Shown: positions 1 through 64,000, counted from the stretch's first letter. The stretch is 64,000 nt of DNA from Chitinophagaceae bacterium (GCA_947374225.1 CANCAY010000001.1:48841-112840); one strand, 5' to 3'. Numbers and translations: made by a program. Notes: generated by a model from the sequence alone, not told the origin.

Positions 1-101
1 GCTAATAATGATAAAGCAGTGAATCAATTAGGCTGGCAATGTAAATACGGATTAGACGAAATGATGCTCACAGCATGGCAGTGGGAACAAAGTTTGGCGG
101 A

Positions 102-1166
102 TTAATTCTGTACCAACATTTTTTCTGCGTTCTCGGCCATTTGCAATGCTTCAATAAATTCTTCAATCTCTCCGTTTATTACCGCATCCAAATTATAAGA
201 AGTAACATTCACTCTATGGTCTGTAACGCGTCCTTGTGGCCAGTTATAAGTTCTAATCTTGGCACTTCTGTCTCCTGTGCTAACCAATGTTTTACGATGT
301 CTTGAAATCTCGTCTTCTTGTTTACGTACTTGCTCCTCGAATAATTTAGTACGCATCATGCCCATTGCTTTCTCACGGTTACCTAACTGAGAACGTTCTG
401 TTTGACACACAATTACGGTACCTGTTGGAATATGCGTTAACTGTACTTTAGTTTCTACTTTATTTACGTTCTGTCCACCCGCTCCACCACTTCGTGAGGT
501 TTCCATTTTTACGTCAGCAGGATTTAATACAAAATCCACTTCCTCCGCTTCTGGCATTACCGCCACAGTTGCCGCAGAAGTATGTACTCTACCCTGTGTC
601 TCTGTACTTGGTACACGTTGTACACGATGCACCCCACTTTCAAATTTCATAGTACCATATACATCCTCTCCAGTTACTTCTAATATTACTTCCTTGTATC
701 CACCAACCGATCCTTCACTTTCTCCAATCAATGCCACTTTCCATCCTTTTCTTTGGCAATACCTAGTGTACATATTCAATAAATCACCCACAAACAAGCT
801 TGCTTCATCTCCACCTGTTCCTGCTCTTAATTCAATAATCGCATTTTTATCGTCCTGAGGGTCTTTGGGAATTAATAGTTTTGTCAACTCTTTTTCTAAT
901 GCATCTTTCTCTTCATCTAAGGCTGGCATCTCCATTTTAGCCAATTCACGCATATCTGCGTCGTCTCCATTTAATGATTCTTTAGCAAATTTATGCTCTG
1001 CCAAAACCTTCACATAACGCTCATATGGGATCACAATACGCTCTAATGAACGGTATTCCTTACTGTATTTGCCAAATTCTGACTGATTATTAATAATCTC
1101 TGGATTGGTCAAAGCCACCCCTACTTGGTCGAATCTTGCTTTTATGGCTTCTAATTTATCTAACAT
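102..1166 (-). CDS. prfA: peptide chain release factor 1
   Basis: GGQ motif ([14 protein letters not shown]), RF1-type PxT anticodon loop (RVPSTET), [11 protein letters not shown] and [12 protein letters not shown] motifs. Confidence 0.97.
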
Positions 1167-1226
1167 AGTCGTTTTTCTGTGCGCAAAAATAGTTATTTTA
1201 GTTGTGAATTAAAACAATCCCTTCAT

Positions 1227-2378
1227 ATGAAATACCTGCTAAGCCTTTGTATCCTTATTTCAGCTAGCGTACAAGCACAATCCATTCATTATAAATCAAT
1301 TCTAGTGGATACGCATAATGACGCTGTGACTGCTTGTATTGAGAAAAAAGTGAGCTTGGACCAGGACTTAACAGGAATAAACCATTCCGATTTAAAAAGA
1401 TTCAAACAAGGGGGCGTGGACTATCAATTGTTTTCTATTTGGTGTGACGGGGAGAAACAAAACCCTTATGCTTGGGCCATGAGAGAAATGGACACCATTG
1501 ACGCAGTAGCGGCACGCAATCCCGATAAAATGGTAGTTGCTAAGAATTGGAAGGAGATACAAAAAGCGTTGAAATCGGGAAAATTAGTAGCACAATATGG
1601 TGTAGAAGGTGGCCATATGTTGGAAGATGATATTAATCGCTTGGATACATTTTATAAAAGAGGGGTTCGCTATATGACCCTTACTTGGAATAATTCTCCT
1701 ACTTGGGCAAGTTCTCATGCAGACGAAAAAGATCCAAAATATACTGGTCATAAAGGGCTGAATGATTTTGGAAAAGAAATTATTCATCGCATGAATAAAC
1801 TAGGAATTATAGTAGACATTTCTCATGTGGGGGAAGCTACTTTTTGGGATGCCATAAATACTACTACCAAACCAGTGATTGCTTCACATAGTAATGCTTA
1901 TAGTATTTGCCCAGTGACCAGAAATTTAAAAGACGATCAGATTTTAGCTGTTGGGAAAAATGGCGGCGTGATTTGTTTAAATTTTTTCTCAGGATTCGTA
2001 GATAGTAATTTTTTAAAAAGAAATAACGAATTTAGAAAATCACATAAAGCAGAATTAGATTCCATGTTAGCAACAGGCATTCAACAAGAATATGCACAAG
2101 GACAATTAGCAGACAAATATAAAGCAGAGTCGGACGCCATTAAACCAGACCTAGAAGTATTAATGCAACACTTTGATCATATTGTAAAATTAATTGGCGT
2201 GGACCATATTGGCCTAGGCTCCGACTTTGACGGAATAGATTCCGCACCAAAGCAATTAAAAACAGTATTGGATTATCCTGAATTCACTAAAGCATTAATC
2301 GCAAGAGGGTACTCTAATAAGGATATTAAAAAAATATTGGGTGGAAATTTCTTAAGAGTGTACCGAGCTAATAATTAA
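1227..2378 (+). CDS. membrane dipeptidase (peptidase M19 family), secreted
   Basis: DTHND, VEGGH, DISH, ASHSN and GLGSDFDG motifs; start moved to ATG 1227 (MKYLLSL..., signal-peptide-like) from the ORF-track 1179. Confidence 0.85.
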   Translation: MKYLLSLCILISASVQAQSIHYKSILVDTHNDAVTACIEKKVSLDQDLTGINHSDLKRFKQGGVDYQLFSIWCDGEKQNPYAWAMREMDTIDAVAARNPDKMVVAKNWKEIQKALKSGKLVAQYGVEGGHMLEDDINRLDTFYKRGVRYMTLTWNNSPTWASSHADEKDPKYTGHKGLNDFGKEIIHRMNKLGIIVDISHVGEATFWDAINTTTKPVIASHSNAYSICPVTRNLKDDQILAVGKNGGVICLNFFSGFVDSNFLKRNNEFRKSHKAELDSMLATGIQQEYAQGQLADKYKAESDAIKPDLEVLMQHFDHIVKLIGVDHIGLGSDFDGIDSAPKQLKTVLDYPEFTKALIARGYSNKDIKKILGGNFLRVYRANN

Positions 2379-4380
2379 GCAACTGCTGCATCATTTCGTC
2401 TAACCTAGCATTTGCCATATATTGTTTTTCTAATTCCATATTGAATGGTATAGGCGTATCCAAACTTGCGCAACGCATTACTGGGGCGTCTAAATGTTCA
2501 AAGCAATATTGTGCAATCCATGCTGCAATTTCGGAGCCAATACCTCCTGTTAAATTGTCTTCATGCAATACAAGTACTTTGCCGGTTTGTTGAACTGCCA
2601 TGCGAATTGTGTCATAATCCAATGGCGCTAAACTTCTTAAGTCCACAATAGTCAATGACCGCTCCGGATGATTTGATTGGTATTCGTTCGCCCATAAAAC
2701 ACCCATACCATAAGTAATAATAGTAGCTTCCGTTCCTTCACTTACCATTACTGCTTTCCCAATAGGCACTTGATAGTATTCATTGGGAACTGCTCCTTCT
2801 ATTCGTCGATACAAGGCTTTATGTTCAAAAAATAAAACAGGGTTCGGGTCTAATAAAGCGGCTATTAATAATCCTTTTGCGTCAGCAGGATTGGATGGAT
2901 ATACCACTTTTAATCCTGGCACATGTGTAAACCAGGCTTCATTTGACTGTGAGTGAAAAGGACCTGCACCCACGCCACCGCCGGTAGGCATACGCACTAC
3001 AACGTCGGCATTCTGTCCCCAACGGTAATGGAGCTTCGCTAAATTATTTACAATTTGATTAAATGCAACCGTTACAAAATCCGCAAATTGCATTTCCATC
3101 ACCGACTTGATTCCTTCTAAACTTAATCCCAATGCGGTTCCCACAATTGCACTCTCGCATATGGGTGTATTACGAACTCTTTGTTTGCCGAATAATTCAA
3201 CAAAGCCTTCTGTTACCTTAAATGCACCACCATATTCTGCAATGTCCTGACCCATAATAACCATTTCAGGATAGCGTTCCATGGTTTGCTTTAAAGCTTC
3301 ACTTATAGCTTGTATGAATTTTTTATTGCTAGTTGTACCGGCCTCAAACTGTTCCTCAATATTTAATAAATTTTCATACGTTACTACACCTGTTTCAATA
3401 GCAGGTGCAAAAACGTCTGCTAATTCTGCTTCAATGGTTGGTGTAAAATCCACAGGCTCCATGGCTTTAGCTAAATCGGATTCTATCTGCGCTTTCATTT
3501 CAGCGTGGATATTTTCTACTTCCGTTTCAGTAAGTAATTTTTCTGCAATTAAATAAGCTTCGTAATTTTTAATAGGATCCTTCTTTGCCCACTCCTCCAT
3601 TAATGCAGGTGGCACATATTTGGTGCCACTTGCTTCCTCATGGCCACGCATTCTAAAAGTAGTACACTCTATTAAATAAGGCTTTTGATTATTGATACAA
3701 TATTCTCTAACACCTTTTATTGTTTCATACACTTCTAAAATATTATTACCGTCAATACGAATGCCTTCCATTCCATATCCTTTGGCACGGTCCACTAAAT
3801 AATCACATGCATATTGTTCATTCGTTGGTGTACTTAATCCGTATCCATTATTTTCAATAATAAAAATGACAGGTAAATTCCAAACCGCTGCAACATTCAA
3901 AGCTTCATGAAAATCCCCTTCGCTGGTACCGCCGTCCCCTGTAAATGCAAGTGTTGCTTTTAATTGACCGCGTTGCTGATAAGCCAATGCCACACCGTCT
4001 GCAATAGCTAACTGTGGTCCTAAATGGGAGATCATCCCACAAATATGATGTGCTTTACTTCCAAAATGGAAGCTACGTTCTCTAGCTTTACTAAAACTAT
4101 CTCTATCACCCTGCCATTGTTTGAACATATCTACCAAGGACATATCACGTCCAGTAAAAACGCCTAAGTTTCTGTGTAATGGCATGATCCATTCTGTTGG
4201 ATCCATTGCCAATGTAGCACCTACCGAAATGGCTTCCTGTCCAATACCACTAAACCATTTGCTAATTTTTCCTTGACGTAATAATACCAACATTTTTTCT
4301 TCAATCATTCTTGGCCAAACCATAGAACGATAAAAATGAATCAGTTGCTCCTTCTCCAAGTTGCCTCGTTGATATTCCAT
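2368..4380 (-). CDS. 2-oxoisovalerate (branched-chain 2-oxoacid) dehydrogenase E1, fused alpha+beta
   Basis: TPP-binding GDGGTSEG...N motif, FRMRGHEEAS, beta-domain GQDIAEYGGAFKVT, NTPICES, GPFHSQ. Confidence 0.9.
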   Translation of the reverse strand: MEYQRGNLEKEQLIHFYRSMVWPRMIEEKMLVLLRQGKISKWFSGIGQEAISVGATLAMDPTEWIMPLHRNLGVFTGRDMSLVDMFKQWQGDRDSFSKARERSFHFGSKAHHICGMISHLGPQLAIADGVALAYQQRGQLKATLAFTGDGGTSEGDFHEALNVAAVWNLPVIFIIENNGYGLSTPTNEQYACDYLVDRAKGYGMEGIRIDGNNILEVYETIKGVREYCINNQKPYLIECTTFRMRGHEEASGTKYVPPALMEEWAKKDPIKNYEAYLIAEKLLTETEVENIHAEMKAQIESDLAKAMEPVDFTPTIEAELADVFAPAIETGVVTYENLLNIEEQFEAGTTSNKKFIQAISEALKQTMERYPEMVIMGQDIAEYGGAFKVTEGFVELFGKQRVRNTPICESAIVGTALGLSLEGIKSVMEMQFADFVTVAFNQIVNNLAKLHYRWGQNADVVVRMPTGGGVGAGPFHSQSNEAWFTHVPGLKVVYPSNPADAKGLLIAALLDPNPVLFFEHKALYRRIEGAVPNEYYQVPIGKAVMVSEGTEATIITYGMGVLWANEYQSNHPERSLTIVDLRSLAPLDYDTIRMAVQQTGKVLVLHEDNLTGGIGSEIAAWIAQYCFEHLDAPVMRCASLDTPIPFNMELEKQYMANARLDEMMQQLLNY

Positions 4381-4386
4381 TACAAA

Positions 4387-5154
4387 TTAGTCTCTTGAGC
4401 TTAGCTTACTCAATAATTTTAAAATTTCTAAATATAACCACACTAAAGTTACTAATAAAGCGAATGCACTATACCATTCCATGAATTTAGGAGCGCCCAT
4501 TTCAGCAGCTCTTTCGATAGAATCAAAATCTAATAATAAATTCATTGCCGCAATACCCACCACAAATAAACTAATTCCAATACTTAAAAGAGAATTATCA
4601 AAAGCAAATCCCATATTCACTCCAAACATGCCTAGGATCCAAGTGATTAAATAAAACAATCCAATACCCATTGTTGCAGACATGATGATAGAACGTAATC
4701 TGTTGGTAACTGTTATGATTCTAAAATTATATAACAAGAACATAGACAATGCAACACCCAATGTTAAACCTACTGCTTGTAATACTAAATTAGGATGCGT
4801 CTTGGCAAACATTTGATTAAAGTAAGCACTAATGCCTCCAATAAATAAGCCCTCTAAAATACCATAGGCAGGAGCTATATAGCCAGACCAATTAGGCTTG
4901 AACATCATAACCATTGCAAGTACTAATCCTCCAATGGCACCCCCAATCATTAACATAGTAACAGTAGCAGTATTGCCTTCTGCAAATAAATTCCAACTAT
5001 ACATGGCAGAAGCCATCACCATTAATAATAAAAACCCAAATTTATTCATAGTACCGCGCACACTCATCACCCCAAAAGCGCCTGCTGTTTCATGTATACT
5101 CTTATCAAAAATTTTCTCCGTTAAGGTTGGATTCCCTGTTTTAAATGCTGACAT
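4387..5154 (-). CDS. Bax inhibitor-1/YccA family membrane protein
   Basis: multi-TM protein with C-terminal LLLDFD...EWYSAFALLVTLVWLYLEILKLL signature. Confidence 0.85.
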   Translation of the reverse strand: MSAFKTGNPTLTEKIFDKSIHETAGAFGVMSVRGTMNKFGFLLLMVMASAMYSWNLFAEGNTATVTMLMIGGAIGGLVLAMVMMFKPNWSGYIAPAYGILEGLFIGGISAYFNQMFAKTHPNLVLQAVGLTLGVALSMFLLYNFRIITVTNRLRSIIMSATMGIGLFYLITWILGMFGVNMGFAFDNSLLSIGISLFVVGIAAMNLLLDFDSIERAAEMGAPKFMEWYSAFALLVTLVWLYLEILKLLSKLSSRD

Positions 5155-5242
5155 ATAATTATGTTTATTTTTCTATTATAAAAATACAAAATACTTTAGG
5201 TAATTAACCAATTGGCTGCCTTAAAAAAAGGTTAATCCCGGC

Positions 5243-6055
5243 TTATTTCTTCAAGTTCGGGTAGCTGGTAAGTTTTCTAAATCGAAAATCAGGTCTTTGC
5301 TTTAAAAGCGTAATCATGGTATTCAATTTCACAGAGTCTGCTGGGGCTCTAAACATCACATCATGCATTAAAATTACTAAATGGTTTTTAGTCTTGGTTT
5401 TGTTGTAAAAAAACAAGCTGTCAGCCAATGAAACAATATATTCTGGGCTATTCACAGGTCTTCCTGATTTATTAAAATGCCATTCCATATCCCAACCTAT
5501 CACATTATATCCAGTACTGTCTAGTTTATGTACAAGTGGGCGTACCAAGCCGCTTGCTCTTTTTTCGACTTGCGTATTCCAAGCATTGTTTCCAGGTAAA
5601 CGCACTAAATTATTTTTGGGCTGCAGTATAAATTTGGCTTTGTTGAAGTCCGCTAGTGCTGAGTCTGGCTGATGGTAGTAGTCCAAATAGTCCCCAAAAA
5701 ACGCATGTGAAAAACTATGGTTTGCAATGTCAAACAACCTGTCATTTTTCAATATTCTTTGATATAAATGCTTCCCATAATTACTTCTTGATTCATGAAA
5801 AGCAACTTCAAAAAAAGTAGCAGCTACATTCTGTTGCGTACATATATCAATGCAATTAGAAGTGCCGGGTAAAGGACCGTCGTCAAAGCTTAAATAGATA
5901 TGCTTAACTAAACTGTCGGCTAACTCTGGCTCTTTTTGTTGCACTATTGCAACAGGTGTTGCCTGCGATGCTGTCAAATGAGTTAGCATCCTTTGGGTAT
6001 TCCCTACTAAAAGAAACAGGACCTGGGTCAATATGTTAAAAAATAAGCCAATCAT
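5243..6055 (-). CDS. polysaccharide deacetylase (CE4/NodB) family protein
   Basis: SFDDGP, NHSFSH, RLPG and LMHD motifs; start moved to ATG 6055 to remove the overlap with the divergent gene (start uncertain). Confidence 0.8.
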   Translation of the reverse strand: MIGLFFNILTQVLFLLVGNTQRMLTHLTASQATPVAIVQQKEPELADSLVKHIYLSFDDGPLPGTSNCIDICTQQNVAATFFEVAFHESRSNYGKHLYQRILKNDRLFDIANHSFSHAFFGDYLDYYHQPDSALADFNKAKFILQPKNNLVRLPGNNAWNTQVEKRASGLVRPLVHKLDSTGYNVIGWDMEWHFNKSGRPVNSPEYIVSLADSLFFYNKTKTKNHLVILMHDVMFRAPADSVKLNTMITLLKQRPDFRFRKLTSYPNLKK

Positions 6056-6167
6056 TATTTTACCTTGAAATTGAAGCAGCAAAGGTAGCCAACATATGAT
6101 AATAATCTTATAAATAATTAAGGTTTTAGGCAGGGTAACCTGTAACTTTACCCTCAAATTGATGCAT

Positions 6168-8012
6168 ATGCAAAAAGACGTTGTATTACAAGATGTTGTT
6201 ATCAAATTCGCAGGAGATAGTGGCGATGGGATGCAATTAACAGGTCAACAGTTTACTAATAACACCGCATTATTAGGAATTGATTTAGCAACTTTCCCTG
6301 ACTTCCCTGCAGAGATTCGTGCTCCAATAGGAACCCTTCCGGGAGTGAGTGGTTTTCAACTTCATTTTAGTTCTGATAGAGTTTATACACCAGGTGATGT
6401 TTGTGATGTTTTAGTTGCGATGAATGCAGCTGCCTTAAAAGTGAATTTAAAAAACTTAAAAAAAGGTGGAAAAATTATCGCAAATATTGACGGTTTTGAT
6501 ACTAAAAATTTACGTCTTGCTGCTTATACCGACGGCGTAAACCCTTTAGAGGACGGGAGTTTAGACAGTTATGACCTAACTAAAGTAGACGTAACAAAAT
6601 TAACTCGTGAAGCATTAGCCGCTCACACTGAATTAGGAGTTAAAGAAAGAGACCGTGCGAAAAACATGTTTGTATTAGGATTAATCTATTGGTTATACAA
6701 TAGAGATTTAGATACAACTATAACTTTCTTAAAAGAGAAATTTGGTAAAAAAGAAAATATCCTAAAGAGTAATATCGATGTTTTAAAAGCAGGCTATTTC
6801 TATGGCGAAACAACTGAATTATTTAACACAAGATATAAGGTAGAGAAAGCAACAATGGAACCAGGTACTTATAGAAGTATTATGGGAAACCAAGCTTTGT
6901 CTATGGGATTAGTGGCCGCTGCACAAAAAAGTGGTTTGACTTTATTTTTAGGGTCTTACCCAATTACTCCTGCAACTGATATACTTCATGAATTGAGTAA
7001 GTATAAAAACTTTGGGGTAAAAACTTTCCAAGCAGAGGACGAAATTGCTGGTATTGGAGCTGCTATTGGGGCAAGTTATGGTGGAGCCATTGGCTTAACC
7101 ACTACATCTGGACCAGGTATGGCATTAAAAACAGAAGCTATTGGCTTGGCTACTATGTTAGAGATTCCTTTAGTCATTGTAAATATTCAAAGAGGAGGCC
7201 CTTCAACTGGCTTACCTACTAAGACAGAGCAAAGTGACTTAATGCAAGCGTATTACGGACGAAATGGAGAAGCTCCAATTCCTGTTCTTGCTGCAGCTAC
7301 ACCTAGTGACTGTTTCCATATGGCTTACGAAGCAGTTAGAATTGCTTTACAACATATGACTCCTGTTATATTATTAAGTGACGGCTATATTGCCAATGGT
7401 GCTGAACCTTGGAAATTCCCTAAAGCTTCAGATATTCCAGCTATTGAAGTAAAATTCAAAACGGAATTAGACGAAGGCGAAGCAAAATTCTTACCCTACA
7501 AGCGTAATGAAAAATTAGCTAGACCTTGGGCTGTTCCTGGAACACCGGGATTAGAGCATCGTATTGGTGGTTTAGAGAAACAACACGAAACGGGTAATGT
7601 TAGCTACGACTCAGAGAACCATGAGTTCATGATTAAAATGAGAGATGCTAAAGTGGCTAAAATTGCAGATTATATTCCTTTACAAACTATTGACACCGGA
7701 GCAGAAAAAGGTAAAGTATTGGTATTAGGATGGGGTTCTACTTATGGTACTATTAAGAGTGCTGCTATGCAATTGCAAAGTCAAGGTAAGCAAGTAAGTC
7801 ATGCTCATATTAAGTATATGCGCCCTTTCCCTAAAAACTTAGGTGACATTTTGAAAAATTTTGAAACTATTTTAATTCCAGAAATTAATAATGGTCAATT
7901 AATTAAAATTATCCGCGATCAGTATTTTGTAGACGCAAAAGGATATAATAAAATTATGGGTGTGCCAATTACTAAACACGAGTTAGTGTCTGAGATTGAG
8001 AAGTACTTATAA
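6168..8012 (+). CDS. korA: 2-oxoacid:acceptor (ferredoxin) oxidoreductase subunit alpha, gamma-alpha fusion
   Basis: FAGDSGDGMQLTG N-terminus, YPITPA, QAEDEIA, TTSGPG, QRGGPSTGLPTK; substrate (2-oxoglutarate or other) not proven. Confidence 0.88.
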   Translation: MQKDVVLQDVVIKFAGDSGDGMQLTGQQFTNNTALLGIDLATFPDFPAEIRAPIGTLPGVSGFQLHFSSDRVYTPGDVCDVLVAMNAAALKVNLKNLKKGGKIIANIDGFDTKNLRLAAYTDGVNPLEDGSLDSYDLTKVDVTKLTREALAAHTELGVKERDRAKNMFVLGLIYWLYNRDLDTTITFLKEKFGKKENILKSNIDVLKAGYFYGETTELFNTRYKVEKATMEPGTYRSIMGNQALSMGLVAAAQKSGLTLFLGSYPITPATDILHELSKYKNFGVKTFQAEDEIAGIGAAIGASYGGAIGLTTTSGPGMALKTEAIGLATMLEIPLVIVNIQRGGPSTGLPTKTEQSDLMQAYYGRNGEAPIPVLAAATPSDCFHMAYEAVRIALQHMTPVILLSDGYIANGAEPWKFPKASDIPAIEVKFKTELDEGEAKFLPYKRNEKLARPWAVPGTPGLEHRIGGLEKQHETGNVSYDSENHEFMIKMRDAKVAKIADYIPLQTIDTGAEKGKVLVLGWGSTYGTIKSAAMQLQSQGKQVSHAHIKYMRPFPKNLGDILKNFETILIPEINNGQLIKIIRDQYFVDAKGYNKIMGVPITKHELVSEIEKYL

Positions 8013-8645
8013 TTTTTCATAATATTTACAGAAGCCCTTGATGCCGCATTCCGAGCATTTAGGGCTTCTTGCTGTACACACATATCTTCCATGTAATATT
8101 AACCAATGATGTGCTTTATGAACTAAAGCTGGGGGGATACGTTTGATTAAAGCTTTCTCTACCGCCAATGGTGTTGTTGCTGTTTGTGGGACTAGGCCTA
8201 TCCTTTTACTTAATCTATTTACATGTGTATCCACCGCCATATTAGGTTGTTCGTCAATAACGCTCGTAATTACATTCGCCGTTTTTCTTCCTACTCCAGG
8301 CAGGGTGACTAATTCTTCTACGGTCATAGGCACTTCACTTGCATAATCCTGTATGAGCTTTTGACTCATGCCAATTAAATGCTTGGTTTTATTACTAGGA
8401 TAAGAAATGCTTTTAATTAATAAAAACAAGTCGTCAAAACTAGCTTCTGACATTTTTTGTGGTGTTGGGTATTGCTTGAAAATTGCAGGTGTAGTAAGGT
8501 TTACACGCTTGTCGGTGCACTGTGCAGACAAAATAACAGCAACTAATAATTGAAATGGATTCTCGTATGACAGTTCTGTTTCTGCAACTGGAACATGTTC
8601 TAGAAAAAAGTCAATTACTTTTTGATAACGTTCTTGTAATTTCAT
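8007..8645 (-). CDS. nth: endonuclease III
   Basis: LLVAVILSAQCTD, HhH LPGVGRKTANV, VDTHV, 4Fe-4S motif C-x6-C-x2-C-x5-C. Confidence 0.96.
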   Translation of the reverse strand: MKLQERYQKVIDFFLEHVPVAETELSYENPFQLLVAVILSAQCTDKRVNLTTPAIFKQYPTPQKMSEASFDDLFLLIKSISYPSNKTKHLIGMSQKLIQDYASEVPMTVEELVTLPGVGRKTANVITSVIDEQPNMAVDTHVNRLSKRIGLVPQTATTPLAVEKALIKRIPPALVHKAHHWLILHGRYVCTARSPKCSECGIKGFCKYYEKL

Positions 8646-8666
8646 GTAAAGCCGGTCTTGAATTAA

Positions 8667-8987
8667 TTATTTATTTTCAGAACCTGTCTTTGTGCTGTCT
8701 TCAAACAAATAAACTTCTTCTCCTTCACGTCTTAATAAATATCGCTCTCTTGCAAACTTCTCAATAGAAGCCGGATTATTTTGTAAATTCTCTAATTGAC
8801 TTTTAGTGTTGTTAATCTCGTCCTGATAGTATTTCTTAGCTGCTTCTACTTTTTTCAACTCAGCACTTCTTTCTCTTTGTAAGAAAAAATCTCGTTGATC
8901 AAAAAACAACATCCATATCACAAATGCTAATGTTACAATTAAATAACGATTGGTAATAAATGGAATGATTTTTTTTACTGCTGACAT
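8667..8987 (-). CDS. septum formation initiator (FtsB/DivIC family)
   Basis: single N-terminal TM, coiled coil, IEKFARERYLL...E motif; next to eno; start moved to ATG 8987. Confidence 0.75.
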   Translation of the reverse strand: MSAVKKIIPFITNRYLIVTLAFVIWMLFFDQRDFFLQRERSAELKKVEAAKKYYQDEINNTKSQLENLQNNPASIEKFARERYLLRREGEEVYLFEDSTKTGSENK

Positions 8988-9030
8988 AAACGTTGATTGC
9001 AGTAAAATTAACATAGTTCTACTAATACTC

Positions 9031-9067
9031 AAAAAAAAGAATGAGCCCCTTTTGAGGACTCATTCTT
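9031..9067 (-). terminator. intrinsic terminator of eno
   Basis: AAGAATGAG/CTCATTCTT stem (9037-9045 / 9059-9067) with inner G-U pairs, followed by a U8 run on the minus strand. Confidence 0.75.
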
Positions 9068-9103
9068 AATATGATATTATCTCACAAAGAGATATTGAAT
9101 TGA

Positions 9104-10417
<1,314 letters not shown>

Positions 10418-10464
10418 CTACAATAATGATATTAAAATTCGAGACTGCAATTTACACCTTTTTT

Positions 10465-11364
10465 TTAATGGGTAAGCAATTTGAAGATTTCTTCTAAACT
10501 CGCCTCTTCTGTCTGCAAACGCTGTATATTCAAGCCTTTATCAATTGCGAACTGCATTATTTTTTTCTTAATATCTACATTAGCATCTAATTTTAGTACT
10601 AACAGATGTTTGTCAATGGAAATCACATACGCATTAAGTTCCCCTAATTGGTCTCTGAAAGCAGTTATATCATCTTCAAAACTTACCCGTAAATTATTAG
10701 TCAAAGGTTGCAATAATGTTTCAATGGGTTCATTCGCAACCAATTTCCCTTCATGCAATACCAATACACTAGAACAGATTGCAGTAACTTCGTGTAGTAT
10801 ATGTGTTGAAAATAAAATCATTGCATTAGTACTTAATGACTTTATTACATTTCTAATTTCAATTAATTGATTCGGATCCAGTCCTGAAGTAGGTTCGTCT
10901 AATAACAACAAAGCGGGCTCATGTAAAATAGCCGCAGCAATACCCACTCTTTGTTTATATCCTTTGGAAAGTTGTCCTATTTTTTTTTGCTGCATTGGCC
11001 CTAATCCAAGTTGCTCAACTACAGCATCTATTCTTTTTGGAATTTGATTGATTTGATGAATCTTACCCAAAAATTGTAAATATTCTTTTACATATAAATC
11101 CTCGTACAAAGCATTTGACTCCGGCAAATAACCGATTAATTTTTTAGCCGCTATTGGGTCTTTGTCAACAGCTATTCCATTGATGGTAATAGTACCAGAG
11201 TCAGGTGTTAAGAAACCTGCTATCATCTTTAAGGTAGTGCTTTTGCCGGCTCCATTGGGTCCCAAAAAGCCTACGACCTCTCCTTTATCTATTGAAAAAG
11301 AAATCGCATCAACAGCAATTTGCTTGTCATATTTTTTAGAAACCTGATGTACATTTAAAGACAT
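10465..11364 (-). CDS. gldA: ABC transporter ATP-binding protein, GldA-like (gliding motility associated)
   Basis: Walker A GPNGAGKST, signature LSKGYKQRVG (KGY variant typical of GldA), Walker B LLLDEPT, STH; no permease adjacent. Confidence 0.65.
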   Translation of the reverse strand: MSLNVHQVSKKYDKQIAVDAISFSIDKGEVVGFLGPNGAGKSTTLKMIAGFLTPDSGTITINGIAVDKDPIAAKKLIGYLPESNALYEDLYVKEYLQFLGKIHQINQIPKRIDAVVEQLGLGPMQQKKIGQLSKGYKQRVGIAAAILHEPALLLLDEPTSGLDPNQLIEIRNVIKSLSTNAMILFSTHILHEVTAICSSVLVLHEGKLVANEPIETLLQPLTNNLRVSFEDDITAFRDQLGELNAYVISIDKHLLVLKLDANVDIKKKIMQFAIDKGLNIQRLQTEEASLEEIFKLLTH

Positions 11365-11367
11365 ACC

Positions 11368-11375
11368 CAAAAGTA
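11368..11375 (-). promoter_or_regulatory. Bacteroidota -7 promoter element TACTTTTG, 3 nt before the ATG of the GldA-like gene
   Basis: exact match to the TAnnTTTG consensus. Confidence 0.55.
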
Positions 11376-11404
11376 CTTAACTAAAATGAATTGTATTTTA
11401 TTTT

Positions 11405-11659
11405 CTAGTCTTCAAGCTCTTCAGAGTTCGATGGCAAATGCGCATACGCGTCTTCTGATGCATATTTTCCAAAAATAAAAAAGCCAACACATATAGGTGT
11501 AAAAATGAGTAGAATTATCACCCATTGTAATATCACATTGGATCTGGTTGCCTCTGAAGCAGTATTGATCTTCGTAATTGCTTGGTACACTAAAAAACAT
11601 ATAATAGCAGGAGCGGTGATCATCCATATATAGCCTAATAGTTGCTTAATCTTATTCAT
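11405..11659 (-). CDS. small two-TM membrane protein (DUF6814-like), downstream of MFS transporter
   Basis: two hydrophobic helices, C-terminal Y..LP..S.EL; family assignment from memory. Confidence 0.6.
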   Translation of the reverse strand: MNKIKQLLGYIWMITAPAIICFLVYQAITKINTASEATRSNVILQWVIILLIFTPICVGFFIFGKYASEDAYAHLPSNSEELED

Positions 11660-11709
11660 AAAAATTTAATTTTAAATACGTGAATCCTTTATTAAATCGA
11701 GTTTACGAT

Positions 11710-13314
11710 TTAATCCATTACGTCTTTGTCTATTTTGTTTTGTAAATAAATAACTCCAATTACGAAACACACAGCAGCAATCGCAATGGGATACCATAAA
11801 CCAGCCAATACATCTCCATTAGGATGTGCAGGTGATTTAGTGAATTCTACAATTAATGTTCCTAAAAACGGCACCAACCCGCCAAATACTCCATTCCCAA
11901 TATGATAAGGCAAAGACATGGAAGTATATCTAATTTTAGTTGGGAACATTTCTACTAAAAACGCAGCAATAGGACCATACACCATTGTTACATATACTAT
12001 TTGTATGAACACCAACCAGATCATATCCCAATAAGCAGATCGCCCCATTGTCTTTTCTACCACTACATTTGGCTTAGGTGATTTATACTTTATCATTTCT
12101 GGATTGATCAAAGTAAGTGGCCTAGAGCCATCCACTGCTGACTTAAGAATCATAGTATCTGTTTTAAAATATTTAAAAACAGAACCATCTAGGTAAGTAG
12201 TATCAGACTGTTGTTTGATATACAATTTAGTTTTATCCTTTGCGTCTATAATTGGAAATGCAGTTATCGTATTTGTTAATCTTAGATCCACAATTTGTGT
12301 GCGATTAGCTGCAGCAGTAATATTTATAAACTCTTGATAGATGGGCCTATAAGTTAATACAGCGGCCAACATGCCAATTAACATGATCCACTTTCTTCCA
12401 AATTTATCACTCAACCAACCAAATAATACAAAACAAGGAGTTGCCATTAAAATGGCAATTAGCATAATATTTCGTGATTGTATAAAATCAATTTTACAAA
12501 CCGTCTCGATAAAACTTTGCGCATAAAATTGTCCTGTATACCAAACTACCCCCTGCCCCATCACAGCTCCAAATAAAGCCAATAAAACCATTTTGAAATT
12601 GGCCTTATGTCCAAAACTTTCTTTTAAAGGATTCGTTGAAGTTTTACCCTCTGCCTTTAGTTTTGTAAACATAGGTGACTCACTCATTTTCATTCTTATC
12701 AACACAGAGACACCAACTAGTATAATTGAAATCCAAAATGGATAACGCCATCCGCCCCATTCTGCGCTAAATTGCTCCACGCCTTGATTTGTACGAATCA
12801 AAATAATGATACCCAATGCCAAAAACAAACCTAAGGTTGCAGTAGTCTGTATCCAACTAGTCCAAAAACCTCTTTGCCCCTCGGGAGCGTGCTCGGCAAC
12901 ATAGGTTGCGGCCCCGCCATACTCGCCTCCCAATGCCAAACCTTGTAATAATCTAAGTATTAAAACCAAAATGGGTGCCAACCAGCCAATAGTTTTAAAA
13001 CCAGGCACTAAACCAATTGCAAAAGTGGAACCACCCATTATGATTAATGTCAGTAAAAATGTATGCTTTCTTCCAATCAAATCCCCTAAACGTCCAAAAA
13101 CCAATGCACCAAATGGACGTACAATAAATCCAGCTGCAAAAATTGCCAATGTGCTTAAAAGAGCTGCTGTTCCTGCATCTGCGGGGAAAAATTGTTTTGA
13201 TAAAATAGTGGCCAACATTCCAAAAATGTAAAAATCATACCATTCAATTAAGGTTCCCACCGACGATGCTCCTATAACGAAAGCAATTTTGCTGGGTTGT
13301 TTTGTACCATTCAT
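11710..13314 (-). CDS. MFS transporter, metabolite:H+ symporter (MHS) family, with a large soluble insertion
   Basis: GTLIEWYDF, RPFGALVFGRLGDLIGRK, RLLQGLALGGEYGG, EMFPTKIRYTSMSLPYHIGNG. Confidence 0.9.
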   Translation of the reverse strand: MNGTKQPSKIAFVIGASSVGTLIEWYDFYIFGMLATILSKQFFPADAGTAALLSTLAIFAAGFIVRPFGALVFGRLGDLIGRKHTFLLTLIIMGGSTFAIGLVPGFKTIGWLAPILVLILRLLQGLALGGEYGGAATYVAEHAPEGQRGFWTSWIQTTATLGLFLALGIIILIRTNQGVEQFSAEWGGWRYPFWISIILVGVSVLIRMKMSESPMFTKLKAEGKTSTNPLKESFGHKANFKMVLLALFGAVMGQGVVWYTGQFYAQSFIETVCKIDFIQSRNIMLIAILMATPCFVLFGWLSDKFGRKWIMLIGMLAAVLTYRPIYQEFINITAAANRTQIVDLRLTNTITAFPIIDAKDKTKLYIKQQSDTTYLDGSVFKYFKTDTMILKSAVDGSRPLTLINPEMIKYKSPKPNVVVEKTMGRSAYWDMIWLVFIQIVYVTMVYGPIAAFLVEMFPTKIRYTSMSLPYHIGNGVFGGLVPFLGTLIVEFTKSPAHPNGDVLAGLWYPIAIAAVCFVIGVIYLQNKIDKDVMD

Positions 13315-13399
13315 AATTTATTTTTTAGCAAGTAATTATTCAAGTTAAATATTTAAACTGAAAAATGTAAATTGTGGTACACATTTTATAACGATTATA

Positions 13400-15337
13400 A
13401 TGAGCTATCCCTACCAAATTAAAAGTCTTGAAGCGTATCACGAAGCCTACAAGCAAAGTATTGAAAATCCAGCAGCCTTCTGGACTGAGATTGCCGAGAA
13501 TTTTACCTGGAGTAAAAAATGGGATACTGCATTAGATTGGAATTTCAAAGACCCGAAAATTGAATGGTTTAAAGGAGGTAAATTAAATATTACAGAAAAT
13601 TGCCTGGACCGACATTTAGAAAAAAATGGTGATACTCCTGCACTTATTTGGGAACCTAATGACCCAGAAGAACATCACCGTATAATCACTTACAAACAAT
13701 TACATTTAAAAGTTTGTCAATTTGCGCAAGTGTTATTAAACAATGGCGTTCAAAAAGGAGATCGTGTTTGTTTATACATGGGAATGATTCCTGAATTAAC
13801 TATTGCTGTTTTAGCTTGTGCTAGAATTGGTGCAATACATAGTGTTATTTTTGGAGGATTTTCTGCTCAAAGTATTGCAGACCGCCTAGAAGATGCAAAA
13901 GCAGAATTCATAATAACATGCGATGGCGCCTATAGAGGAGCAAAAGACATTCCATTAAAGTCAGTAATAGACGATGCGTTAATTGGAAACAAATCAATCA
14001 AACGCGTCATTGTTTGTACTAGAACCAGAACCGCAGTTTCCATGATTAAGGGTCGTGATGTTTGGTGGGAGGATGAAATTAAAAAAGTAGAATCTCAAGG
14101 ACTAGCATTAGTTGCACCCGTTCAAATGGATGCAGAAGATCCATTATTTATTTTATATACTTCTGGTTCAACAGGCAAGCCAAAAGGAGTTGTACATAGT
14201 GTTGCAGGCTATATGATTTATACTAACTACACTTTTGTAAACGTATTTCAATATCAACCTAATGATATCTTTTTCTGTACTGCTGACGTAGGTTGGATTA
14301 CAGGACATAGCTATATTATTTACGGACCATTAAGTGCTGGCGGAACTTCATTAATGTTTGAGGGTATTCCAACTTTTCCTGACGCTGGACGTTTCTGGGA
14401 TATCATTGACAAGTTCAGAGTAAATATTTTATACACTGCTCCAACAGCAATTCGTTCCCTAATGGGCTTTGGTTTAGGTCCAGTTAAAGACCATGACTTG
14501 AGCAGTTTGAAAGTATTAGGAACAGTAGGCGAACCTATAAACGAAGAAGCTTGGCATTGGTATGACGAAAATATTGGTAAGAAAAAATGTCCTATTGTTG
14601 ACACTTGGTGGCAAACAGAAACAGGAGGAATTTTAATATCCAATATGGCTGGAATTACACCAGGCAGACCAGGATGGGCAACTTATCCAATGCCTGGCGT
14701 TAAAGGGATTTTAGTAGATGACAAAGGCATTGAAGTAACTGAAATGGAAGACGGATTGTTCCGTGGTAATTTATGTATCACACAACCTTGGCCTGCTATT
14801 TTGAGAACTACTTACGGAGACCACGAAAGATGCCGAACTAATTATTTTGCAACATATGAGAACTTATATTTTACGGGTGACGGCGCTTTAAAAACCGAAG
14901 ACGGTCAGTTTAGAATTACCGGTCGTGTAGATGATGTATTAAACGTAAGTGGACACCGTATTGGTACTGCCGAAGTGGAAAATGCAATTAATATGCATGC
15001 TGGTGTGGTAGAAAGTGCGGTGGTAGGTTATCCTCATGACATCAAAGGACAGGGCATTTATGCTTATGTAATTTACACTGGCTCCCATGGACAGGATACA
15101 CATGGCACTGCAGACATGATTAGAAGAGATATTTTACAAACAGTTACTAGAATCATTGGCCCCATTGCTAAACCTGATAAAATTCAATTTGTTTCAGGTT
15201 TACCTAAAACAAGGTCTGGTAAAATTATGCGCCGCATTCTAAGAAAAGTAGCCGAAGGTGAATTGAAAAACGTAGGTGATACTTCTACTTTATTAGACCC
15301 TGCAGTAGTGGATGAAATTGTAAGAGGCGTTTTGTAA
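13400..15337 (+). CDS. acs: acetate--CoA ligase (AMP-forming acetyl-CoA synthetase)
   Basis: YTSGSTGKPKG, DTWWQTETGG, GRVDDVLNVSGHR, LPKTRSGKIMRR (acetylatable Lys). Confidence 0.97.
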   Translation: MSYPYQIKSLEAYHEAYKQSIENPAAFWTEIAENFTWSKKWDTALDWNFKDPKIEWFKGGKLNITENCLDRHLEKNGDTPALIWEPNDPEEHHRIITYKQLHLKVCQFAQVLLNNGVQKGDRVCLYMGMIPELTIAVLACARIGAIHSVIFGGFSAQSIADRLEDAKAEFIITCDGAYRGAKDIPLKSVIDDALIGNKSIKRVIVCTRTRTAVSMIKGRDVWWEDEIKKVESQGLALVAPVQMDAEDPLFILYTSGSTGKPKGVVHSVAGYMIYTNYTFVNVFQYQPNDIFFCTADVGWITGHSYIIYGPLSAGGTSLMFEGIPTFPDAGRFWDIIDKFRVNILYTAPTAIRSLMGFGLGPVKDHDLSSLKVLGTVGEPINEEAWHWYDENIGKKKCPIVDTWWQTETGGILISNMAGITPGRPGWATYPMPGVKGILVDDKGIEVTEMEDGLFRGNLCITQPWPAILRTTYGDHERCRTNYFATYENLYFTGDGALKTEDGQFRITGRVDDVLNVSGHRIGTAEVENAINMHAGVVESAVVGYPHDIKGQGIYAYVIYTGSHGQDTHGTADMIRRDILQTVTRIIGPIAKPDKIQFVSGLPKTRSGKIMRRILRKVAEGELKNVGDTSTLLDPAVVDEIVRGVL

Positions 15338-15357
15338 ACCTCATAACTAAAAAACTC

Positions 15358-15392
15358 AAATCCCGATGGCTTCAAAGCTTTCGGGATTTTTT
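15358..15392 (+). terminator. intrinsic terminator of acs
   Basis: AAATCCCGA/TCGGGATTT stem with inner pairs, followed by a T run. Confidence 0.75.
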
Positions 15393-15402
15393 ATTTCCAC
15401 AA

Positions 15403-15459
15403 TTTCATCAGACGCGTTCGCTTTCATCAGACGCGTTCGCTTTCATCAGACGCGTTCGC
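15403..15459. repeat. perfect tandem repeat, 3 x 19 bp (TTTCATCAGACGCGTTCGC)
   Basis: units 15403-15421, 15422-15440, 15441-15459 are identical; last unit completes hairpin AGACGC-GTTC-GCGTCT (15448-15463). Confidence 0.95.
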
Positions 15460-15487
15460 GTCTTCTTCTGCTTCAATAAAGAGCTTT

Positions 15488-15647
15488 ATAAAACAAACTA
15501 TCGCTCTCTGTTCGACCTGCCCGCTAAAAATGACCGCGTCCATCTAAAATCGCGAACTCGCTGCGCTCAGACATGCGCGATTTTTAACGATGCACTTGGT
15601 CATTTTCTTAACGCTAGGTCTCAGAGTTCGCGAGTAGTTTATTTTAT
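15488..15647. repeat. long imperfect inverted repeat A capped by core motif (core reads TGTCTGAGC-GCA-GCGAGTTC on the minus strand)
   Basis: nested pairs ATAAAA/TTTTAT, AAACTA/TAGTTT, TCGC/GCGA, CTCTG/CAGAG, GACCT/AGGTC, AAAATGACC/GGTCATTTT, CATC/GATG, AAAATCGCG/CGCGATTTT. Confidence 0.85.
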
Positions 15648-15677
15648 TCACTCTTTATATTATCAAACATTCAAAAG

Positions 15678-15856
15678 CGCAAGGCTTGGCGTATTCCAAT
15701 CCTGAACTTCGAGCCATAGCGTAAAAAAAATTGTAAAATCGAACGACTAAAACTTAGCTGTCTGAGCACGAAGTGCGAGTTCTAAGTTTTAGTTTGATTT
15801 TATTATTTTTTAGCGTCATGGCGAGCCGAGAAGGATGGGATATGCCAAGCTCTGCG
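15678..15856. repeat. long imperfect inverted repeat B capped by core motif TGTCTGAGC-ACGAAGT-GCGAGTTC (plus strand)
   Basis: nested pairs GCTTGGC/GCCAAGC, ATCCT/AGGAT, GCCAT/ATGGC, AAAATCGA/TTGATTTT and perfect 12-bp ACTAAAACTTAG/CTAAGTTTTAGT (15746-15757 / 15782-15793). Confidence 0.85.
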
Positions 15857-15916
15857 ATTCCTTCATTTTAAAAATAGAAGACACGACAGAGAAAAAGTGG
15901 GATACGCCAAGCCCTG
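15836..15916. repeat. 19-bp direct repeat TGGGATAYGCCAAGCYCTG (15836-15854 and 15898-15916; 17/19 identical)
   Basis: read directly; both copies are complementary to 15683-15697. Confidence 0.85.
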
Positions 15917-15950
15917 TAATAATAAAATATAGTTATAGAAAAAAAATCCC

Positions 15951-17447
15951 CTACTGTTCCATTAAATTTTTCAACTTTTTAGCTAAGAAGAATAAAATAA
16001 CAGAAGCAATTCCTGCCATGAAAACAAAGAACATAAAGAAATCATGAAGGTTGGCAATTTGATAGCCTAAGAATGCAGTTGTTTTTCCGTTTTCTGGATA
16101 CAACGCACTAAAAACTCCTGCTAATTTATTGGCAAAAGCATTGGCTGTAAACCATACTGCCATTAGTAAAGAAGCGAATTTAACAGGAGCTAATTTATTC
16201 ACTAAAGACAACCCAATGGGAGACAAACAAAGTTCTCCAAAAGTATGCATCATATACATTCCAATCAACCAAATCATGCTCACTTTTACTCCAGTACCTA
16301 CTCCATTTACGCCTGTTGCTATCCATAAATAACCTAATGCTAATAAAAATAATCCTGCGGCCATTTTATAAGGAGACGATGGTTCATGCTTTCCTAATTT
16401 AATCCAAAGCCAAGCCATTAATGGCGCTAATGTTACAACAAAAAGTGAATTCAGTGACTGAAAATAACTAGAAGGAACAACAAACCATCCTAAATCTCTT
16501 TGCGTATTTTCTTCTGCAAAGAAAGTTAAACTTGCGCCTGCTTGTTCGAAAGCACTCCAGAAGAAAACTACAAAAAAGGAAACTACAAATATCACTAGTA
16601 CTTTTTGCTTTTCAATTTTAGATAATATTTTATCAGAAAAAACAATCACCGCTATTAGCGTTATACAGGCTAACAATAAATAAAATAAATAACTTACAAT
16701 TTTAATATCGATGTATACAAGCGCGATGGTAATTAAGGATAAAACAAAAAGAAACAAAACCATTACTGGTAATTTCTGAAACCATTTTGGTGCATTGGCA
16801 GGCGCTTCCCCTAATTGATTCCCTTTTGGATCTTTTAAATACTTTTTTTGAAAAAGCCATTGTGTAAGCACGCTCAATAACATAGCTACCCCTCCGGCAA
16901 AAAACGCCCATTTAAAATCACCTGATTTTCCTGTGTCCCCAAAAAAGCCACATACAAAAGGTCCTAAAGCACCTCCTGTATTAATACCCATATAAAAAAT
17001 AGTATATGCTGCGTCTATTCTCTTATCCCCTTTTTCATATAACTGACCTACTAAACTTGAAATATTAGGTTTGAAAAAACCATTCCCTGAAATCATACAA
17101 CCCAGTCCAACATAAAATAGAATAGAGGAAATTTCTGGATTTTGATAATAATGACCACACCCAAATAAAACAAACTCTCCTATTGCCATCATGAGTCCTC
17201 CAACAATAATGGACTTATTATTTCCCCAGTAACGGTCAGCAATATAACCTCCTAATAAAGGGGTCAAATAAATCAAACTAGTATAACTACCGTATACCTG
17301 AGATGCAAACACTTTATCAAAAAGCAAGGCCTTGGTTAAAAACAACACCAAAATAGCACGCATGCCATAAAAGTTGAATCGTTCCCACATTTCAGTTGCA
17401 AACAAAACATACAAACCCCTAGGATGCTTAATTGTCGATGTTGACAT
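15951..17447 (-). CDS. proton-dependent oligopeptide transporter (POT/PTR family, MFS)
   Basis: EMWERFNFYGMR (ExxERFxYYG), GNGFFKPNIS, FYMGINTG, FEQAGASL, ELCLSPIGLS; start moved to ATG 17447. Confidence 0.93.
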   Translation of the reverse strand: MSTSTIKHPRGLYVLFATEMWERFNFYGMRAILVLFLTKALLFDKVFASQVYGSYTSLIYLTPLLGGYIADRYWGNNKSIIVGGLMMAIGEFVLFGCGHYYQNPEISSILFYVGLGCMISGNGFFKPNISSLVGQLYEKGDKRIDAAYTIFYMGINTGGALGPFVCGFFGDTGKSGDFKWAFFAGGVAMLLSVLTQWLFQKKYLKDPKGNQLGEAPANAPKWFQKLPVMVLFLFVLSLITIALVYIDIKIVSYLFYLLLACITLIAVIVFSDKILSKIEKQKVLVIFVVSFFVVFFWSAFEQAGASLTFFAEENTQRDLGWFVVPSSYFQSLNSLFVVTLAPLMAWLWIKLGKHEPSSPYKMAAGLFLLALGYLWIATGVNGVGTGVKVSMIWLIGMYMMHTFGELCLSPIGLSLVNKLAPVKFASLLMAVWFTANAFANKLAGVFSALYPENGKTTAFLGYQIANLHDFFMFFVFMAGIASVILFFLAKKLKNLMEQ

Positions 17448-17527
17448 AAGTATTCGTTTATTTAATTGACCCAAATTAATAAAATACCTTCAATAAATTT
17501 TACTTTCGTGTAGCAATCAATTGAATT

Positions 17528-18811
17528 ATGAATATTTTACTAATAGGTGGAGGAGGGCGTGAACACGCAATGGCGTGGAAAATGGCGAAAAGTCATCATT
17601 GTGACAACTTGTATATTGCTCCTGGTAACCCAGGTACTGCAAGCATTGGAACCAATGTGGCTATAGATAGTAACGATTTTGCATCGCTAAAACAATTTGC
17701 AATTGACAATACAATTGACATGATTGTGGTTGGACCAGAAGAACCATTGGTAAAAGGTATTTATGATTTTTTCGCAAAAGACGAGTCCACTCAGCATATT
17801 AATGTGATTGGGCCATCAGCCGAAGCGGCGCAATTAGAGGGCAGTAAAGCTTATAGCAAGCATTTCATGCAAAAGCACCATATCCCAACAGCGGGCTATG
17901 CCGAATTTACATTAGATAATTACGAGGACGGAATTCCTTATATCAAAGCCCATAGTTTACCAATTGTACTAAAAGCAGATGGTTTAGCGGCTGGTAAAGG
18001 GGTTATTATTGCCGAAACGCATGCGGATGCACTAGTGAGTTTTGAAGAAATGATCCAAAATAAGCAGTTTGGGGATGCGAGTTCTAAAGTGGTTATAGAG
18101 GAATTTTTAAAGGGAATTGAGGTTAGTGTTTTCGCCCTTACTGACGGCAAAAACTATCAAATTATAGGTCACGCCAAGGATTACAAGCGTATTGGAGTGG
18201 GTGATACAGGCTTAAATACTGGAGGAATGGGATGCGTAAGCCCTGTTCCTTTCATGGATGAAGCTTTTATGGCAAAAGTGGAAAAACAAATAATAGCCCC
18301 AACTATTCAAGGACTAGCACAAGAAAACTTGATTTATAAGGGTTTTGTATTTTTTGGATTAATGAATTGTGGTGGAGAACCCTATGTAATTGAATATAAT
18401 TGTAGGCTAGGTGACCCAGAAACGGAAGTTATTCTACCTAGATTACAAACGGATTTAGTGAGTTTGTTAGCAGCAACCGATAATGGTACATTAGAAGATG
18501 TAAATATTGAGTACTATGAGGGGTCTTTTGCCACTGTTATGGCGGTAAGTGCTGGCTATCCTGGCAACTATCCTAAAAATTTAAAAATTACTGGAATTGA
18601 AACTGCGAATGCATTACCACAAATTCAGGTATTCCAAGCTGGGACTGGATTTGACGGAGAACAAGTGGTAACAAAAGGAGGCCGTGTACTTACTGTAACT
18701 TCTCAAGGAAATGACCTCCAAGATGCAGTTCAAAAGGCAAAAACTGCTTTAACAAATATCCATTTTGAAGGCATGTATTTTAGAAATGATATTGGCTTTG
18801 AATTCAAGTAA
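17528..18811 (+). CDS. purD: phosphoribosylamine--glycine ligase
   Basis: GGGGREHA, APGNPG, LEGSKAYSK, KADGLAAGKGV, NTGGMG, EYNCRLGDPE. Confidence 0.97.
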   Translation: MNILLIGGGGREHAMAWKMAKSHHCDNLYIAPGNPGTASIGTNVAIDSNDFASLKQFAIDNTIDMIVVGPEEPLVKGIYDFFAKDESTQHINVIGPSAEAAQLEGSKAYSKHFMQKHHIPTAGYAEFTLDNYEDGIPYIKAHSLPIVLKADGLAAGKGVIIAETHADALVSFEEMIQNKQFGDASSKVVIEEFLKGIEVSVFALTDGKNYQIIGHAKDYKRIGVGDTGLNTGGMGCVSPVPFMDEAFMAKVEKQIIAPTIQGLAQENLIYKGFVFFGLMNCGGEPYVIEYNCRLGDPETEVILPRLQTDLVSLLAATDNGTLEDVNIEYYEGSFATVMAVSAGYPGNYPKNLKITGIETANALPQIQVFQAGTGFDGEQVVTKGGRVLTVTSQGNDLQDAVQKAKTALTNIHFEGMYFRNDIGFEFK

Positions 18812-18921
18812 AAGTTTTTAACAAAAATTATTCCTATTCATTTATTAAAAAGCTTTGTAGTTCAAGGATTTTAGATGATTTTTGCATCATTCAACTAGCA
18901 TTTTTAAAACACTGAAGAATA

Positions 18922-19947
18922 ATGGGATTATTTAACTTTTTTACTCAAGAAATTGCGATGGACTTGGGTACCGCTAATACACTTATCATCCACAATGACG
19001 AAGTAGTAGTAAACGAACCTTCAATTATTGCCTTAAATAGGAATAATATGAAAGAGGTTTTGGGCGTGGGCAAGAAAGCCTTATTGATGCATGAAAAAAC
19101 ACACGAAAGTATTAGAACAATTCGTCCATTAAAAGACGGTGTAATTGCCGACTTTAATGCTGCAGAATTAATGATTCGTGAGTTGATGAAAATGATTTAT
19201 CCTAAGAAGCCTTTATTCCCTCCAAGTTGGAGAATGGTTATATGCATTCCTTCTTCTATTACAGAGGTGGAAAAAAGAGCTGTGCGTGATAGTGCTGAAC
19301 AAGCTGGTGCAAAAGAAGTTTATATGATTCACGAACCTATGGCTGCTGCATTAGGTATTGGTATCGATGTGGAAGAGCCAGTTGGAAATATGATTATTGA
19401 TATCGGAGGTGGAACAACAGGCATTACCGTTATCGCATTAGCAGGTATTGTTTGTGATCAAAGTATTCGTATTGGTGGTGATGAATTTACTGCTGACATT
19501 ATGGAAGCATTAAGACGTTATCATAGTTTATTAGTTGGAGAGCGTACTGCGGAGCAAATTAAAATTCACGTAGGTGCCGCTTTAAAAGATTTAGACAACC
19601 CTCCTGACGACATGCCAGTAAACGGAAGAGACTTGGTAACAGGCATTCCTAAGCAAATCATGGTGTCTTATCAAGAAGTTGCAGAAGCATTAGATAAAAG
19701 CATTTTTAAAATTGAAGAAGCTATTTTAAAAGCATTGGAAACAACGCCTCCAGAATTAGCTGCTGATATTTATAGAAGAGGATTATACATTACAGGTGGT
19801 GGATCTTTATTACGCGGTCTTGATAAAAGATTGAGTGCAAAAATTAAATTGCCAGTACATGTTGCTGACGATCCATTAAAGAGTGTAGTTCGTGGAACAG
19901 GTATTGCGTTAAAGAATTATCAGCGCTTCCCATTCATCATGAGGTAA
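18922..19947 (+). CDS. mreB: rod shape-determining protein MreB
   Basis: DLGTANTL, RPLKDGVIADF, EPMAAALG, DIGGGTT, TGGGSLL. Confidence 0.97.
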   Translation: MGLFNFFTQEIAMDLGTANTLIIHNDEVVVNEPSIIALNRNNMKEVLGVGKKALLMHEKTHESIRTIRPLKDGVIADFNAAELMIRELMKMIYPKKPLFPPSWRMVICIPSSITEVEKRAVRDSAEQAGAKEVYMIHEPMAAALGIGIDVEEPVGNMIIDIGGGTTGITVIALAGIVCDQSIRIGGDEFTADIMEALRRYHSLLVGERTAEQIKIHVGAALKDLDNPPDDMPVNGRDLVTGIPKQIMVSYQEVAEALDKSIFKIEEAILKALETTPPELAADIYRRGLYITGGGSLLRGLDKRLSAKIKLPVHVADDPLKSVVRGTGIALKNYQRFPFIMR

Positions 19948-19967
19948 TAAAATAAAGCATATCACCT

Positions 19968-20822
19968 TTGAAGAATATCATTGGTTTCATACGACAAAAT
20001 TTTACTTTTTTTAGTTTTCTGATACTACAAATTGTGTCATTGGTAATGCTATCTACCTATAGCAAGTCACATGAGACTTTTTTTAGCGGCTGGAATAATC
20101 AAGTAGCAGGAAATATAAATGGATACTACAATAGATTCTCTTACTTTTTTGACTTGAAAACAACCAATGCAAAATTAGTTGCTGAGAATATTACTTTAAG
20201 AAATGAATTGGCTCAAAACTTTGTGCCCTTCGACACTACAAAAAAATCAGGTACTTTAATTTTAAGAAAGGATAGTCTAGAGAAAATTAGAAAGTTTTAT
20301 TATTATCCAGCAAAAGTCGTGGGTAGCACTTTCACTTTACAGAAGAACTATATTACAGTGGAAAGAGGTTCTCTTCAAGGGGTTAAAAAAGACATGGCAG
20401 TTATTAGTCCAGAAGGGAGTATTGTAGGAATTGTGGTGGACGTGAATGAGAACTATAGTAAAATAATGAGTTTATTGCATCGCAATAGCAAAGTAAGTGC
20501 TATGTTGAAGCGAAATAGAATAGCTGGTAGTATAGAATGGGATGGCGCTGATCCAGATATACTAACATTAAAAAATATATCCAAGAGTGCTATACCCAAA
20601 ATTGGAGACACGGTTTTAACAAGTCCTTACTCTTCTAATTTTCCTGCTCAGTTAATGATAGGAAAAGTAGTAAAAGTGATTCAAGACCCATCAAGTAATT
20701 TTTTAACGTTAAGTGTAAAGTCTTCTACTAATTTTTTCAATTTAGAATATGTGTATTTAGTGGAGAATAGAAGAATGGCTGAACAAAAATTAGTAGAACA
20801 AAACGATATTAAGAATGAATAA
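19968..20822 (+). CDS. mreC: rod shape-determining protein MreC
   Basis: TTG start, N-terminal TM, coiled coil, GDTVLTS, between mreB and mreD. Confidence 0.9.
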   Translation: MKNIIGFIRQNFTFFSFLILQIVSLVMLSTYSKSHETFFSGWNNQVAGNINGYYNRFSYFFDLKTTNAKLVAENITLRNELAQNFVPFDTTKKSGTLILRKDSLEKIRKFYYYPAKVVGSTFTLQKNYITVERGSLQGVKKDMAVISPEGSIVGIVVDVNENYSKIMSLLHRNSKVSAMLKRNRIAGSIEWDGADPDILTLKNISKSAIPKIGDTVLTSPYSSNFPAQLMIGKVVKVIQDPSSNFLTLSVKSSTNFFNLEYVYLVENRRMAEQKLVEQNDIKNE

Positions 20823-21336
20823 TATTTTAAAAAATACCATTCGCTTTGTATTGTTTTTATTGATACAAATAATCATTTTGAATGAAGTGCCCCCATTGCA
20901 CCAATTCATCACACCTTATATCTATTTCCTATTCTTGTTATGGTTGCCATTTGGTACCAATAGAATTACAATGACCTTAGTTGGTTTTGTTTTTGGATAT
21001 AGTCTTGATTTATTCACAAACACGCCAGGCTTACATGCAGCGGCTTGCACACTTCTTGGTTATCTAAGACCTACCGTGCTAAATTTATTGTTAGCTCAAG
21101 AAGCTTCCGAAGAAGTTAATAAAGAGCCCAGCATTGGTTCAATGGGATGGGGTCCTTATTTTATTTATGTTTTTGTGTTAACTTTTGTACATCACTTTTA
21201 TTTAGTATTGCTTGAATGGCTTCAGTTTGGGAACTTTACCTATTTTATTGGAAAAGTTATTACTACAAGTTTAATGAGCTTATTATTGATTTTCTTGACT
21301 GAGCTTATTATGAACAGAAGAAAGCTTAAAAGATAA
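20815..21336 (+). CDS. mreD: rod shape-determining protein MreD
   Basis: hydrophobic, G.SLDLF.NTPGLHAAAC motif, operon position. Confidence 0.88.
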   Translation: MNNILKNTIRFVLFLLIQIIILNEVPPLHQFITPYIYFLFLLWLPFGTNRITMTLVGFVFGYSLDLFTNTPGLHAAACTLLGYLRPTVLNLLLAQEASEEVNKEPSIGSMGWGPYFIYVFVLTFVHHFYLVLLEWLQFGNFTYFIGKVITTSLMSLLLIFLTELIMNRRKLKR

Positions 21337-21339
21337 TTC

Positions 21340-23520
21340 ATGGCACTATACAATTCGAACCGTGGTGGTATCATTCAAATTATAATTGGAGTCATTTTTG
21401 TAATTCTAGTTGGGCAACTTATTAGTTTACAAATTATATCTAATAAATATAAATTAGCGGCAGACAACAATGCCATCTTTAGGAAAATTATTTACCCCGA
21501 TAGAGGAATTATTTACGACCGAAAGAAAAGAGCTTTATTGGAGAATAGTATTAGTTACGATTTAGTAGTAATACCAAATGAAGCAAAAGGAGTAGACACA
21601 ACTACCCTATGTGATATATTGAAAATTAGTAAAGAAGAGTTCAGTAAAAGAATGATAGAAGTGATCATTAAAAACTCAAGAGTTAAGGCTGGAGTTTTTG
21701 AACCTTTTCTTTCTCCTGAATTATATGCACAGTTAACTGAAAATTTATACCGATTCCCTGGATTCTCTTTATCAGAAAGATCCATACGTAATTACCCCTA
21801 TAACACAGCAGCCCATGTATTAGGTTATGTTGCAGAAGTAGACGTGAACTTTTTACAAAAGCATGAAGACGAAGGTTATGAGATGGGCGATTATGCTGGA
21901 ATGACTGGACTAGAAAAACAATACGAATCTATTTTAATGGGGCAACGAGGTGTCAAAAGATTTTTAAGAGACAATAAAGGGAAAATTCAAAGTGCTTATG
22001 AAAAAGGAGAGTTTGACACTTTAGCAATTGCAGGCAAGAATTTATATACTAGCATTGATGTACAAGTGCAGCAATTAGCTGAAAAATTATTAACGAATAA
22101 AGTTGGAAGTGCGGTTGCTATAAATCCTAAAACGGGGGGTGTAATTGCAATGGCATCTAGCCCTGGATATAATCCTAATTTATTAACTGGTAGTCAGAGA
22201 AGAAAAACTATTGGCAGATTACTAATGGACACTGCTAGACCTATCTATAATCGCGCTATTAAAGGACAGTACCCTCCTGGCTCTACTTTCAAACCCCTAG
22301 GTGCCTTAATTGCATTAGACGAGGGTTTAATCACTCCTTCCTATGGCTATAACTGTTATGGATCTTATGCAGCTTGCGGTGATCCAAGAAAATGTGAGCA
22401 TCATAATCCAGGACACGCTGCCAATTTACAATTAGCATTAGCCAACTCCTGTAACTCCTACTTTTTGCAAGTGTTTAGAATGGCCATTGATAATCCAAAA
22501 TATCACAATGCTAAAACTGGCTATTTAAAGTGGAAAGAATATGTAAATGGATTTGGCTTAGGTAGAAAATTAGGAATTGACTTGCCAAGTGAAAACAAAG
22601 CAAATATTCCAGACACCGCAGCTTATAATAAAGATTTTGGAAACCCTAAGTATTGGAATAGCTGTTACATGCTAACATTAGGAATTGGACAAGATAGAAT
22701 GACAGCCACTCCATTACAATTAGCCAATAGCATGGCATTTATAGCAAATGACGGATATTATATTACGCCTCACTTTGTAGATAGTATAGAAGAAGAGTCT
22801 GAGCAAGAATCTGAGTTGATGGAAAAATATCGTACTAAGCAAAAAGTAACTAGTATTCCTAACCCCTATTTTAAAATAATTAAAGAAGGGATGCACGACG
22901 TAACCGTATATGGTACCGCTGCATTTATCAAAGTACCAGGGCACGAGTATTGTGCAAAAACAGGTACAGCACAAAATCCACACGGGAAAAACCACTCCTT
23001 ATTTGTATGTTTTGCACCTAAAGACAACCCAAAAATAGCAGTAGCAGTGATTGTTGAAAATGCAGGATACGGAGCCACTTGGGCCGGACCTATTGCTGGG
23101 TTAATGATGGAGCAATATTTAAACGACAGTTTAACTGCAGAAAGTAAATTGAAAGCTGACAATTTAGAGAAAGTGGATTTATTGCCACAAGCTATAAAAG
23201 ACTGGTATGTTAGAAATAATAAATCTGCCTATTTAGCGCCATTAGAATACAATAATGATGAATTGTCAGACGTTTGGGATATGGAGATGATATCTGGAGA
23301 AACGCCAATAGTAACAAAACCAGTTGACACTTTAAAAAAGGACACTAGTATTAAATCCGGGGCGCCTGCTTTACCTCCAGTAAAACCTAAACCGAATAAA
23401 GACAGTGCACTAAATATTGATAATAAGCAGAAAAAAATTGTCCTTAAAAAAGGGGCCGTTAAAAAGAAAGCATCCATAAAAAAGAAAGCACTTATAAAAT
23501 CTAATGTCAACCACATCTAA
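21340..23520 (+). CDS. mrdA: penicillin-binding protein 2 (class B transpeptidase) with Lys-rich C-terminal tail
   Basis: PDRGIIYDR, SxxK (GSTFK), SxN (SCN), KTG (KTGTAQN); operon position. Confidence 0.93.
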   Translation: MALYNSNRGGIIQIIIGVIFVILVGQLISLQIISNKYKLAADNNAIFRKIIYPDRGIIYDRKKRALLENSISYDLVVIPNEAKGVDTTTLCDILKISKEEFSKRMIEVIIKNSRVKAGVFEPFLSPELYAQLTENLYRFPGFSLSERSIRNYPYNTAAHVLGYVAEVDVNFLQKHEDEGYEMGDYAGMTGLEKQYESILMGQRGVKRFLRDNKGKIQSAYEKGEFDTLAIAGKNLYTSIDVQVQQLAEKLLTNKVGSAVAINPKTGGVIAMASSPGYNPNLLTGSQRRKTIGRLLMDTARPIYNRAIKGQYPPGSTFKPLGALIALDEGLITPSYGYNCYGSYAACGDPRKCEHHNPGHAANLQLALANSCNSYFLQVFRMAIDNPKYHNAKTGYLKWKEYVNGFGLGRKLGIDLPSENKANIPDTAAYNKDFGNPKYWNSCYMLTLGIGQDRMTATPLQLANSMAFIANDGYYITPHFVDSIEEESEQESELMEKYRTKQKVTSIPNPYFKIIKEGMHDVTVYGTAAFIKVPGHEYCAKTGTAQNPHGKNHSLFVCFAPKDNPKIAVAVIVENAGYGATWAGPIAGLMMEQYLNDSLTAESKLKADNLEKVDLLPQAIKDWYVRNNKSAYLAPLEYNNDELSDVWDMEMISGETPIVTKPVDTLKKDTSIKSGAPALPPVKPKPNKDSALNIDNKQKKIVLKKGAVKKKASIKKKALIKSNVNHI

Positions 23521-24850
23521 TCAAAATAATTTTTCTAAGGGAACCGATCTTGCGGTGATCCTGCTATATCTATTGATGGTGGCTATAGGTATTTTGTGCA
23601 TATATATGGTAGAATACAATCCCAATGCAAGCTGGGGCACATCTTTTATAACAGCTAAGACCAACTATAGTAAACAATTTTATTTTGCTATTTTTTGTTC
23701 CTTTATAGGTATTTTCATTTTACTCATGGACAGTAAAGTATTTACTGCGTTAGCAAATGTTTCTTATGGAGCAGGCATATTATTAATGCTTGCCACTTTT
23801 GTATTAGGAAAAAATATAAACGGTTCAAAAAGTTGGATCCCCGTTGCAGCAGGCTTTAATTTACAACCTGCAGAATTATGTAAAATTTTTACCGCACTTG
23901 TATTGGCTAAGTTTATTTCAAAGCCTGAAACAGATTTTACAAAGTTAAAATCTCATTTGACAGCTGGAATTATGATTGCGCTGCCTGCCATTTTATCTAT
24001 CATGCAACATGAGTTAGGCTTAGCATTGGTTTATAGTGCTTTTATTTTTGCTATGTACAGAGAGGGTTTACCGCCAGCCATACTTATTATTTTACTTTCT
24101 TTCGCTATTTTGGTTATTGCAACATTGTTGCTAGACCCTGTTTTATTAGCTATTATATTAACAGTTATTGCAGCAATCATAATCATTGTTTTAATCAAAA
24201 GATTTAAACGTAATAAAAATACCATACTGATTGTAGTAGCTATTTGGGTGGTATGTTCAGGGACTGTCAGATTTGCTGTTCCTTATATTTTCAATAATGT
24301 ATTAGAATGTTATCAGAGTACTCGTATTTACAGCATGGTGGGTAAAGAGTATGATTGTAATATGAATGAAAAATCTGCAGTGGCCGCAGGTAGTAAAAAA
24401 AGCAGAAAGCCAGATGATTATAATGTAAAGCAAAGTAAGATTGCAATAGGGTCTGGCGGATTCTGGGGAAGAGGCTTTTTGAAAGGCACTCAAACCAGAG
24501 GAAAATATGTACCAGAACAACATACCGATTTTATATTCACTTCACTAGGAGAAGCATTTGGATTTGTTGGAACATTCACCTTTTTAGGACTATACTTGTT
24601 TTTTCTTTTCAGACTAGTGCGTATTGCAGAAAGACAAAGAAGTACTTTTTCAAGAGTATACGCTTATAGTGTAGTGGGTATCTTCTTTTTTCATATTGCA
24701 GTAAATATTAGTATGACTATTGGATTATTCCCTGTTGTTGGGATCCCATTACCGCTTATTAGTTATGGCGGATCCTCCCTACTTACTTTCACAGTACTCG
24801 TTTTTATTTTATTAAGATTAGACGCTGACAGGCAAATGGTGCTTCGTTAA
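23504..24850 (+). CDS. rodA: rod shape-determining SEDS protein RodA
   Basis: GSKSWI, QPAELCK, QSKIAIGSGG, PEQHTDFIF, GIPLPLISYGGSS. Confidence 0.93.
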   Translation: MSTTSNQNNFSKGTDLAVILLYLLMVAIGILCIYMVEYNPNASWGTSFITAKTNYSKQFYFAIFCSFIGIFILLMDSKVFTALANVSYGAGILLMLATFVLGKNINGSKSWIPVAAGFNLQPAELCKIFTALVLAKFISKPETDFTKLKSHLTAGIMIALPAILSIMQHELGLALVYSAFIFAMYREGLPPAILIILLSFAILVIATLLLDPVLLAIILTVIAAIIIIVLIKRFKRNKNTILIVVAIWVVCSGTVRFAVPYIFNNVLECYQSTRIYSMVGKEYDCNMNEKSAVAAGSKKSRKPDDYNVKQSKIAIGSGGFWGRGFLKGTQTRGKYVPEQHTDFIFTSLGEAFGFVGTFTFLGLYLFFLFRLVRIAERQRSTFSRVYAYSVVGIFFFHIAVNISMTIGLFPVVGIPLPLISYGGSSLLTFTVLVFILLRLDADRQMVLR

Positions 24851-24854
24851 TACC

Positions 24855-24862
24855 TATTTTTG
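24855..24862 (+). promoter_or_regulatory. -7 element TATTTTTG, 4 nt before the ATG of the MBL hydrolase
   Basis: matches TAnnTTTG. Confidence 0.55.
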
Positions 24863-24866
24863 CAAC

Positions 24867-25625
24867 ATGCGCATTTACCCTTTATCAGAAGGTAGTTTTA
24901 CAATTGATCAAACCAAAGTGTTTGTTCCATTTAATACCAATACCGAAAACCTACAACTACGTCCAAAAGGTAGTATCCTAGTGGAAATTCAACCTTTTGT
25001 TGTTGTCACAGACAATGATATCATTTTACTTGATACTGGTTTAGGCTATTTTAATAATGCTGGCATTTTACAAATTCATGCTAATTTGATGGCAATTGGC
25101 ATTGACCCTTCTTCTGTAACTAAAGTATTCATGAGCCATTTACATAAGGACCATGCTGGGGGTATGACCTATGTCCACCCTACTCATCAAGAGCGTTTTG
25201 TGAGTTTTCCTTATGCAAAATATTATATTCAGAAAAGAGAATTCGAATACGCTATGAGCGAACCAAGCTCCTCTTATATAGCAGAGCAAATAGCTATTTT
25301 GGAATCCTTTAGTGGCGTTGAATGGTTGGAAGACGACCATGGAACTATTGACAATCTGATTCATTATCAAATGACTGCTGGACATTGCAAGTTTCACCAG
25401 GCCTGCTGGATTAAAGAGCAAAACGAAACTGTATTTTTTGGAGCAGACGTTGCTCCTCAATTACAACAAATGAAGTCTAAGTTTGTAGCCAAATACGATA
25501 TGGATGGCAAAAAATCTATGGAGTGGAGGCAATTATGGTGGGAATTAGGCAAAATTGAACAATGGAACTTCGCTTTTTATCATGATATCCAGTTTCCCAA
25601 TTACACCCCATGCAAGACTGTCTAA
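24867..25625 (+). CDS. MBL-fold metallo-hydrolase
   Basis: LLDTG, HLHKDH (HxHxDH), GH, FFGAD, FYHD. Confidence 0.85.
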   Translation: MRIYPLSEGSFTIDQTKVFVPFNTNTENLQLRPKGSILVEIQPFVVVTDNDIILLDTGLGYFNNAGILQIHANLMAIGIDPSSVTKVFMSHLHKDHAGGMTYVHPTHQERFVSFPYAKYYIQKREFEYAMSEPSSSYIAEQIAILESFSGVEWLEDDHGTIDNLIHYQMTAGHCKFHQACWIKEQNETVFFGADVAPQLQQMKSKFVAKYDMDGKKSMEWRQLWWELGKIEQWNFAFYHDIQFPNYTPCKTV

Positions 25626-25705
25626 AACAAACATTCATTAGGAACCAATACTAGCAAGGCTTTCATGGGACCATGTCATTTTTTCTGTATCTTTAATACA
25701 AGATT

Positions 25706-28297
25706 ATGGCAAACTCAAGCAACAATTATTCAGTTCAATTTAGAAGAAATGTGTCTGACAAATATATTATTTACAATAGTTTATTTGCCGCACTACCTTA
25801 TTCAGGAATCGCAAATGTAGGTGCCTTATTACCTATTATGCTACAAACCTGTGAGGAAGGATTTGCAAAAGGAAAATCTCCGGTAGAAATTATAGACTAT
25901 TTTTTTAAGCAACATACGGAGGTACTAACCGAGAAAGAAAAAATTGATCACTTGTTTAAGTATGTTCAATACATGGAAAGACAAGTTGTTTTATTTGATG
26001 CCATTGAAGACGCCGCATTTACAAGTGTCAATGATATTGAAGGAACAGGTAGTTTAAAAGCATTAATAAGAGAAGCCAATTTTACTGGAAAAACACAGGC
26101 ATTAAAAAATAAACTAAAGGACTTTAAGGTAAGAATTGTTTTAACCGCACATCCTACCCAGTTTTATCCTGCGAATGTATTAGGTATTATTCATGACATG
26201 GGAGATGCTATTGGGAAAAATGACTACAATACCATTAATCAATACATTCAACAATTAGGATTAACCCCTTTTTTCAATAAAAAGCAACCTAGTCCTACCG
26301 ACGAAGCACAGAATTTGATGTGGTATTTGGAAAATGTATTTTATCACTCCATTGGTAATATTTATAACACTATTATTCAAGAGGTATTTGATAATGAATT
26401 TGATGGGAACAACCCATTTATTGAATTGGGCTTCTGGCCAGGAGGCGACAGAGACGGGAATCCATTTGTGAATGCTGCAACCACTTTGAAAGTGGCACAG
26501 TTTTTAAGAAGTAGTATTATAGTTTGTTATTATAGAGATATTCGTAAACTAAAGCGCAAGCTCACTTTCACTGGAGTAGACGTTTTATTAAATTCTTTAG
26601 AAGCTTCCTTATATGAAAACGTTTTTAGGCCAGAAGACAGTCAACCAATAAGGCAGGAAGAGCTAATAGAATGTCTAACTATTATTAGAAAAAAACTAAT
26701 CGAAGAAAATCATTCTTTGTATTTAAATAAATTAGAAAGCGTTCTTAATAAAGTAAAAATATTTGGTACACACTTTGCTTCTTTAGATATTAGACAAGAC
26801 AGTCGTATACATCTTAAAGTATTACTAGATGTAAATGCACAAATTGAAGAAGCTACAGGAAAAAGTATATTACCAAGTAATTATGCTGAATTGTCTGGAA
26901 CAGAAAAAATGTCAATTTTAAATTCAGTACAAGGACAAGTGAATCCAGTTGATTTTAAAGAAACTATTACAAGAGACACTTTAGAAAGCATTTATGCAAT
27001 TAAAGAGGTACAAAAAATGAATGGCGAAGCTGGTTGCCATCGTTATGTAATTAGCAATTGTCAAACTGCGGTTAATGTGATGGAATTGTATGCGCTATTT
27101 AGATTATGCGGGTTTGATGAACAAATTAAAACAGTTGACATTGTCCCACTTTTTGAAACCATTGACGACCTAAAGGCTTCGGAAGGAGTTATGGATAGCT
27201 TGTATAACCACCCAATATATGCAAGTCATTTGCAAGCACGTAGGCAACAGCAACCAATCATGCTCGGATTTAGTGATGGCACTAAAGATGGCGGCTATTT
27301 GCAGGCTAATTGGGGGATTTATAAAGCCAAAGAAGTACTAACCAGTATTTCAAGAAAGCATAAAATTATAGTTAAGTTTTTTGATGGTCGAGGAGGCCCT
27401 CCTTCAAGAGGCGGAGGTAAAACACATCAATTTTATGCATCCATGGGCAATCAAATTGAAAATGAAGAAATTCAATTAACTGTTCAAGGGCAAACTATTA
27501 CTTCTAATTTTGGAACCATCCAGTCTGCTCAATATAATTTAGAACAAATGGTTAGTGCGGGAGTGAGCCATGAACTATTCGCTGATACCAAATTACAACT
27601 TTCAGAACAAGACCGACTTATCCTAGAATCCCTGGGGGATATAAGTTATGCGTCTTATCAGCAACTTAAAGAAAATCCACTATTCCTACCATACCTTCAA
27701 AAGTTTAGCCCCTTAAATTTTTATAGTAAAAGTAATATCGCTAGTAGACCTGCTAAAAGAGGTGGAGGCAATACTTTAAAATTTGAAGACCTTAGAGCTA
27801 TTCCATTTGTTGGAAGCTGGAGTCAGTTAAAGCAAAATGTACCTGGTTATTATGGAGTTGGTACTGCATTACAAGTTTTAAAAGAAAAGGGATTATGGAA
27901 AGAAGTACAGTCCCTATTTAATAATATATCTTTTTTCAGGACCTTAGTTGACAATAGCATGATGAGTATGGTAAAATCAAATTTTGCTATTACTAAATAC
28001 ATTGACACTGACCCCGAATACAAAGCCATTTGGAATAGTATTAAGGAAGAGTTTCAATTAACAACTCAGTTATATCTTGAATTAAGTGGAGCGACTAGTT
28101 TAATGGAGACAGATCCCGTTGGCAAACATTCTATTTTATTAAGAGACCGTATTGTATTACCATTGTTGACAATTCAGCAATATGCATTAAGTAAAGTTCA
28201 AAATGAAATTATGGAAGCTGAATCAAAAGCTTCTTACGAAAAACTTTTAACAAGAACCATGTTTGGAATTATCAATGCAGCTAGAAATTCAGCTTAA
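25706..28297 (+). CDS. ppc: phosphoenolpyruvate carboxylase
   Basis: VLTAHPTQ, GGDRDGNP, VPLFET, MLGFSDGTKDGG, GRGGPPSRGGG, LRAIPFVGSWSQ, GIINAARNSA. Confidence 0.95.
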   Translation: MANSSNNYSVQFRRNVSDKYIIYNSLFAALPYSGIANVGALLPIMLQTCEEGFAKGKSPVEIIDYFFKQHTEVLTEKEKIDHLFKYVQYMERQVVLFDAIEDAAFTSVNDIEGTGSLKALIREANFTGKTQALKNKLKDFKVRIVLTAHPTQFYPANVLGIIHDMGDAIGKNDYNTINQYIQQLGLTPFFNKKQPSPTDEAQNLMWYLENVFYHSIGNIYNTIIQEVFDNEFDGNNPFIELGFWPGGDRDGNPFVNAATTLKVAQFLRSSIIVCYYRDIRKLKRKLTFTGVDVLLNSLEASLYENVFRPEDSQPIRQEELIECLTIIRKKLIEENHSLYLNKLESVLNKVKIFGTHFASLDIRQDSRIHLKVLLDVNAQIEEATGKSILPSNYAELSGTEKMSILNSVQGQVNPVDFKETITRDTLESIYAIKEVQKMNGEAGCHRYVISNCQTAVNVMELYALFRLCGFDEQIKTVDIVPLFETIDDLKASEGVMDSLYNHPIYASHLQARRQQQPIMLGFSDGTKDGGYLQANWGIYKAKEVLTSISRKHKIIVKFFDGRGGPPSRGGGKTHQFYASMGNQIENEEIQLTVQGQTITSNFGTIQSAQYNLEQMVSAGVSHELFADTKLQLSEQDRLILESLGDISYASYQQLKENPLFLPYLQKFSPLNFYSKSNIASRPAKRGGGNTLKFEDLRAIPFVGSWSQLKQNVPGYYGVGTALQVLKEKGLWKEVQSLFNNISFFRTLVDNSMMSMVKSNFAITKYIDTDPEYKAIWNSIKEEFQLTTQLYLELSGATSLMETDPVGKHSILLRDRIVLPLLTIQQYALSKVQNEIMEAESKASYEKLLTRTMFGIINAARNSA

Positions 28298-28338
28298 TAC
28301 TTTATATAAGGTAATTTAAATTAGGATACTATTTTTAC

Positions 28339-28944
28339 TTAGACTGGCGCTTTGGTGTCCTTCCATTCCCATAAATGTAAACAAGCATAGGTTTTATAAG
28401 GAGCCCATTTTTCAGCTTTAGCTAACATTTTAGTTTGTAATTCTTTTTTGGTCTCATACTTGATATTGTACAATTTTATCATTGCTTGCTGAATACCCAA
28501 GTCGTCCACCGCGAACACATTTTCATGACCTAAGCTGAACATCAATAACATCTCCACTGTCCATCTTCCAACTCCTTTTATCTGAGTCAATAATTCAATA
28601 ACGGATTCCGGATCCATCTTATACAACTGCTTGTCCGTTATTTTTTCTGCTAAAAAGAAATGTGCTACATTTTGAACATAAGCAACTTTTGAATTACTTA
28701 ATCCTATTGCTCTTAATGTTTCAGGGGCTGTTGCTATTACCTGTTCGCAACTAGGCTCTTTGGCTTCATACAAATCCAAGAATCTAAGAAAAATAATTTT
28801 AGCTACTTTGGTACTTAATTGCTGGCTAATAATACTGGCAATTAATCGAATTGCAGTGTTTTTTCTACGTTTTAAAATATGGTCATCCGCTTTTAATAGC
28901 GACGCCATTTTTAGATCCTTTTTTAAATGTGACTTATAAGACAT
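28339..28944 (-). CDS. DNA-3-methyladenine glycosylase II family (AlkA-like, short form)
   Basis: SIISQQLS, GLSNSK, HhH IKGVGRWTVEM, FAVDDLGI, KWAPYKT. Confidence 0.88.
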   Translation of the reverse strand: MSYKSHLKKDLKMASLLKADDHILKRRKNTAIRLIASIISQQLSTKVAKIIFLRFLDLYEAKEPSCEQVIATAPETLRAIGLSNSKVAYVQNVAHFFLAEKITDKQLYKMDPESVIELLTQIKGVGRWTVEMLLMFSLGHENVFAVDDLGIQQAMIKLYNIKYETKKELQTKMLAKAEKWAPYKTYACLHLWEWKDTKAPV

Positions 28945-29062
28945 GGCACAAATTAGGGAGTTTTATTTATTTATCTTAACTTTTCATTCCACAGTATCCC
29001 AATATGAACCAACTTTATAATATACAGTTATTCTCAAAATAGATTCAACCCCAATTCATATT

Positions 29063-29485
29063 ATGAAACGAATATTTATAATTTTATTTATTGCATTTAG
29101 CCATATTGCTTCCGGGCAAAATAGCGACATACAATCCATTCAAAAAACGCTATCAAATCAAATAACAGCTTGGAATAAAGGAGACCTGAATTCCTTTATG
29201 GTAGGCTATTGGCAAAACGACAGCCTTGTATTTATTGGCAAGAAGGGAATCACTTATGGCTATAATAAAACCTTGGATAATTATAAAAAAAATTACCCAG
29301 ACAAAAGTCATATGGGACAGCTGCAGTTTGATATTATAAGTATAAATCCAATGGGTGAAACTCATTATTTTATTATAGGTAAATGGCATTTAACAAGAAC
29401 TGTTGGGGACCTGGAAGGTCACTTTACTTTGCTATTCAAAAAAATAAATGGGATTTGGAATATTATTGCGGATCATAGTAGCTAA
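29063..29485 (+). CDS. DUF4440 / NTF2-like secreted protein
   Basis: signal peptide, AWNKGDLNSFM.GYW, YKKNYP...MG.L.F, GKWHL, W.IIADHSS. Confidence 0.8.
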   Translation: MKRIFIILFIAFSHIASGQNSDIQSIQKTLSNQITAWNKGDLNSFMVGYWQNDSLVFIGKKGITYGYNKTLDNYKKNYPDKSHMGQLQFDIISINPMGETHYFIIGKWHLTRTVGDLEGHFTLLFKKINGIWNIIADHSS

Positions 29486-29864
29486 CCTTTGGCGCCACTT
29501 CAACAATAAACCACTTGGTATAAACTAGATACCCAAAACTGATTCCTATAAAAGAGAAAAGAATATCATACATGTCAAACGTGCGTCTAAAAATGGGGAA
29601 TAGCTGAGCCAATTCATTTCCAATCATAAATATCAAGCCTGCTAAACATACTTGAAATACCATTTTCTTATGCGTTAAGCGTATCCAACGTTTAAAGAAT
29701 AAGTCTGCACAGAATGGAAAAATAAAAGCACTTATTAAATTAGGCGCTACGTCCTTAGCAAGATTAAACTGAACAGGCAGATGGACATAATGGCGCAAAT
29801 AAAATTTATCATACAAGATTATAAAAGCACCCACTAAAAATATAGTAATTTTCTTGCGCTTCAT
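29463..29864 (-). CDS. hypothetical membrane protein, VanZ-like
   Basis: four TM segments and E..Q....RTFD..DI motif; ATG overlaps the M23 stop (TAATG). Confidence 0.5.
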   Translation of the reverse strand: MKRKKITIFLVGAFIILYDKFYLRHYVHLPVQFNLAKDVAPNLISAFIFPFCADLFFKRWIRLTHKKMVFQVCLAGLIFMIGNELAQLFPIFRRTFDMYDILFSFIGISFGYLVYTKWFIVEVAPKVSYYDPQ

Positions 29865-30835
29865 TAATCTAAACTTTGCTTATTCGCTGCAGCAGCTTTC
29901 AACATTCTATCAAATTGCGCAGGTGTTAAATCATTATAGAAATAATAAACAGGGTCTACTTTCGCCCCTCTCTTAATAACTTCATAATGGCAATGGGGTC
30001 CAGTACTTTTACCTGTGCTACCCACATACCCAATGACTTCTCCTCGCTTAACAGTCTGTCCTGATCTCACTTTAACACGAACCATATGACCATAAAGGGT
30101 TTGATAACCATACCCGTGATTTATAACTACTTTATTTCCGTAACCGTCAGTATTAAATCCAGCTATTTGCACTACCCCATCCGATGTTGCGTAAATAGGG
30201 GTACCCACTGGGGCAGCAAAGTCTAGTCCTGCATGTAAACGATAGTCTTTATATAAAGGATCAATTCTATAACCAAAACCAGACGCTACCCTATTTAAAT
30301 TTTTATTACTAACAGGCTGAATAGCAGGTATGGCTCTAAGTAATTTTTCTTTATTCTTAACCATTGTGGTAATCTCAACAAAGGAATTTGTTTGAAAAGA
30401 CATCCTTAAACTCAAATTATTTAATTGCCCTTGCATATTTTTCAACAAGTCAATATTTGATAAATTTTGTATTAAGTTCACCTCTTTCTTAGCCTCCATT
30501 TCCTTTACTCTAGCACTATCTGGAATGGGATCCGCCTCAAATATAGATCTGTACACTTCATTATCTCGACTTTCTAATTCGTTCATCTGAAGTTCTAATT
30601 GCTTCACCCTTTCTTGTATTACACTATAACTTTCTTTATAAGAGTCATTTTGCTGACGCAATAGCTTTTCTTTTGGGGAGTCAATATACTGGAACATGAT
30701 AATTACAATTACAATGCCAGTTACAATAGATGCAGCCACATATCCAAATAGTTGCAATAAGCGCACTCTAAGGGGAACTTCGACTTTTTCAAATCGTAGT
30801 GTATGGGTATTAAAGAAATATTTAATTTTCTTCAT
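29864..30835 (-). CDS. M23 family metallopeptidase
   Basis: HAGLDF (HxxxD), YGH, STGPHCHYEV (HxH); N-terminal TM and coiled coil. Confidence 0.92.
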   Translation of the reverse strand: MKKIKYFFNTHTLRFEKVEVPLRVRLLQLFGYVAASIVTGIVIVIIMFQYIDSPKEKLLRQQNDSYKESYSVIQERVKQLELQMNELESRDNEVYRSIFEADPIPDSARVKEMEAKKEVNLIQNLSNIDLLKNMQGQLNNLSLRMSFQTNSFVEITTMVKNKEKLLRAIPAIQPVSNKNLNRVASGFGYRIDPLYKDYRLHAGLDFAAPVGTPIYATSDGVVQIAGFNTDGYGNKVVINHGYGYQTLYGHMVRVKVRSGQTVKRGEVIGYVGSTGKSTGPHCHYEVIKRGAKVDPVYYFYNDLTPAQFDRMLKAAAANKQSLD

Positions 30836-30887
30836 CTGTTATGCATGATTATTGGGTCCAATAGCGCTAAAAAAGGCCTCATTTCCT

Positions 30888-30895
30888 TACCTTTG
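30888..30895 (+). promoter_or_regulatory. -7 element TACCTTTG upstream of alaS
   Basis: matches TAnnTTTG in the divergent intergenic region. Confidence 0.55.
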
Positions 30896-30958
30896 AGGTC
30901 TTTAAAAACCTTACAAATATAGCTTTTTAAAGAAGAACATCGCTTAAAATTCAGACCC

Positions 30959-33652
30959 ATGATGAACAGCTCAGAAATAAGACAACAGTTTTTAGACTTT
31001 TTTGCTTCTAAAGGCCACGCAATTGTGCCATCAGCACCTATTGTTGTGAAGAATGACCCTACATTACTATTTACAAATGCAGGTATGAATCAGTTTAAAG
31101 ACTATTTCTTAGGAAATCAGACTCCTGCTCATAGTAGAATTGCGGATACTCAAAAATGTCTACGTGTAAGTGGAAAACATAATGACTTGGAAGAAGTGGG
31201 TGTTGACACTTATCATCATACCATGTTTGAAATGTTAGGCAACTGGAGTTTTGGAGATTACTTTAAAGGGGAGGCGATAGAATGGAGCTGGGAATTATTA
31301 ACTAAAGTATATAAAATTGATCCAAAGAAATTATACGTTACTGTTTTTGAAGGAGACGCTTCTGAAAGTTTACCACAGTCTAGTGAAGCATTAAAAGAAT
31401 GGAAAAAATGGGTACCCGAAGAAAAAATCATATTCGGGAATAAGAAAGATAATTTCTGGGAGATGGGCGACACAGGTCCTTGTGGTCCTTGTAGTGAGAT
31501 TCATGTGGATATGAGATCTGAAGAAGAGATTGCGCAAATTCCAGGAAGAGATTTAGTAAACAAAGATCACCCACAAGTAATTGAAATTTGGAACAATGTA
31601 TTTATTCAATACAACCGTAAAAAAGATGGAAGCCTAGAACCCTTACCCAATAAGCATGTTGATACAGGCATGGGCTTTGAAAGATTGGTACGCGTAATTC
31701 AAAATAAGAAAAGCAATTATGATACAGATGTATTTACTGGTACCATTAATGCTGTTGCAAATATTACAGGTCAAACTTATGACTTTAGTGATAGTAAACA
31801 AGCCGTTGCTTTCAGAGTAATTGCGGACCATATACGTGCTATTGCATTTACAATTGCAGACGGACAATTACCTGCTAATACTGGAGCAGGATATGTTATA
31901 AGAAGAATTTTGAGAAGAGCTGTTAGATACTACTATTCTTATTTGGATTACAAACAACCTTTGCTTCATCAATTAATGCCTTTATTAGCAAAACAATTTG
32001 AAAATGTATTCCCAGAATTAAATGGCCAATTAGAATTTGTTAGTAAGGTTGTAAAAGAAGAGGAAGAAGGTTTTTTAAGAACCTTAGAGAAGGGCTTAAA
32101 GCGTATGGATGATATAATTAGCACCCATAAAAAAGGTCAAACAATAGAAGGTAAATTGGTATTTGAGCTATTTGATACTTTTGGATTCCCTGTAGACTTA
32201 ACTAGATTAATCGCTATAGAGAATTATTTAGAAGTTGATGAAGCTGGCTTTGAGAAAGAAATGCAACAGCAAAAAAATAGAAGTCGTGCAGCTACTGCGA
32301 TTGATACAGGAGACTGGATTCAAGTAGGTGAAGACGAAGAAACCAAATTTATAGGGTATACTGAAACCACCGCTACTACCAAAATTGTAAAATATAGAAA
32401 TGTAAAAGCAAAAGGAAAGGAAGCCTACCAATGGGTATTAGCTGTTACCCCTTTTTATGCAGAAAGTGGCGGTCAGGTTGGCGACAAGGGGCTATTTGAG
32501 TTCGAAGACGGCACTCAGATAGAGGTTACAGATACTAAAAAAGAAAATAATTTGTTCATACACTTTACAGATACTTTACCTAATGTAATTGGACATACTG
32601 TTAAAGTTGCAGTGAATAGCACACACAGAATCAATACCACTATTCACCATTCTGCTACACACTTATTACATGCTGCACTTAGAAATATTTTAGGGAAGCA
32701 TGTTGCACAGAAAGGAAGTTTAGTGAACGCAGAACAATTACGTTTTGACTTTTCTCATTTTGCTAAAATGACAGCTGAAGAAATTATAGCAGTAGAGAAA
32801 GTGGTCAATGAAAAAATTAAAGAGAATGTTCCTGTAGTTATTAAAGAAATGAGCAAGGACGAAGCCATTGCATTAGGTGCTATGGCTTTATTTGGAGAAA
32901 AATATGGTGATAAAGTTAGAGTAGTAGTAATGGATCCAAATTACTCTATTGAACTATGCGGCGGTACACATGTAGGTCATACAGGAGAAATTGGAGCATT
33001 CCTATTAAAGTCAGAATCCTCTGTAGCAGCGGGTGTTAGAAGAATAGAAGCGGTAGTAGGTGATGCAGCTATATTATACATAACAGAAGTCAAGGAAAAA
33101 TTACATAAACAAATTGTGCAATTAACAGAAGCATGTGCAAGCATCGCTGTTAAATTAAACACCTCATTTAAAGCCCCTGAATGGAATGAAAATTCTTCAG
33201 TGGATACTTTAAATGACTCTATAGTGGAACTTCAAACGACTCAGAAAGAATTTGCTAAAAAATTAGAAAGCCAAGAAGCTTTATTAGTTAATGAATTATT
33301 TGAAACCTATAGTAAATCATTTGTTTCTATTAATGATGTTGAATTTTTAGGTTTAAACTTAACATTAAGCAGTGCAGAGAATTTGAAAAAACTAGCACAA
33401 TTACTTGGAACAATTCATACTTGTTCCGTTGTTGTACTAACTGCTGCTGTTGGCGAGAAAGCGACCGTTGCTTTAGCAATTAGTGATAGCCTTGTAAGCT
33501 CAAAGAACTGGCAGGCACCACAAATTATTAAAGAAAAAATAGCTCCATTAATTAAAGGCGGTGGCGGTGGTCAACCCACATTAGCAACTGCTGGAGGCCA
33601 AGACATTAGCCAATTAGAACAAGTAATATCTGCTGTAAAAGCAATGTTATAA
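30959..33652 (+). CDS. alaS: alanine--tRNA ligase
   Basis: DPTLLFTNAGMNQFK, HHTMFEMLGNWSFGDYFK, DTGMGFER, editing HSATHLLH and ELCGGTH, GGGGG C-terminus. Confidence 0.98.
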   Translation: MMNSSEIRQQFLDFFASKGHAIVPSAPIVVKNDPTLLFTNAGMNQFKDYFLGNQTPAHSRIADTQKCLRVSGKHNDLEEVGVDTYHHTMFEMLGNWSFGDYFKGEAIEWSWELLTKVYKIDPKKLYVTVFEGDASESLPQSSEALKEWKKWVPEEKIIFGNKKDNFWEMGDTGPCGPCSEIHVDMRSEEEIAQIPGRDLVNKDHPQVIEIWNNVFIQYNRKKDGSLEPLPNKHVDTGMGFERLVRVIQNKKSNYDTDVFTGTINAVANITGQTYDFSDSKQAVAFRVIADHIRAIAFTIADGQLPANTGAGYVIRRILRRAVRYYYSYLDYKQPLLHQLMPLLAKQFENVFPELNGQLEFVSKVVKEEEEGFLRTLEKGLKRMDDIISTHKKGQTIEGKLVFELFDTFGFPVDLTRLIAIENYLEVDEAGFEKEMQQQKNRSRAATAIDTGDWIQVGEDEETKFIGYTETTATTKIVKYRNVKAKGKEAYQWVLAVTPFYAESGGQVGDKGLFEFEDGTQIEVTDTKKENNLFIHFTDTLPNVIGHTVKVAVNSTHRINTTIHHSATHLLHAALRNILGKHVAQKGSLVNAEQLRFDFSHFAKMTAEEIIAVEKVVNEKIKENVPVVIKEMSKDEAIALGAMALFGEKYGDKVRVVVMDPNYSIELCGGTHVGHTGEIGAFLLKSESSVAAGVRRIEAVVGDAAILYITEVKEKLHKQIVQLTEACASIAVKLNTSFKAPEWNENSSVDTLNDSIVELQTTQKEFAKKLESQEALLVNELFETYSKSFVSINDVEFLGLNLTLSSAENLKKLAQLLGTIHTCSVVVLTAAVGEKATVALAISDSLVSSKNWQAPQIIKEKIAPLIKGGGGGQPTLATAGGQDISQLEQVISAVKAML

Positions 33653-33672
33653 AGCATAAAACATTGAAAATC

Positions 33673-33706
33673 AAGGCATCTTTAGTAAAATAAAGATGCT
33701 TTTTTT
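33673..33706 (+). terminator. intrinsic terminator of alaS
   Basis: AGGCATCTTTA/TAAAGATGCTT stem followed by a T run. Confidence 0.75.
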
Positions 33707-33814
33707 ATTTGCTAATGAACCAGTTTTTCAAAAATTTAACATTTCCGAATTGTTTCGTAGTTCAGTTTTTTTCTTAATTTTGTTTTACAAATAATTTCGT
33801 ACTAAATACATTTT

Positions 33815-34846
33815 ATGATAAAGCAAATTGCAACAATAGTAATGTTAAGCACATTAGTTGGACAAACTCAAGTTATGAGTCAAGAGGTTAAAATTGAGAA
33901 TAAAATTGTCACAAAAAAATCTCCCCAATTAATAGATACCACTATCAATCTTACCATTTTAGTAGACGGTGATAAAGTAATAATTAATGGTAAAGAAGCA
34001 GATAAGAACGATCCAAGATTGAAAAAATTAGGAAAAATGAGGATCATTACAAATGACCATAATGGACAATCTAAAGATACTTTAGATGAATTAAATGAGC
34101 TTGAGGGATTAGACAATATAATGGGAGACGATCAATTCAACTTAATGGCTCCTCCGCCACCACCATTGCCCAACAAGGCTTTCCTTGGTGTCATAACTGC
34201 AGAAAATGATTTAGGTGCAATAGTAAATGAAGTAAGTGAGGGAAGTCCTGCAGAAAAAGCAGGGCTTAAAAAAAATGATATTATTACTAAATTGAATGAG
34301 ACTAGTATCAAGGGGCCAAAGGATTTATATGATGCAGTAGGTAAATTAAATGCTGAAGACAAGGTAACTATCAAGTATTTAAGAGCGGGTAAAGAATTAA
34401 AGCTAACTGCGCAATTAGCGAAAAATAAAAACACCCCTAAAGCGCAATATTTTAATTTCAATATTCCAGGAGACATAGACCGTCCGAATTTTAGAAATAA
34501 AATGGGAGATAAAAATTTCAATTTTAGAATGCCTAATATGCCCGACATGGAAGGTATCATTGGTGATATAAAAAAGCCTAAACTAGGTATTTCAATTGAA
34601 GACCTGGAATCCAACGATGGGGTTAAAGTTAAAACAATCATGCCTGGTTCTCCAGCAGAGAAAGCTGGATTCAAAGTGAATGATATTATAGTTTCATTGG
34701 ACAAATCAGAAGTAAAAGAAGTAACAGATTTGAAATGGGAATATTTTGAAGCTGGACAAATATTGAAATTTGGTATTAAAAGAGACGGAATAGCTAAAAC
34801 AATTGAAGTTAAACTTCCTAAAAAGCTAAAAACTGCCGATTTATAA
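33815..34846 (+). CDS. secreted protein with two PDZ domains and no protease domain
   Basis: signal peptide; two FLGV/KLGI...SPAEKAG.K.ND.I repeats; Pro-rich linker. Confidence 0.85.
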   Translation: MIKQIATIVMLSTLVGQTQVMSQEVKIENKIVTKKSPQLIDTTINLTILVDGDKVIINGKEADKNDPRLKKLGKMRIITNDHNGQSKDTLDELNELEGLDNIMGDDQFNLMAPPPPPLPNKAFLGVITAENDLGAIVNEVSEGSPAEKAGLKKNDIITKLNETSIKGPKDLYDAVGKLNAEDKVTIKYLRAGKELKLTAQLAKNKNTPKAQYFNFNIPGDIDRPNFRNKMGDKNFNFRMPNMPDMEGIIGDIKKPKLGISIEDLESNDGVKVKTIMPGSPAEKAGFKVNDIIVSLDKSEVKEVTDLKWEYFEAGQILKFGIKRDGIAKTIEVKLPKKLKTADL

Positions 34847-34873
34847 GTGTTTTATTGAATTGTAATTAATCCT

Positions 34874-34906
34874 AGCCCTTCGAAATACAAATCGAAGGGC
34901 TTTTTT
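34874..34906 (+). terminator. intrinsic terminator of PDZ gene
   Basis: AGCCCTTCGA/TCGAAGGGCT perfect 10-bp stem followed by a T run. Confidence 0.85.
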
Positions 34907-34928
34907 ATGCTAGAGGCCCATTAATTAG

Positions 34929-34936
34929 TACTTTTG
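34929..34936 (+). promoter_or_regulatory. -7 element TACTTTTG, 4 nt before the gatB ATG
   Basis: matches TAnnTTTG; lies just after a terminator, so gatB needs its own promoter. Confidence 0.65.
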
Positions 34937-34940
34937 CCCT

Positions 34941-36386
34941 ATGGCAAATTTGGACAAATATGAAGCTGTTATAGGATTAGAGATTCATGCGCAATTGGCT
35001 ACTCAAAGCAAATTGTTTTGTGGCGACGCAACCAGTTTTGGAGCAGCACCCAATACACATGTTAGTCCTATTACATTAGGTCATCCTGGTACATTACCTA
35101 AGACCAATGCAACAGCAGTTGCTTATGCAATAAAAATGGGATTAGCTTGCAACTGTGCAATTGAAAAAAATAATTATTTCGCAAGAAAAAATTACTTCTA
35201 CCCTGACTTGCCAAAGGGTTATCAAATTTCACAACACACAACTCCAATTTGTGTTGGAGGTAAAGTTCCCATTCAGTTAAATGGGAAAGAAATTGAAGTG
35301 ATACTTAATCGTATTCATTTAGAAGAAGACGCAGGAAAGAGCATACATGACCTTTCTCCTACTGATACTTTTATAGACTTGAATAGAGCTGGAACCCCTC
35401 TAATAGAAATTGTCACAGAACCTTGTATTCATAGTGCAGAGGAAGCATTCTTATATGTCTCTGAAGTAAGAAAAATAGTAAGATGGTTAGATATATGTGA
35501 TGGGAATATGGAAGAAGGAAGCTTAAGATGTGATGCTAATATTTCTGTAAGACTTAAAGGGGCAACACAATTAGGAACTAGAGTAGAAGTTAAAAATTTG
35601 AACTCCATACGCAATATCAAAAAGGCCATTGAATATGAGATTGAAAGATTAATTGATATGGTTGAAAATGGAGAAACTATCATTCAACAAACTAGAAGTT
35701 TTAACGCCGACAATGATACTACGTTTTCAATAAGAGATAAGGAAGATGCCAATGACTATCGCTATTTTCCCGACCCCGATTTAGCACCCTTCCATTTAAC
35801 CGACGATTATATTAATGAAATTAAAGCATCCTTACCATTGCTCCCTAATGCTTTAAAAATAGAATGGAAAAGCAAATATGGCTTATCAGATTATGATGTA
35901 GACCAAATGGGAGAAAACAAACAAGAGGCGGACTTTTATACTTTATGGACAACACAAACAACGCATTATAAAGCGGCCATTAATTGGATATTGGGTCCTA
36001 TAAGAGAATATTTAAACGAGTCCAATTCCAGCTATGCTCAACTAATACCATTACTACCCCATTTAACAAGCTTATTAGACTTAGTAGAAACCAATCAATT
36101 AAGCTTTTCTGTTGCTTCAAGTAAAGTATTAAAGGGTATCATAGCTAATCCGCAAAACCCACTTGAGTTTGCAACCACTAATAATTTATTACAAAGTAAT
36201 TCAGCTGAAGAAATCACTAACTGGGTAGATCAAGTGTTAATAGCAAACCCAGAAAAAGTAGCAGAATATAAAAAAGGTAAAAAAGGGTTAATTGGCTTAT
36301 TTGTTGGAGAAGTCAAAAAATTAAGTAAAGGCCAAGCAGACCCAAAAATTACCACACAGTTATTAGAACAAAAATTATCACAATAA
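34941..36386 (+). CDS. gatB: Asp-tRNA(Asn)/Glu-tRNA(Gln) amidotransferase subunit B
   Basis: IGLEIHAQL, RKNYFYPDLPKGYQISQ, HLEEDAGKS, NRAGTPLIEIVTEP, RCDANISVR, YRYFPDPDL. Confidence 0.97.
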   Translation: MANLDKYEAVIGLEIHAQLATQSKLFCGDATSFGAAPNTHVSPITLGHPGTLPKTNATAVAYAIKMGLACNCAIEKNNYFARKNYFYPDLPKGYQISQHTTPICVGGKVPIQLNGKEIEVILNRIHLEEDAGKSIHDLSPTDTFIDLNRAGTPLIEIVTEPCIHSAEEAFLYVSEVRKIVRWLDICDGNMEEGSLRCDANISVRLKGATQLGTRVEVKNLNSIRNIKKAIEYEIERLIDMVENGETIIQQTRSFNADNDTTFSIRDKEDANDYRYFPDPDLAPFHLTDDYINEIKASLPLLPNALKIEWKSKYGLSDYDVDQMGENKQEADFYTLWTTQTTHYKAAINWILGPIREYLNESNSSYAQLIPLLPHLTSLLDLVETNQLSFSVASSKVLKGIIANPQNPLEFATTNNLLQSNSAEEITNWVDQVLIANPEKVAEYKKGKKGLIGLFVGEVKKLSKGQADPKITTQLLEQKLSQ

Positions 36387-36395
36387 AATTTTACC

Positions 36396-37532
36396 ATGAT
36401 TAATAAAGTATTAAAAATAAGCATTGTTGCCATTATGTTCATTACAAGTAGTTGTAATAACAAAGACAAAGAATCACGCTATAATGTTTCTGGAACCATA
36501 ACACACGCAACTACCCAAAAACTATTATTACAAGAAGTTCCTTATGGAGGAAAGTCTATTGTAACATTAGACTCTATTACCTTAAAAGATGATGGCAAAT
36601 ACAGTTTTGACTTTATTGCTAAGCAAGAAGGCATTTACAGAATTGCTACAGAAAAAGATTTAGAAATTATTTTTATTAATGACGAGGATAATATTCAAAT
36701 CAATGCGGACGCAAATGATTATCAATCTTATACTATTAAAGGGTCAAAAAACAGCACTGAATTACTTGGATTTTTAACTACTTATAGAAAGAAAGATTCT
36801 TCCATTTTTGCTACTTTATATAATCTAGACTATTTACAAAAACAAAAAGCTAAAGACAGTACTATTTTTTGGGTTCAAAAACAGAAGACAGAAAAGATTA
36901 ATGACTTAAATCAATTCATAGAAGCTTCTATCAATAAAGCTACAAGCCCTGCCTTTATTTATTATGCATTAGGCTTAAGTATTAGATCCATGGAGTCTGC
37001 TAAAGTATTGGCATTAGCAAAAGCTGCTGCAGAAAAAACAAAAGCAGAACCTTTGGTACAATTTGTGAATATACTAAACTCTCAGGTTCAGTCTAATGTA
37101 AAAGCAGGCCCTATCGCAATTGGCGAAATGGCTCCCGAAATTGCCTTACAAGACGTGAATGGCAATATCATCACACTAAGTAGCTTAAAAGGAAAATATG
37201 TATTGGTGGATTTCTGGGCTAGCTGGTGTGGCCCTTGTAGAGGAGAAAACCCAAATGTAGTTGCTGCATTTGAAAAATATAAAAAGAAGAATTTCACAGT
37301 ATTTGGTGTCTCTTTAGACGATGACAAAGCAAGCTGGCTAGACGCTATAAAAGAAGATAAACTTAACTGGCAACATGTAAGTGATCTTAAAAAATGGGAA
37401 AGTGTAGTAGTGAGTGCTTATCAAATTGAAGGGATCCCCTTTAATGTTTTGATAGACCCTACTGGAAAAATTATTGGGAAAGAATTAAGAGGTCCCGCTT
37501 TATTGGCTACGCTTGAAACCGTGTTAAAATAA
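36396..37532 (+). CDS. TlpA/ResA-like thiol-disulfide oxidoreductase lipoprotein (N-terminal DUF4369-like domain)
   Basis: lipobox ITSSC, DFWASWCGPCR, GVSLD, WQHVSDLKKW. Confidence 0.88.
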   Translation: MINKVLKISIVAIMFITSSCNNKDKESRYNVSGTITHATTQKLLLQEVPYGGKSIVTLDSITLKDDGKYSFDFIAKQEGIYRIATEKDLEIIFINDEDNIQINADANDYQSYTIKGSKNSTELLGFLTTYRKKDSSIFATLYNLDYLQKQKAKDSTIFWVQKQKTEKINDLNQFIEASINKATSPAFIYYALGLSIRSMESAKVLALAKAAAEKTKAEPLVQFVNILNSQVQSNVKAGPIAIGEMAPEIALQDVNGNIITLSSLKGKYVLVDFWASWCGPCRGENPNVVAAFEKYKKKNFTVFGVSLDDDKASWLDAIKEDKLNWQHVSDLKKWESVVVSAYQIEGIPFNVLIDPTGKIIGKELRGPALLATLETVLK

Positions 37533-37564
37533 ATAATTAGATAGCATTAAAATAATTAAGTGAC

Positions 37565-37615
37565 TTATTCCAAAAGAAAAGCTCCTATTTCGTAGGAGCT
37601 TTTCTTTTGGAATAA
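37565..37615. terminator. bidirectional terminator, perfect 23-bp inverted repeat
   Basis: TTATTCCAAAAGAAAAGCTCCTA-tttcg-TAGGAGCTTTTCTTTTGGAATAA between convergent genes. Confidence 0.85.
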
Positions 37616-37618
37616 AAT

Positions 37619-39958
37619 TTATCGTTGTTTGATGAATGTTTTTATAAGTGCTGGTAGTAATACTAAATTGGTCAAAGTACTTACTACTAGCGTTAAGGAA
37701 GTTAACCAACCTAAAGCCTTGGTCCCTCCAAAATCACTAAAACAAAATATTACAAAGCCAGCTACTAAAACTAGTGAAGTGTAAATGATACTAATTCCTG
37801 TATGTCTGATTGTTTGTACAAGGGTACTATTAACTTGATAGTTTAAATGGGGTAGTTCTTGTTTATAGTTTACTAAGAAGCGTATTGTGACGTCTATAGC
37901 TATCCCCAATGCCACACTAAATACCAATACTGTAGAAGGTTTTAATGAAATACCCACCCAGCCCATAATGCCAGCAGTAATAAGTAGTGGGATAATATTA
38001 GGTATTAATGAACACATTAATATAGGGAAGGACCTAAATAAGAAGATCATACAAACAGCTATTAAAAGAAATGCCCAAAATATAGACTCCCCTAAACCTC
38101 TCACTATAAAATTACTGCCCTCCAAAAAAGTAACACTACTACCAGTAATTTCTACATGGTATTTAGTACTATCAAATAATGCATTCGTTGCACTGTCAAT
38201 TCTATTCAAAAAAGCAGGCAATTTTGCACTACCTATATCTTTCATATTTACACTAATTCTAGTTGCCTTTTTATCAGCATCTATAAACTTACTAAGCAAG
38301 GCTGTAGGTCCTTTATTTACAGATTTTGCTGTTTCAGTTTTTTGATTGGTGTCTTTTTTAGGACTTAAGAATGGTCCAATAAATGCCATTTCAGTTCCAG
38401 TAGGAATGGTATAAGCCAAACTATCTCCGTCGTAAAATGCTTGCTTTGCAAATTTTATACCCTCCATTAATCCAATAGGCTTTCCCAATTCAGGCTGTGC
38501 AATTAAGAATTCATGCAATTGTTCTATTTGTTCTAATGGCTTCAAACTTCGAGTAAGTCCATTTTTTTTCTTAGTGTCTATCACTATTTCTAGTGGCATT
38601 ACTCCCCCCGCGTTTTGCTCAAACCATTTTAAGTCGGTATATAATTTATCTTTCTTAGGTAAGTCGTCAACAATAAAAGCTTCTTTTTTGATTTTCGCTA
38701 ATCCCACACTTGATACTATAACCAATACTATTGTAATTCCAAACACCCATCTAGTATGATCAAATGTCCATTTTTCAATTCTAACTAATACACGTTCTAA
38801 AAATTTATTATCTAAATATTTGACATGATTGGGCTGAGGTGGTTGCAAATAAGTAAGAACAGGTGGGATGAAAAATAAACTAATAAAAAACAATGCCATA
38901 ATATTCAATCCAGAAACCCATCCAAACTCTTTTAACAAAGGGCTCTTTGTAAATGCAAATACAAAGAAGCCAATGGCAGCAGTGATATTACAAAACAAAG
39001 TTACAATACCCATTCTTCCTACCATTTGAACAATCGCTTTTTCTTTGTCAAGTGTTTCCTTAAATGAAGTATGATACTTATTCAAAAAGTATATACAATT
39101 AGGAATACCAATAACTACAATCAATGGCGGTATTAAGGCCGTTAGTAAAGTTATTTTCTGACCTAATAAAACCATTGTGCCAAAGCTCCAAATTACGCCC
39201 ATTGCCACAACAGCCAAACTTAATAGCATAGCAGAGAAAGACCTGAAGAATAATAATAAAGTTATAGCACATAATAAAAGGGAACCGATTAAAAACCAAA
39301 GCATCTCTTTTTTAATGCGCTCAGCTAAAATGGTTCTTATATACGGAAGTCCGCTAACATGCAATGTAAGTGCAGTTTTTTGCTGAAAAATAGCAAGCTT
39401 TGATTCTAGGGTTTTTATAATACGCGTCCTGGATCCACTATTTATAGAATCTGGGATAAAGCTTACTGCCATGATATAGGAACTGCTATCAGGATTGTAT
39501 AATAAATTTTTATAAAAAGGAAGTTGTTCAAATTTATTTTTATCTACTAGTAATGCACTGTCATTTGTATAAGGTGTATTAAAAACTTTTTGAACATTAA
39601 ACTTGGACTCCACACTGTCTTTGATAATATTATAAGCACTTGGCACACCTAGTACTTCAGTGACACCCGCAATTGACTTAATGGAAACTTGTAAATCCTG
39701 CATGGCATTAAATACGGCAGGTGTATATAATTTATCTGTCTGAAAACCTATCACCATTGTTGTTCCGTCTACGCCAAACTGTTGTACAAATTTTTTATAG
39801 ATTATATATTTCTCATTATTCTCAGGTATGGCTTTTGTAAATTCATAGCTCAACTTAATCTGGCTTGCAAAATAACCCATTATTACAGTAGCAATTGCTA
39901 AAACCAACAAAGACGTTCGTCTATACTTAACAATATATTGACCTAAACGATACCACAT
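37619..39958 (-). CDS. MMPL/RND-superfamily membrane transporter
   Basis: two repeats of (TM + periplasmic domain + 5 TM); GIPNCIYFLNKY and GIAIDVTIRF motifs. Confidence 0.85.
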   Translation of the reverse strand: MWYRLGQYIVKYRRTSLLVLAIATVIMGYFASQIKLSYEFTKAIPENNEKYIIYKKFVQQFGVDGTTMVIGFQTDKLYTPAVFNAMQDLQVSIKSIAGVTEVLGVPSAYNIIKDSVESKFNVQKVFNTPYTNDSALLVDKNKFEQLPFYKNLLYNPDSSSYIMAVSFIPDSINSGSRTRIIKTLESKLAIFQQKTALTLHVSGLPYIRTILAERIKKEMLWFLIGSLLLCAITLLLFFRSFSAMLLSLAVVAMGVIWSFGTMVLLGQKITLLTALIPPLIVVIGIPNCIYFLNKYHTSFKETLDKEKAIVQMVGRMGIVTLFCNITAAIGFFVFAFTKSPLLKEFGWVSGLNIMALFFISLFFIPPVLTYLQPPQPNHVKYLDNKFLERVLVRIEKWTFDHTRWVFGITIVLVIVSSVGLAKIKKEAFIVDDLPKKDKLYTDLKWFEQNAGGVMPLEIVIDTKKKNGLTRSLKPLEQIEQLHEFLIAQPELGKPIGLMEGIKFAKQAFYDGDSLAYTIPTGTEMAFIGPFLSPKKDTNQKTETAKSVNKGPTALLSKFIDADKKATRISVNMKDIGSAKLPAFLNRIDSATNALFDSTKYHVEITGSSVTFLEGSNFIVRGLGESIFWAFLLIAVCMIFLFRSFPILMCSLIPNIIPLLITAGIMGWVGISLKPSTVLVFSVALGIAIDVTIRFLVNYKQELPHLNYQVNSTLVQTIRHTGISIIYTSLVLVAGFVIFCFSDFGGTKALGWLTSLTLVVSTLTNLVLLPALIKTFIKQR

Positions 39959-39976
39959 AAACGTGTAATTTAAATA

Positions 39977-40615
39977 TTAAATAACCCACAAATAAGCTGC
40001 TAGCTGTGTTGTTATTCCAATTATAAAACCAACAATTAATTCTTTTCGAGTATGATCACTTACAAGCATTCTTGCACTTGTTACAATTGCTGCAATAAGA
40101 ATTGCTAACATTGACCAAATGACATTGTTAATGGGATAATGAAAGCCAACCATAATCACCGCTGTCAATAAACCACTAACTCCCATGGTATGTAAACTTA
40201 CTTTCATAAAATTATTTACTATTAACCCAACAGCACTTGCTATAAAAATTCCAAAGTAGAAAAACTTTAATGCGATAGGTTGGTCTGTAAAATTTCTACT
40301 TAAATAATACATCCACCAGTAAAAAAACATGGTGATTACATAGGGAATGATCCGCTCTTTTTGAGTTCTTAAGAAGATACTCGTATTTAGTTTTAACCTC
40401 CACATTAAAAACACTGCAAAAGCTGGGAAAAATGCAGTTAACCAAAAAACGCTAAATAGACGCATTTTTAATTGCCATTCCGTAATGCCTATGAATTCAT
40501 AAGGAACTATAGTCATAAGGTACAACATGAAATAAGTCGGAATGAATAAGGGATGGAAAATATAAGAAATAAATTGACCAATATATTTTAAAAAAGAAGG
40601 CTGTGTATTTTCCAT
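39977..40615 (-). CDS. conserved multi-TM membrane protein (PAP2-like C-terminus)
   Basis: ISYIFHPLFIP, KVSLH, ARM...DHT..EL..GF..G pattern. Confidence 0.6.
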   Translation of the reverse strand: MENTQPSFLKYIGQFISYIFHPLFIPTYFMLYLMTIVPYEFIGITEWQLKMRLFSVFWLTAFFPAFAVFLMWRLKLNTSIFLRTQKERIIPYVITMFFYWWMYYLSRNFTDQPIALKFFYFGIFIASAVGLIVNNFMKVSLHTMGVSGLLTAVIMVGFHYPINNVIWSMLAILIAAIVTSARMLVSDHTRKELIVGFIIGITTQLAAYLWVI

Positions 40616-40633
40616 GTAATTATTTGGCTTTAT

Positions 40634-42172
40634 TTATAATTCTTTTCTTAGTCTTGCAACTGGGATATTCAATAGTTCTCTATACTTCGCAACCGTTCTT
40701 CTCGCAATATTGTATCCCTTTTCTTGAAGCTGTTCTGTTAATTCGTCATCACTCAATGGCTTATGCTTGTCTTCCTGTTGAATTAACTCTTGAAGAATTG
40801 CCTTTACTTCTTTTGTACTTACTTCCTCCCCGGAGTCTGTAGTTAAAGACTCGCTAAAGAAGTACTTAAGTAAGAACGTGCCGAATTCAGTTTGAACATA
40901 CTTACTATTTGCAACCCGGCTTACGGTAGAAACATCCAATCCTGTTTTCTCCGCAATATCTTTTAGTATCATTGGTCTTAGCTGCGTAGTATCACCACTC
41001 ATAAAAAATGAATCTTGATGAACTAATATAGCATTCATGGTTAACAATAATGTTTGCTGCCTTTGCAGGATCATTTCGATAAACCATTTCGCCGAATCTA
41101 TTTTCTGCTTTATGAAAAATACAGCTTCTTTTTGCGCCTTGTCCTGCTTTTTACCTCCCTCATATTCCTTCAACATCATTTTATAGTCGTCGCTAATCAT
41201 TAATGGGGGTGCATTGCGACTATTTAAAGTGAGTTCTAATTTAGTATTATTTATAATTACAGTGAAGTCTGGAATGATATACATTTCGGCTTCATTCAAT
41301 TTCGACGTCTCAGCTCCAGGCTTCGGATTTAATGCTAAAATTTGATGCAATACTTCTTTTAAACCTGCATCATCAATATGTAGACTCTTTTGTATTTTAT
41401 CATAATGCTTACGAGTAAATTCTTCAAAGTACTTTTCAATAACCAATATTGCTAATTTTCTATTTTCAAAACTAGCTAATTCTTTAGCATCGTGAAACGC
41501 ATTTGCATTCTCTTCCTCTTTTCTTTTTAATTGCAATAGTAAACATTCTTGTAAATTACGTGCAGCAATACCAGCCGGATCAAAAGCTTGAATTTTTCTT
41601 AAAACAGATTCTATCTGCTTCTCCTCCACCCACATGCTTTGTTTGAAAGCTAAGTCGTCCGCAATGGACCTTAACTCTCTTCTTAAGTAGCCATCATCGT
41701 CAAGGCTGCCAATTATTTGTTCTGCAATTTTATAGGAAGTGTCTTCTAATGCAAGCATACTAAGCTGATCCATCAGTAGCTCGTGCAAACTAGCTTCTGC
41801 TTTAATTGGAATCACTTTATCATTATCTAATTCTGGATAATAGTCGTCCTTGGTTTTATAGTCTGCAATATCCCCGTCGTCATCATAATTGTAATCTCCT
41901 AATTCTTCATTACTCATCTCATATTCATCAACGGGCACTTCTTCCTCCTCTCCTAAATCGGACAATAAATCGTCGTTGATTTCGTCGGAAGATTTATCCA
42001 TTTCGGCATCCAACAAATCTACATTCACTTCTAATGCAGGGTTCTCTTCTAATTCCTCCTTAACTCGCTGTTCAATTTGCGCAGAAGGAATTTGCAACAA
42101 TTTCATTAATTGAATTTGTTGAGGTGACAACCTTTGTAATTGCCTTTGTTGCAGTGACTGCCCTAGTGACAT
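40634..42172 (-). CDS. rpoN: RNA polymerase sigma-54 factor
   Basis: Q.LSPQQIQLMKLLQ region I, IGSLDDDGYL, STVSRVAN, RpoN box ARRTVAKYRE. Confidence 0.96.
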   Translation of the reverse strand: MSLGQSLQQRQLQRLSPQQIQLMKLLQIPSAQIEQRVKEELEENPALEVNVDLLDAEMDKSSDEINDDLLSDLGEEEEVPVDEYEMSNEELGDYNYDDDGDIADYKTKDDYYPELDNDKVIPIKAEASLHELLMDQLSMLALEDTSYKIAEQIIGSLDDDGYLRRELRSIADDLAFKQSMWVEEKQIESVLRKIQAFDPAGIAARNLQECLLLQLKRKEEENANAFHDAKELASFENRKLAILVIEKYFEEFTRKHYDKIQKSLHIDDAGLKEVLHQILALNPKPGAETSKLNEAEMYIIPDFTVIINNTKLELTLNSRNAPPLMISDDYKMMLKEYEGGKKQDKAQKEAVFFIKQKIDSAKWFIEMILQRQQTLLLTMNAILVHQDSFFMSGDTTQLRPMILKDIAEKTGLDVSTVSRVANSKYVQTEFGTFLLKYFFSESLTTDSGEEVSTKEVKAILQELIQQEDKHKPLSDDELTEQLQEKGYNIARRTVAKYRELLNIPVARLRKEL

Positions 42173-42184
42173 AGTTATAAACTT

Positions 42185-43384
42185 TTAGGAAAGAGCTTCC
42201 TTTAAAACCTTTAAAAACTGTGCTCCTTTGGCATGCACTTGTTCCTCAGTCCAAGTTAAACTAATTGCTGTAGAAACACATCTAGCCATTATAGCATCAC
42301 TTGCTTCAAAAGAAGTAGTTTGTAATTTTTTAAGTGCTGTTTGCTGTGCTTCATTAAGAGGGTACAAACTATTCACATTTTTAAGATGATCCCACTTTTT
42401 AATATAATGCCAGTTATTTGCAAACCAATAAAAATTACCTGCAAAAATACCTGCTGCTTTTAACGCTTCAATAGCTGTCTCCATTTTTTCTTTGGAGGGT
42501 AAGAACCAAGACAAAAAGCTGGCACTGTCTCCTGCTGGATCTGGAACTACTCTGAAACTAATGCCAGGCACTTGTTCCATATAAGTTCTTAAAATATGAT
42601 TGTTCTTTTTTTGTATTGCTAAGAAAGTATCTAACTTTCTAATTTGTGCTAAACCAACAGCAGCATGTAACTCGCTAATTCTAAAATTATATCCTAACAT
42701 TGGGTGTAAATCTGCTCCTCTGTCTACGCCCAAATGATCATGTCCATGGTCTGTAAATGCATCCGCTTTGGTATAGACATCTTGATTATTCGTCATAACC
42801 ACCCCACCTTCACCACAAGTAATTGTTTTTACAAAATCAAAAGAGAAAGTGCCTGCATGTCCAATAGTTCCAAGCGCTTTCCCCTTATAGGTTCCACCAA
42901 TACTTTGGCAGGCGTCTTCTAATAATATTAAATTGTGTTCATCGCAAATTGCTTTTAAAGCATCTAGGTCTGCCATGCTTCCGCACATATGAACCGGCAT
43001 AATACATTTAGTTCGACTTGTGATTGCTGCTTTAACCGCTGCAGGTGCCAAAGTCAAGGTTTCGTCAATATCCACCAAAACAGGAACTGCACCCATGCTT
43101 AAAATTGCTTCAAAACTAGCCACAAAGGTAAAAGCAGGCATAATAACCTCGTCCCCAGCTCCAACGCCCAATGCTGCCATTGCAGTAGTTAAAGCCGCAG
43201 TACCACTTGATGTTAGTTGTGCGTATTGTGTACCAAATGTGTTACAAATGGCTTGTTCTAGTTCTTTTGATTTCCAAATACCCTTTCTTGGGCCATCGAA
43301 ACCATAACGCATTAAAATGCCGGTCTCTAAGACCTCATTTACTTCTTTTCTTTCTTCTTCTCCAAAAAATTCAAAACCGGGCAT
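42185..43384 (-). CDS. kdnA: DegT/DnrJ family PLP aminotransferase, KdnA-like (Kdo8N synthesis)
   Basis: MPGFEFFG N-terminus, SFDFVKTITCGEGG, DHGHDH..DRGA..HP..G.NFRISE, NNWHY, all as recalled for KdnA. Confidence 0.75.
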   Translation of the reverse strand: MPGFEFFGEEERKEVNEVLETGILMRYGFDGPRKGIWKSKELEQAICNTFGTQYAQLTSSGTAALTTAMAALGVGAGDEVIMPAFTFVASFEAILSMGAVPVLVDIDETLTLAPAAVKAAITSRTKCIMPVHMCGSMADLDALKAICDEHNLILLEDACQSIGGTYKGKALGTIGHAGTFSFDFVKTITCGEGGVVMTNNQDVYTKADAFTDHGHDHLGVDRGADLHPMLGYNFRISELHAAVGLAQIRKLDTFLAIQKKNNHILRTYMEQVPGISFRVVPDPAGDSASFLSWFLPSKEKMETAIEALKAAGIFAGNFYWFANNWHYIKKWDHLKNVNSLYPLNEAQQTALKKLQTTSFEASDAIMARCVSTAISLTWTEEQVHAKGAQFLKVLKEALS

Positions 43385-43406
43385 AAGCTTGATTTTTAAT
43401 GATAAA

Positions 43407-43414
43407 CAAAGGTA
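43407..43414 (-). promoter_or_regulatory. -7 element TACCTTTG upstream of the kdnA-rpoN cluster
   Basis: matches TAnnTTTG on the minus strand. Confidence 0.55.
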
Positions 43415-43479
43415 GTTTAAAAAATGAAAATTGAGGGTTTTTCAGTAATTTGCGGCTGTAAAAAAACGAAATAGAACTT

Positions 43480-43962
43480 ATGGAATACAGTAATTTAATC
43501 TCTGTCTCTGGCATGTCTGGCTTATTTGAATTATTAACTAGCAAAAATGACGGTGCCATTGCTAGATCTTTGGAAAATAACACGACTCAGTTCATCAGTT
43601 CTAGAGCACACCAGTTCTCTCATTTAGAAAGTATAGAAGTATACACTACTCGTGATAATGTATTCTTAGCAGAAGTATTTATTGCTATGGGCAAGTCTAA
43701 AGAAGCACTTCCTGACGACAAGGATCCTAAAGCAGTTACTGCTTATTTCAAAAAAGCTTTCCCTAATTTAGACTTTGAGCGTGTTTATGCTAGCGACATG
43801 AAGAAAATGGTTAAATGGTTTGCACAAATCAAGAAGAATAATATTGAACCAGTTTTACCAACTGACGACGAAGAGACCGAAGCAACAGAAGCACCTGAAG
43901 CAAAAGAAGTTAAAGAAGTAAAGGAAGTAAAGGAACCAAAAGTGAAGAAGTCAACTAAATAA
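43480..43962 (+). CDS. DUF5606-family conserved Bacteroidota protein with KEV-repeat tail
   Basis: ISVSGMSGLFEL, LESIEVYT, DFERVYASDMKKMVKWF. Confidence 0.7.
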   Translation: MEYSNLISVSGMSGLFELLTSKNDGAIARSLENNTTQFISSRAHQFSHLESIEVYTTRDNVFLAEVFIAMGKSKEALPDDKDPKAVTAYFKKAFPNLDFERVYASDMKKMVKWFAQIKKNNIEPVLPTDDEETEATEAPEAKEVKEVKEVKEPKVKKSTK

Positions 43963-43987
43963 ATTTATATCTTATACACTAAGACAC

Positions 43988-44023
43988 AAAAAAGCTTATC
44001 CTTTAACGGGTAAGCTTTTTTTT
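43988..44023. terminator. intrinsic terminator
   Basis: AAAAAAGCTTATCC/GGGTAAGCTTTTTT stem with A and T runs on each side. Confidence 0.75.
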
Positions 44024-44059
44024 ATCCTTAAATTGCAATACCAAAGCATCTTACTTGTT

Positions 44060-46939
44060 ATGAAAAAAAGTATATACATATTAATAGCTATCATTAGTTT
44101 AAACGCAAACCTTTTTGCACAAACGAAAGCCGAAAAAAAATGGGTAAAAAAACAATTTCATGCACTTTCATTAAATGAAAAAATTGCCCAGTTAATGGTA
44201 CTTAGAGCCCATAGTAATTGGGACAATAAAAAAATTGATTCACTAGCTGATTTAATTAAAAAATATGATATTGGAGGTTTATGCTTTTTTCAAGGTGGCC
44301 CAGTTAGACAAGCCATCCAAACCAACAATTATCAAGCCATTGCTAAAACACCTTTATTAATCACTATTGACGGGGAATGGGGAGTTGGCATGCGTTTAGA
44401 TAGCGTGGACATGTTTCCTAGACAATTATTATTAGGAGCAATGCCTTCCAGCAATTTAGTATACCAAATGGGCGTAGCCATTGCTGAACAATGTAAGAGA
44501 TTAGGCATACAAGTTGACTATGCGCCAGACATTGACATTAATAATAATCCTGCTAACCCAGTTATTAATGATCGAAGTTTTGGACAAAATAAACAAACTG
44601 TAATTGACTACGGTATCGCCTACATGAAAGGATTGCAGGACAATGGCGTTATGGCCACTGCAAAACATTTCCCAGGTCATGGTGACGTATCAGTAGATTC
44701 TCATAAAGATATTCCTGTAATAAATAAATCCAGAGCCGAATTAGATTCACTAGAGCTGGTGCCATTTAGAGCTTTGATAGCAGCAGGTGTGGAGTCTATT
44801 ATGGTGGCACATTTGTCGGTACCAGCAATAGACAGTGCTGCAAAAAGACCTACGTCCCTTTCTGCAAAGGCGGTTAATGGATTATTAAAAACAGAATTAG
44901 GTTTTAAAGGTATCACTGTTACTGACGCGCTTGATATGAAAGCAATTAGTAATTATTATCCCGAAGGGGAAGCAAATGTTCAAGCAATTTTGGCGGGAAA
45001 TGATATGCTATGTTTGCCAGGAGATATTGGACAGTCAATACAAAGTGTAAGAAAAGCAATTAGAGCACATAGATTATCTAGAAAAGATATTAATGCAAGA
45101 GTTAAAAAAATATTAGCTGCAAAATACAAACACGGATTAAATAAAATTGAAACAATAGATACTACCAATATTGTTAACGACTTAAATAAATCTGTTGGTA
45201 CACTTAAAGCTCAAATGTCAGCTCAGGCTTTGACTTTTATAAGACCTACTACGAATTCAATTTTAAGTGCTACAAAGAAAACAGTGTATATCGCTTTAAA
45301 TATCAATAAACCTAACTATTTGACAAGTACTTTGTCGAATCTAACTAATGTAACTGTATTGTACTTTGACGGAACAGATGAATCAAAATTATTGGCTTTA
45401 CAAAAAAGTCTTACAGGCTATGACCAAGTAATTATTGGACTTCATAATTATAACAGACGTCCTGCTAGCCAATTCGAAATTCCCCAAAGCATCCTAAATT
45501 TTTTAAACAGTCCTGGACATGAAAATTGGACACATTTAATAATGGGAAATCCTTATGCTGTTGCCAATTTTTCAAATATTAATAATATTTTATTCGCTTA
45601 TGAGGACAATGAATATACTCAGAAAGCGGTTTACAATTGGCTTCAAGGAAAGCAAGAAGCGGCAGGAAAATTACCTGTAACAGTATCGCCTACACTGCAA
45701 GAAGGCATTGGAGATAGCGGCAATGTGATAGCACCCTCGCTTGAAAAAAAAAAGGCAATAGGGATTGATATTAATAAGCTGAATGTAATTGACTCCATTG
45801 TAGCAGATGCGATTCAAAAAAATGCAATACCAGGTTGTCAAGTATTAGTTGCGAAGAACAGTGAAATAGTGTTCAATAAATCTTATGGTCATATTGCAGG
45901 AGCTGGCAGTGAACCTGTAACTGAACAAACTGTTTATGACTTAGCTTCCGTAACCAAAGTAAGCGCCACTACAGTCTCAATTATGAAATTAGTAGACGAG
46001 GGGAAAGTAAATATTGATAAAACAATTGGAGACTACCTCCCATGGGTGAGAGGGAATGCAAAAGCTGCTATAAGTTTAAGAGATTTATTATTACACCAAG
46101 CTGGCTTATATCCCTATATAAAATTTTATGAAGCATTATTACAAAAGGATGGGAAGTTTATCCCAGGAACAATAAGTACAGTAGCAGACTTAACGCATCA
46201 AAAAATGGTAAGTCCTTCCAAATACTTATTGAATAGCTGGACAGACACGATACAAAATAAAATATTGAGAAGCCCTGTTACCGACGCTGGAAAATATATT
46301 TATAGCGATAATGACTTTATATTTCTAGGATTAATTGTGGAACAAGTTACAGGCATGAGTTTAAACGATTACACGACACAGCAATTTTACAGACCACTTA
46401 ATATGCACAGTACTGGATTTTTGCCACTACAAAAAACAGCAATTCAAAACATTGCCGCTACCGAGGTGGACGATTATTTTAGACATGAGTTAATTCAAGG
46501 ATCAGTTCACGACGAAGGAGCTTCCACTATGGGTGGTGTTGCTGGACATGCGGGATTGTTTAGTAATGCTACTGACCTAGCTAAACTTTATCTAATGCTT
46601 TTAAACAAAGGAAACTGGGAAGGAGTGCAGTATTTAAAGCCAGCAACTGTTAAAACTTACACAGCATATAATACACAAAATAGCAGAAGGGGATTAGGCT
46701 TCGATAAGCCAGAAAAAGACAACGCGCATTCCAAGGACCCTTATCCAAGTTTAAGTCCCTCCCCTAGTACATTCGGCCACACTGGCTTCACTGGCACTTG
46801 CGTTTGGGCCGACCCTGAACATGACTTATTATATATTTTCTTGTCAAATAGAGTATTCCCAACAAGAGACAATAAAGTTTTTAGTACGCTTAACTTAAGA
46901 CCTAAAATTCAAGAAGCCATCTATAGCGCACTAAATTAG
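44060..46939 (+). CDS. GH3 beta-N-acetylglucosaminidase fused to a C-terminal serine hydrolase (beta-lactamase/AmpC fold)
   Basis: KHFPGHG..SVDSH (NagZ-type), TDALDM; SxxK (ASVTK), YSD, HTGFTG; start moved to ATG 44060. Confidence 0.9.
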   Translation: MKKSIYILIAIISLNANLFAQTKAEKKWVKKQFHALSLNEKIAQLMVLRAHSNWDNKKIDSLADLIKKYDIGGLCFFQGGPVRQAIQTNNYQAIAKTPLLITIDGEWGVGMRLDSVDMFPRQLLLGAMPSSNLVYQMGVAIAEQCKRLGIQVDYAPDIDINNNPANPVINDRSFGQNKQTVIDYGIAYMKGLQDNGVMATAKHFPGHGDVSVDSHKDIPVINKSRAELDSLELVPFRALIAAGVESIMVAHLSVPAIDSAAKRPTSLSAKAVNGLLKTELGFKGITVTDALDMKAISNYYPEGEANVQAILAGNDMLCLPGDIGQSIQSVRKAIRAHRLSRKDINARVKKILAAKYKHGLNKIETIDTTNIVNDLNKSVGTLKAQMSAQALTFIRPTTNSILSATKKTVYIALNINKPNYLTSTLSNLTNVTVLYFDGTDESKLLALQKSLTGYDQVIIGLHNYNRRPASQFEIPQSILNFLNSPGHENWTHLIMGNPYAVANFSNINNILFAYEDNEYTQKAVYNWLQGKQEAAGKLPVTVSPTLQEGIGDSGNVIAPSLEKKKAIGIDINKLNVIDSIVADAIQKNAIPGCQVLVAKNSEIVFNKSYGHIAGAGSEPVTEQTVYDLASVTKVSATTVSIMKLVDEGKVNIDKTIGDYLPWVRGNAKAAISLRDLLLHQAGLYPYIKFYEALLQKDGKFIPGTISTVADLTHQKMVSPSKYLLNSWTDTIQNKILRSPVTDAGKYIYSDNDFIFLGLIVEQVTGMSLNDYTTQQFYRPLNMHSTGFLPLQKTAIQNIAATEVDDYFRHELIQGSVHDEGASTMGGVAGHAGLFSNATDLAKLYLMLLNKGNWEGVQYLKPATVKTYTAYNTQNSRRGLGFDKPEKDNAHSKDPYPSLSPSPSTFGHTGFTGTCVWADPEHDLLYIFLSNRVFPTRDNKVFSTLNLRPKIQEAIYSALN

Positions 46940-46943
46940 TCTT

Positions 46944-49130
46944 ATGAAAATTCGTAACCTAACCCTGTTTTTTTGTTTAATTGCATTGTATTGTAATGCA
47001 CAAAACAAATTAGGTGGCATAGGTCAATGGAGAGAGCAATATTCAAATTATAATGTGCAACAACTGGTCATGGGGGACCAATTATATGTTGCAAGTAAAC
47101 ATCAGGTATTTACATTAAATAAATCGAATGAAGTTGACTTCCTTGGAAAGTCAAATGGGTTGCATGAAGTTGGAGTCACTCAAATTGCATGGGATAAAAT
47201 TCAATCTCAATTAATTATTGCGTACAATAATAGTAGTATCGATATTAAACAAGGAGACCAAGTATATCTAATAAATGACTTAACCTTGTCAAATTTATAT
47301 GCTTCCAAAAAAATTAATCATATATATATTCAAGGTAACTGGGCATTTCTCTCTACTAGTTTTGGAATCGTTGTGCTTGACCTAATACAACATGAAATAA
47401 AAGATACTTGGTTCCCTAATAATAATAGACAAAATGCAGTTACTTATCAATGTGCTGTTTTAAATGACAGCATATATGCATTAACTGAAAATGGATTAAT
47501 GATATGTCCTTTAAAAAATAATTGGATTGTCAATAACCAATGGCAAAACAAATCAAGCTTTAATGGTTTAGGGCTTACTAAATTGCATAATTACAATGGC
47601 GAAATGTATTTATACAATATGCATCAAATTTTCAAGTCAAGTCAGACAATTGCCTTGCTAAACTATCCAAATGGTAATATTCAAAAATTAAGTAATGATA
47701 AAACCGGATTATTACTTGCCACGCAGTATAATAATAAAGGCAACATACTACGCATAAACACAGACTATACTACTAATAGCCTCATAGATAGTACTGAATT
47801 AATAGCGCCATTTGATATACTTGAAGACGGAACTAATTTATGGGTTGCAGATACAGTAAATGGATTATTAGCACATGCCAATAAAAATACTTGGATTAAT
47901 ATTGGTGGACCTCGTTATACTATCAATGGAAATGTAGCAATTGATGAATCAAACTTCATTACACCCTATGGCAATAATAATGGATTCGGTGTGTACAATG
48001 AATCTGGCTGGCATCATTACACCCAAATAAACAGTGTAAAGCTACCTTTACTGAATTCAAGTGCTGTTAATCCAAAGGACGGCAGTTACTGGATGGGAGG
48101 CGTAAATCAATTAATACATGTTAGTTCAGATTTTCAAAAAACAGAATCTATTATTTTAAACAATCATAATGGAACTATTACTGCTATTGACTTTTCCAAA
48201 TCTGGAAACGGATGGGCCTTACAAGACCAACAAGGGCTTATCCAACAACAAAATAATAATTGGACAAGTATTGCTGCTCCTGCTAATTTCTCTTTTTCTG
48301 GATTGCATAAAATGATTGTAAATCAACAAGAACAAGCATGGATAATTGCACCTAATAATCAAGGAATTTATGTGTATCAATCTGCCAATTATTTTCCAAC
48401 TGCCATTTGGAAACAACTTAGTACAAGTAGTAATAATGGGAATCTTCCAAGTTCAAAAGTAACAAGCATTGTAGAAGACGCTACTGGATCTATATGGGTT
48501 GGCACAGATAATGGTATTGGTATTTTTCAATGTGGCGACCTTACTAAGGAAGCTTGTAATGCATTCATTCCAACACTAAGTAATAACGGCTTTAATGGAT
48601 ATTTATTCCAAAAGGAAACCATCAATACCATGGCAGTTGACGGCGCCAATAGAAAATGGATTGGCACAAATAACGGAGTCTGGCTTTTGAGTTCCGATGG
48701 CTATGATATATTAGCACATTTTACGCAAAAAAATAGCCCACTTCCAAATGACACTGTCTTTCAAATTATAATTGCTCCAATCTCTGGCGAAGTGTTTTTT
48801 ATGAGTGCTAATCAAATGGTAAGCTATAGAGGGACTGCTACTAAAGGAAGTAATTTACAAAATACAATTTCTATTTTTCCCAATCCGGTAGCTCCAGATT
48901 ATAATGGAATGATTAGTATTAGAGGTTTGATAGAAAATGCAATTGTGAAAATTACTGACTTAAATGGGAAGTTGATTTTTCAAACAAGGGCACTAGGTGG
49001 ACAAGGAGTATGGAATGGAAAAACATATGAGGGTAATAAACCAGCAACTGGCATCTATCTTGTTTTTGTAAGAGACGATACAGGTAACGAAAAAGGAATT
49101 GGTAAAATTGTAATTACTAAAGGACGCTAG
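46944..49130 (+). CDS. porZ: PorZ-like beta-propeller protein with T9SS C-terminal sorting domain
   Basis: IGQWRE, AVDGANRKWIGT, HFT.KNSPLP, FPNPV...KITDLNG...GIYLV...GKIVI CTD. Confidence 0.75.
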   Translation: MKIRNLTLFFCLIALYCNAQNKLGGIGQWREQYSNYNVQQLVMGDQLYVASKHQVFTLNKSNEVDFLGKSNGLHEVGVTQIAWDKIQSQLIIAYNNSSIDIKQGDQVYLINDLTLSNLYASKKINHIYIQGNWAFLSTSFGIVVLDLIQHEIKDTWFPNNNRQNAVTYQCAVLNDSIYALTENGLMICPLKNNWIVNNQWQNKSSFNGLGLTKLHNYNGEMYLYNMHQIFKSSQTIALLNYPNGNIQKLSNDKTGLLLATQYNNKGNILRINTDYTTNSLIDSTELIAPFDILEDGTNLWVADTVNGLLAHANKNTWINIGGPRYTINGNVAIDESNFITPYGNNNGFGVYNESGWHHYTQINSVKLPLLNSSAVNPKDGSYWMGGVNQLIHVSSDFQKTESIILNNHNGTITAIDFSKSGNGWALQDQQGLIQQQNNNWTSIAAPANFSFSGLHKMIVNQQEQAWIIAPNNQGIYVYQSANYFPTAIWKQLSTSSNNGNLPSSKVTSIVEDATGSIWVGTDNGIGIFQCGDLTKEACNAFIPTLSNNGFNGYLFQKETINTMAVDGANRKWIGTNNGVWLLSSDGYDILAHFTQKNSPLPNDTVFQIIIAPISGEVFFMSANQMVSYRGTATKGSNLQNTISIFPNPVAPDYNGMISIRGLIENAIVKITDLNGKLIFQTRALGGQGVWNGKTYEGNKPATGIYLVFVRDDTGNEKGIGKIVITKGR

Positions 49131-49699
49131 TTAATAGGCGTATCAAAGATCTTAAAGGACTTGAACTTCCATGAATCACGCTCTCCTTGTACTACACGAT
49201 ACAAAATTTGCCTTACTTTATTAGTAGGAATTTTAATGGCTGTGTCAGCTTCAAAAACTGGGAACTTTCTAAATAAAATTCCTTCCACTAATTTAAATTC
49301 ATCTTTACCACGATATCCCTTGCTTAATACCATGTCGTTGGTGATATCAGGAAAGAATATGGGAATTAATCTTTCATTCTCTTGAGAACTAACACTTAGA
49401 ATAGTTGATCTACCGTCTTTATCTAAAATGTAAATTACAATATCAGGGAAACCATCCATATTTAAATCATCAATTTCCGCATTAGTAACACGCCCCTTCA
49501 ATTCAAGAGAAACTTCTCTTACTTCTGGCTTAAAACCGATAGGTCTAATATTTAAAATATTTCTGTCTGTAGCTTTATTAATACAAGATATGCGATATCC
49601 GGATTTACCTATTTTCATAGTGCTGTCATATTTAGGCAAAGTCTGTCCCCAGCCTGCAAAACTCGACAATAGTAATCCCAAAAAAATACAATGACGCAT
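49127..49699 (-). CDS. secreted protein resembling the PliI lysozyme-inhibitor family
   Basis: EIDDLNMDGFPD, GYRGKDEF, RKFPVF, PT..VRQILY.V..GE; family recalled, not searched. Confidence 0.5.
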   Translation of the reverse strand: MRHCIFLGLLLSSFAGWGQTLPKYDSTMKIGKSGYRISCINKATDRNILNIRPIGFKPEVREVSLELKGRVTNAEIDDLNMDGFPDIVIYILDKDGRSTILSVSSQENERLIPIFFPDITNDMVLSKGYRGKDEFKLVEGILFRKFPVFEADTAIKIPTNKVRQILYRVVQGERDSWKFKSFKIFDTPIN

Positions 49700-49761
49700 A
49701 TATTATTTTTATGTTTCAAAGTTAATAGAATAGTTTTGATTTACCATTTAAACCAAGCATT

Positions 49762-50700
49762 ATGTCGTTTGAAATAATTGTTAAACCTATATCAAAATTC
49801 AAGGAGATCATTATTCGCCATCCTAAGAATGGAATTCAAATAACTATCTGTACCCAAGGCGGCCTTTTGAATAGCTGGAAACTACAAAATGAAAAAACAA
49901 ACCATGAATTCATTGACGGCAATGATTTCTCAAATGGATGGGAAAATTTTGAAATGAATGGGTTTAAAAGTGGCAAAATGAGCCCTTTTTCATGCAGGCT
50001 GCAAAATGGAAAGTATGCGCACTTAGGACAGGAATATACTATTGACAAATTTTACCTTGGGGCACATGCTCTTCACGGTATCATTTATGATGCCATATAT
50101 GAAATCGAATCAACAACTAGTAATGATTTAGAAGCAAGTGTAATCTTAAAACATGCATATTTAGGTACTGATAGAGGATATCCTTTTCCTTATACCATTC
50201 AATTAATATGGACTATTACAATTGAAAATAAAGTTTCCATTCAAACTGTCATTACGAATAATTCCCATCAAGAAATTCCAATGATGGACGGATGGCATCC
50301 TTATTTTAAATTAGATGACACAATCGAGTCCAATACTTTGCAATTCACTAATGTCGGTAAAATAGAATATAACAATGACTTATTACCAACAGGAGTAATA
50401 CAAACAAATACAGAATTTGATAAGGGTAAGAATTTGTCCGAGATTCATTTAGATAGTTGCTATATACTTGACCCCATTCATCCATATTGCATATTAGAGA
50501 ATGTAAAATTCAAATTAATAGTGCATCCCGAAATGAACTATCCTTATTTACAAATCTACACCCCTGACAATCGGAAAAGTGTAGCAATAGAAAATCTTAG
50601 CGGTGTTCCTAACTGTTTTAATAATAAAATGGGGCTTCACTATGTGAAACCCCATGATACATTTATCTTAAAAACTAGTTACCAGATTATAATTCAATAA
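49762..50700 (+). CDS. aldose 1-epimerase family protein
   Basis: PFSCRL.NGKY, HALHG, GYPF, GWHPYF, QIYTP, AIEN. Confidence 0.85.
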   Translation: MSFEIIVKPISKFKEIIIRHPKNGIQITICTQGGLLNSWKLQNEKTNHEFIDGNDFSNGWENFEMNGFKSGKMSPFSCRLQNGKYAHLGQEYTIDKFYLGAHALHGIIYDAIYEIESTTSNDLEASVILKHAYLGTDRGYPFPYTIQLIWTITIENKVSIQTVITNNSHQEIPMMDGWHPYFKLDDTIESNTLQFTNVGKIEYNNDLLPTGVIQTNTEFDKGKNLSEIHLDSCYILDPIHPYCILENVKFKLIVHPEMNYPYLQIYTPDNRKSVAIENLSGVPNCFNNKMGLHYVKPHDTFILKTSYQIIIQ

Positions 50701-51073
50701 CTGCAGTAATGCTAATTTCAACATTTACATTTCTAGGCAATGTTTTTACAGCAACCGTTTCACGAGCTGGAAAATTGCTTGTAAAATAAGATCCGTACAC
50801 TTCATTTACTTGTGCAAAAAGTGCCATGTCACTTAGAAATATGGTAGTTTTCACCACATTCGCAAAGCCTAAGTTGGCAGCTTCTAATAATGATTGGATA
50901 TTTTCCATCACTTGCTTTGTCTCCGATTTAATATCTGACAATACTAATTCACCTGTAGCTGGGTCAAAAGCTACTTGTCCACTAGCAAAGAAAAAGCCAT
51001 TTGCAATGACTCCTTGGCTATAAGGTCCGATAGGTGCAGGTACTTTTTTTGATTCAATGATCTGTTTTGGCAT
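50687..51073 (-). CDS. RidA/YjgF family enamine deaminase
   Basis: PAPIGPYSQG, SGQV, VKTTIFL, NEVY..YF, PARETV, LP.NV.VEI. Confidence 0.93.
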   Translation of the reverse strand: MPKQIIESKKVPAPIGPYSQGVIANGFFFASGQVAFDPATGELVLSDIKSETKQVMENIQSLLEAANLGFANVVKTTIFLSDMALFAQVNEVYGSYFTSNFPARETVAVKTLPRNVNVEISITAVIEL

Positions 51074-51149
51074 AATATTTAATTAAGAATTGCAATTTCT
51101 TGTTTTTCTATCACTTGACCAACCTATTTTTGCAAAACAATCAAATACT

Positions 51150-51830
51150 TTGGCAATTTTACTACATATAGACACAGCAGGTGAAAAGGCGTTTGTCGCA
51201 ATAACCAATAACAATGAGGTATTAGGGATAGCGGAAAACAATATATCCAATACCCATGCCCAATTTGTTCAAGAAGCAATTGCTTCAATTTGCAGTACAA
51301 ATCATATTTCTTTACAAACTATAGATGCAGTAGTGGTAACCATGGGTCCTGGAAGCTATACCGGGCTAAGAGTTGGACTTTCTAGTGCCAAGGGTATTGC
51401 CTATGCGTTAAACAAGCCTTTAATTGGATTATCCACTTTGTCCTTACTTGCAAATGCTGCCAAAAAAATTATTACCGATAATAATAACATTGAAACTTCA
51501 TTCCAAATTTTTGCAATGATTGATGCTAGAAGGATGGAAGTATTTGGTGCCCTATTTAATCAGTCACTGGATATCATTTTACCAGAACAGGCAATTATTT
51601 TAGATACTGCTTTTCTTGAACAATGTATTTCAAATGGCCCCGTATATTGTATAGGATCAGGTGCTGCAAAAACAAAAGACTTATTGACGCATCCACTTTT
51701 ACATTTTATTGACAATCATTATCAAATTGAAGATTGTATAGCATTAGCCATAGAAAAATATAATAGTCAATCATTCGAAAACCTTGCATACGCAAGTCCA
51801 GCTTACATTAAGGACTTCTTTATGAAATAA
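51150..51830 (+). CDS. tsaB: tRNA threonylcarbamoyladenosine biosynthesis protein TsaB
   Basis: LHIDTA, GPGSYTGLRVG, MIDARRMEV; TTG start at 51150 inferred after TATTTTTG (51125-51132). Confidence 0.92.
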   Translation: MAILLHIDTAGEKAFVAITNNNEVLGIAENNISNTHAQFVQEAIASICSTNHISLQTIDAVVVTMGPGSYTGLRVGLSSAKGIAYALNKPLIGLSTLSLLANAAKKIITDNNNIETSFQIFAMIDARRMEVFGALFNQSLDIILPEQAIILDTAFLEQCISNGPVYCIGSGAAKTKDLLTHPLLHFIDNHYQIEDCIALAIEKYNSQSFENLAYASPAYIKDFFMK

Positions 51831-51933
51831 GTATAGAAATTAAGGTAAATTAAAGTTCATTGACGGTTTTAGGAAAAATGTACATCGAAAGCATAATATA
51901 TTACGAAAATATACATATTTAGACATTATGTCT

Positions 51934-51941
51934 TAACTTTG
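51934..51941 (+). promoter_or_regulatory. -7 element TAACTTTG of the ArsR gene, abutting the inverted repeat AGACAT-T-ATGTCT (51921-51933)
   Basis: consensus match plus 6-1-6 palindrome. Confidence 0.55.
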
Positions 51942-51982
51942 TAATGCAATTTTAGTTCTTAACCCCCAATACTTTTATTGTC

Positions 51983-52318
51983 ATGAACCAATCATTACCC
52001 GTATTACAACTTGCAAATGGCAAAGCGCCTTTGAAAGTGGATTTGTTGCATAGCAAAAAAGCTGCAATGATTCTAAGAGCCTTAAACCACAAATTACGTC
52101 AGCAAATTTTGAAGCTAATAGACGAGCATCAAAAAATGACAGTTACTGAAATTTATGTAAAACTTAGATTAGAACAATCTGTTGCTTCGCAACATTTGGC
52201 TATTTTAAGAAGAGCAGGTATCGTTGTAACAATTCGTGAAGGAAAATTTATTTTTTACCAAGTAGACTACACACGTTTAGAGCAAGTAAATCAATTTGTT
52301 GAACAATTAGTAGGGTAA
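51983..52318 (+). CDS. ArsR/SmtB family transcriptional regulator
   Basis: LRALNHKLRQQIL, wHTH EQSVASQHLAILRRAGIV, REGKFIFY. Confidence 0.9.
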   Translation: MNQSLPVLQLANGKAPLKVDLLHSKKAAMILRALNHKLRQQILKLIDEHQKMTVTEIYVKLRLEQSVASQHLAILRRAGIVVTIREGKFIFYQVDYTRLEQVNQFVEQLVG

Positions 52319-52327
52319 ATTTTACAA

Positions 52328-52999
52328 ATGTTATTATCCATTGAACAATTCCAGGAGCTATTAAAAGAAGATCAAGTTATAGTATTAGATACTAGAACAC
52401 TGGACGACTTAAAACAGGGCTATGTGCCTAATTCAATTCATTCACCTAAACATCAAATAGGTAAATTAATTGCTATGGGGTTTATACAACTAGATAGTCC
52501 TATTATTTTAATAGCTCCTAATGGAGCTGAGCAAGAAGCACTGACTATTTTTGAGAAGCTAGGTTTTAGCAATATTAAAGGAGTTTTGCAAGGTGGATTT
52601 GAATCCTGGATTCAAGCAGAAAAGAAATTTGATATCTTAATTGATGTTGACGTTGACGAATTAGCTATGGATATTCCATTTGACGAATACCTAATGATAC
52701 TGGACGTAAGAACAGAAGACCAATATCAAGATAGTCATATCAAGAGTTCCATTAGTTTGCCATTAGTTGAATTAGCTGACCCTGGAAGTATGTCAGAATT
52801 AGACGAACATTTTAATATTTATATTATTAGTGATAATGGAGAAGATGCGAGTATTGCATCCACTATATTAAAAAAGCAAGGAATACATAATAATAGAATC
52901 GTGAACGATGGCTGGGAAGCAGTTCAATTTTTGAAAGATAAATTCAAGTTTGACAAATTAAAAGCGCCTAAAAAATCAGACGATATATTAGATATCTAG
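52328..52999 (+). CDS. tandem rhodanese-like domain protein, no cysteine
   Basis: two LD(T/V)R...(G/S)(Y/H)(V/I)..S repeats, L.GGF.SW. Confidence 0.8.
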   Translation: MLLSIEQFQELLKEDQVIVLDTRTLDDLKQGYVPNSIHSPKHQIGKLIAMGFIQLDSPIILIAPNGAEQEALTIFEKLGFSNIKGVLQGGFESWIQAEKKFDILIDVDVDELAMDIPFDEYLMILDVRTEDQYQDSHIKSSISLPLVELADPGSMSELDEHFNIYIISDNGEDASIASTILKKQGIHNNRIVNDGWEAVQFLKDKFKFDKLKAPKKSDDILDI

Positions 53000-53889
53000 T
53001 TATTAGAAACTAATAACTTACTGTGCTTCTCAGCTTCAAATGTATATTTCCAACGTCGGTGACTCCATAAATAATTAGACGGCTGTTGTTTTATTTTCTC
53101 TTCTAATGTTTTTACATATAAAGCCGTCAATTGCCCGTCTTTAAAGTAGTTTGGAGAAGTTGTCATTATCTCATATTCTGAATGATAATGCCCTCTACTA
53201 GTTCTGTAAAAATGGACAAATACTTGTGCAGTATTATTTAACTTTGCGCCTTTTTCGGGACCTTTTACAAATGGTGTAGGTTGTCCAAAAAACGGAACCC
53301 AAAAAGCGGACATAGGGTTTCCTGGGTTTTGATCTGCGGCCAATGCCATTGCATAATTACCTTTACTAGCATATTGATGAAACTGATTCTTGAAATTAGT
53401 AGCAGGAATCATGATACTTCCATATCTAGCTCGCATATCCAAAATCATTTTGTCAAAAAAACGATTTCCTAAAGGCATGTACACTACAATAAATGGATAC
53501 TTACTATATTTTGCGATACCCCAATTAGCGAACTCCCAGTTAAAAAAATGGCCCGCCATAATTTGAACGCTTTGTCCTGTTGCATGTAAATTATTTAGCA
53601 CTTCCACATTTGAAGTAAACCTCTTTTCAAAACTCTTAGTCGACATTGATAAAAGTTTTATAGTCTCAACAAACGAGTCTGTAAATTGTTGGTAGAACTC
53701 CGAGGCAATTTTTTTTCTTTCTGATTCTGATTTATTTGGGAATGCAATTTCTAAATTACGTTTAACAACGTCTACCCTATATCTTATAACATGTTGCAAT
53801 AAAAAAGCAATAAAGTCACTAATCAAATAAAATATCTTCCAAGGTATTAAAGAGATTACATAAAAAAGACTATAAAAAATTGTATACAT
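52996..53889 (-). CDS. lipid A acyltransferase / lysophospholipid acyltransferase (LpxL/HtrB family)
   Basis: GHFFNWE, ADQNP, PFFGQPT...GPE, YLWSHRRWK; start moved to ATG 53889. Confidence 0.88.
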   Translation of the reverse strand: MYTIFYSLFYVISLIPWKIFYLISDFIAFLLQHVIRYRVDVVKRNLEIAFPNKSESERKKIASEFYQQFTDSFVETIKLLSMSTKSFEKRFTSNVEVLNNLHATGQSVQIMAGHFFNWEFANWGIAKYSKYPFIVVYMPLGNRFFDKMILDMRARYGSIMIPATNFKNQFHQYASKGNYAMALAADQNPGNPMSAFWVPFFGQPTPFVKGPEKGAKLNNTAQVFVHFYRTSRGHYHSEYEIMTTSPNYFKDGQLTALYVKTLEEKIKQQPSNYLWSHRRWKYTFEAEKHSKLLVSNN

Positions 53890-53908
53890 GATATTAGGAT
53901 TACTGCTG

Positions 53909-55927
53909 CTATTGGGGATCAACCCAAGCATCGTTTTCTTTTAATAATTTTATTAATTCATCTACAGCAATCGCACTATCAATATTTCGCTTCATTACTT
54001 CTTTACCCTTGTAAAGTGTGATTTTCCCAACACCACTTCCCACATATCCAAAATCCGCATCTGCCATTTCTCCTGGACCATTAACAATACATCCCATAAT
54101 AGCTATTTTAAGCCCTTTCAAGTGATTCGTAACTTTTCTAATTTTTGCAGTAGTCTCTTGTAACTCGAAAAGTGTTCGTCCGCAACTTGGACAAGAAATA
54201 TATTCTGTCTTAGAAATTCTAGTTCTTGTTGCCTGTAAAATTCCAAAACTTGTAGCGTTTAAAAATTGCTCGATAGAAGTATTATTTACATAATTTCTAC
54301 CAGACACTTGGCCCATTTCATTCGTACCGGTTGTTGCAGTTTTATACACTTCATTTGAAACTTCTAAAAATATACCATCTCCCATGCCATCCAAGAACAA
54401 AGCTCCAGTTTCAGTAGCAAAATGAATTAAATGTTCATCAGTACTTATCCAATTGCTCTGTGTCATTAAAATTACTGGCGTTTCTATTTGCAATTCCATC
54501 AACTTAACAACCATTCTTCTCACCGCTGGCATTGCATTTACTAAAGAACTACCTAAACAAAATACTACGGTAGGGTCTTTGGCTATTGACATTAACTCAT
54601 CGTCTGAAATAGTTGAGTTGGTACTATAGCAGTCAACCATTACAAAATTAATAGTACTGCTTTTTTTGGCAGTTCCTAAAAATTCAGAGGCGTTAAATAA
54701 TGGGAAATATTTTTGTTCCCCTAAATTAGGTTCCCAATTTGCTTGGTTTATGATAACGCTAAGGGTTCCTGGTAAATCAAAGTTCAAATGCTGTGACCCT
54801 GTATATACATAGTCTGCCGCAGCATCCGCAATATTCCATTTATCCGTGATTTCATTATAGGTATAACCAATTGCAATAAGGGTAGCTGGGCTTATATTTT
54901 CAATACGGTTAATATCGGCAATGACTACTGGCACATGAGTACCTCCAATATTCCCAATGTTATTGGTATGTCTTCTTTTATATTCAAATGGACTATAGGT
55001 CAATTTTTCAATTGGAAGAATAGAATTAGAATTTTGTATTGCTCTATTATTATATCTTTTTACAATATCCTTACAAACTGGTATTTCTAATTCTGGGTCT
55101 TCTGTTAGACTCACTCTTATTGTATCACCAATTCCGTCTTCTAATAATGTTCCAATTCCAATAGCACTTTTAATACGGCCGTCCTCCCCATCTCCCGCTT
55201 CTGTAACACCTAAATGTAAAGGATAAGATTCCCCAAATTCGTGCTGCATTTGTTGTAATAATAAACGATAAGCCTGCACCATTACTTGAGGATTACTAGA
55301 TTTCATACTTAATATGATCTGATGATAATCCAAGCTTCTTGCAATACGCAAAAATTCCATCGCACTTTCCACCATACCATTGGCAGTATCTCCATACCTG
55401 CTCATAATACGGTCACTCAATGATCCATGATTCGTTCCAATACGCATGGCAGTGCCATTTGCTTTACAAATTAATACTAATGGAGAAAATCGCTCTCTAA
55501 TACGTTCTATTTCTTCTATATATTCTTCGTCCGTATATTCAATTTGTTCAAATTTCTTTTTGTCTACATAGTTACCTGGATTCACCCTCACTTTTTCAAC
55601 TATGGTCGCTGCAATTTCTGCAGCATTTGGAGTAAAGTGAATATCAGCAACCAAAGGTGTATCATAACCCTTCGCTCTTAGTGATGCTTTTATATTTGCT
55701 AAATTATCTGCTTCTTTCTTACTTGGGGCAGTAATCCTAACCAGCTCTGCACCAGCTTCAATACATTGAATCACCTGAGCCACTGTTTTATCAGTATCCA
55801 TAGTGTCCGTTGTTGTCATAGTTTGAACTCTTATTGGATTGCCTCCTCCAATAGTTAGATTACCCACTTTTACTTCACGGGTAATGAATCGCTGATACGC
55901 GGTAAGAGAATTACAATATTGTTGCAT
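53909..55927 (-). CDS. ispG: (E)-4-hydroxy-3-methylbut-2-enyl diphosphate synthase, long three-domain form
   Basis: RVQTMTTT, VADIHF, RVNPGN, RIGTNHGSLS, PLHLGVTEAG, ISCPSCGR, MGCIVNGPGE. Confidence 0.96.
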   Translation of the reverse strand: MQQYCNSLTAYQRFITREVKVGNLTIGGGNPIRVQTMTTTDTMDTDKTVAQVIQCIEAGAELVRITAPSKKEADNLANIKASLRAKGYDTPLVADIHFTPNAAEIAATIVEKVRVNPGNYVDKKKFEQIEYTDEEYIEEIERIRERFSPLVLICKANGTAMRIGTNHGSLSDRIMSRYGDTANGMVESAMEFLRIARSLDYHQIILSMKSSNPQVMVQAYRLLLQQMQHEFGESYPLHLGVTEAGDGEDGRIKSAIGIGTLLEDGIGDTIRVSLTEDPELEIPVCKDIVKRYNNRAIQNSNSILPIEKLTYSPFEYKRRHTNNIGNIGGTHVPVVIADINRIENISPATLIAIGYTYNEITDKWNIADAAADYVYTGSQHLNFDLPGTLSVIINQANWEPNLGEQKYFPLFNASEFLGTAKKSSTINFVMVDCYSTNSTISDDELMSIAKDPTVVFCLGSSLVNAMPAVRRMVVKLMELQIETPVILMTQSNWISTDEHLIHFATETGALFLDGMGDGIFLEVSNEVYKTATTGTNEMGQVSGRNYVNNTSIEQFLNATSFGILQATRTRISKTEYISCPSCGRTLFELQETTAKIRKVTNHLKGLKIAIMGCIVNGPGEMADADFGYVGSGVGKITLYKGKEVMKRNIDSAIAVDELIKLLKENDAWVDPQ

Positions 55928-55929
55928 AA

Positions 55930-56670
55930 TTAGCGCACTCCTTTTAAAAAGCCTTGTTGTGTCAAAATAGACTTTAAAGCTTGAACATTTTTATTAAGTA
56001 TTCCTAAATTACTTTTAGCATTAGTATGTAACACGAAAAAGAATGGATGTTTATTCTCTTCAACATAACCTATTATCCAACATGCATTATTTTGAGTAGC
56101 GTCAGCTGCTGCTATATAACTCAATTTATAATTTGCATTATCTTCCTTAAGAATCATTTTTTTAAAAATTTCTTGAGATCGCTTTTGAAAATACAATTCA
56201 TTAAAATATAATTTCTTAATCAAGCCCAATTGCTCGTCTGCTGTAATATTTAAAGAATTATCGAACCAAAAACTATCTAGTTGTGCGCTCACAATTCCCT
56301 TCCCATAATGTAAAGAGTCAATAGTTTTCATGATTTCAGTTCTTCCAATTTTTTGAATCAATTGGCTATAGGTTCCAGTAGAGTCCATAGCTACCCAAGT
56401 ACTACTATCATGCGTGATAAAACCCTTGTCAATGCCTACTAAAGCAGGTACAACAAAAAAGCTATTCAATGGAGCATAAGCAGAATCCTTATAGCTGGAC
56501 AAATTATGGATTGTAAATAATTCGGTTCCATTTTCCAATAATGCAAATGTTCCTTGTAAACCAGCACTATCTAATACTTTAGCAATAGCTGGGTCTGATT
56601 TTACATTATTAGGTGTACAACCAAAAGCCACCATTACTATCAATACAATCGAACTAACTATTTGCTTCAT
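55930..56670 (-). CDS. class D beta-lactamase/transpeptidase-fold lipoprotein lacking catalytic motifs
   Basis: lipobox AFGC; GTFALL, YGK, FWFDNSLNITADEQL..IKKLY..EL, W.IGYVE follow the OXA pattern, but STFK and KTG are absent. Confidence 0.75.
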   Translation of the reverse strand: MKQIVSSIVLIVMVAFGCTPNNVKSDPAIAKVLDSAGLQGTFALLENGTELFTIHNLSSYKDSAYAPLNSFFVVPALVGIDKGFITHDSSTWVAMDSTGTYSQLIQKIGRTEIMKTIDSLHYGKGIVSAQLDSFWFDNSLNITADEQLGLIKKLYFNELYFQKRSQEIFKKMILKEDNANYKLSYIAAADATQNNACWIIGYVEENKHPFFFVLHTNAKSNLGILNKNVQALKSILTQQGFLKGVR

Positions 56671-56710
56671 ACTATTTGTTTATAGAAGTCCAAAATTACC
56701 ACATTATATT

Positions 56711-56747
56711 AAATAAAACACCCTGAACATTGGAATGTTCAGGGTGT
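56711..56747 (-). terminator. intrinsic terminator of FKBP gene
   Basis: ACACCCTGAACAT/ATGTTCAGGGTGT 13-bp stem; T-rich tail on the minus strand. Confidence 0.8.
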
Positions 56748-56766
56748 CCTTTTATAACCGACTATA

Positions 56767-57492
56767 TTAGTTAATTCCTAATAATTCTACTTCAAATATC
56801 AAAGTAGATCCAGGTCCAATTAAGGCACCAGCAGAACGTTCGCCATAAGCTAATTCAGATGGGATATACAATTTCCACTTACTTCCAACTGTCATTAACT
56901 GCAATGCTTCTTGCCATCCCTTAATTACTCCATTTAAAGGGAAACTGATAGGCTCTCCTCTTTGAACAGAACTATCAAACACAGTTCCGTTAATTAAAGT
57001 GCCATGGTAATGACATCTTACTGTATTTTTTAAAGTAGGTTTTGCGGTATCTGTACCAGCAACTATTACTTCATATTGTAAGCCATTCGTTAATCGAACA
57101 ACTCCTGGTCTTTTAGCATTCGCAGCTAAAAATTCAGCGCCTGCTGCACGGTTGGCAGCGATTTTTTCTGTACTCATTTTATCTTGGTATGTTTTAATGC
57201 AAATGTCTAATAAACTGTCTGGTATTACTGATTTAGATTGAACACCGGCAGCAAATCCTTTTTCAAATAATGACATGCTAATGTCTTGCAATCCTTGACC
57301 TTTCATGCTTTGTGCAATTCTATATCCTAAAGCATAAGATGCGCTGTCTTTGGTTGTTTTTAAAGCCTGTGCAGCACTATAAGTTATAGCTAATTTAGGC
57401 TTAGTAATAGGTTTACCTACTGCAGTTTTTGTTTGTGCCTGCACGGTAACTAATGCTCCTAGAAATGCAAATATTAAAATCCCTTTTTTCAT
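56767..57492 (-). CDS. FKBP-type peptidyl-prolyl cis-trans isomerase (FklB/Mip-like)
   Basis: SASYALG, NGLQYEV, VRCHYHGTLINGTVFDSS, VIKGWQEAL, IPSELAYG, STLIFEVELL. Confidence 0.93.
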   Translation of the reverse strand: MKKGILIFAFLGALVTVQAQTKTAVGKPITKPKLAITYSAAQALKTTKDSASYALGYRIAQSMKGQGLQDISMSLFEKGFAAGVQSKSVIPDSLLDICIKTYQDKMSTEKIAANRAAGAEFLAANAKRPGVVRLTNGLQYEVIVAGTDTAKPTLKNTVRCHYHGTLINGTVFDSSVQRGEPISFPLNGVIKGWQEALQLMTVGSKWKLYIPSELAYGERSAGALIGPGSTLIFEVELLGIN

Positions 57493-57538
57493 AGTATCTC
57501 TTTTAAAATATAGAATTTATTAAGTCGCCAAAAATACA

Positions 57539-58876
57539 TTAGATATTTAATAATAACTGAATTTGTTTGTCAACTTTAACAATTTCCATACTATCCAATA
57601 CCTTCTTCATTTCGGACGCTATTTGTGCGGTACAAAGATTCCCTATACTGCCTTCATGCGTATGTGCTAACTGTGTAGAATAGGTGAAATTTCCTGCTTC
57701 AATTGCCAAACCCACTTGTTTATAGGCATCTCTAAATGGTGTGCCGGCATTAACTAATTTATTAACTTCCTCTACACTAAATAAAAATTGGTACTTAGGG
57801 TCTTCCAACAAATCCTTTTTAACATGCATATTCTCTATCATCAAGCATGCCATTTCAATACAATTTTTTAATTGCGTAAATGCTGGGAATAAATGTTCTT
57901 TTAATAATTGTAAATCGCGATGATAACCAGAAGGCAAATTAGTGGTCATCATCATGATTTCATTAGGCAATGCTTTAATACGATTACAGTAAGATCGTAT
58001 TAACTCAAAAACGTCTGGATTTTTTTTATGCGGCATGATACTAGAACCTGTCGTTAATTCTTCTGGAAAACTAATAAAACCAAAATTTTGATTTAAAAAC
58101 AAACAGGCATCCATACTTAATCTTGAAAGTGTGTCTGCAATATTAGCCATCGCCATAGCAGTTACACGCTCTGCCTTACCTCTTCCCATTTGAGCATATA
58201 CTACATTAAAATTGAGTGTATCGAATCCTAATAGTTCTGTTGTTCTAGTTCTATTAATAGGAAATGAAGAACCATAGCCTGCTGCAGAACCTAAGGGGTT
58301 TTTATTCACCACTTTGTAGGCAGCTTGTAACATGGTCATGTCGTCCACTAAACTTTCCGCATACGCACCTAGCCATAAACCGAAAGAAGATGGCATAGCT
58401 AATTGTAAATGAGTATAGCCAGGTAATAAGTCAGACTTATGTGCTTCACTTTTTTCCTGTAATAATTTAAATAAGGTTTCAACAGAAGTTGTAAGTGAAA
58501 TTATTTCCGCACGTAAGAATAATTTTATGTCTACTAAAACTTGATCATTTCTACTTCTTGCGCTATGAATTTTTTTACCAATATCCCCCAATTTAGCAGT
58601 TAATAGCATTTCAACTTGAGAATGAATGTCTTCTACTCCTTCCTCTAAATTAAAATCTCCTTTTTGTATAGTTTGATAAATCTCAACTAAGGCAGCTTTA
58701 AGTTGCACTTGTTCTTCCTTAGTAAGCAAGCCTACTTCAGACAACATGGTAGTATGTGCAATAGAACCTAGCACATCATAAGCAGCTAAGTACTTATCCA
58801 TGGCTTGGTCATTACCAATGGTGAATTTTTCAACAGCTGTTGCTACTTTACTGTTCTTTTGCCAAAGCTTGCTCAT
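57539..58876 (-). CDS. argH: argininosuccinate lyase
   Basis: HSARSRNDQV, PGYTHLQ, TGSSIMPHKKNPD, SGYHRDLQ. Confidence 0.96.
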   Translation of the reverse strand: MSKLWQKNSKVATAVEKFTIGNDQAMDKYLAAYDVLGSIAHTTMLSEVGLLTKEEQVQLKAALVEIYQTIQKGDFNLEEGVEDIHSQVEMLLTAKLGDIGKKIHSARSRNDQVLVDIKLFLRAEIISLTTSVETLFKLLQEKSEAHKSDLLPGYTHLQLAMPSSFGLWLGAYAESLVDDMTMLQAAYKVVNKNPLGSAAGYGSSFPINRTRTTELLGFDTLNFNVVYAQMGRGKAERVTAMAMANIADTLSRLSMDACLFLNQNFGFISFPEELTTGSSIMPHKKNPDVFELIRSYCNRIKALPNEIMMMTTNLPSGYHRDLQLLKEHLFPAFTQLKNCIEMACLMIENMHVKKDLLEDPKYQFLFSVEEVNKLVNAGTPFRDAYKQVGLAIEAGNFTYSTQLAHTHEGSIGNLCTAQIASEMKKVLDSMEIVKVDKQIQLLLNI

Positions 58877-59976
58877 AATTTAAAAATGTTTTCAAGTAAT
58901 TCAATATAGGTCACAATTCCTTCCTCTATTTCGTTTATAAAAATATATTCATCTGCGGTATGACTTCTTGCAGAATCTCCAGGTCCCATTTTTAAGGTTG
59001 GGAATTTCATTAAAGCCTTGTCGGAGGTAGTTACAGATCCATAATAACCTTTACCCAATGTTAAACCAGCTTTAACTACTGGATGGTCTAATGCAATGCC
59101 AGTGGACCTCATTCTTACACTACGAGGCGTCACTGTAGCACCCACGTGCTTACCAATAGTTACTAATATTTCTTCAAAACTATATAACTCATTCACACGA
59201 ACATCCACTACCATCTTACAGGTAGATGGAACTACATTATGTTGTTTATTATCCGTCTCAATTACAGTTACCGTCATTTTCACCGCACCCAATAATTCTG
59301 AAACTTTTTCAAATTGATACGATCTAAACCAATCAAGGTCCGGCAGGATTTTATAAAGTGCATTTTCCCCTTCCTCTCTTGCAGCGTGTCCAGCTTTACC
59401 AGTTGCCACCACATCCAAAACCATCAACCCTCTTTCAGCAATGGCCATTTCTAATAATGTTGGCTCCCCTACTATGCCAAATTCGATAGCTGGAATAAAT
59501 TGCAAAGCCAATTCGATTCCATCATGCCCAGAAATTTCTTCCTCAGCAGAAGCTACTAACACTATATTATATGGCAAGTCCTTTTTATCATGATAGAACA
59601 AAAATGTAGCAATCAAACTCACTAAACATCCTCCAGCATCATTACTACCCAATCCGTATATTTTACCATCGTGTTCAAATGGACTAAATGGTTCAAAACT
59701 GTATCCTTTATTAGGTTTTACTGTATCATGATGAGAATTTAATAAAATAGATTTTTTATTTGCATCAAAATGCAAGTTAGTAGCCCAGATATTATTTTTA
59801 ATTCGATCCGTTTTAATACCATGTTCTTTTAGAAAAAGCTCAATAATAGAAGCAGTTTCGTGTTCCTCTTTACTAAATGAAGGTATTGCTATTAGTGTTT
59901 TTAATAAATTGATAGCGTCTTTTTGAAGCGCTTTTATTGTTTCTATATTTTCTTTAATGTAATTATTGTGTGACAT
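58873..59976 (-). CDS. argE: M20 family deacylase (ArgE-like; probably N-acyl-citrulline deacylase)
   Basis: NSHHDTV, GLGSNDAGG, AEEE, GEPT, GHAA, GPG.S.RSHTADE; inside the arg operon. Confidence 0.8.
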   Translation of the reverse strand: MSHNNYIKENIETIKALQKDAINLLKTLIAIPSFSKEEHETASIIELFLKEHGIKTDRIKNNIWATNLHFDANKKSILLNSHHDTVKPNKGYSFEPFSPFEHDGKIYGLGSNDAGGCLVSLIATFLFYHDKKDLPYNIVLVASAEEEISGHDGIELALQFIPAIEFGIVGEPTLLEMAIAERGLMVLDVVATGKAGHAAREEGENALYKILPDLDWFRSYQFEKVSELLGAVKMTVTVIETDNKQHNVVPSTCKMVVDVRVNELYSFEEILVTIGKHVGATVTPRSVRMRSTGIALDHPVVKAGLTLGKGYYGSVTTSDKALMKFPTLKMGPGDSARSHTADEYIFINEIEEGIVTYIELLENIFKL

Positions 59977-60758
59977 TAGATTTTGATTGTAGTACCAGCG
60001 GTACCGTTAATTAATTCATTCATTTTTTCTGCCTTACCAATGATGACTGATTGTACACCACCGTCTAAGGCTAAATACGCATTGTCGATTTTGGGTACCA
60101 TTCCTTCGAAGATGACTTTATCTTCTTTAAGTTTGGCGTAACTGGGTCTATCGATTTTTGCTATGACTGAACTGGGGTTGTTAATATCCACTAAAACCCC
60201 TTCCTTTTCAAAACCATATATCAAATGCACATTGTAGATAGCTGCCAAAGCAGTTGCAATACTTTGAGCAATGGTATCCGCATTCGTATTCAATAATTGT
60301 CCATTACCGTCATGGGTAATTGGGGCAATAACTAATCTATTATTATTGGAAACTAGTAATTGAATTAAATCAACATTTACTTTATCAACATCTCCTACAT
60401 AACCATAATCTATTGAAGCATTTACTCTTTTATGCGCTTGTATTAAATTACCGTCAACTCCTGTTAATCCAATTGCCTTTACACCTATCCCTTGCAACTG
60501 TGCCACTATATTTTTATTGATGTATCCGGCATACACCATGGTCACAATTTTTAAAGTTGCTTCATCTGTAATTCTTCTGCCTTCAATCATTGTCTGTTCC
60601 ACACCCATTGTTGTTGCTAAATTGGTGGCTAATTTTCCACCGCCGTGCACTAAAATAGCCTGCCCCTTTATGGTAGCAAAAGCTTGTAGGCATTCAGTTA
60701 ACAATGCTGGATTGTCAACAATATTACCCCCTATTTTAATGACGTATAATGGTTCCAT
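59976..60758 (-). CDS. argB: acetylglutamate (acylglutamate) kinase
   Basis: VIKIGGN, VHGGG, GRRITD, NTNADTIA, GMVPK. Confidence 0.94.
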   Translation of the reverse strand: MEPLYVIKIGGNIVDNPALLTECLQAFATIKGQAILVHGGGKLATNLATTMGVEQTMIEGRRITDEATLKIVTMVYAGYINKNIVAQLQGIGVKAIGLTGVDGNLIQAHKRVNASIDYGYVGDVDKVNVDLIQLLVSNNNRLVIAPITHDGNGQLLNTNADTIAQSIATALAAIYNVHLIYGFEKEGVLVDINNPSSVIAKIDRPSYAKLKEDKVIFEGMVPKIDNAYLALDGGVQSVIIGKAEKMNELINGTAGTTIKI

Positions 60759-60828
60759 ACTTTAAGCAGTTATTTGCAACTGTTTATTTTAAATTTGAAG
60801 ATTATGTACTTTAATACATTATCAACTT

Positions 60829-61803
60829 TTATTTTTTATTCAATGTTTCTAAAATCTCCGCCAAAACTGCCTGAGCAGCCCACACTCTATTCGATGCTTC
60901 TTTTGTAACCAAACTATTTGCTCCATCTAATACTTCATCACTTAACTCCACATTACGACGTACTGGCAAACAGTGCATTACTTTGGCATTATTGGAATTG
61001 GCTAATTTTGCATTAGTCAACATCCAATTTTCGTCAGTACATGTAACTTTTCCATATTCTTTAAAGCTACTCCAGTTTTTTACATATACAAAATCAGCAT
61101 CTTTCAACGCTGCTTCCTGATTGTTTGTTATAGTTGCTCCTTTGGTGTAATCTTCTGAAAGCTCATACCCTTCTGGATGCGTAATTACAAAATCTGCTTC
61201 TCCCCATGTAGTCATCCACTCACTAAAACTATTAGCCACGCATTGCGGTATTGGTTTGATATGTGGAGCCCATGTTAAAACCACTTTAGGCTTCTTATTT
61301 AATATTTTACTTTCTGTCAATGACTCATTAATAGTAATCAAATCCGTTAAAGACTGTAAAGGATGTAATGTAGCAGACTCTAAACTAATAACTGGAATAG
61401 CAGCATGCTTTATAAATTGATGTATAATTTTTTCTGCATAATCGTCTTCCCTGTTCTGCAAACTTGGGAAAGTACGAATACACAAAACATCGAAATAGTT
61501 ACCCAAAATGGGAGCAGCGTCCTTAATATGTTCCACTGTTGTTCCATTCATAATGGCCCCTTCTGTAAATTCTAAAGCCCAGCCCTCTTTGTCCACATTA
61601 AACACGATTGGCTCCATACCTAAATTTTGCGCAGCCAATTGTGTACTAAGTCTTGTTCTTAAACTTGGATTTAAAAATAGTAAACCAATTCTTTTATTAG
61701 CCCCTAAAGTTTTATCAATTAGCGGGTCCGCTTTATAGGCCAAAGCTCTTTTTACTAATGTATTAATATCATTTACATCCTTCACTGAAATAAACTGCTT
61801 CAT
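60829..61803 (-). CDS. argF': N-acylornithine carbamoyltransferase (ArgF', predicted N-succinylornithine type)
   Basis: SLRTRLS (not STRT), HPLQ, TWAPH, KNW, HCLPVRR. Confidence 0.9.
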   Translation of the reverse strand: MKQFISVKDVNDINTLVKRALAYKADPLIDKTLGANKRIGLLFLNPSLRTRLSTQLAAQNLGMEPIVFNVDKEGWALEFTEGAIMNGTTVEHIKDAAPILGNYFDVLCIRTFPSLQNREDDYAEKIIHQFIKHAAIPVISLESATLHPLQSLTDLITINESLTESKILNKKPKVVLTWAPHIKPIPQCVANSFSEWMTTWGEADFVITHPEGYELSEDYTKGATITNNQEAALKDADFVYVKNWSSFKEYGKVTCTDENWMLTNAKLANSNNAKVMHCLPVRRNVELSDEVLDGANSLVTKEASNRVWAAQAVLAEILETLNKK

Positions 61804-61807
61804 TCGC

Positions 61808-62959
61808 TTAATCTTTCTTTTGCGTCATTTGTTGAATCGCTCCATTCAACCCGGTTAAAAATAAATTAATGTCTTCCATCGAAATTGCTAAAGAAGGAAG
61901 TAAACGTATCACATTGGGCTTTGCTTCACCCGTAAATATTTTAAAATCATTTAATAAAACCTTCTTTAGGTCTTGTAAATGATCTTCCATTTCAAATCCA
62001 ATCATCAAACCTCTGCCTCTTACTACTTTCACACCCGTTGTGTTTCTTAATGCATTTATTAAATAGGCACCTTTCTCGCCTGCCGCTTTAATTAATTGAT
62101 CTTTTTGCATTACTTCAATCACAGCCAATGCTGCTGCACATGCTAATGGATTCCCTCCAAACGTGGTACCTAACATGCCAAACTTTGGTTGAATATGTGG
62201 CGCAATTAATATTCCTCCAATTGGGAAACCATTACCCATTCCTTTTGCCATTGAATAAATATCTGCATTCACACCTGCGTGGTCATGTGCAAAAAACTGT
62301 CCAGTTCTACCATAACCACATTGCACACTATCCGCTATATAAACCGCACCAAATTCATCACAAGCTTTTCTAATAGCTTGTAAGAAAATATCAGTTGCTT
62401 CATGAATTCCGGCTACCCCTTGTATTCCTTCAATAATTACGGCAGCAATTTCAGAACCCTGTGTCGCAAAACAAGCTTGCAAAGCAACAATGTCATTTAA
62501 TGGTAAGAATATAATATTATCTGTTTCATTTACAGGTGCGATAATACTTGAATTATCTGTTGCGGCAACAGCTAAAGAAGTTCTTCCGTGAAATGATTTT
62601 TTAAACGCAATAATTTTTTTTCGGCCAGTATGAAATGAAGCTAATTTCAAAGCATTCTCATTGGCTTCTGCACCACTATTACATAAGAATAATTGAAAAT
62701 CTTTTTTACTACTTATTTCATTCAATGCTGTTGCTAATTCCTCTTGAATTGGCATGATTACAGAGTTCGAATAAAAAGCGATCGCATGTAATTGATCCAC
62801 TATGCGTTTTACCCAATGTGGTTGTGTATGTCCAATACTAATTACAGCATGCCCACCATACATGTCTAAATACTCCTGTCCTTTGTCATCCCATACGCGG
62901 CTGCCAGCAGCTTTTGTAATAGCAATAGGGTTTAAAGGATATACGTTGAATAAAGACAT
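61808..62959 (-). CDS. argD: acetyl/succinyl-ornithine aminotransferase (class III PLP)
   Basis: YLDMYGGHAV, NSGAEANENA, SFHGRT, DSVQCGYGRTG, AKGMGNGFPIG. Confidence 0.92.
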   Translation of the reverse strand: MSLFNVYPLNPIAITKAAGSRVWDDKGQEYLDMYGGHAVISIGHTQPHWVKRIVDQLHAIAFYSNSVIMPIQEELATALNEISSKKDFQLFLCNSGAEANENALKLASFHTGRKKIIAFKKSFHGRTSLAVAATDNSSIIAPVNETDNIIFLPLNDIVALQACFATQGSEIAAVIIEGIQGVAGIHEATDIFLQAIRKACDEFGAVYIADSVQCGYGRTGQFFAHDHAGVNADIYSMAKGMGNGFPIGGILIAPHIQPKFGMLGTTFGGNPLACAAALAVIEVMQKDQLIKAAGEKGAYLINALRNTTGVKVVRGRGLMIGFEMEDHLQDLKKVLLNDFKIFTGEAKPNVIRLLPSLAISMEDINLFLTGLNGAIQQMTQKKD

Positions 62960-63028
62960 TAGAGATTTTTTAGTTTTAATTTATTATTTATAAATGAGCC
63001 AATTTAAGTAGGCCATTTGTTTGATCAT

Positions 63029-64000
63029 TTAAAAATAGTTGGCTTTTAATTGTAAGCCCATTGTTTCAGTAAGCCCAAATAATAAGTTCATATTTTGAAC
63101 CGCCTGTCCCACTGCCCCTTTTAATAAATTGTCTATTACAGAATGTATCGCCACTTTATTTCCCTGCTGTTCTAAATGAATTAAACATTTATTCGTATTC
63201 ACTACCTGCTTTAGATCAATATTATTTTTACTTACATGTGTAAAAGGATGCCAGTCATAAAAAGTCTCGTATAAATCATATAAACTTTCCAAAGTCTCAT
63301 TCGTTGTAATTACAGAAGTAACAAAAATACCTCTTGTGAAATCACCTCTCCAAGGTACAAAATTCAATGCTGCATTACTATTGCCTTGCAACTGATGTAA
63401 GCTTTGCTCTATTTCATGCAAGTGTTGATGTTGCAGTGTTTTATATGCTTGTATATTATTGGCCCTCCAGCTAAAATGACTTGTGGCACTTAAGCCTTGT
63501 CCCGCACCTGTAGAACCAGTTATGCCTGTAGTATAAACGTCTCCTAAAATACCTTTTTGTGCTAAAGGCAATAATCCCAATTGAATAGCTGTTGCGAAAC
63601 AACCAGGGTTCGCAATATTTTGTGCAGTTTGAATTGCTTCTTTATGCAATTCCGGTAATCCATAAATGAATTTTCTTTCTCCAATACTATGATGCGCAGT
63701 CAATCTAAAGTCCTGAGATAGGTCAATAATTTTAACTGTTGATTTTATTTCGTTAGCAGCTAAAAACTTTTTAGCATCACCATGACCTACACATAAAAAC
63801 AATACATCAATATCTTGATTTAATTCCCCAGTGAATACTAAATGAGTGTCTCCTACTAAATCTGCATGCACTTTACTCACTAATTCACCAGCACTACTAG
63901 TACTATGCACAAATTTAATGTTAGCATTTGGATGACGCAATAAAACACGTAGTAATTCACCACCTGTATAGCCTGCTCCACCAACAATACCAATATTAAT
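63029..64000 (-). CDS. argC: N-acetyl-gamma-glutamyl-phosphate reductase (5' end runs off the window)
   Basis: frame stays open to base 64000 (INIGIVGGAGYTGGEL); ANPGCFAT, DNLLKGAVGQAVQNMN. Confidence 0.95.
   Translation of the reverse strand: MNIGIVGGAGYTGGELLRVLLRHPNANIKFVHSTSSAGELVSKVHADLVGDTHLVFTGELNQDIDVLFLCVGHGDAKKFLAANEIKSTVKIIDLSQDFRLTAHHSIGERKFIYGLPELHKEAIQTAQNIANPGCFATAIQLGLLPLAQKGILGDVYTTGITGSTGAGQGLSATSHFSWRANNIQAYKTLQHQHLHEIEQSLHQLQGNSNAALNFVPWRGDFTRGIFVTSVITTNETLESLYDLYETFYDWHPFTHVSKNNIDLKQVVNTNKCLIHLEQQGNKVAIHSVIDNLLKGAVGQAVQNMNLLFGLTETMGLQLKANYF

What the first reader, a model, noticed from the sequence alone, without database searches (positions are those of the whole stretch)
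15488..15856. Two long hairpins with different stems but the same capping core, in opposite orientation: candidate REP/BIME-like or ssDNA-signal element
Seen: in a window where most intergenic gaps are under 150 bp, the 613-bp gap between convergent acs and the POT transporter holds two long imperfect inverted repeats (15488-15647; 15678-15856). Their stems are largely unrelated in sequence, but both end in the same core: minus strand TGTCTGAGC-GCA-GCGAGTTC (15554-15573) and plus strand TGTCTGAGC-ACGAAGT-GCGAGTTC (15759-15782). In that orientation each core folds into a mini-hairpin closed by C-[GNA]-G (GCA or GAA triloop) and stacked on a tandem 5'-GA/5'-GA mismatch. Established: C-GNA-G triloops (d(GCGAAGC) type) and tandem sheared G.A pairs are unusually stable in DNA, and folded ssDNA hairpins are what HUH/Y1 transposases (RAYT, IS200/IS605 TnpA) and primosome assembly sites recognise. 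Inference: this is a protein-recognised ssDNA structure, possibly a non-autonomous repeat family mobilised in trans, with fixed cap and free stem. No transposase or nuclease is in the window. A structured ncRNA is the alternative.
Basis: partly seen in the sequence, partly recalled or inferred. Interest (0 to 1): 0.8.

Follow-up and report, generated by a model that had tools for sequence, protein, structure and literature searches.

The report
Mobile structured hairpin repeat, inverted pair
The two hairpins are diverged copies of one undescribed, gene-less repeat that folds on one strand only, was gained at this spot in this lineage, and occurs across Bacteroidota and in some Clostridia; what copies it is unknown.

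Summary
Both hairpins and the shared cap are real and far from chance. A (15491-15644, minus) and B (15689-15845, plus) are homologous along their whole length, with conserved internal loops separated by covarying helices.

- **Copies:** the genome holds 11 full copies, 2 decayed ones and 1 short form. Four loci carry the same inverted pair.
- **Spread:** a covariance model finds the family in over 80 loci of Chitinophagaceae, Flavobacterium, Marinilabiliaceae, Bacteroidales and a few Clostridia. No Rfam 15 family matches.
- **Gain:** relatives with the same acs/POT synteny have 8-38 bp here, so the elements were gained.
- **Mobility elsewhere:** in Marinilabiliales the hairpin is cargo of a roughly 345-bp MITE with 13-bp terminal inverted repeats and 9-bp target duplications.
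- **Strand:** the fold is strand-specific (G.U:A.C = 326:77).
- **Cap:** it follows the GCGNAGC/GCGNNAGC "mini-hairpin DNA" consensus.

No RAYT, transposase, promoter or plasmid link was found. Best reading: a non-autonomous, REP/ERIC-like structured repeat recognised as a single strand. Whether that strand is ssDNA or RNA is unresolved. It is a new variant of a known kind.

The parts
15474..15656 (-). Hairpin A with its outer stem. The conserved body is 15491-15644.
   Evidence: Covariance-model match of 158.3 bits. Fold z -8.2. nhmmer E 9e-39.
15554..15573 (-). Cap of A: TGTCTGAGC-GCA-GCGAGTTC, a C(GCA)G triloop on a tandem G.A pair.
15657..15676 (.). A/T-rich spacer between the two hairpins.
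   Evidence: It contains no TAnnTTTG promoter box.
15677..15857 (+). Hairpin B with its outer stem. The conserved body is 15689-15845.
   Evidence: Covariance-model match of 160.5 bits. Fold z -9.3.
15759..15782 (+). Cap of B: TGTCTGAGC-ACGAAGT-GCGAGTTC, a C(GAA)G triloop on a stem 2 bp longer than in A.
15472..15860 (.). The A+B pair as a single repeated unit.
   Evidence: It matches contig C4:38562-38952 at 96.4% over 391 bp. This is the only recent non-coding repeat over 300 bp in the assembly. Deleted derivatives lie at C11:43195-43436 and C7:44346-44593.
15358..15395 (+). Terminator-like hairpin AAATCCCGA..TCGGGATTTTTT just after acs.
   Evidence: The same hairpin precedes the unit at all four loci of this subfamily. 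Six to nine such hairpins occur in the genome.
15403..15459 (+). Tandem repeat of 3 x 19 bp, TTTCATCAGACGCGTTCGC, an expansion of the spacer between the terminator and hairpin A.
   Evidence: C11 has a single unexpanded version.
15898..15916 (+). Second copy of B's 3' outer arm.
   Evidence: It is 89% complementary to 15680-15698, against 79% for the nearer arm over a longer 24-nt span (repeats I4, I2 and D4).

Best explanation
The two hairpins are an inverted pair of one non-autonomous, mobile, structured repeat of the REP/ERIC kind. I read the causal steps as follows, marking each as shown or inferred.

1. **Shown.** The unit is a hairpin of 155-230 nt. Its helices drift by compensatory change. 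Its internal loops and its cap (TGTYTGAGC-GNA-GCGAGTTC) stay fixed.
2. **Shown.** The fold is optimised on one strand only.
3. **Shown.** The pair was gained at the acs/POT gap in this lineage. It was recently copied to a second locus as one 389-bp unit, and copies decay by deletions between short repeated motifs.
4. **Inferred.** An unidentified trans-acting protein recognises the conserved cap and the G.A-rich loops on a single strand. I favour ssDNA slightly over RNA. This recognition is what keeps the core constant across phyla.
5. **Inferred.** Between convergent genes the long hairpin is tolerated, or even useful, as a two-way barrier or 3'-end hairpin.
For: **Family and structure**
- The genome holds 11 full copies, 2 decayed copies and 1 short form.
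- A covariance model gives 103 matches in 80 loci across Bacteroidota and some Clostridia.
- 88.2% of cells are paired against 56.6% in shuffles. 48 of 52 pairs show compensatory changes. Slid controls give 35-51%.

**Strand specificity**
- G.U:A.C is 326:77 overall and 78:5 among the 25 closest copies.
- In the outer stems G.U:A.C is 19:6, and purine-purine to pyrimidine-pyrimidine mismatches are 37:12.
- Fold energies differ between strands under both RNA and DNA parameters.

**Gain and mobility**
- Relatives with the same synteny have 8-38 bp at this site. One has a single copy and three have remnants.
- The A+B unit is duplicated at 96.4%.
- In Marinilabiliales the hairpin sits inside a MITE with 13-bp terminal inverted repeats and a 9-bp target duplication, perfect in 5 of 6 aligned copies and 8 of 9 in the sixth, and also seen in L227 and L273.
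- Flavobacterium copies are about 95% identical between species at non-syntenic sites.

**ssDNA lean**
- The loops are GAA, GTA, GCA, GATA and GTTA closed by GC/GC. This is the GCGNAGC/GCGNNAGC mini-hairpin DNA consensus, which is far more stable as DNA than as RNA (PMC13037366).
- No GNRA or UNCG loop appears among the variants.
- No TAnnTTTG promoter box lies upstream (5 of 101).
- Orientation relative to co-directional neighbouring genes is unbiased (21 to 17).

**Location**
- Every copy with genes called on both sides but one (C15) lies between convergent genes. In relatives the element often fills the whole gap between two stop codons.
Against: - No enzyme was found. An enterobacterial RayT profile finds no homologue in this 92%-complete assembly, and no transposase lies beside any copy.
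- No terminal inverted repeats or target duplications could be defined for the copies in this genome.
- Flavobacterium and Marinilabiliaceae versions carry a U-run and a covarying pseudoknot that includes a G.U pair. About 7% of pairs are G.U, and one position is 74% U.G. These features are typical of RNA.
- Conservation peaks at the centre of the element, not at the ends as expected of an ordinary MITE.
Confidence: 0.55

Rival explanations
1. It is a family of structured small-RNA genes, or RNA modules carried by mobile DNA. The hairpin would be transcribed from the TGTYTGAGC strand, and the conserved loops would bind a protein or a target RNA. In Flavobacterium the 3' pseudoknot with a U.A-U triplex would protect the 3' end.
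For: - Covariation is strong and G.U pairs make up 7% of pairs.
- One position prefers U.G over C-G by 74 to 24.
- A U-run follows stem P1. A downstream hairpin has a loop that pairs with the 3' end of the element, and this pairing covaries: CTTGAT/ATCAAG, CTTGAC/GTCAAG, TGCAGC/GCTGTA, CTGCAGC/GCTGCAG.
- In Marinilabiliaceae the base of the stem is GC-rich and followed by U6, like an intrinsic terminator.
- L046 holds a tandem array of 12 units of 213 nt.
Against: - No Rfam family matches.
- No canonical Bacteroidota promoter box lies upstream.
- Orientation relative to neighbouring genes shows no bias.
- The apical loops follow the stable-DNA consensus rather than the stable-RNA consensus.
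- The copies in this window lack the 3' module and sit between two terminators.
- A near-perfect duplex of about 100 bp would be a substrate for RNase III.
Confidence: 0.3
2. It is a passive palindromic filler or terminator. On this view it is an ordinary MITE-like palindrome whose only effect is hairpin formation, with no specific partner for the core.
For: - The copies lie between convergent genes, where in relatives they replace simple two-way terminators.
- Copies decay by deletion.
Against: - The non-palindromic loops and the 9-nt and 8-nt cap words are invariant from Chitinophagaceae to Clostridia, while the helices change.
- Mismatches are asymmetric between strands.
- The same module appears in different vehicles and in both orientations.
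Confidence: 0.08
3. It is a single-strand initiation signal of the sso/ssi type, a hairpin that recruits primase or RNA polymerase on ssDNA. Examples are the complementary-strand origins of phages G4, St-1 and alpha3, ssiA of RSF1010, and the ssoA origin of rolling-circle plasmids.
For: - The GCGNAGC/GCGNNAGC cap is the motif found at those origins (PMC13037366).
- The element is a strand-specific long hairpin.
- TAGCGT, the CS-6 word of ssoA as I recall it from my own knowledge, is invariant in an internal loop.
Against: - Neither query, the A+B unit or the Flavobacterium unit, matches any of 72,556 plasmids.
- Only 4 exact-pattern hits occur among 2.9 million viral contigs.
- The copies are chromosomal, between housekeeping genes, and in both orientations.
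Confidence: 0.05
4. It is an attC-like recombination site marking gene cassettes. The folded strand would be antisense to the gene whose 3' end it follows, as with the bottom strand of attC.
For: - In the paired copies each element is antisense to the adjacent gene.
- L033 holds four units of ORF plus element in series.
Against: - The conserved part is the apex, not the base, and I saw no R''/R' core sites at the base by eye.
- The four ORFs in L033 are paralogues, so a tandem duplication explains that array.
- Across the wider family, orientation relative to the upstream gene is not fixed.
- No integrase was seen.
Confidence: 0.02

Closest known systems
REP / BIME / REPIN elements, especially the CGTC-tagged REPs that lack a known transposase (Di Nocera et al. 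2013, PMC3733652)
   Same: - Both are extragenic hairpin repeats lying between convergent or co-directional genes.
- Both form inverted doublets.
- G.T pairs occur in the stems.
- Some REPs are nested inside larger palindromes.
- A (C/T)GTC-like word precedes the hairpin; here it is TGTC or TGTT.
- No dedicated enzyme is known.
   Different: - REPs are 20-40 bp with 8-9 bp stems, 4-5 nt loops and a CCA tail.
- Here the unit is 155-230 nt and modular. Its cap has 2 G-C pairs plus a tandem G.A pair and mostly 3-nt loops.
- There are about a dozen copies per genome, not hundreds.
ERIC/IRU of enterobacteria and bcr1 of the Bacillus cereus group (from my own knowledge and the background section of PMC3733652)
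   Same: - Both are imperfect palindromes of about 125-155 bp in intergenic DNA.
- Sequence is conserved across genera, with compensatory changes.
- Copy number varies between genomes, and function is debated between RNA and DNA.
   Different: - The sequences look unrelated, though I made no direct comparison.
- This family spans phyla.
- Its conservation peaks at the apex and in G.A-rich internal loops.
MITEs with terminal inverted repeats and target-site duplications
   Same: - In Marinilabiliales the hairpin lies inside an element of about 345 bp.
- That element has 13-bp terminal inverted repeats (CATTGGTGTCCGG / CCGGACAATAGTG) and 9-bp duplications.
   Different: - The same repeats carry other cargos (L219, L255, L278), so the hairpin is a passenger.
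- The copies in this window show no such ends.
Mini-hairpin DNA, GCGNAGC/GCGNNAGC (PMC13037366)
   Same: The cap loops and their closing pairs fit this consensus in most variants.
   Different: This is a thermodynamic motif, not a genetic element. Its known biological contexts are ssDNA phage origins, ssiA and N4 promoters, none of which applies here.

Membership tests
REP/REPIN with RAYT | A short (20-40 bp) palindromic unit with a GTAG or CGTC tag | tested here: not met
   The unit is 155-230 nt. Only the 20-nt cap is REP-sized. It is preceded by TGTC or TGTT, but it lacks the 8-9 bp stem and the CCA tail described in PMC3733652.
REP/REPIN with RAYT | Inverted doublets at extragenic sites downstream of genes | tested here: met
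   Four inverted pairs occur in this genome and three in relatives, all between convergent genes.
REP/REPIN with RAYT | A cognate RAYT (Y1 HUH) gene in the genome, flanked by the repeats | tested here: inconclusive
   hmmsearch and jackhmmer with enterobacterial RayT against all six-frame ORFs found nothing below E = 1. The profile is narrow and the assembly is 92% complete.
MITE (DDE-type) | Terminal inverted repeats plus target-site duplication | tested here: inconclusive
   The criterion is met in Marinilabiliales: a 9-bp duplication in all 6 aligned copies (perfect in 5, 8 of 9 in one), and also in L227 and L273. It was not found for the copies of this genome.
MITE (DDE-type) | Conservation highest at the ends, and a matching autonomous IS | tested here: not met
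   Conservation peaks at the apex. No transposase lies next to the repeat ends examined.
Rfam RNA families (Flavo-1 and all others) | A covariance-model match at or near the gathering score | tested here: not met
   Nothing covers the element in the window or in 18 other loci. A Flavo-1 match exists in L046, but 2 kb away from the element.
Integron attC | Conserved R''/R' core sites at the base, a variable centre, and IntI nearby | tested here: not met
   The pattern is the reverse: the apex is conserved and the base is variable. This rests on inspection only, and no integrase search was run.
sso/ssi single-strand initiation signals | Residence on rolling-circle plasmids, ssDNA phages or conjugative elements | tested here: not met
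   No PLSDB match and 4 IMG/VR hits. The neighbours are chromosomal housekeeping genes.
sso/ssi single-strand initiation signals | Priming or transcription from the folded single strand | not testable with these tools
   This needs a biochemical assay.
FopS/GibS sRNAs of Bacteroides | 65-70 nt sRNAs with the R1' seed, confined to Bacteroidaceae | tested here: not met
   Size and distribution differ (PMC11697453). No sequence comparison was run.

The most novel reading that the evidence does not exclude
The element belongs to an unrecognised class of cross-phylum mobile hairpin modules. On this reading they are copied through a single-stranded intermediate by an enzyme that reads a G.A-zippered C(GNA)G mini-hairpin. 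They can nest inside one another's caps and ride in unrelated vehicles such as MITEs and tandem arrays. The same logic might explain the 'orphan' CGTC-type REPs that have no known transposase.
Probability: 0.2. Interest if true: 0.85.

Novelty: new variant of a known kind. Interest (0 to 1): 0.6.

Why it matters
Bacterial genomes carry many hairpin repeats whose means of spread is unknown. Only the GTAG REPs have a candidate enzyme, the RAYTs.

This family offers an unusually informative case for four reasons:
- It has a long, well-defined fold with invariant loops conserved across phyla.
- An empty site and an occupied site are available at one syntenic locus.
- The same module occurs both bare and as cargo of a MITE with clean target duplications.
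- Cultured carriers exist in which ssDNA and RNA recognition can be told apart: Flavobacterium glycines, F. flevense and Alkalitalea saponilacus.

Finding the partner protein would address how 'orphan' REP-like repeats move. The Flavobacterium version may also hold a bacterial triple-helix pseudoknot.

Tried and rejected
**Searches that found nothing**
- Rfam in gathering and E-value modes on the window and on 18 other loci gave no match.
- FopS sRNAs are the wrong size and from the wrong taxon.
- A literature search with sequence strings and with topic words turned up no description of this family.
- The RayT profile found nothing in this genome.
- The Bacteroidota -7 promoter box TAnnTTTG occurs upstream of only 5 of 101 copies.
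- The sigma-70 promoter and terminator scan was uninformative.
- PLSDB gave no match.

**Analyses that failed or were inconclusive**
- Target duplications around the Chitinophagaceae copies: the fold-based outer boundaries were unreliable and no direct repeats appeared.
- The search for the autonomous partner of the Marinilabiliales MITE through its repeat end returned mostly chance 14-mer hits and no transposase.
- No gene is consistently linked to the element in Flavobacterium or in Clostridia.
- The test of whether the inner core and the outer stems have separate histories is ambiguous. Inner identity of 89-95% goes with unrelated outer stems (window B against L195). Either selection or module exchange would explain this.

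- My first genome search used the wrong spacing (N5-6 instead of N4-5), so its negative result is void.

Full report
**1. What is in the window**

acs ends at 15337 and the POT-family transporter ends at 15951 on the other strand. The gap between them is 613 bp. It contains, in order:
- a terminator-like hairpin (15358-15395);
- a perfect 3 x 19-bp tandem repeat (15403-15459);
- hairpin A (15474-15656);
- a 20-bp spacer;
- hairpin B (15677-15857);
- a second copy of B's 3' outer arm (15898-15916).

On the strand that reads TGTCTGAGC...GCGAGTTC, A folds at -71.7 kcal/mol (z = -8.2) and B at -81.0 kcal/mol (z = -9.3). The complementary strands fold less well. The same asymmetry appears with DNA parameters.

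**2. The two hairpins are one family**

The core pattern occurs 11 times in this 2.46-Mb, 35% G+C assembly. When the copies are aligned on the core, A and B share a series of conserved blocks: cTGAAC-yy-GAG, CATAGCGTtAA-AAAA, CGTTAAAAA, GCATGTyTGAGC-loop-GCGAGTTC, TTTTAG, TTTTTAGCG and CATGG-CGAGC-GAGAAG. Helices of variable sequence separate these blocks. RNAalifold finds 52 pairs, of which 31 show compensatory double changes among only 11 sequences. The statement that the stems are unrelated is therefore wrong.

nhmmer gives 11 full copies and two decayed loci:
- C7:44464-44543 carries a deletion between two CTGAG words.
- C11:43195-43436 carries two deletions, one of them between TAGTTT(A/G)ATTTTATT repeats.

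A short form at C22:15868-15925 has only the lower part of the hairpin, closed directly by C-GAA-G. Similar short forms are the remnants at the acs/POT locus of L125 and L129.

The internal loops are locally two-fold symmetric: CGAG faces CGAG, AGCG faces AGCG, and UGAGC faces GCGAG. Each forms G-C pairs flanked by G.A and A.G. This is read directly from the alignment.

**3. Distribution**

An exact-pattern scan of one genome per species returned more than 116 loci. A covariance model built from the 11 copies (R1) found 103 matches in 80 of them:
- Full-length matches of 100-162 bits come from Chitinophagaceae and Sediminibacterium-like MAGs.
- Matches of 25-65 bits come from Flavobacterium, Marinilabiliaceae, other Bacteroidales and Cyclobacteriaceae.
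- A few Clostridia also match: Clostridium lacusfryxellense, Finegoldia, Peptoniphilus, Alkaliphilus and Urinicoccus.

The part common to all is CG-UUAAAAAA-[5-6 bp]-UGUYUGAGC-loop-GCGAGUUC-[5-6 bp]-UUUUAG.

On this alignment 88.2% of cells are paired against 56.6% in shuffles. 48 of 52 pairs show compensatory changes, and sliding the partners drops pairing to 35-51%. The alignment was fitted to the model, which favours the structure. Even so, helix 10 is 99.3% paired and uses four pair types at several positions.

No Rfam 15 family matches any version. I found no paper describing the family. The FopS sRNAs of Bacteroides are a different thing.

**4. The element was gained here and it moves**

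The transporter gene brought in 80 related loci. In about 20 of them acs and POT are still convergent neighbours. The gap between them varies:
- It is 8-38 bp in eight loci: L140, L132, L128, L131, L178, L124, L121 and L126.
- It holds a plain two-way terminator in five.
- It holds one B-type copy in L195.
- It holds degenerate remnants in L122, L125 and L129.

Model R1 finds nothing in the other 57 loci searched. The pair in the window is thus a lineage-specific gain.

Within the genome, 15472-15860 matches C4:38562-38952 at 96.4% over 391 bp. This is the only recent non-coding repeat longer than 300 bp in the assembly, so A+B was copied as one unit. At all four loci of this subfamily the unit follows an ATCCCGA..TCGGGATTTTT hairpin that starts within about 30 nt of a stop codon.

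In Marinilabiliaceae and related Bacteroidales the hairpin lies inside an element of about 345 bp. That element is bounded by CATTGGTGTCCGG and CCGGACAATAGTG and flanked by a 9-bp A/T-rich duplication, perfect in five of six aligned copies and 8 of 9 in the sixth. The same ends with 9-bp duplications enclose other cargos (L219, L255, L278). They also enclose our hairpin in L227, and an inverted variant in L273. The hairpin is therefore a module that travels in different vehicles. I found no transposase for these ends.

In Flavobacterium a unit of about 190 nt is roughly 95% identical between species yet sits next to unrelated housekeeping genes. It also forms arrays: 12 x 213 nt in L046, and four copies beside tandem RCC1/T9SS paralogues in L033.

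**5. Strand and chemistry**

Among the model's pairs G.U outnumbers A.C by 326 to 77, and by 78 to 5 in the 25 closest copies. In the outer stems, which the model does not cover, the G.U:A.C ratio is 19 to 6. Purine-purine mismatches outnumber pyrimidine-pyrimidine ones by 37 to 12. The fold is therefore selected on one strand.

Which nucleic acid is selected remains open.

For DNA:
- The cap loops are GAA (22), GTA (13), GCA (6) and ACGAAGT (9), plus GATA and GTTA. Nearly all are closed by GC/GC.
- This is exactly the GCGNAGC/GCGNNAGC mini-hairpin DNA consensus. A 2026 review reports that the RNA counterparts are much less stable (PMC13037366).
- No GNRA or UNCG loop appears among the variants.
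- The canonical Bacteroidota promoter box is absent upstream (5 of 101).
- Orientation relative to co-directional neighbours is even (21 to 17).

For RNA:
- 7% of pairs are G.U, and one position prefers U.G to C-G by 74 to 24.
- In Flavobacterium and Marinilabiliaceae a U-run follows the hairpin. After it comes a polypyrimidine/polypurine hairpin whose loop pairs with the 3' end of the element, and this pairing covaries: CTTGAT/ATCAAG, CTTGAC/GTCAAG, TGCAGC/GCTGTA with a G.U pair, and CTGCAGC/GCTGCAG.

The copies in this window lack that 3' module.

**6. Context**

In this genome every copy that has called genes on both sides, except one (C15), lies between convergent genes. In pairs each hairpin's folded strand is antisense to the adjacent gene. 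Because the pair is one invertible unit, this is not independent evidence of an orientation rule.

In relatives the element often fills the whole gap between two stop codons, 1-28 nt on each side. There it must be met by transcription from both sides.

Across the family, divergent promoter-type gaps are rare (5 cases, against 25 convergent and 38 co-directional). REPs and MITEs show the same pattern (PMC3733652).

**7. Comparison with known kinds**

The design is closest to REP/BIME/REPIN elements, and among them to the CGTC-tagged REPs. Those have a (C/T)GTC tag, form head-to-head dimers, may sit inside larger palindromes and have no known transposase (PMC3733652). Our unit fails their defining sizes (20-40 bp, 8-9 bp stems, 4-5 nt loops, CCA tail), so I do not file it there.

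It behaves like ERIC or bcr1: palindromes of 125-155 bp, conserved across genera, with compensatory change.

A RayT-based profile finds no homologue in this genome, but this is a weak test.

Neither query matched any plasmid and only four viral contigs have the pattern. This speaks against a plasmid or phage single-strand origin, even though the cap motif is the one seen at such origins.

**8. Verdict**

The safest statement is that this is a mobile, non-autonomous, strand-specifically folded hairpin repeat with a cross-phylum conserved core. My preferred mechanism is recognition of the cap and the G.A loops on a single strand by an unidentified protein, with ssDNA slightly favoured over RNA. 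That mechanism is inferred, not shown.

Earlier notes of this scan describe similar C(GNA)G-capped repeat families in other phyla. I treat them as leads only.

Copy numbers in relatives and transcription therefore remain untested.

Noticed in passing
L019:1905-1960, L057:6166-6215 and other Flavobacterium loci; L054, L072, L035, L073, L012, L010: A conserved 3' module follows the hairpin: a U-run, then a polypyrimidine/polypurine hairpin (TTTCTTTTTTG-ATCAAG-CAAAAAAGAAA). Its loop pairs with the 3' end of the element, and this pairing covaries between lineages. It may be an H-type pseudoknot with U.A-U triples.
   Followed up: partly
L046:2191-4854: Twelve head-to-tail copies of a 213-nt unit, each holding one hairpin element. 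The first eleven are 90-99% identical and the last about 67-69%. The array lies between a periplasmic-binding-protein gene and a TonB-dependent receptor gene in Flavobacterium sp. 14A. A Flavo-1 RNA lies 2 kb away.
   Followed up: partly
L033:419-7536: Four tandem paralogous genes encode RCC1-repeat proteins with a T9SS sorting domain. Three are followed 35-40 nt after the stop codon by one copy of the element on the opposite strand; the fourth copy lies beyond the last gene.
   Followed up: partly
L219:5202-5410, L255:2652-2898, L278:942-1260, L273:2900-3325, L227:3180-3513: A MITE family of Bacteroidales and Marinilabiliales has ends CATTGGTGTCCGGT / ACCGGACAATAGTG and 9-bp target duplications. 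It carries quite different internal cargos, including a CGTC-type REP-like hairpin in L219. No transposase was found.
   Followed up: partly
window 15403-15463: A perfect 3 x 19-bp tandem repeat ends in the small palindrome AGACGCGTTCGCGTCT. The same palindrome with the same flanks occurs at C4:3176. Near-identical 28-32 nt stretches lie at C11:52521 and C7:34457.
   Followed up: partly
window 15836-15854 and 15898-15916: B's 3' outer arm is present twice, 62 nt apart. The farther copy pairs better with the 5' arm (89% against 79% for the nearer arm, measured over a longer span). This could be a duplication scar or an alternative closing stem.
   Followed up: no
genome contig C22:15868-15925: A short form of the element consists of the lower module only, closed by C-GAA-G. 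Together with the half-deleted copy at C7:44464-44543, it suggests decay by deletions between the repeated YGAG/CGAG words. The alternative is that full-length copies arose by nesting of one module in another's cap.
   Followed up: partly
L015:4267-4426: A contig binned as Comamonas sp. carries a Chitinophagaceae-type copy whose 3' half is nearly identical to this genome's copy at C11:57835. This is probably a mis-binned contig.
   Followed up: no
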